Assembly: GCA_964016885.1 (NCBI GenBank)
Contig: OZ024748.1
Coordinates: 56,854,001-56,918,000 of the forward strand
Direction: 5' to 3'
DNA: 64,000 nt
Source: Eledone cirrhosa
Taxonomy: Eukaryota
In this document: positions 1 to 64,000 of the stretch, one piece after another
How positions within the stretch are numbered: the first letter of the stretch is position 1
Layout of the letters: each line of letters starts with the position of its first letter
Translations under genes and position numbers: made by a program
The notes under the pieces: model-generated
Database searches by the model: none
The model's input: the letters and a program-made list of their open reading frames with translations, nothing else
What the model was told of the DNA's origin: nothing

Positions 1-222
1 CGTCAGATGGGTTCTTTAAATATATATATATGAGGGAATAAACTCTGTGAGTGAACATCGCTAATGTTCTCCCTCATATCAAGGATTTGAAGACAATTCA
101 TTTTCACCTAACGAGATCAGTGATAATCGATCATGGCTTCACGATCGATCTATCTCTTATTGAAACATATGTCGTGATTAAAATGATTGGAAATTTATAC
201 CTTGCCTTCGGATCTTCATTTT

Positions 223-265
<43 letters not shown>

Positions 266-408
266 ATAATAATAAATATTTAGTAATAATAATAAATTTG
301 AAGACTAAAATCCAAAGAGGGCTCGATAAGTATAAATATATATCAAATATATAAGAAAACTAGGGTGAAAGCAGCGATTCTTTGCTTAAAGTTTAATCTG
401 TTATTTTG

Positions 409-449
<41 letters not shown>

Positions 450-727
450 AGTGTGTGTGTGTGTATACATGTGTGCGCGTATGTGTGTGATGGACTCTCC
501 TGTCGATTCGACGTATGAAGTTTCAACAATCTTTTCATTTGCTTGTTTTATGTTTTATGTTTCTAGCACTTCGATTCAGCTGCTACTTTACACATCAACC
601 CGCATTTGGTTCAGGTAACAGGATCGCGAAAAGGGCAGGCTGAAATACCTGGCAGGACTTAGGTGTTAGATCTTATCTCACAGAGGTAGGCTAATTGAGA
701 TTTCTCAAAGTTCGTTATACCTTCGTG

Positions 728-820
<93 letters not shown>

Positions 821-948
821 AAAGTTTTATTTAAAATTGTTGGGTTACAACAAGTAAATATTTTATAACTGATATAAAGCACTCGACAAGTTTTTGGAGT
901 AGATATACGATATTAAACAAATGGAAACTATATTTATAAAACCATAGT

Positions 949-1014
949 TATTTCATTATACATATTTCAGGGATACCATATTAAAAATATGGCATGTCTT
1001 CGTCAGATAAAATA
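949..1014 (-). ncRNA. Type I hammerhead motif (inverted copy of 1135-1200)
   Basis: Reverse complement reads TATTTTAT CTGACGA AGACATGCC...CCCT GAAA TATGTA TA ATGAAATA, with one extra stem II mismatch. Confidence 0.72.
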
Positions 1015-1134
1015 CAATATATAACCAGTTTTATAAATAATTTTGACGTACCATAAATATAGCGACCATTAAGGTCTTAATGGTCGCTATATTTATGGTA
1101 CGTCAAAATTATTTATAAAACAATTTATATATTG

Positions 1135-1200
1135 TATTTTATCTGACGAAGGCATGCCATATTTTTAATATGGTATCCCTGAAATATGTATAATGAAATA
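1135..1200 (+). ncRNA. Type I hammerhead ribozyme motif
   Basis: Stem I TATTTTAT/ATGAAATA; core CTGACGA; stem II AGG.ATGCCATATT-ttt-AATATGGTAT.CCT; GAAA; self-complementary stem III ATATGTAT; AUA cleavage triplet. Confidence 0.8.
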
Positions 1201-1240
1201 AATATGGTTTTATAAATATAGTTTCCATTTGTTTAATATC

Positions 1241-1302
<62 letters not shown>

Positions 1303-2033
1303 GAATTAGGTTATGTGTTAGTTAATCACCGACACCTCAGTATGCAGGTTAGAACCCTCGACAAAGTACCCAGGTGTGTCAGTTTACTCCGTAGTATATT
1401 TGTAAAATTGAAGTACAAGTCAATAAAAGTCAACAGGTTAACTCCATTTATTCATAATTGCTGCTATATATATATTTCGGTGATAACCGTTATGCAACAG
1501 CTATGACGACATCAGGCAGCTAGAAGTTGAACAGAAAAAAAAACATATAGACAAAATATATCTTACTTCAGTTGTTTAGATTCATTGATATGCTCCGGGC
1601 TTAAATTTGGTGTTGCTTTCTCAAGGCTGCGGTAGCATATCATACCATCAAACGTGAACTAATTGTGTGAAATCTACACCCTTTAAAGAGCCAAAAACTT
1701 ATACCCGACGTACCATGAAATATTTACACTATAATATAAATAAATTAAAGTATGTAATCCAGCCCAATGCAAAAATATCCAAAATATGTTCCCATGCATG
1801 ACAATACCAAAAAATATTCATTATTGACATGGAGGTGACGGATGTCATCAGGCTACAGTCGTCTTATTATTGTGTGTTTTTCTCTGTTTCTTTCTCCCTT
1901 TTTCGCTCTTTTTCGCTCTCTCACCCCTCTTTATATACATATATATATATATGTGTAAAAGAAAAAAATATAAATAACAATACAGTCGGTACAGTATATG
2001 GAAGGAATATATTAGGTCCAAGCTTGAAATAGC

Positions 2034-2082
2034 AGGAAGACGGTCTTACCGTTTCGGACGCTAGTCTTTCATCAGAAGAAAG
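2034..2082 (-). ncRNA. Degenerate hammerhead-like motif
   Basis: CTGATGA-A-AGAC tagc GTCC-GAAA-CGGT aag ACCG-TC. Core, stem II and stem III with GUC are present, but stem I does not pair. Confidence 0.35.
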
Positions 2083-2788
2083 AATAAGAAATAAGATAGG
2101 GGTTGGAATTGGGGAAAATGTCTTTAGATAAAAATAACAGGTCCATTCATGTTGACATCTCTTGTAAAACTACTGGTGTTGGCGTTTTGATCCGTGTACG
2201 CATATAGAAGCGTGTTTGAGAACATGTGTGTATTTCTGTATGGATGTTTATGAATATATTTACGCATATATAAATATATATACATGTATATGTATATTTA
2301 TATGTATGTATGCATGTATACACAAACGCACACACATTTGTGTATGTGTTTATGAGTGTGTATATCTATTTGTGTGTAAATATATATGCATGTATCCATA
2401 AAACCATATTCCAAATTGTGCAAACTGTGTATAATGGTGTGAGTGTTCGAGAGTAAACATTTGTCAAAAATATTTTCCTAAGGTGAAGTCACTATATGAT
2501 ATCGATTCACATGTTTTACAGATGGAAGCAAAGAATACTTAGACTGTATTGTTGTCATACTGATGCTGTATTATTATTATTGTTATTGATACTGATGTTG
2601 ATTTTGTCGTCCTCACATTTTTATTATTTCTCATTTTATTGTTATTGTTGTTGTTATTATTAATATTATTGCTCTTGTTGTAGTTGTTGTTATTTTATTT
2701 TCGTTTTTTCATCATTATCAGCATTGTCATCATCATCTACTACTTATTCTTTCTCACCATATCCACCAGCATCACCACCACCACCACC

Positions 2789-2847
<59 letters not shown>

Positions 2848-2850
2848 CAA

Positions 2851-2883
<33 letters not shown>

Positions 2884-3022
2884 AACATATGATATGTTCT
2901 GTTTTGGTTTAATTCTACAAATTTTAGAGAATCCATTGACGGTCATATTGTGATTAACAGTTTCACCTTCATTTCAGTATGGTCTAATAATGTATATATA
3001 TAAAAAATATATATATATATAT

Positions 3023-3402
<380 letters not shown>

Positions 3403-3984
3403 GACTTTAACGTACGGCTTCGTTTAACTCAACAAGATGTTTCCATAGTTAAGCAGCGAGTTCGAGATAATTCCTATGTAGGTTATACTTGGAGTAATAA
3501 TAGTGAAAGAATGAAGAGTAACATAGTTGGGTGTACAACAAGGGGCTTTAATTCAAGTATTAACAATTGTTTCATTGATCAGGTGAGTCTAGAGGTCGCT
3601 AATCGCTCGAAGTTGCGTCACTCGATTTCCATTACATTATTTACCTCTGACCAACTCATCAGAATACAAAAACAATTCGCTCAAGGCAAGTTATATATAG
3701 AGAAATAGTGTATAATCAAAACAATAATATCAATAATAAAATATATATGATAAATAGGTAGAGAAGTTACATATGTAAAAAATAAAAAGTAAAAGATAAG
3801 AAAAAAGATACAGTAAAAAAAATAAGAAAATGGAAAAATGTAAAGAAATAAGGATGAGTGAGAGCATGGAAGTACAGAATATGGTAGTGGTGGTGAGTAA
3901 GTGTTCGTATAAGGATTATGTGGTGGGTTTAGTGCTAACATGAAAAGTCATATTCGGAACATACATAGATACGTGTAGAGAGCC

Positions 3985-4161
3985 TGTGCTGTTTTTTCAG
4001 TACGTCCTCATCAGATAAAATACATAAATTGATGTACGACATACCTTAACTGTCTTGATCATTTCAGTCTTGGCAGTAATTAAACCACCAAGACAGTTGA
4101 GGTATGTCGTACATCAATTTATGTATTTTATTTGATGAGGACATACTGAAAAAACAGCACA
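3985..4161. repeat. Fold-back inverted repeat (about 73-bp arms, about 31-bp spacer) overlapping a hammerhead motif
   Basis: 3985-4057 versus 4089-4161 reverse complement, about 3 mismatches. Confidence 0.92.
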
Positions 4162-4190
4162 ATACCTCCGAAATATATATAATAAAACAT
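4121..4190 (+). ncRNA. Type I hammerhead motif with C3>U change
   Basis: ATGTATTTTAT-TTGATGA-GGA...TCC-GAAA-TATATA-TA-ATAAAACAT. The inverted partial copy at 4008-4014 (- strand) keeps canonical CTGATGA. Confidence 0.65.
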
Positions 4191-4368
4191 ATATTTTGAT
4201 TATGTGAATGTATCCATTTATTAATATTTTGAATAATATTAATAACTCCAGAAAACTTTACTGTTGAGTGCTTTGAATCTATTGTAAAACTATATTCATT
4301 GAGTAATCAATGAACCTTATTAACATTTGGTTTATATATATATATATATAACATATGCACATTTACAT

Positions 4369-4426
<58 letters not shown>

Positions 4427-4654
4427 CTACATATACATATGTGTGGGTATGTGTGACCATGTTTAAGTATATCCGGGTACAAATGTTGCGACGATTTACC
4501 AAGATAAAAAATTGAATTCGTTGTTGTTCCAGTTCCCTGAAATATAACAGCATTTAATACATTATATATCTCACGGATATTATTATTTACATATAAATAT
4601 ATACATATATAATCGCGTGTGTGTGTGTGTATAACCGAAAAATAATGTATACCT

Positions 4655-5260
4655 AATCCGAAGATTAAACCTAAGGATCTCCCTATTGTTGTTAGTAAAC
4701 CAACTTCGAAACCTGATACTAACTCGACATAACCATAACACTAATGTTAACACAAAAACTAACCATAATCCACTGACTAATCATTAGTATACCAATAACC
4801 ACACCCTTAACCGAAACCCTACATTCTAACACCCAAAGCTTATTTTAAAATCTCACAATAAGAATAAGAACAAGGCTAATCCTAAGTCTGTCCCCAACCC
4901 ACAAGCCAATCATAATCTTAAACTCTAATCTAAACTTAACATGCTAAATGTAACTCTACTCCAAAATCTAACTCTAACCCAAACAATAATTATAATACTA
5001 GCCTTAAGACTAAAGCTAACTCCTAAACCGTAACTAATGACCATCAACCTAACGATGACCATAACGATAGCCTTCGATCTAAGTTTAACTCTAACATTAA
5101 CCTTAACCCATACACTAGACCTAGCCTAAAACCTAAAGCTAACCCCAAATTTAACTCTCACACTAAAACTAAACCTAACCCTAAAATTAGTCCTTAAACT
5201 AACCATAAACATAACCGTTAGTCTAAATATAAACTTCACCCTAAACATAAACATACACTT
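4655..5260. repeat. Degenerate hexameric (CTAACC-like) telomere-like repeat tract
   Basis: About 6-bp periodicity of YTAA with C-rich spacers, e.g. CTAAACCTAACCCTAAAA at about 5169-5186 and AACCCTA at about 4815. Confidence 0.6.
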
Positions 5261-5532
5261 AGACGTGTGTGTGTGTGCGTGTGTGCGCGTGCGTGTGAGT
5301 GTGTATGTGTGTGCGTGCGTGTGTGTATGTGTGCGTGTGATCGAAAGTGTGTTCGAATGTGTGTATATATGTATCATCGTTATTTACATATATATATATA
5401 AGATACATTTTTTAGAATGTAATATGACCTGATTTTTATGTACAAAATTATGTTTCGAAAATATTTCAAGAATGATATTGATATACAAATTCAAACAATG
5501 TATGAATACGCCAATACATACATACCCGCCCC

Positions 5533-5568
<36 letters not shown>

Positions 5569-5599
5569 TGGGTATGTAAATTAAAAAGAAGTATGTCTT

Positions 5600-5830
5600 T
5601 ATATAAATATTGGGAGTAACCGAGCTTTTTGAAATTCAATGGAAGATTCTTGAAATCAAGAACAAAGCCAGGTCTTCAACTTCTCTGTCATTGCCATGAA
5701 ACATCTTGCATCTACACCCATCCTTCACCACTGATATAAATATATTCCCCATTGCCTTTATAATTCTTATTTCTGCCAGGGGGTCTAGTTTAAATTTTCA
5801 ACTTCTATTGTCAAATACAAGGGTCGATAT
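5600..5830 (+). pseudogene. Possible decayed GIY-YIG endonuclease C-terminus of a Penelope-like (Neptune-type) element
   Basis: Translation ..GVTELFEIQWKILEIKNKARSSTSLSLP*NILHLHPSF..IISARGSSLNFQ resembles the PLE pattern YxGxT..FKxR..STxLS..WxI....LN. Interrupted, and judged by eye only. Confidence 0.35.
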
Positions 5831-6242
5831 AATTGAGTATATCCCTCCATTAACATATGTTGCTTTATTTATAATTGAATTATTTTTTTGTTAATTTTCA
5901 TTCCGGTTTTTATGAACGAATCTCATCGCTGGTTACATATTTCCAAAGGCAAATCTGCCGAGTCGGTATAATGGCGAAAGTATAAAAAGATACTATCTGT
6001 AACACTGACATTACTAATATGAAAATTATTTTTCTGTTCAATTACAACGGTTTCCCACATTCATTGTTAAATCTAACATCCTTTTCTCGTGCATAGTTAT
6101 CCCTGGATGTTATATATGTATGTTATACATATATATATGCGTATACAAAAATAAACGCACACGAAGATATACAAACAGTGACACATTCGCATGAAAATAT
6201 ACATAGAAACGTGCACACTAATATATATATATATATATATAT

Positions 6243-6535
6243 ATATAAAGAAAAAAAGATGAAATCGAAAATGCAACTGGAGTCTTATTTAAAAAAAATA
6301 TATATATATTTATTTGGTTCCTTTAACGGTTTCGCAGTTCTTCTGCTTTTCAAAAGTAGAGTTGAGATGGAGGGTCTGTGGTTTTTCTCACATCTGATTG
6401 GTCTCTGAATGTTACTTGTTTTATATGGAAAAAGTGGCTCGAAATGCCAGGTTTTTCGATTTCATCATCTTTTCTTTATACTTTCACTCGTGTAGGACAC
6501 CTCGGTTATTTTTCATTTTGTAAAAAAAACCTCAC

Positions 6536-6545
<10 letters not shown>
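6243..6545. mobile_element. (TA)n-flanked dispersed element with internal inverted repeat; same family as 54770-55130
   Basis: ATAAAGAAAAAAAGATGAAATCGAAAA is inverted at about 6453-6480. Shares TGCAACTGGAGTCTTATT, CTTTCACTCGTGTAGG and CCTCACTTTCTAAT with 54770-55130. Confidence 0.75.
6318..6360 (-). ncRNA. Candidate variant hammerhead with U3-A8 core
   Basis: CTT-TTGAAAA-GCAG aagaa CTGC-GAAA-CCGT-TA-AAG. Stem I is only about 3 bp and stem III is imperfect. Confidence 0.4.
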
Positions 6546-6613
<68 letters not shown>

Positions 6614-7046
6614 GCGTGATGCTTGATCTGTGAAATCTTACATGCATTTATTCAACTCTTAGCCTCATTGTTTGTTTCCAGGGATTATGTTGAAAAATAC
6701 ACCTCATTTGGTCATTTCATGTGTGTTGGTAATTCTATGAAATCGGAGGAATATATATATATATATATATATAAAATCAAGGTCTAGCAAATATAGAAAA
6801 AGTTTTAAAATAATTTTTTTTAAATTCGCTGTACTCACTATATGTGCCTTTACCGCGGTTTCAAGTTCCAGAATAAACGGATAATCCAAGCGGACCTCAT
6901 TGAGAAGGGAACCATCTTCAGAAGGCTCCTCGGAAAATTCCCGAGTTCAAATCACAAACTGACGCCAAACAAAATCATTCCCAGATGAGAGTGGATGATA
7001 GAAGAAATAATTCTGCCTGGTGCCGTGTGCAAAGACAAAAGGCAGG

Positions 7047-7113
<67 letters not shown>

Positions 7114-7165
7114 GAGCTTCTACAGGACTAGAACTGTTTCATTCGTGAGAAATCATCAGGAAGTC
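7114..7165 (-). ncRNA. Type I hammerhead ribozyme motif
   Basis: GACTTC-CTGATGA-TTTC tcac GAAT-GAAA-CAG ttctagtc CTG-TA-GAAGCTC; GUA triplet. Lies in a 135-bp island between two (TA)n tracts. Confidence 0.72.
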
Positions 7166-7242
7166 TATATTAAAACTGTTATACTCTGATATGTATTGAG
7201 TACCTTATTTAATGTGGTTACCTCCGATTCAATCTGGAATAA

Positions 7243-7313
<71 letters not shown>

Positions 7314-8722
7314 GTCTGAAGTTCACGGTGGTATAAATGACGTCTAGCACATTTTCCATCTTCGGAATTATATAGACATTGGTCAACCTGGGGATAGGAC
7401 AGTTGAAAATTGCTCTTGGCTCTGCACATGGGGATTGAATCCGAAACCTCGTTGATGGGAATGAGAATCTCATAACCTACACCCAAACATTGTTGCTACG
7501 TTAGAGATCAATATAAATATTATTACGTTTATAATTTCCCAACGTAATCTTCATCATCGTTTGTCGCACATGTCATCGTGATCATCATCATCAACATCTT
7601 ATTGATAATATCATCGCAATGTGACATACCCCTCCTTTATTATCATCAACACAGATGTTATTTTCTGTATAAAAATGACGATGGCGGTGATCATCATTAT
7701 TATCACCAACGTCATCATCACCATTAACGTTGACAATATGTATATATTTATGACGTTATAGTATGTCATTATAATCACACTAAAGATTATTTCATTAGAA
7801 GCTCCCTATTCTTCCACTATTTTTTATCATTCTCATCATAATCATCATCATCATCACCATCATCACAATCATTATCATCATCTTCATTATGTTCACCATC
7901 AACATCATCATCATCATCATCACACCACTAGCAACATCATCAAGAACCTCACCCTCAAACCCATCAAGAGAAACCGTCACTAATTTCAATTTAAATATAT
8001 ATTATTTAAAATGTAAAAAAAAAAATCATTTCCAGCTGCAAATAAACTCCAGAAAATCATATTCAAATAAATATGAAACTAATAAAGAAAAAAGAAAAAA
8101 TGACAATGCGTCTCTACTGATTTTTTTTTTTTTTTTTTCAAATCAATATTTTTTTTTATTTTAAAAGTCGATAATTTTGCAGTTGTCAATATTGTTCCCA
8201 ATTCTGTAAACATTCTCGCAGAATTATATTTTCATTTTCTTGTTTTCATTACCGATTGCGTATTATTATCATTTTTTCACTCCACGTTTTTGGAGGGCGT
8301 TTTATTGATGAAAGTTATGGTTGTAGTATTGTTAGGCATTTTCTTGGTGTTGTGTTTGTTGTTGCTATTATGCTTCTTGTATTATTTTCATTGTTGTTTT
8401 TGATTTTGTTGTTGATGGTGATGTTGATGATGTCGTTGCTGTTGTACTTTTACTCGGAATATAATATTTCTTTAATTCGAAATATTCGTATAAAATAATC
8501 GAAATTAATTCTTACCCCTCAAAGAGTATTTCCACTTGATTAAAAATCTTTCACTAACCCACAATCTGTACCATCTTTTATTTCTATTAATATCATGGAA
8601 TTCATTATTTTCAAGAGAGAGAGAGAGAGATGGGAGAAAGAGAAAGCAGACAGAGGTAGGGAGAGAGTGAGAGAGAGAGAAGTAATGAGAGAGTGAGAGA
8701 GAGAGAGGTAATGAGAGAGTGA

Positions 8723-8757
<35 letters not shown>

Positions 8758-9266
8758 GAAGGAAGCGAAAGGGAAAGAGATAACGGTGATGTCTCTAAAA
8801 AAAATTGTCTCCGATTGGATACACCAGAGCGTACTTGATAACCAAGTATATAGGCTACTGAATTACAAGCAGCATTTTTTTTTTAAATTCATTTTATTGG
8901 GGAGATTTATAATCAGCCTCATTACATTCTTTCCATGAACGCTCATAACTTAATATATAGTGTATTCTGCTTACCATTGTCATGTCCTGAATTTTATTCT
9001 TGGTGGCGCATCGAGTCCTAGAGTTAGACACTTTATTTTATGTAGCTTTAATCTACTCAGCTGGGAAAAGTCAGTTGTATTTCAAAGGGTCAATGTAGTC
9101 GTATATTGTAATAAGCTGAGTCTCTGAGAACTATGTTACATGTACACTTGTCTGTTCAATGGTCAGCTTTCATTAATTTCACATACTGGTAGTTCCGTTC
9201 ATCAAAACATTGGAACACTCATATCGACGGATATCCAACAACACAATCCTCCATATGGTCTATATA

Positions 9267-9457
9267 TAATTGATTCTAATTTTGGCACAAGGCCAGCAAT
9301 TACCCCAGTGCATTACTGGTGCTTTATTTTATCGATTCCGAAAGGATGAAAGGCAAAGTTAACCTCGGCGGGATTTGAACTCAGACTGTAAAGGGTCGTA
9401 ACTCTATGCAGCAAAGCATGGTGTTCGACCCTCTACCGATACTGCCAATCCACCGCC
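9267..9457 (-). mobile_element. tRNA-derived SINE, family A (Meta-domain-like centre), full length
   Basis: Minus strand: A box TGGCAGTATCGG, B box GAGTTCAAATCC, centre GCCTTTCATCCTTTCGGAATCGATAAAATAAAGCACCAG, tail GGCCTTGTGCC. Flanked by GTCTATATA(T/C)AATT (possible TSD). Confidence 0.9.
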
Positions 9458-10399
9458 TAGTCTATATACAATTAACAATCTGAACCTCTCCAATCTCTTA
9501 GCATATATTTCACCGAAATGTAGTCATAAGAACAAATGTTCGTTTATTTTCCCATTTGGTCTGAAAGACTAGAACCACATGTTACTACCTTCCGATATTT
9601 TTTAGAGATTTCGATCAATTCTTATTATTATAATTACTTCCCTTCTTTTTATAGTTATATTTTAGTTATTCTTAAAGGCAGTATTATCGTCCTTACTGAT
9701 TGTATATATTGCATTGTTTGGTTTTTAACTCCGTATACATATACAGTATATGTTTGTATTACTCCAGTGTCAGTATTTTTCCAACTGAGAGCGTTATTAT
9801 GTAGCATTTGTGGATTTACTTCTTATTGATCTCCATGTTTTAGTCACCCTTAGAGGAAATGTTAACATAATAGTAGCATTTATAACTTAAGTTGATTGAA
9901 ATAATGATATTGTTTAACTGAGATATTTTTATTTCAGCAGAGAATACTCAAATGAGATTAAATAATTTATAATTTTGATAATTTGACAATTGGCTATCTA
10001 GTCGAAACTGGATTAATTAAGATTCCTGTAACTCTATAGAAAAACATGTTCTGCGTCACTTTATACAAATAGTAATTACAATACAGAAATTATATTTGAC
10101 TATTTATTTCGGCCTGAAATCTAAGTCGATGTGACCCTCCTAATTTACAACAGAAAATCACTAACAGAACGATACTTTTTAGAAAGTAAGCCTAATAATC
10201 AAGCAGAAAAAGTTGCCAATATTTTCCCTTCTATCATAGAAATTACAAGTAAGGTGAAATATCTGAATTGTACAGGATTACATATAATTACTTTGAATAT
10301 TTTAGTTTTTAATCTTTACAGAATTTTAGAGTTATTGATACGACAACACATTTTCAGAAATGTATATCAATGAGCTTATTAGTCTGTCTCAAGCCCGGA

Positions 10400-10660
10400 A
10401 GCTAATGAGACCGGTGGTTATCCAGGTTTCAGTTGCGTGAAGCGACTGAGAGTATTAGGCTCCCACCTGGTCAGTACACCTCTCCATCTCATGGCTAAAC
10501 CATCAGCTATTACTGAAACTCATTTTAAGCTGAATATACTAGATCAACGTGAAATAAAATGGCTTGCTCAAGGACGCAACACCCAACTCAGGACAGGAAT
10601 CGAACCCACGAGATTATGATCGTAAATCCAACACCCTTAACAGGAGGCCACACGCCTTCA
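10400..10660 (-). mobile_element. tRNA-derived CORE-like SINE, family B
   Basis: Minus strand TGAAGGCGTGTGGCC..GGGTTCGATTCCT..GTCCTTGAGCAAGCCATTTTATTTCACGTTG; homologous to 47618-47763. Confidence 0.8.
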
Positions 10661-11143
10661 CTAATTAGTTCGTTATATTTGGCTTGTATAAGAAATGTCT
10701 TTATCAATATTAACTTATATATTATGCGAGTGTTTTTCCTCTGAAACAAATTTCACCGTTTCTGGATAACGAATTAAGCATATTTTATGTCACTTAAAAT
10801 TACTCACTAAAATGCTCGGTTAATGCAGAGAGAAAAGACTCCAAATTATTCTATTCTACAATTTACCTGGAATAAGCATTCATGCTATAAATAAGTAAAG
10901 TGTTCATTCTTTCATTTAGCGGGAATGAAAAATACAATTCTATTCCAACTATTCTGTTGTGTAATTCGTGAGTTGATAGATATATATATATTCTATTTTT
11001 CTAATAACAATAAATTAGAGACCAAAATCCGATTGCATTAAATAAGAGATCTGGAATAACTAGCTATTCACACTAAAGAGAAAAACTGAACATGTATAGA
11101 AATATGATTTGTAATTGGGGCAACATAATTCAAAGTAATATAT

Positions 11144-11224
<81 letters not shown>

Positions 11225-12157
11225 TGTATCTATCTATCTATCTATCTATCTATCTAACTATCTCTCTCTATATATATATGTGCGCGCGCGCGCGTGTGTG
11301 TGTGTGTGTCTGTATTCGCTGTACTCAAATCGATCATTATTTTCTTAAGTTTTCATTGCAATTCGATTTTAATGTTGCTCAGAACAATATTATTTCGCAT
11401 CGTGTCAGTGAACAATAATACAAATAAATTCTTCTGATCAATGAGAGAAAAACTGGGAGGTGCGTATTAAAGAATTTGTATTTTCTTGCTATTTCTGAGT
11501 ATTTTGGTTTGTTTTAATTTATTTTATTTTCCCTTTTATTTTCAGAGGGTTTTCATTTTCCCTCGTGTGTTTGTTCAATTATTCTTCCTTCGTAGCTATG
11601 GAAAAATTATTGGGGTAAAACAATTTTGTAGATGGGAATAAATAAATGTATAAATAAATAATAACATTGGATAAAAATTGGCAGTAAGAAATGATTGGTT
11701 TATAAATCTCACAAAGTTGCTTGATATAACAATTAATTTTTCAGTATAATTTATTCCATATATTATATTTCATAGATATCATATTATACATAAATATATT
11801 TTGTTTTTAATTTACAATCTGATCATAACTTTCTATAATCTAAAAATATTGCATCATTTTATAGTTATTTACGATTTAATTTTGAAATATATTTTAGTTA
11901 TTTGTGCTGGAGAACATAGCATTGTTATTATTAACATTATCGTAATAATAATTGTTATTATCAATTTTCATTATAATTATTAATATTAAAGTTGAAGCTG
12001 CAGATATATATTTAATATTGTAATAATTATAATATCAGCAATGTTCAATAGCTTAGCCCCCCCCCCCCTGTTTATCTTATTAATAATAACATCTTGTTCG
12101 ATAACGCTATAAAAAATTGCGTGTTTAGCATAGCACTGGTGTTTGTTAGTATATATC

Positions 12158-12210
<53 letters not shown>

Positions 12211-12215
12211 ATATA

Positions 12216-12267
<52 letters not shown>

Positions 12268-12792
12268 CATATATATTCTCACAAGCCTCAATGCTATGCT
12301 AATATATATATATATATACACACATATATATATATGTGTGTGTATGTGAGTGTTACATATATATATGAGTGCTTGTGTGTGAATGGGTGAGTATGTTTGT
12401 GTGTGTGTGTGTGTTTGTGTGTGCGTGTGTGTGTGTGTTTGTATATATATGTGTGTGTGTGTGTGAGAGTTGGAGAAAGATAGTATGCGTATGTGAGTGT
12501 AGCCTGATGGTTTTTAAAAAAAACACATATTAGATGCCATAGACCTCCAGGACATATTGCAGTGTATAATGTAATTTAATCAGAAAATATATATATATTG
12601 ACCGACGTGCAACATAAATTTATTTTGATTAAATTTTGCACACACACATACATCCACACAAACACACACACAAACCCACCAACACACAGACAAACACACA
12701 CACACACGCATGCACACACACACATATATATATATTTATACATGTGCATGTATATATGTTTGTATATACATGCATATACATGCATACATATA

Positions 12793-12832
<40 letters not shown>

Positions 12833-12833
12833 C

Positions 12834-12881
<48 letters not shown>

Positions 12882-12897
12882 GTGTATATATATGTAT

Positions 12898-12963
<66 letters not shown>

Positions 12964-13044
12964 ATACACACAACACACACACAGAAACAAAATGGCGTAG
13001 GACAGAACAAAGGAGAGACACAGAAACAAAGAAAGGAATCCCCA

Positions 13045-13087
13045 GTCACTGAAGAGGTCACAGAGTGTGTGACGAAAGAACTATGAC
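13045..13087 (+). ncRNA. Minimal type I hammerhead candidate with 1-nt insertion after A9
   Basis: GTCA-CTGAAGA-G-GTCACA gagtg TGTGAC-GAAA-GAAC-TA-TGAC. Perfect 4-bp stem I, 6-bp stem II, 2-bp stem III, CUA triplet. Confidence 0.55.
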
Positions 13088-13299
13088 AATATATAAACAA
13101 CTATCTGTTTGTGGAACCAACCAACCAACCAGAAATTTATAAATTTATAAATTTATTATAAATTTATTATAATAATAAATTGAAGTGAACGCAACTGGTG
13201 CGTGTGTTTCTTATTGGCAACATGACCCTCCCAAAGTATAACAATATCGGTTTCAACTCACGATTTCAGATAAAGAATCTTGCTAAACAAATTCAGAAA

Positions 13300-13392
<93 letters not shown>

Positions 13393-13492
13393 GTGTGTGT
13401 TTTGCGTATAAGTTGTGATGAGATATAGTTAACGAAGTCTCAAAGAAATTAATGGTTTATTTGGAAGGAAAATTAATCATTATTATACTAAA

Positions 13493-13782
13493 AACTTTGC
13501 CTTTCATCCTTACGGGGTCGATAAAATAATGTACCAGAAATACACTGGGATAATTGCTGGCCTTGTGCCCAAAGTAGAAACAATTATGTCTAATAACTGT
13601 TTCAACTTTTGGCACAAGACCAGCAAATTACCTAGTACATTACTGGTACTTTATTTTATCGACCCCGTAAGGATGAAAGGTAAAGTTAACCTCGACGAGA
13701 TTTGAACTCAGACCGTAAATGGATGTAACTATGCTAGAAAGCATGGTGTCCAAACCTCTAACGATACTGTCAATTCACCACC
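13493..13782. mobile_element. Two family A SINEs tail-to-tail (5'-truncated + copy 13493-13586; full-length - copy about 13593-13782)
   Basis: Same centre and tail motifs as 9267-9457, in opposite orientations. Confidence 0.88.
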
Positions 13783-13869
13783 CTTTACTGCCAATTCACT
13801 TCCCTTTACTGCTAATTCACTTCCCTTTACTGCCAATTCACTTCCCTTTACTGCTAATTCACTTCCCTT
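13765..13869. repeat. 21-bp tandem repeat x5 derived from the SINE 5' head
   Basis: Unit TACTGCYAATTCACTTCCCTT at 13765, 13786, 13807, 13828, 13849. Confidence 0.9.
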
Positions 13870-13944
13870 TATGTCTAATAACGTGAAGACGTGAGTCGTA
13901 GTGGATATAATTTTAGACGTGTGATCATAAAGACCTAGTTTCTA

Positions 13945-14168
13945 TTTCTGGACCCTGTTGTGTGTTGTTTTCTAAAACAATCCCTTTCTTTTCATGTATA
14001 TAATAGTAAGATTGAAACATTTCTGGACCGTGTTGTGTTGTTTTCTAAAACAATCCCTTTCTTTTCATGTATATAATAGTAAGATTGAAACATTTCTGGA
14101 CCGTGTTGTGTTGTTTTCTTAAACAATCCCTTTCTTTTCATGTTGTATATATTAGTAAGATTGAACCA
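13945..14168. repeat. About 73-75-bp tandem triplication of a diverged family B SINE segment plus flank
   Basis: TTTCTGGACC.TGTTGTGTTGTTTTCTAAAACAATCCCTTTCTTTTCATGTATA..TAGTAAGATTGAA occurs three times. Confidence 0.85.
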
Positions 14169-14354
14169 TTATCATTAAAACTCACGAGAAATATTCTAAT
14201 ATTCTAGAAAATACCTCATAGGAGGTCACCTAAATTCACTTACATAAGAGGGTTTCAAATGTTCTTATTCTCAGACAGGAACAAATAAACATCTCGATTG
14301 GAACTTATCTACCTTTTCATCATCATAAGCTTCTTTTACTTAAATACTTAAATA

Positions 14355-14705
14355 TCATCATCAATATCGTCATCATCATCATCATCATCATCACCTCCTC
14401 CTCCTCCTTCTTCTTCTTCTTCTTCTTCTTCTCTTCTTCTTCTTCTTCTTCTTCTTCTTCTTCTTCTTCTTCTTCTTCTTCTTCTTCTTCTTCTTCTTCT
14501 TCTTCTTCTTCTTTGTCCTCGTTGTCGTTGCCATCAACCTTCTCATGCAATATGCCAGGATCCTCCTCATCATCATCATCATCATCATCATCATCAACAT
14601 CATAAACATCATCATCACCACAACCACAACTACGACCAACACTACCACCACCACCACCACCACCACCACCACCATAATCACCATCATCATCGTGTTCATC
14701 CTCAT
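14355..14705. repeat. Compound trinucleotide microsatellite (CAT/CTT/CAC)
   Basis: Read directly; source of spurious poly-E/D/G ORFs. Confidence 0.9.
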
Positions 14706-14960
14706 CGGTATGTACCCTCTTCACCAGAGTTTGCCCTCGTCTATGTCTTCCATTCCCTCAGTGTCGTCTCCCTCTAAACCATCACTGTTGTCATCTGTCA
14801 CTACTCCTTTTACATATTTATGTGTTTAATTATATATGTAAGTTTCTAGTCGGAGATACACATTTACACTTATATGAAGATACATATATATACACACACA
14901 CTTACACACGTGTATAAATGATATATAATATACCTATGTATATATATATATATATATACG

Positions 14961-15064
<104 letters not shown>

Positions 15065-15109
15065 TGTATGTATGTATGTATGTATGTATATATATATGTA
15101 TGTATATAG

Positions 15110-15530
15110 TATGTCAGGTCACCAGTTGGTGCTACTGGTAACATGTATGCCTGTACAACCTGTCTCATGGTCGCGTCGTTGGCGACTAAACTGGCAACCC
15201 TACCAAGGTTTCTTGGTGAGGAGGGTGACTTTGTACATCCTGCAGGATTAAAAACAAAACCTGTTAAAGGGCAAAGGAGCTCTTAAGAGTCAATGGCCAT
15301 CCAAAATCACCTGGAGAGATGACCCCTTACCCTTTGTCAAGGCAGAATTCTAGGAGAAGGAAAACTCTGATATAACACCTGCAACCCTGATGGTATCCAA
15401 TGATGTTGACTTGTTCTTCTTTTTGGTAAATATCATCTTGGTTAAGAGAGTGGGACTGGCTTTGTGCAGTGCCTTTGTTCACTATAAAAGCTTCACGGCA
15501 CAGGCATTGCTTTATATCTGGAGATCTCTC
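15110..15530 (+). mobile_element. 5' UTR fragment of a related RTE family
   Basis: 15348-15510 aligns by eye with 22579-22761 (TTCTAGGAGAAGG..AACTCYGATATAA.ACCTGC..ATGATGTTGA..AGAGAGTGGGAYTGG..GCACAGGCATTGC). Starts right after a (TA)/(TATG) tract. Confidence 0.7.
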
Positions 15531-15670
15531 TGCACTTGTCGTCACAGGGTACAATGGGCCCAGTACTATGTGTCAATAATTGTTACAAGTGTAGTGTTTG
15601 TACCAGAGTGTTCAAGTCGCTGGCTGGACTAAAAATTCACACTTTTTCAACGCATCGGTAAGGGTTCTCC

Positions 15671-15870
15671 NNNNNNNNNNNNNNNNNNNNNNNNNNNNNN
15701 NNNNNNNNNNNNNNNNNNNNNNNNNNNNNNNNNNNNNNNNNNNNNNNNNNNNNNNNNNNNNNNNNNNNNNNNNNNNNNNNNNNNNNNNNNNNNNNNNNNN
15801 NNNNNNNNNNNNNNNNNNNNNNNNNNNNNNNNNNNNNNNNNNNNNNNNNNNNNNNNNNNNNNNNNNNNNN
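15671..15870. other. Assembly gap (200 N)
   Basis: Run of N. Confidence 1.
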
Positions 15871-15974
15871 TGGTGGTGGTGGTAGTGGTCGTGGTGGTGG
15901 TAGTGATGGTCATAACTAGGTGTCGATATTATAGTTCTGATCATATGCAAATTAGGCTGCTCAGCCGTTAATAT

Positions 15975-16330
15975 ACATAAGGAAAGTATATACTTTCAAA
16001 TGTTCAATCAACTGACAGGAAGGTATATAGTGCTGATGACAGCTAATAAGCTAGAAACTAGTTCATCGTTCCTTTGTCAGTGTTGAATAAATAGGGCAGC
16101 GATGGTTGCCGAACTCTGTACGGCTTAATTCGGGCTGTTTGTTTACAAACAAACCGAGAATTATAATAAATGTTGGGTAAACCCATACGTACATATATAT
16201 ATATATATGTGCATGTATGTATATATGTATATACATACTACTGTACGTCTGTATACATATATATATGTACGTATACATACTTATATTTAAGTATCAGCCG
16301 TACTAAGAGTGAGAAAGGAAATTTCATTTG
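15975..16330 (+). mobile_element. Hammerhead-bearing dispersed element; reversed homologue at 32400-32738
   Basis: Shares CATAAGGAAAGTATATACTTTCA, GTACGGCTTAATTCGGG, TACTACTGTACGTCTGTATACAT and CAGCCGTACTAAGAG with the minus strand of 32400-32738. Confidence 0.85.
16030..16066 (+). ncRNA. Type I hammerhead motif (decayed stem I)
   Basis: GTG-CTGATGA-C AGCT aata AGCT A-GAAA-CTAG-TT-CAT; palindromic stem III ACTAGT. Confidence 0.62.
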
Positions 16331-16376
16331 TTCTATATATATATATAGAACAAATATTCTCTCTCTCTCTCTCCCC

Positions 16377-16499
<123 letters not shown>

Positions 16500-16540
16500 G
16501 AGGCTCTTCATAAAATTTCCTTCATCGGTTTTCTCCTTAA

Positions 16541-17060
16541 GTCGGATTGGCAGTATCGGTAATGGGTCGGACGCCATGCTTTGCAGCAAAGAGTTACGGC
16601 CCGTTATGGTCTGAGTTCAAATCCCGCCGAGGTTAACTTTGCCTTTCATCCTTACGGGATCGATAAAATAAAGTATCAGTAATACACTGGTATAATTGCT
16701 GGCCTTGTGCTCTAAAGATACTGCCAATCCAACAATTATATGGTATATAATTGTTTCTACTGTTGGTACAAGGCCAGCAATTACCCGGTACAATACTGGT
16801 ACTTTATTTTATCGCGTCCGTAAGGATGAAAGGCAAAGTTAACCTCGGCGGGATTTGAACTCTATGGTATATAATTGTTTCTACTTTTGGCACAAGGCCA
16901 TCAATTATCCCAGTGCATTACTGGTACTTTATTTTATCGACCTCGTAAGGATGAAAGGCAAAGTCAACCTCGGCGGGATTTGAACTCAGATGGTAAAGGG
17001 ACGTAACTATGCTGGAAAGCATGGTGTCTGACCCTCTACCGATACTGCCAATCCACCGCC
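16541..17060. mobile_element. Cluster of three family A SINEs (+ 16541-16710; - truncated 16748-16862; - full length 16873-17060)
   Basis: A/B boxes and centre motif present. TATGGTATATAAT is repeated at 16739, 16863 and 17066. Confidence 0.9.
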
Positions 17061-17344
17061 CACTCTATGGTATATAATGAAAGCCCCTAAGTGTTGGTTA
17101 TGTATCCTAATCATATGTTTATTATCTTAAGTACTTGATGATTTAATGTTATTTCTATCTCATTGTTTGGTTTTAATAATTTAAATGTGTATCTTAAGTT
17201 CTGTTGATGTATTTGTCACCATAATCTTTGTTTTAACTCCTTCCTGAAGTCGCCAACTATTGTGAAGTCTGTTTGTTTTGAATTCCACCATTATCTAAAT
17301 ATGTCTGGTTTCGGAGCAGAATATTAGTTTCAATGTTTCCATAT

Positions 17345-17384
<40 letters not shown>

Positions 17385-17680
17385 CATCGTCCTCATCATC
17401 GTCATCATCTTCGTCATCATCTCCATCGTTATCATTACCATCATCACCATCATCGCCATCATCAATTACATCGAAATCATCGGCATCGCCATCATCAACA
17501 CCATCACCATTATCATCAGCAGCATCACAATCATCAACTTCTTCATCATCATCATCATCATCACTCTTATCATCAAAATCATCACCATCATCATCATCAT
17601 CATCATCATCATTATCGTCGTCGTCGTCGTCGTCATCATCATCATCATCATTACCACTATCATCATCACCATCATGATCA
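17345..17680. repeat. Degenerate (CAT)n trinucleotide tract
   Basis: Read directly. Confidence 0.9.
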
Positions 17681-18428
17681 TTTATTATCACGGTCGGTTA
17701 TCTTCCTCATGGTCATTATAAAAATTACAATAAACATAAACTTCACATCATCGTTATGATAATCACCATCACCAATATGTTCCTAAAAAACACTTACAAA
17801 CACTTCCCTCCTGCTACTTCTTCTATTTCTTCTACTCCTTCTACTCCTCTACTCTACTCCCCCCTTCACCACATTCTCCTGCTGGTAAAGAGCTCATTTT
17901 TTATTGTTTTATTTACATATCTATTTACATACTTTTTGTACGCCAACTGAAATATTTATTTAGCTCTATATGCTTCTGCATATTTCTATTTTCCTTATGA
18001 ATTTTAATTACTCTAAGAAAAACAAAGATTTCAAAAATATAAATATAAATATAAAGACAGTAATAGAAAGCCAGGCAAAATAAATATATGAACGTATGTT
18101 ATTTGAAACCTTGCTGGTACTTTTCTACGCCACATCATAATTTACATCATACCTTCTTCTACTTGTCCATTATGGTCTGTCTTCATATTTTTTGCACCCC
18201 CACCACCACACCACCACCACCAGCACCACCACATATCAGTTTCATTCAGCTTTCCCCTCGACACCTATCCTTCATTCTGCTTCGTACTACCCTCCTCTTC
18301 CTACTACCCCTCACTCTCCTCCCAACCCTCCTTTCCTCCTCTCCTATCCCTCCTATACCCCCTCCATCGCCCTCCACACCCTCCCCTGCTTCCTCCTCCT
18401 CCTCCTCCTCCTCCTCCTCATCCTCATC

Positions 18429-18461
<33 letters not shown>

Positions 18462-18499
18462 GACACACACACTCACACATACACAAATATAAATATATA

Positions 18500-18935
18500 T
18501 ATATAAAGGTGTATTCCCGTCTGTTTGTCAGTTTGTTCGTTTTTCACGAACTACTTCTACGGTTTTGTAGATAGACCCCATAACCATATATATTCTGAAA
18601 CCACATTGCCCAGGGTACTTGGATAAGTATATTTCATTTTAATCACAGGGTTCCACGAGGGCACAAACACCCGCTGAAAACCCCCGCTGAAAATCCTTTC
18701 CCTTCGATTTATATCAAATTTAAACCCTAGGTAAATGACAAGATATGAGGGATATTCACAAAATTTCAGCAAATTTCAATATTATTAAGACACCCTAATG
18801 GGGGTTAAACCCCATATTAGAGTTCCCCGGATGCACAAACCCCCGCTGAAAATGTTTTGCCTTCGATTTATATGAAATTTAAACCATAGGTAAATGACAA
18901 CATATGCAGCCTATTCACAAAATTTCAGCAAATTA
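18500..18935 (+). mobile_element. Unclassified repeat with about 160-bp internal direct duplication (possibly non-autonomous Helitron-like)
   Basis: CCCGCTGAAAAT..CCTTCGATTTATAT.AAATTTAAACC.TAGGTAAATGACAA.ATATG..ATTCACAAAATTTCAGCAAATT at about 18683 and about 18842. Starts TATATATAAAG..GTCTGTTTGTC. Classification is a guess. Confidence 0.4.
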
Positions 18936-19895
18936 CATCTAAATCAAGTGTTGATGATACCGGCTCAGTAGCATAGACGGAATATATCACCTCCAAAGGT
19001 TTGGCATCGAATTTGAAAACATCACTTTCATGTAATTTTACTCCTACCAACGAATCAGAAACAATATAGTGCTGTGTTAAACAGTAAAGCCTGACATTTC
19101 GAAGTATACAGGATTATATATAACTGCATATACACAAATCTAGCAAAAGATATTTCCTTAACAACAGCATAAACCCAAATCGAGAAACATACGAATGAAT
19201 AGTTCATAGGTTAGATGCTAGAGCTGTGGAATCTTGCACATATTACTTTCATCTCTTCATATTAATAACTACGTTGTTTCTGTCCAAAGACTATGTTGAA
19301 AAGTAAACATCATTTGGTTATCCCATGAGAGTATCATGGTCAACCTATGAATGTTTCAGGCCATGATCTTTTCAGCCGAGCCTCGTATAGCGGTGAGTTA
19401 AACTATATCAACAAATCTCAGGAATATTATAGGTATGTATTCAAAGGAATTTTGTAAAATGTAAGGAGATGTTTTACAAATTTCAGTAGCATATCTGTAG
19501 AGATATCCAAAATAGATTGACAACATCAATTAGAGTTATTTTAGCTGATACATGTCAGGTTTTAAAGAAATATTTCAGTGCAGTCACTAAGAAGATATTC
19601 TCTGTATGAATATCGAAATTCTATTCATATCTGTCTTTTTTATAGTAACTAATATTCTAAATTACTGGTTGTGTTTGTGAATATCCAAATATATTTAATC
19701 AGTTTAATGGAAGTTGTGATAATCCTAAGGGATATATATCTTTTTATGTATTTTTTTTTTTTGGGGGGGGGTGCAAATTTGGCTTTCTGGTCAGTTCTTC
19801 GGAAGATTAAAAAACATACTATGAAGATATATATATATACATATATATATCTTCATAGTATAAATATATATTTCAAAGTATATATATATATATAC

Positions 19896-19985
<90 letters not shown>

Positions 19986-20050
19986 ATACATATGTATATA
20001 TCTATATATATATGTGTGTGTATATATATATGTATGTATATATATGCATC

Positions 20051-20098
<48 letters not shown>

Positions 20099-20897
20099 GC
20101 TAGCCACAGTGAGATGAAAGCGCACTTAGTTTCGTCGGTATAATATACTAAATAAACTCAAAGCTGGGACACATCTGTGACAGGAAAAATGGAAGGCACT
20201 GAAACAAAACACAATCATGGAAAGAAGGAGAAGACGTGTAGAATCGAGACATTACACAAACAGATTAAAAAGTGCAAAAGGGAAACCGAATAAAATACAT
20301 CTAAACCTTCATCATCAGCTGACCGCTCAGGAGCCAGGGTTTATTGGTGCAAAAGGTCAGGAAAACCTAGCTCGGATTTTCACCGATCTGTAATACGTAG
20401 ATTGGTGAGACGTCGTTCTGAATCTGTGTTTAAAACAAAGCAACGCATGTACAATATATATATATATATATATATATACCTGATGACAGAGAGAAAGAGT
20501 TCACGTGTACGTGTAAGTGCATCTGTGTGTGTGTGTGTGTACATGTGGGTGTGTGAGTGTATGTGTATATGTGTGTATGTACATCTATAATAAATTGTTT
20601 CTATTTTCTCTCTTGCCTTCATAATCTTATCTTTATTCCAGTTGTAAAATGATATTCATTATTAAATGTAGAGCCATATTTTTAGCTAGAATTGTAATGC
20701 TATTAGTGAATTGTGTTGCTAATGGCACTATGTGCTAAGTATAGTACTCTGGTAATTTTTATTGTCTCATTCTTATTGGGATATTTTTAACCATAATGAC
20801 GTCAGTGGCATTTGAACTCAGAATGTTCAAACCAACAACAAATACCACTACGCCATTTTAACTGATGCCCTGCAATATCTATTAATCCACAACTAAA

Positions 20898-21290
20898 TAA
20901 TTGTTTCTACTTTAGGCACAAGGCCAGCAGTTACCCAGTACATTACTGGTACTTTATTTTATCGACCAGGTAAGGATGAAAGGCAAAGTTAACCTCGACG
21001 GGATTTGAACTCAGACCGTAAAGGGACGTAAATATGCTAGAGAGCATGGCGTCCACCCTCTACCGATACTGCCAATTCACCACCTTAATCCACAACTAAA
21101 TAACTGTTTCTACTGTTGGCACAATACCAGCAATTACCCAGTGCATTACTGGTACTTTATTTTATCGACCCCGTAAGGATGAAAGGCAAAGTTAACCTCG
21201 GCGGGATTTGAACTCAGATTATGCAGGGAGGTTACTCTATGCTTCAAAGCATGGCATCCGACCCTCTATTGATACTGTCAATCCACCACC
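20898..21290 (-). mobile_element. Two tandem family A SINEs separated and flanked by the same 19-bp direct repeat
   Basis: TTAATCCACAACTAAATAA at 20882, 21085 and 21291. Confidence 0.92.
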
Positions 21291-21520
21291 TTAATCCACA
21301 ACTAAATAATGGACAGTAATAGGACTACTAATAACATCCCCTTGAAGTTAAAGAAAATTAATTAGCGAAGGTTTAGTTATATAACTGCATGACAGGCTCT
21401 GGTTTCTTTACCTTTTATTTGTTTACCGTTTCTTTACACTTTCATTTAGCTGAGTCTAGAATCATCTTCTTATCTGATCTAGACACCACTATCCCCTTTC
21501 CGCTCATACTTATATAATAC

Positions 21521-21556
<36 letters not shown>

Positions 21557-21614
21557 CTGTGTGTGTGTGTGCGTGTGTGTATGTGTGTATGTGTGCGTGT
21601 GTGTGTATATATGA

Positions 21615-21645
<31 letters not shown>

Positions 21646-21665
21646 TGTATGTGTTTGTGTGTCAA

Positions 21666-21708
<43 letters not shown>

Positions 21709-21974
21709 ATATACATCACTCAGTCAAACAACCAGATTTCAATCCCAACATCTACAACAACAACAACACCGGCCCTAATGTTTACAGCAACAACAGCTTC
21801 AGAATGAACTGAAATGAACATTTACAACAATTACAACAACAACAACAACAGCGGCATCAAAACATAAAAAAAGGAAGGGAAAAGAAAAAAGAAAAGGGAA
21901 GGGGAAAAAAAAAAAAAAAAAAAAAAAGGAGAAAAAAAAAAAGAAAGGAAAAAAAAAAAAAAACTCAAAATAAC

Positions 21975-22007
<33 letters not shown>

Positions 22008-22449
22008 CAGAACAACAACATCAACTGCCACCACCACCACCACCGCCACCGCCGTCGCCATCACCATCACCAGCGACCTGGCCTTAAGAACAACTTTAAT
22101 AATAATTTTTCTGCTTTTGGCACGGATCCAGCGACTGGCCAGCGCATCACTGGTACTCTCTTTTGTTGACTCCGTGGAGAGCCATAACTCTATGCTGTAA
22201 AGCAATTATAGTAATACTGGACTGTAATACGATCGGCTTCAACTATACAAACTCTTGAAAGTCAACAGTTGACATAATCTGGTAATCTTGTATCAGTAAT
22301 GACGGTAATATATATATATATATATGTGTGTGTGTGCGTGTAAGTGAGTAGAGTAGCGTGTGTGTGTGTTTGTTGTGTGTGTGAGTGTTGCTGTGTGCAC
22401 GCATATGTATGCGTGTGTGTGTATGTCGTACGTATAAGTGTCAATAAGT

Positions 22450-22487
<38 letters not shown>

Positions 22488-22489
<2 letters not shown>

Positions 22490-22790
22490 GCGGGGACATA
22501 GAAATAATCGGGCTGGATGCCCGATCGCGCAGTTAAACCACTGGGAGTGAAGAACCCCTAGCCCATGTCGGGGTATTCTTCTAGGAGAAGGCATCTCAGG
22601 AAACTGGGTTAACTCCGATATAAAACCTGCGGCTCAGTAGTTACCGATGATGTTGATCTTTTCTTCTTTTCGGGTTATAGCTACTGTCGCTCAGAGAGTG
22701 GGATTGGTTCAGTGCACAGTCTTTCCTCACTTTAAAAATATTCGTCACGCACAGGCATTGCACGAGTGCATTAATAATTATTAATAGTGT

Positions 22791-22825
<35 letters not shown>

Positions 22826-25800
22826 TATTATTACTTTTTTTTTTTTTTTTTTTTTTTCCCCAATTCAATGATGTTCCAGAACAATGTAAACGAGATAATT
22901 GCCAATTTGGGTTCTGGAACAAAAAGGATCATTGGCAATAAGGGCAGGGGCCCCAAGTTATCACAACCTGGGCCCGCCCGTCATCGTGCCATTGTAATAG
23001 AGCCAAACAGGGCATTTAGTCTTGGCTGCTGGAACGTACGGACGCTGCTTGACAGGGATTCTTTGGAGCGTCCTGAACGAAGGACCGCTCTTGTTGCGAA
23101 GGAGCTTCGACGTTACGATCTTGACATCGTGGCTTTGTCTGAGACGAGGTTAGCTGGAGATGGTCATCTTACGGAATTTTGTGGAGAATATACATTCTTC
23201 TGGAAAGGAAGAGATGAAGGAACCAGAAGAGAGGCTGGGGTAGGATTTGCTGTTAAGACTGTACTGGTGAATAAATTGGAAGAATTCCCAGTGGGGATTA
23301 GTGAGCGTCTTATGTCCATGAGAGTTCCGCTGGACAAGGGAAGATATGCTACCCTGGTGAGTGTGTATGCTCCAACTATGAATTCTGTCGATGAAGAAAA
23401 ACTGTCCTTTTACCATGCCTTGAAAGGTGTTTTAAGAAATATCCCTCAGGCAGACAAAGTCATCGTGCTTGGTGACTTTAATGCTAGAGTGGGTAGGGAT
23501 TTTAACACATGGAATGTAATCGGAAGGCATGGGGTGGGAAAGTGTAACAGCAATGGTATGCTCTTGCTGCAGATGTGTGAGGAGCTGGATCTGTGTGTTA
23601 CCAACACCATGTTCCAACAAAAGAACAAATTCAAGACCACATGGATGCATCCTGCATCTAAGGAATGGCATCTTTTGGACTACGTCCTAGTCAGGATGCG
23701 TGACAGACAGGATGTGCGGTGTGTTCGTGTTCTTCGTGGAGCTGAGTGCTGGACGGACCACCGCCTGGTACGCGCAAAAGTGAATCTAATCACCAAACGT
23801 AAAATCCGGGCTCCTGGTGTTACCCTGCCCAAAAGATTGAATGCTGCTCGTCTTAAGGATAAAAATGTGAAGAGGACATTGGAAGAAGAGATGCAGGCTG
23901 CAGATCTTGGTGAGGATTGGCCGACCCTTAAAAAGTCGGTTTATGATGTAGGCAGACGTGTTCTGGGATTGGTGCAGAGAAAACATCAGGACTGGTTTGA
24001 TGAGAAAGATGTGCATATAGATGACTTGTTGGCTGATAAGAGGCGCGCTCTGTCACGCTACTTGACGGCAAGACCACAGGAGAGGAATACGTTGCATGAG
24101 GAGCTCAGGGATGTAAAATCACGTGTTAGGCGGAGTCTTTCTCAGATGAAGGATCAGTGGTGGAGTGAGAAGGCTGGTGAGATACAAACTGCGTCTGATT
24201 GCAATAACACAAAGCTGTTGTACAGTCTCTTGCGTGAGGTTTATGGACCGTCTTCTTCTCTGGTGACACCGATTCGCAGCAGGGATGGCAAAGAACTTCT
24301 TCGTGACTCACAGGGAATTCTACGAAGGTGGCGGGAGCACTTTGATGATCTTTTGAATCAGCCGTCTGTCGTCAGTGAAGATTTCCTCAATCTCATTCCG
24401 GAAAGTCCTGTGAAAGTAGCTCTCGCAGAGCCTCCGACACTTGTGGAGGTTGCAGTGGCTATTTCGAAGCTGAACAGTGGAAGATATCCAGGTATGGATG
24501 GCATACATGCTGAGCTCCTACAATATGGTGGTGAGAGACTCCTGCAGCATCTTCACTCTCTGTTTGGGGGGATATGGGCTAATGAATCCGTGCCTGAGGA
24601 CTGGAGAGATGCAGTAATGGTGGTCTTGTACAAGGGAAAGGGTAACAGGAATGATTGTGGGAACTACAGAGGTATATCATTGCTTTCTGTCGTGGGGAAA
24701 GTTTTATGTAGGGTGCTTCTGGACCGTCTGCTGACACACATTGCAGATTGTGTCCTTCCTGAAAGTCAATCTGGTTTTCGTGTTGGACGCGGCACTACTG
24801 ATATGATCTTCTCAGCTAGACAGCTCCAGGAGAAGTGCATTGAACAGGGCTTGGATCTGTATCAGGTTTTTGTCGATCTGACAAAGGCTTTCGATACTGT
24901 CAACAGAGATGCATTATGGAAGGTTCTCCAGAAACTTGGTTGCCCTGATAAGTTCCTTGCTTTAGTTAGGTCTTTCCATGACGACATGAAGGCTTGGGTT
25001 AATGTCGGAGGTAACATGTCGGAGCCTATCTCAGTAAAAAATGGAGTGAAACAGGGGGATATTCCAGCACCGACCCTGTTTGCCATATACTTTGCAATGG
25101 TTTTCTGTGTTGCATTCAGGAATTGCGAGCATGGTGTTTACATCCGATATCGAACCTCAGGCAGCATATTTAACATCAGGCGCTTTGCTGCGAAGACAAA
25201 AGTATTTACATCAGTCATAAGAGACCTCTTGTATGCAGATGATTGCGATCTTGTAGCGCACACAGAGAGTGATATGCAGCACATTTTGAATGTATTTTCT
25301 GACGCTTGCACTGCCCTGGGTTTGACTGTCAGTCTCAAGAAAACCGTCGTCATGTACCAACCTGCACCTGGTAGGCAGTACACTGAACCAAACATCTATG
25401 TGTATGGCAAACGACTTGGAGTGGTTGATCAGTTTGTCTACCTGGGAAGCACTGTCAATCGATACGGCAACCTTGACGGTGAAATCTCACTTAGGATTAG
25501 GAAAGCAAGTGATGCTTTCGGAAAGCTAGAAAGGCGACTCTGGGGTCGGCGAGACATATGCAGGAGGACAAAGGTAAAGGTGTACAGGGCATGTGTACTC
25601 TCTTGTCTTCTTTATGCCTGCGAGACCTGGGTCACATATCGACGCCACCTTAAGCAATTGGAGCGTTTCCATCAGATGTGTCTCAGACGGATACATGGCG
25701 TTCGCTGGAGGGACCACATCAGTGATGTCGAGATTTTGGAAAGCTCTATGTGTGACAGTATAGAAGCTCTTGTGCTTAAGCAGCGACTCCGTTGGAGTGG

Positions 25801-26421
25801 TCACCTTGCCAGGATGAAGGATTCTAGAATACCAAAACAACTCTTCTATGGAGAGTTGGTTAAAGGAAAACGACCGCCACATAAACCAAAAAAGAGGTAT
25901 AAGGATTCCTTGAAGGCCTCTCTGAAAGACGCTAACATCTCTGCTGATACATGGGAAAATATTGCTGCTGATCGTAATAAATGGAGAAAGACTGTATATG
26001 AGGGAAAAGTTGCCTTTGAGGCATCTCGAATCGCACACGAGAAAGTAAAGCGGGACGTGAGGAAGGGTATTGCTGTTGCACTTCCAGACGGCGAGGGTCC
26101 TCCTATGTTTCTGACATGCAGCGTCTGTGCGAGACTCTGCCTAAGCAAAGCTGGACTCGAAAGTCATCTTCGCAGTCATAAAGTAAGACCAGTGGTTGAC
26201 TACCAGGCTGCTGTTGGAGATGCTACTCATCATGCTTGCCAAACATGTGGTAGAGAATGTAAATCAGCAGGAGGACTCAAGCGACATGCAAAAGTACACG
26301 AACTCCAACCACAGCCGACTATTCCCAGTAAATGTTTTGGTTGCCGACTCTGTGCAAGACATTTTGGATCATTGGCTGGGCTAAAAAGCCACATTCGATC
26401 GCAGCACTGTTAGTTGCTATC

Positions 26422-26459
<38 letters not shown>

Positions 26460-26538
26460 GCTTATGTGCGTGCGTGTGTGTGTATATATATATGAATATG
26501 TATATTATTATTGTTGTTGTCGTTATTATTATTATTGC

Positions 26539-26624
<86 letters not shown>

Positions 26625-26657
26625 TGTGCAATGGCCATACTCGATAACGAGGGGGCA

Positions 26658-57123: not shown

Positions 57124-57946
57124 AAATATATATATATATATATATATACAGATATATATATATATATATATACATATATATATACGCGTACTTATGTGAA
57201 TGAGTAAGAGAGTGTCTACTATAACTGTTATATCTTAATTCTAAATCCGGCAAAGTATCCAACTTAGATGAAATGACACTCTGCTCAATACGAACTAACG
57301 GCAAGTCTATTTGATCAATATATTTACCCAGCAAGCCGGATTAATCCCAGTCACTATTTTCTCTCAGTTGTCGTTAAAATCCCGAACAGCTGGATAAAAG
57401 GCTGGAATTTTTATAACGTTAATTATAACTTTCTTGCTTTCTTATTGAAATAAATTGATTTTCTAAAGCTACCGCGCGGCACCCATCAACATAAATAAAC
57501 AAGAATACATATACACACACATAGAATGACTCACACGAAACCACAAACATATACATATACTCACTCATACGTAGACAGTTATACACACGTAACCAAACAA
57601 CTTACACACACTTCAGAGAAATCAATAATGAATAAAATACCAGCCCATTCTTTCAGTTCAATTCGATTCATTTGTCATGTGAGGTTTAAGGAATAATAAT
57701 CTTTAATACATTTTAGTTAGTTTTTCTATCTTTCGCTAATGAAAGACCGCAACCCAAAGCTTCATTATTCTACACATATTGCTTGTAAGTATTTGGCGTA
57801 TATACTTGTCAACGTACGCATGTACGTTTGTGTGCTCTGTATGTATGCTTATATGCATGCGTGCATGTAAGTGTGTGTGTGTGTGTGTGTGTGTGAAGGT
57901 ATGTATGCATGTATGTGTGGCATGTTTTATGTGAGTGTGTCAATTG

Positions 57947-57983
<37 letters not shown>

Positions 57984-58019
57984 TAGAGATCAATGCATAT
58001 ATATGACTAAAAACATACA

Positions 58020-58064
<45 letters not shown>

Positions 58065-58184
58065 TGTGTGAGAGAGAGAGAGAGAAAGAGAGTGATTATG
58101 TGTGCATGTGTGTATATATGTGTATGTGTGTAATTAGAGATAGATATATAAACAGATTGAGGAATAAATTACTCATACACAGAA

Positions 58185-58215
<31 letters not shown>

Positions 58216-58330
58216 CATACATACATACATACATACATACATACATACATACATACATACAAATATATGTATATATATATACATGTATTCACAATTATAT
58301 ACCTAAGTATAAAGGTGGAAGTATAGCTCC

Positions 58331-58417
<87 letters not shown>

Positions 58418-58853
58418 CGTATGTATATCCTAGTTTATAACTATAAACACGTGCAACTATTTAACATTGTATGGCACATATCTAAATAAGTCGGTATATG
58501 TAAATATCCATGATTCTATTATGTATGGTAATATGTGTCCACAAACATGCGCGCGCATACTCTGTATCTATATATATGAATGTGTACAATTTAATGTCTT
58601 TATGCACTTACTTATGGAATTAAGCATAATTTGTATGCAAACGTAGGCATTGAGGAATAGACTGTGCAATATAATTTGTTCATGTGTATATATACATCCT
58701 ACTGATGTACACACACAGACACACACACACATATATATATACATACATACATATATACACATACATATAGATATATATGTATGTAAATTTATATACATAT
58801 ATGCACGTACGTACATATAGGTATATACATCTATGCATATAATATATATACAC

Positions 58854-58945
<92 letters not shown>

Positions 58946-58986
58946 ATGTACGTACATACATATATACATAGGTACGTAGATATAGG

Positions 58987-59049
<63 letters not shown>

Positions 59050-59538
59050 GTACATATTTATGTATGTACGTGTATATAAGTGTGTATTTATGTGTGTGTG
59101 TGTCTGTTTAAGCCTACAAACGTAGACATATTGAAGGTTAGCTCCACAATGTCAAATAAGTAATTGCTATGCAACAGGTTAAATAAATGCCTGACTGCTT
59201 AATCTTTCTAAAAATCTCCCATCATTCTTTGATTTACAGTAACTTCTAATTTGATTTGATAATCCTTTCTTAGCGTAGTATATCTCAAACGCTAGAGAAC
59301 TACAACAGAATTAGCGAAATATGACGAGCTATATAGAAAGAGATAAAGTATTGTGTATGTGTAAATATGTAACTACGAAGTATATATGCATCTCTCATAA
59401 ACACACACATTCAATCAGACACATATTCAATGGGACACACACATATATTTAGAGACAGATCCACACGTACACACACTCTCATGCACACATATACACACAA
59501 GCACACATGCATATGTAAGTATATGTATTTAACATAGT

Positions 59539-59570
<32 letters not shown>

Positions 59571-60143
59571 CATCAATCTATACACACATATACATACCTA
59601 TATATATGCATACAAACACACATACATACGTACACACACACACACATATATATTCATACATACATACTTACATCATTATATATGTATGTACATATATATA
59701 TATAGAAACGTTTATAAATACATTAGAAATACGCTAAGAAAGATCTATATTAATAATAAAATATATATTAATTCACTACAAACCGAGCCGTGTTTCGATT
59801 GCCAACTCAGTTTCATAAGTGTTATTTTATGTCTACGTTATTGTATTGACTTCAAGTCGAAACTTTCAGAGAGAATTATCCAGAAATAGATGGAGAAATG
59901 TTAACCAGCAAGATTTTGTATACGTAGCCCTCTCTCTCTCTCGCTTTCCTATGTGAATGCATAATCGAAGTTTAAGAAATAAATAGAAGAATAAATATGG
60001 TAAACTTGTAGTCAAATTGTATTCGTATTTATTACTCTAGATAGAGAAAGCAATGTAACACGATATTTGCATAAAGCCTTTCAAATGATGCTTTGTTTTT
60101 ATATCATTTATTAAAAAAATAAAATAACACTCATGCTCTAAAC

Positions 60144-60437
60144 CAGTCGTGAGCAACCTGCGGCCCGCTAAGCTTTCTGAATGGTTCGTCTAAGCCACCT
60201 AAGTGAAATCTTTCTGATTTTTTTACCCCAACTTTTCAGTCGTAATTTATCTGTCTATCATTTTTACGATCGAGGAAAACAACGTGTACGAATTCTGAAG
60301 AAAAGAATCTAAACAACCTGAGTTACCGCCCTTTGTTTTAATGATAGCACGAATGTAAATTAGCGCTTGCGGACCGTCTGATGATGAGCCATATCTCATG
60401 CGGCCCGCTTTTCGAAAAAGGTTGCCCATGCCTGCTG
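60144..60437. mobile_element. hAT (Charlie-like) MITE
   Basis: TIRs CAGTCGTGAGCAACCT / AGGTTGCCCATGCCTG; subterminal GCGGCCCGC at both ends; 8-bp TSD-like CTCTAAAC / CTCTAAAT. Confidence 0.8.
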
Positions 60438-60893
60438 CTCTAAATCAAATCTATAAGTGGTATAGTAGTGATTTGCAAAGCATTCCACTGAATATCTAAT
60501 TTTGTTTACTTGGGAGACGCAGACGCAGGAAGACTCATGTTTGCGCTGTGGGGCACTTAAAGAGAACGATTCCAACACTCATTCACATATTCGTGAACCA
60601 AATAGAGATGGAAAAACGAAGGCAATGAGATACATGTGTACACTTACATGTGTGTACTCGTTAAAACAATGACATATGTCGAAATTTCTCTGGATGAACC
60701 AGACGCAACTTCAACTAAAAGTATAGTCCTTTCGTAAATCACCGGATTGATGTCTACTGAGAAGAAAGTTAATAGATGCAAAAGGAAACATAAATATACC
60801 CGAAAATTTACCCGCAGACAATCAAAACAAACAAATGCACACACATACACCCACCCCCATATATATATATATATATATGTGTGTGTATTTCAG

Positions 60894-60948
<55 letters not shown>

Positions 60949-60953
<5 letters not shown>

Positions 60954-61176
60954 GAAGCGGTCTATCAGATTACAGACACACCCCATCAACTGACCAACAT
61001 CGTATCGGCAATATATAAACTGGAAAAGAAATATATATGTACTGTATATAAGAACAAAATAGAAATAAAATGAGTTTCGAGACTCTTGCATCTCTCCTCG
61101 CCACACATGGCTCAGATACACGTGAATATGCACACATTATCTGTACGTATCTATCTAGCTGTATATATATATTACA

Positions 61177-61268
<92 letters not shown>

Positions 61269-61513
61269 ATATATATATAATGTACATATGCATATATATA
61301 CAGCTAGAGAGATACGTACAGATAATGTGTGCATATTCACGTGTATCTGAGCCATGTGTGGCGAGGAGAGATGCAAGAGTCTCGAAACTCATTTTATTTT
61401 AATTTTGTTCTTATATACAGTACATATATATTTCGTTTCCAGTTTATATATTGCAGATACGATGTTGGTCAGTTGATGATGTGTGTCTGTAGTCTGATAG
61501 ACCGCTTCCACAT
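60949..61513. repeat. Long inverted repeat (about 220-bp arms) around a (TA)n/(TG)n spacer
   Basis: 60949-61170 versus about 61293-61513 reverse complement, few mismatches. The ORF track shows the identical peptide [16 protein letters not shown].. on both strands. Confidence 0.95.
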
Positions 61514-62296
61514 AGAACAGAGAATATAATAAAACACAATCATGGAAACAAAAGACGAACAAACAATCAACAAACAAACAAACATACAAACATAACACAT
61601 AAAATCAAATAAACAAACTCTTTCTATATACGCGAGAAGTAAACATTCACCAAATCACATCTTCACACTTTATTTTTTTATATATTCATTATTTTTTTTA
61701 TTTCTTTCAATTATTTATATTTAGTTTGTTTTTCATATTTATTAGTTGTATTTTTGTTGTTATTTAAAAAATTTTGTTTAATATTTATTTTTCATTTGTT
61801 GTTGTTTTGTTGTTTTTTGCTGTATTAACTTCTCTGTCCAAATTGTTAAACTGTTGCGCCATGATGGCAACTTGCGTTGAGCTTAAAACAAGTCCATGTT
61901 TTACAGATAGTTCTCTTCTATCTTCTCTTCTATCAATTCCCTCACAGTTCCATCTTTTATTTCCCTCACCACTGAACAAAATATATATAAAATAAATACC
62001 AGAAATTTAAATTAAGCAACAACAAATACAAATGTATCTGTGTATGGGTGGAATAGTGGAGAGGTGGGTAACATTTCTCTTATGTTAAATCCATTTTCCT
62101 AATGTACATTGTTTTTTTTTTATTTTGTTTATGGTGTTAGGTTATTTTTCTTTTTCAAATTAGTATTGCTGATTGGATAAAATACTTTTGGCTGTCGTCT
62201 GCTATCATTTTGTCGTGTATTCTATCATTCACAGAGATAAACACATACACACGTGCTTAATACACACACACACACACACATATATATATACATAGT

Positions 62297-62363
<67 letters not shown>

Positions 62364-62390
62364 ATATATACGTATGCATATATATATATG

Positions 62391-62466
<76 letters not shown>

Positions 62467-62550
62467 TATAAATATATATATACATATATATATATATAAA
62501 AATATATATATATATATATAAATATATATATACATATATATATATATAAA

Positions 62551-62717
<167 letters not shown>

Positions 62718-63296
62718 ATACTTTATATATATATAACCATTACACCATCATATCCACCCATACATATGTACACAAGCATAAAAACCCTAATAGAACACAC
62801 AAAAAAAAAAAAGAATCATTGTATAAGAAACAAACCAAAGCAAATAGATAAATGGTCAAACAGAAAAAAAGAAAGAAACTATCTGTTACTTTATTCTTTC
62901 CATTTAACTGCAATTGTTTCCCTTACGTCCATTAGTTTAGACAAATAAGCCATCTTTGATGTTTAAACATCAGATTCCTGTATGTTTTATTGATATACTA
63001 ACATTATAATTACCGCCTTCTGTACTTTCCCTCATTTTCTTTGTTATATTTTTGTCGTATTTGTTGTTGTTTTTTGGTGTGGGGGTTGTTTTTGTTGTTA
63101 GTTGTTTTTCGTTTTCAATTTTCATGCTATGTCATTGCTGTTATCATTACTGTTATTGTTGTAATTCGTTATATGTTTGTTAACTGGTTTTGTTGTTGCC
63201 GTGAGGGAGGATATTGTCGCTTTTGTTGCTGTTTTTGTGTTTTCCTCTCTCACCCTTTCTCTCTCTCTCTCTCTCTATCTCTTTCTCTCTCTCTCC

Positions 63297-63370
<74 letters not shown>

Positions 63371-63515
63371 TTATATACATACACACACATATATACATAC
63401 ATGCACATATATATATACATACATGCATACGTACATACATACATATATATATATATACTTACATACGTACATATATACATACGTACTTTCATACATACAT
63501 ACATACATACATACA

Positions 63516-63547
<32 letters not shown>

Positions 63548-64000
63548 CATATATATCAGCTCTGTTCTTGTTACTGTTTTAGATTAATTTTGGTTTTATA
63601 TTAGCCTTACATTTTCTCCTAGTTTCCTGATCTGATGCGATATTTGGCATTTCCATGGAAGGACTTATTCATGTTGTATATTTTACAGAGAATTTCACTT
63701 TGATTTTTTATTCAATTGTTATTCCTCATGTTATAACTAACTCCTTTCTTTGTTTTATCATTTGTTTGTTTTAGTAGTCGTTCTATCGTCTTGTTTTGTT
63801 TTTTATTTTATTTTATTCTATTTTATTCTATTTTATTTTCATTTTATTTTATTATATTTGGTCTGTGTTCAATTATTTCGTGTTGTTTTGTAGAGTTTGT
63901 TATAGTTGTTGTTGTTGATAGTGTTCTTGTTGTTGTTTTTGTTGTATTACTAGTGCTGCTGTTGTTGTTATTACGTCCACGTTGTTATAGTAATGCATGT

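What the first reader, a model, noticed from the sequence alone, without database searches (positions are those of the whole stretch)
903..1246. Spacer-less palindrome placing an intact hammerhead on both strands
Arms of about 171 bp with a 2-nt loop put ribozymes at 1135-1200 (+) and 949-1014 (-), facing outward. A transcript from either strand would contain a hammerhead preceded by its own antisense copy. It could fold either as a long dsRNA rod (ADAR/Dicer substrate, ribozyme masked) or as the ribozyme. This superficially resembles ambisense viroid-like rods. The few arm mismatches argue for a real, slightly aged structure rather than a fold-back read.
Basis: partly seen in the sequence, partly recalled or inferred. 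Interest (0 to 1): 0.75.

Follow-up and report, generated by a model that had tools for sequence, protein, structure and literature searches.

The report
Head-to-head stump of Penelope retrotransposon
The palindrome is in the assembled sequence, but it is an ordinary short insertion of a very common Penelope-like jumping gene: two partial copies of the element's front end, each with a predicted self-cutting RNA motif, likely copied separately onto the two ends of a cut TA repeat and joined back to back.

Summary
The palindrome is confirmed: arms 903-1073 and 1076-1246, loop GT, 5 mismatches. Each arm has a type I hammerhead core. The unit is really 818-1241, because the left arm carries an extra 85-nt 'tail', and both ends abut (TA)n. 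The arm is the pseudo-LTR of a Hydra-clade Penelope-like element whose RT/GIY-YIG frame starts about 50 nt after the tail. A 30-nt piece has 5,606 exact matches in the genome. Of the first 100, 58 sit in outward-facing pairs and none in inward pairs. All 48 pairs scored have the tail on exactly one arm. Fold points vary; none of 15 other pairs of the closest subfamily folds at this base. In 27 of 48 pairs neither arm contains the other, which favours two separately primed cDNAs over self-copying. Many arms stop at one base 21 nt upstream, the likely RNA start. Read-through RNA is predicted to form a rod, with about 87-90 kcal/mol against the ribozyme, so this is no switch. Inverted pLTR, one-sided tail and opposite-strand hammerheads are all published, and this scan reported the same layout for other palindromes of this genome. 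No spanning reads or RNA data were obtained.

The parts
763..817 (.). (TA)n tract, left half of the inferred target (preceded by (TC)n 733-762)
   Evidence: Sequence. Both outer ends of nearly all pairs abut (TA)n (flanks printed).
818..907 (-). PLE 'tail': 5'-UTR extension after the pLTR, present on this arm only. 903-907 is a TATAT that also matches the right (TA)n; the tail ends at a second TA run of the element.
   Evidence: In L062 the same sequence continues into the ORF, ATG about 50 nt after the tail end. One-sided in 48 of 48 pairs.
908..1075 (-). Left pLTR arm, 5'-truncated, reaching element position -2 (position 0 = window 1076); the loop bases GT belong to this arm
949..1014 (-). 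Type I hammerhead motif, core intact, one stem II pair broken (position 997)
1074..1076 (.). Head-to-head junction, blunt, no microhomology; 19 and 21 nt short of the family's strong 5' stop at -21
1076..1241 (+). Right pLTR arm, 5'-truncated, no tail; ends at the first TA run of the element
1135..1200 (+). Type I hammerhead motif; predicted cut after 1192 (AUA); short near-palindromic helix III region (AUAUGUAU), dimer type
   Evidence: Stem II has changes on both sides in 9 of 11 pairs over 21 hand-picked variants.
1242..1299 (.). (TA)n tract, right half of the inferred target
   Evidence: Sequence

Best explanation
The palindrome is one short insertion of a Hydra-clade Penelope-like retrotransposon, two 5'-truncated copies of its hammerhead-bearing pseudo-LTR joined head to head in a (TA)n tract, likely made when both cut strands of the target each primed reverse transcription of the element's RNA and the two cDNAs were joined at their far ends. 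SHOWN by calls: family identity and linkage to an RT + GIY-YIG frame; two fixed outer ends (+166 without tail, about +255 with tail), both at TA runs of the element; one of each per pair; variable, often non-nested inner ends; a strong stop at -21. INFERRED: the endonuclease cuts both strands of (TA)n; each 3' end pairs with one of the two TA runs in the sense RNA; RT copies towards the 5' end and runs off at the RNA start (-21, an Inr-like TCA*CT) or stops earlier; the cDNA ends are trimmed (here by 19 and 21 nt) and joined bluntly or by microhomology. The hammerheads are passengers. They were copied uncut, the stump lacks the inferred start site, and any read-through RNA is predicted to zip into a 171-bp rod that keeps them off.
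For: Linkage: the arm lies about 0.9 kb downstream of the EN frame and directly upstream of tail and ATG in long copies. Clade motifs RIRWR, KSDKT, YRDD, CxCx5C, CDLCVEE and CRH match the Hydra description, as do (TA)n targets (PMC8557442 section 11 passages). Abundance: 2,785 + 2,821 exact 30-mers, control 0. Neighbours within 5 kb among the first 100 hits: 29 outward, 0 inward, 3 tandem. Tail on exactly one arm in 48 of 48 pairs. The tail-less arm is >10 nt longer at the centre in 27 of 48, the tail arm in 12, and 9 are within 10 nt; in those 27, neither arm can be a copy of the other. Arms of one pair share a source: median 1.5 differences in about 144 nt vs 12 between loci, in the 34 pairs with both cores. 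5' stop: 223 copies reach -12, 153 reach -17, 85 reach -22; junctions join at A(-21) to (TA)n or to the partner arm. L026 joins a tail-bearing arm of another family to a tail-less arm of this one (one case). In vitro, the Anolis PLE protein cuts and extends both strands, starts at two internal sites that bound the tail, and does not need hammerhead cleavage (PMC11167929, parts 1-2 of 4).
Against: No RNA, no start-site mapping and no spanning read. Several unpaired copies carry a tiny inverted piece at the 5' end (L017, L024, L026, L109, L162), and four inverted arms stop short of the fixed outer end (L009, L145, L155, L161); both suit snap-back self-priming in a minority. Arms ending before +140 were excluded from the 48 pairs by the script's threshold, so 48 of 48 holds only for pairs with two near-complete outer ends. 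This palindrome itself is nested (tail arm longer by 2 nt), so alone it fits either model. Junction placement can be off by several bases for diverged subfamilies. The -22 count has no matched control for point mutations. Frangieh et al. found no homology between target and RT start site, whereas TA pairing is inferred here. Pfam names neither the ORF nor three homologues tested, and no tree was built.
Confidence: 0.72

Rival explanations
1. Same element, but the inverted arm arises by self-priming: one strand (cDNA, or an antisense RNA as proposed for Adineta PLEs) folds back and copies itself.
For: Proposed in PMC3846280 (Discussion passage). Arms of a pair are near-identical. Tiny 5' inverted pieces and aborted inverted arms occur. 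This palindrome is nested.
Against: Self-copying needs one arm to contain the other. This fails in 27 of 48 pairs, by up to about 3 kb, unless large one-sided deletions followed. It does not explain the two-family pair L026.
Confidence: 0.17
2. A functional RNA device: a self-masking double ribozyme that switches between a dsRNA rod and active hammerheads, or moves as a palindromic unit.
For: Both cores are intact and a rod is predicted. Penelope is heavily edited in lizard, and a palindromic repeat in frog (PMC5625713 passages).
Against: Forcing the hammerhead stems costs 87-90 kcal/mol and their pair probability is 0.0 in read-through RNA. No other pair of the closest subfamily shares this centre (0 of 15). 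There is no A>G excess in 80 arms (A>G 12, T>C 24) and none in these two. Single minimal PLE hammerheads did not cleave in vitro (PMC4209133 part 2).
Confidence: 0.05
3. Assembly artefact (fold-back read or chimera).
For: No record spans the locus.
Against: The flanks differ and are each covered by low-depth contigs (about 6 and 8). The mirror stops at biologically defined ends with a one-sided tail, the arms differ at 5 positions, and 47 other pairs have the same layout.
Confidence: 0.03
4. Two independent insertions, or a later inversion, that happened to meet head to head.
For: The family is abundant and targets (TA)n; this pair's arms differ more (5) than the median pair (1.5).
Against: Outward 29 vs inward 0; one tail per pair; no TA run at the junction; both arms share the single-T subfamily mark.
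Confidence: 0.03

Closest known systems
Hydra clade of C-terminal EN+ Penelope-like elements (Craig et al. 2021, PMC8557442; passages and two supplement rows seen)
   Same: RW(R/K), DKT, CxCX5C linker, CxxC and CxH around the catalytic E and N, (TA)n targets, hammerhead in the pLTR.
   Different: Unit about 3.9 kb with a 0.9-kb 3' UTR (described as generally <3 kb). Tail 85-90 nt (30-40 bp given for PLEs). RWR instead of RWK. Not placed on a tree here.
PLE insertion units with an inverted 5'-truncated pLTR and one-sided tail (Adineta Pen2a, PMC3846280; D. virilis Penelope, PMC2377424; Fig. 2 legend of PMC8557442; passages seen)
   Same: Head-to-head inverted pLTR, tail on one end, palindrome at the junction, Inr-like TCACT in the pLTR.
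   Different: Here both arms are ORF-less stumps of 166-258 nt; no TSD can be defined inside (TA)n. The published explanation is self-priming, whereas these counts favour two cDNAs.
Minimal type I hammerheads of metazoan PLEs (Cervera and De la Pena 2014, PMC4209133; parts 1-2 of 4 read)
   Same: Long helix II, short palindromic helix III region, dimer-type design. The paper reports dual motifs 100-700 bp apart on opposite strands in Schistosoma.
   Different: The pair next to the core is A-U (G-U in relatives), not G10.1-C11.1; helix I is 8 bp. Not assayed.
Anolis Poseidon PAc in vitro (Frangieh et al. 2024, PMC11167929; parts 1-2 of 4 read)
   Same: Two internal RT start sites bounding the tail; both DNA strands cut and extended; uncut RNA used as template.
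   Different: There the start sites lie in an AC-rich stem-loop inside the ORF with no homology to the target; here both ends lie at TA runs upstream of the ATG. The parts read do not address the inverted joint.
Animal non-LTR retrozymes and ambisense viroid-like RNAs (bioRxiv 10.64898/2026.07.22.740005, part 1 of 5 read; viroid-like rods recalled)
   Same: Type I hammerhead in a short non-coding unit; a rod-like fold.
   Different: Not a head-to-tail tandem array; the two ribozymes are mirror copies of one motif; the arm is the pLTR of a coding element; no circle shown.

Membership tests
EN+ Penelope-like element (pLTR fragment) | Arm sequence is the terminal repeat of an element with RT and C-terminal GIY-YIG frame | tested here: met
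   YRDD RT, IIY...YVG EN, arm at both ends in L062. Frames in the copies seen are broken or partial; Pfam gives no name.
EN+ Penelope-like element (pLTR fragment) | Inverted 5'-truncated copy at the 5' end, tail on one end only | tested here: met
   48 of 48 scored pairs
Hydra clade | RWK and DKT in RT; CxCX5C linker; CxxC and CxH in EN | tested here: met
   RIRWR, KSDKT (KSDET in L062), CNCRNNSKC, CDLCVEE, CRH. In 29 homologues >=600 aa: CxCx5C 25, KxDKG 0, KxDK(T/S) 10.
Hydra clade | Insertion into (TA)n | tested here: met
   Flanks printed for 48 pairs
Hydra clade | Groups with Hydra RTs in a phylogeny | not tested
   No reference Hydra proteins were in hand
Type I hammerhead ribozyme | CUGANGA / GAAA / UH core | tested here: met
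   Both arms; core invariant except N7 in 21 variants selected by that core
Type I hammerhead ribozyme | Helices I and II supported by covariation | tested here: met
   94% of cells paired; 9 of 11 stem II pairs change on both sides, stem I on one side only; slid controls 39-62% paired. The 21 rows were picked from 71 motifs found by a pairing filter, so the count leans towards the structure.
Type I hammerhead ribozyme | G10.1-C11.1 pair; Rfam match | tested here: not met
   A-U here; no Rfam hammerhead hit
Type I hammerhead ribozyme | Self-cleavage | not testable with these tools
   Genomic proxy negative or weak: 274 copies differ just before the cut site vs 420 one base later; 2 of 25 read by eye truly begin there
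Non-LTR retrozyme | Head-to-tail tandem units, each with a hammerhead | tested here: not met
   Two inverted arms only; the 3 tandem neighbours lie 2.7-4.0 kb apart
MITE or mobile palindrome | Fixed internal sequence shared by dispersed copies | tested here: not met
   Centre differs from copy to copy

The most novel reading that the evidence does not exclude
The many pairs of this family record how Penelope-like elements build inverted ends: twin priming. Both target strands start reverse transcription at two different TA runs of the sense RNA, run off the RNA's 5' end at one Inr base, and are joined head to head, occasionally from RNAs of two different families (L026). This would replace the published antisense self-priming idea and give exact substrates for an in vitro test.
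Probability: 0.6. Interest if true: 0.5.

Novelty: new member of a known kind. Interest (0 to 1): 0.24.

Why it matters
The locus itself is ordinary: one of probably well over a thousand such pairs (58 of the first 100 hits are paired, of 5,606; an extrapolation from one chromosome stretch). The family matters as data on an open point. Craig et al. 2021 name the formation of tandem/inverted structures as unresolved, and the one-tail rule, the non-nested arms and the -21 stop make a two-cDNA model directly testable. If transcribed, such near-perfect rods could be a large source of dsRNA for ADAR in this host; that is untested. Other windows of this scan reached the same mechanism, so this adds a family, not a new idea.

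Tried and rejected
Rfam: nothing at gathering threshold; only hairpin look-alikes far below threshold at E<=10. Pfam on family frames and on 3 of 49 homologues: no meaningful hit. PDB sequences: none. The Atlas look-up gave no result. Sequencing runs: no RNA holder listed. Four runs were laid (three contig sets of one sample and one RAD library) and none spans the palindrome; the junction-only test was not obtained, so continuity stays open. Ribozyme-cut ends: none of 96 arm starts lies at +117, and there is no excess in genome counts. The script labelled 10 of 25 as ending there, but by eye 8 of these continue upstream with point changes or small deletions, leaving 2; no control set was read by eye. 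Fossil A-to-I edits: no A>G excess in 80 arms; six loci with G at the cut position show subfamily variants, not edit clusters. Cap-derived G: only L185 shows a G not explained by the partner arm; inconclusive. Arms from two subfamilies in this palindrome: not supported, both have the single-T mark, and CAATT was found in 2 places genome-wide. Host gene: no host exon recognised among ORFs >=130 aa in the window or the 9 kb upstream; short exons would be missed. Cofolding two ribozyme copies paired stem II between molecules instead of the dimeric active form: uninformative. Search of earlier findings by sequence: two unrelated notes.

Full report
OBSERVATION. The inverted repeat is present as described: arms 903-1073 and 1076-1246, loop GT, five mismatched positions, rod energy -243 kcal/mol, z = -43. 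Each arm has a type I hammerhead layout (1135-1200 on +, 1014-949 on -; CUGACGA, long stem II, GAAA, UAUGUA, cut triplet AUA ending at 1192). Over 21 variants from related families, picked from 71 motifs that passed a pairing filter, stem II changes on both sides in 9 of 11 pairs while the core is fixed. Rfam does not recognise the motif. The minus copy has one stem II pair broken.

THE UNIT IS LARGER AND ASYMMETRIC. The left arm goes on for 85 nt (818-902) of sequence found in many other copies and then meets (TA)n at 763-817. The right arm stops at 1241 and meets (TA)n at 1242-1299.

WHAT IT BELONGS TO. The window lies in a 3.0-Gb genome (G000:C8). Walking upstream from other copies leads through a 0.9-kb pyrimidine-rich UTR into a GIY-YIG-type frame and an RT frame. 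In L062 the arm and tail also stand directly before the ORF, with the ATG at +307 and the tail end at +256 (0 = window 1076). The arm is therefore a pseudo-LTR and the extension is the PLE tail. The motifs RIRWR, KSDKT, YRDD, CxCx5C, CDLCVEE and CRH and the (TA)n targets match the text description of the Hydra clade (PMC8557442, section 11 passages). Pfam names none of the frames. All 49 homologues at E<=1e-20 lack an informative name; the best is from Argonauta at 45% identity, which suggests an octopod host. No tree was built.

HOW COMMON. A 30-nt piece over the ribozyme has 5,606 exact matches, control 0. Among the first 100 (C1, 1-83 Mb), neighbours within 5 kb are outward-facing 29 times, inward-facing never, and tandem 3 times. 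In 68 loci covering those hits plus the window, 48 outward pairs had both arms reaching +140, and all 48 carry the tail on exactly one arm. Pairs with a shorter arm (L145, L155, L161) fell below that threshold, and 32 unpaired or unresolved ends are listed. For the closest subfamily all 90 hits were listed; they form 16 pairs with centres of 2 (this one), 8, 12, 12, 16, 19, 19, 20, 23, 28, 36, 36, 36, 41, 350 and 5,166 nt. The probe starts at this fold point, so shorter centres cannot appear.

MECHANISM. The outer ends are fixed at two TA runs of the element (+166 and about +255), one of each per pair. The inner ends vary: the tail-less arm reaches >10 nt further 5' in 27 of 48 pairs, the tail arm in 12, and 9 are within 10 nt. 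In those 27, neither arm contains the other, so neither can be a self-primed copy of the other, whether of cDNA or of an antisense RNA as proposed in PMC3846280 (Discussion passage), unless large one-sided deletions followed. Arms of a pair are still from one source (median 1.5 vs 12 differences, 34 pairs). Inner ends pile up just downstream of -21: 223 exact copies reach -12, 153 reach -17 and 85 reach -22. In 20 loci chosen for failing the -22 probe, many junctions start at A(-21) or overlap at -19 to -20 (one of the 20 is a point change). That base sits in TCACT, the Inr-like word noted for Adineta Pen2a, so it is likely the RNA start (inferred; earlier notes of this scan gave this reading for other families). 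In vitro, a PLE protein cuts and extends both strands and starts at two internal sites that bound the tail (PMC11167929, parts 1-2). Together these favour twin priming from the two target strands, with joining of the cDNA ends. This palindrome is a blunt join of cDNAs 19 and 21 nt short of -21. One locus, L026, joins a tail-bearing arm of another family to a tail-less arm of this one. Against the model: tiny inverted pieces at the 5' ends of some unpaired copies and four short inverted arms suggest that snap-back also occurs, and this palindrome alone is nested.

THE RIBOZYMES. In read-through RNA of either strand the hammerhead stems have pair probability 0.0, and forcing them costs 87-90 kcal/mol. 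From the fold point onward stem II forms (0.97-0.99) but stem I hardly does. Minimal PLE hammerheads did not cleave as single motifs and cleaved weakly as dimers (PMC4209133 part 2), and cleavage was not needed for insertion in vitro. I found no genomic sign of cutting in this family, and a subfamily with G at the cut position, which breaks the UH rule (recalled), occurs at three or more separate loci. There is no A>G excess in 80 arms. The five arm mismatches reduce to G>A and A>C in the left arm and one 3-nt cluster in the right arm, which creates a small local hairpin (1120-1124 with 1131-1135) and may be one event (inference).

ARTEFACT? Unlikely: the flanks differ and are each covered by low-depth contigs, and the mirror stops at the family's own ends. 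No read spans the locus and no RNA run was listed.

KNOWN OR NEW. The inverted 5'-truncated copy with a one-sided tail is the standard PLE layout (PMC8557442 Fig. 2 legend; PMC3846280; PMC2377424 passages). Dual hammerheads 100-700 bp apart on opposite strands were reported in 2014 (PMC4209133 part 1). Editing of Penelope and of palindromic repeats is reported in other animals (PMC5625713 passages). An octopus repeat annotation has no occurrence of 'palindrom' or 'hammerhead' in its main text (PMC13282606; supplements not read). I did not find a twin-priming model for PLEs in print in seven searches (the three hits for 'Penelope' plus 'twin priming' were seen as listings only); subscription papers are not covered. 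This scan has noted the same layout and model in several other windows of this genome.

VERDICT. Observation confirmed; interpretation partly supported. A new member of a known kind, ordinary as a locus, useful only as one more family supporting a testable insertion model. Interest 0.24.

Noticed in passing
L026:1501-1880 (G000:C3 near 315.39 Mb): Two-family head-to-head pair: a tail-bearing arm of an unrelated palindrome family joined, through a 7-nt inverted piece, to a tail-less arm of this family; suggests two different RNAs in one insertion.
   Followed up: partly
L195/L196, L204/L205, L206: A subfamily with G in place of the cut-site A, in both arms and at separate loci, so it likely moved without a cleavable triplet.
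   Followed up: partly
L111:842-1100: Arm of this family that switches near +155 to a diverged tail, possibly a template switch between families.
   Followed up: no
window 3985-4161: Second outward palindrome, 80-bp arms, with a hammerhead-like core on each strand (right copy TTGATGA, broken); resembles other families listed.
   Followed up: no
window 3023-3402: Palindrome with about 63-bp unique arms around a 250-bp TA-rich centre, a different geometry.
   Followed up: no
window 13493-13687: Imperfect 95-bp-arm palindrome without a hammerhead core match.
   Followed up: no
window 45960-46040 (-): Solo hammerhead motif of another family (helix III region TGCGCA) near (TA)n.
   Followed up: no
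window 22793-26410 (+): Open frame of 1,206 codons with AP endonuclease, RVT_1 and C2H2 fingers: an apparently intact non-LTR element.
   Followed up: no
L072:4964-6964 (-), L067, L068: Other Hydra-type families with long RT-EN frames lying next to or inside copies of this family.
   Followed up: no
window 1152-1157: Stem II holds GCATGC (an SphI site, recalled); RAD reads of run X10 pile up at 993/996 and 1153/1156, so this repeat takes many reads in such libraries.
   Followed up: no
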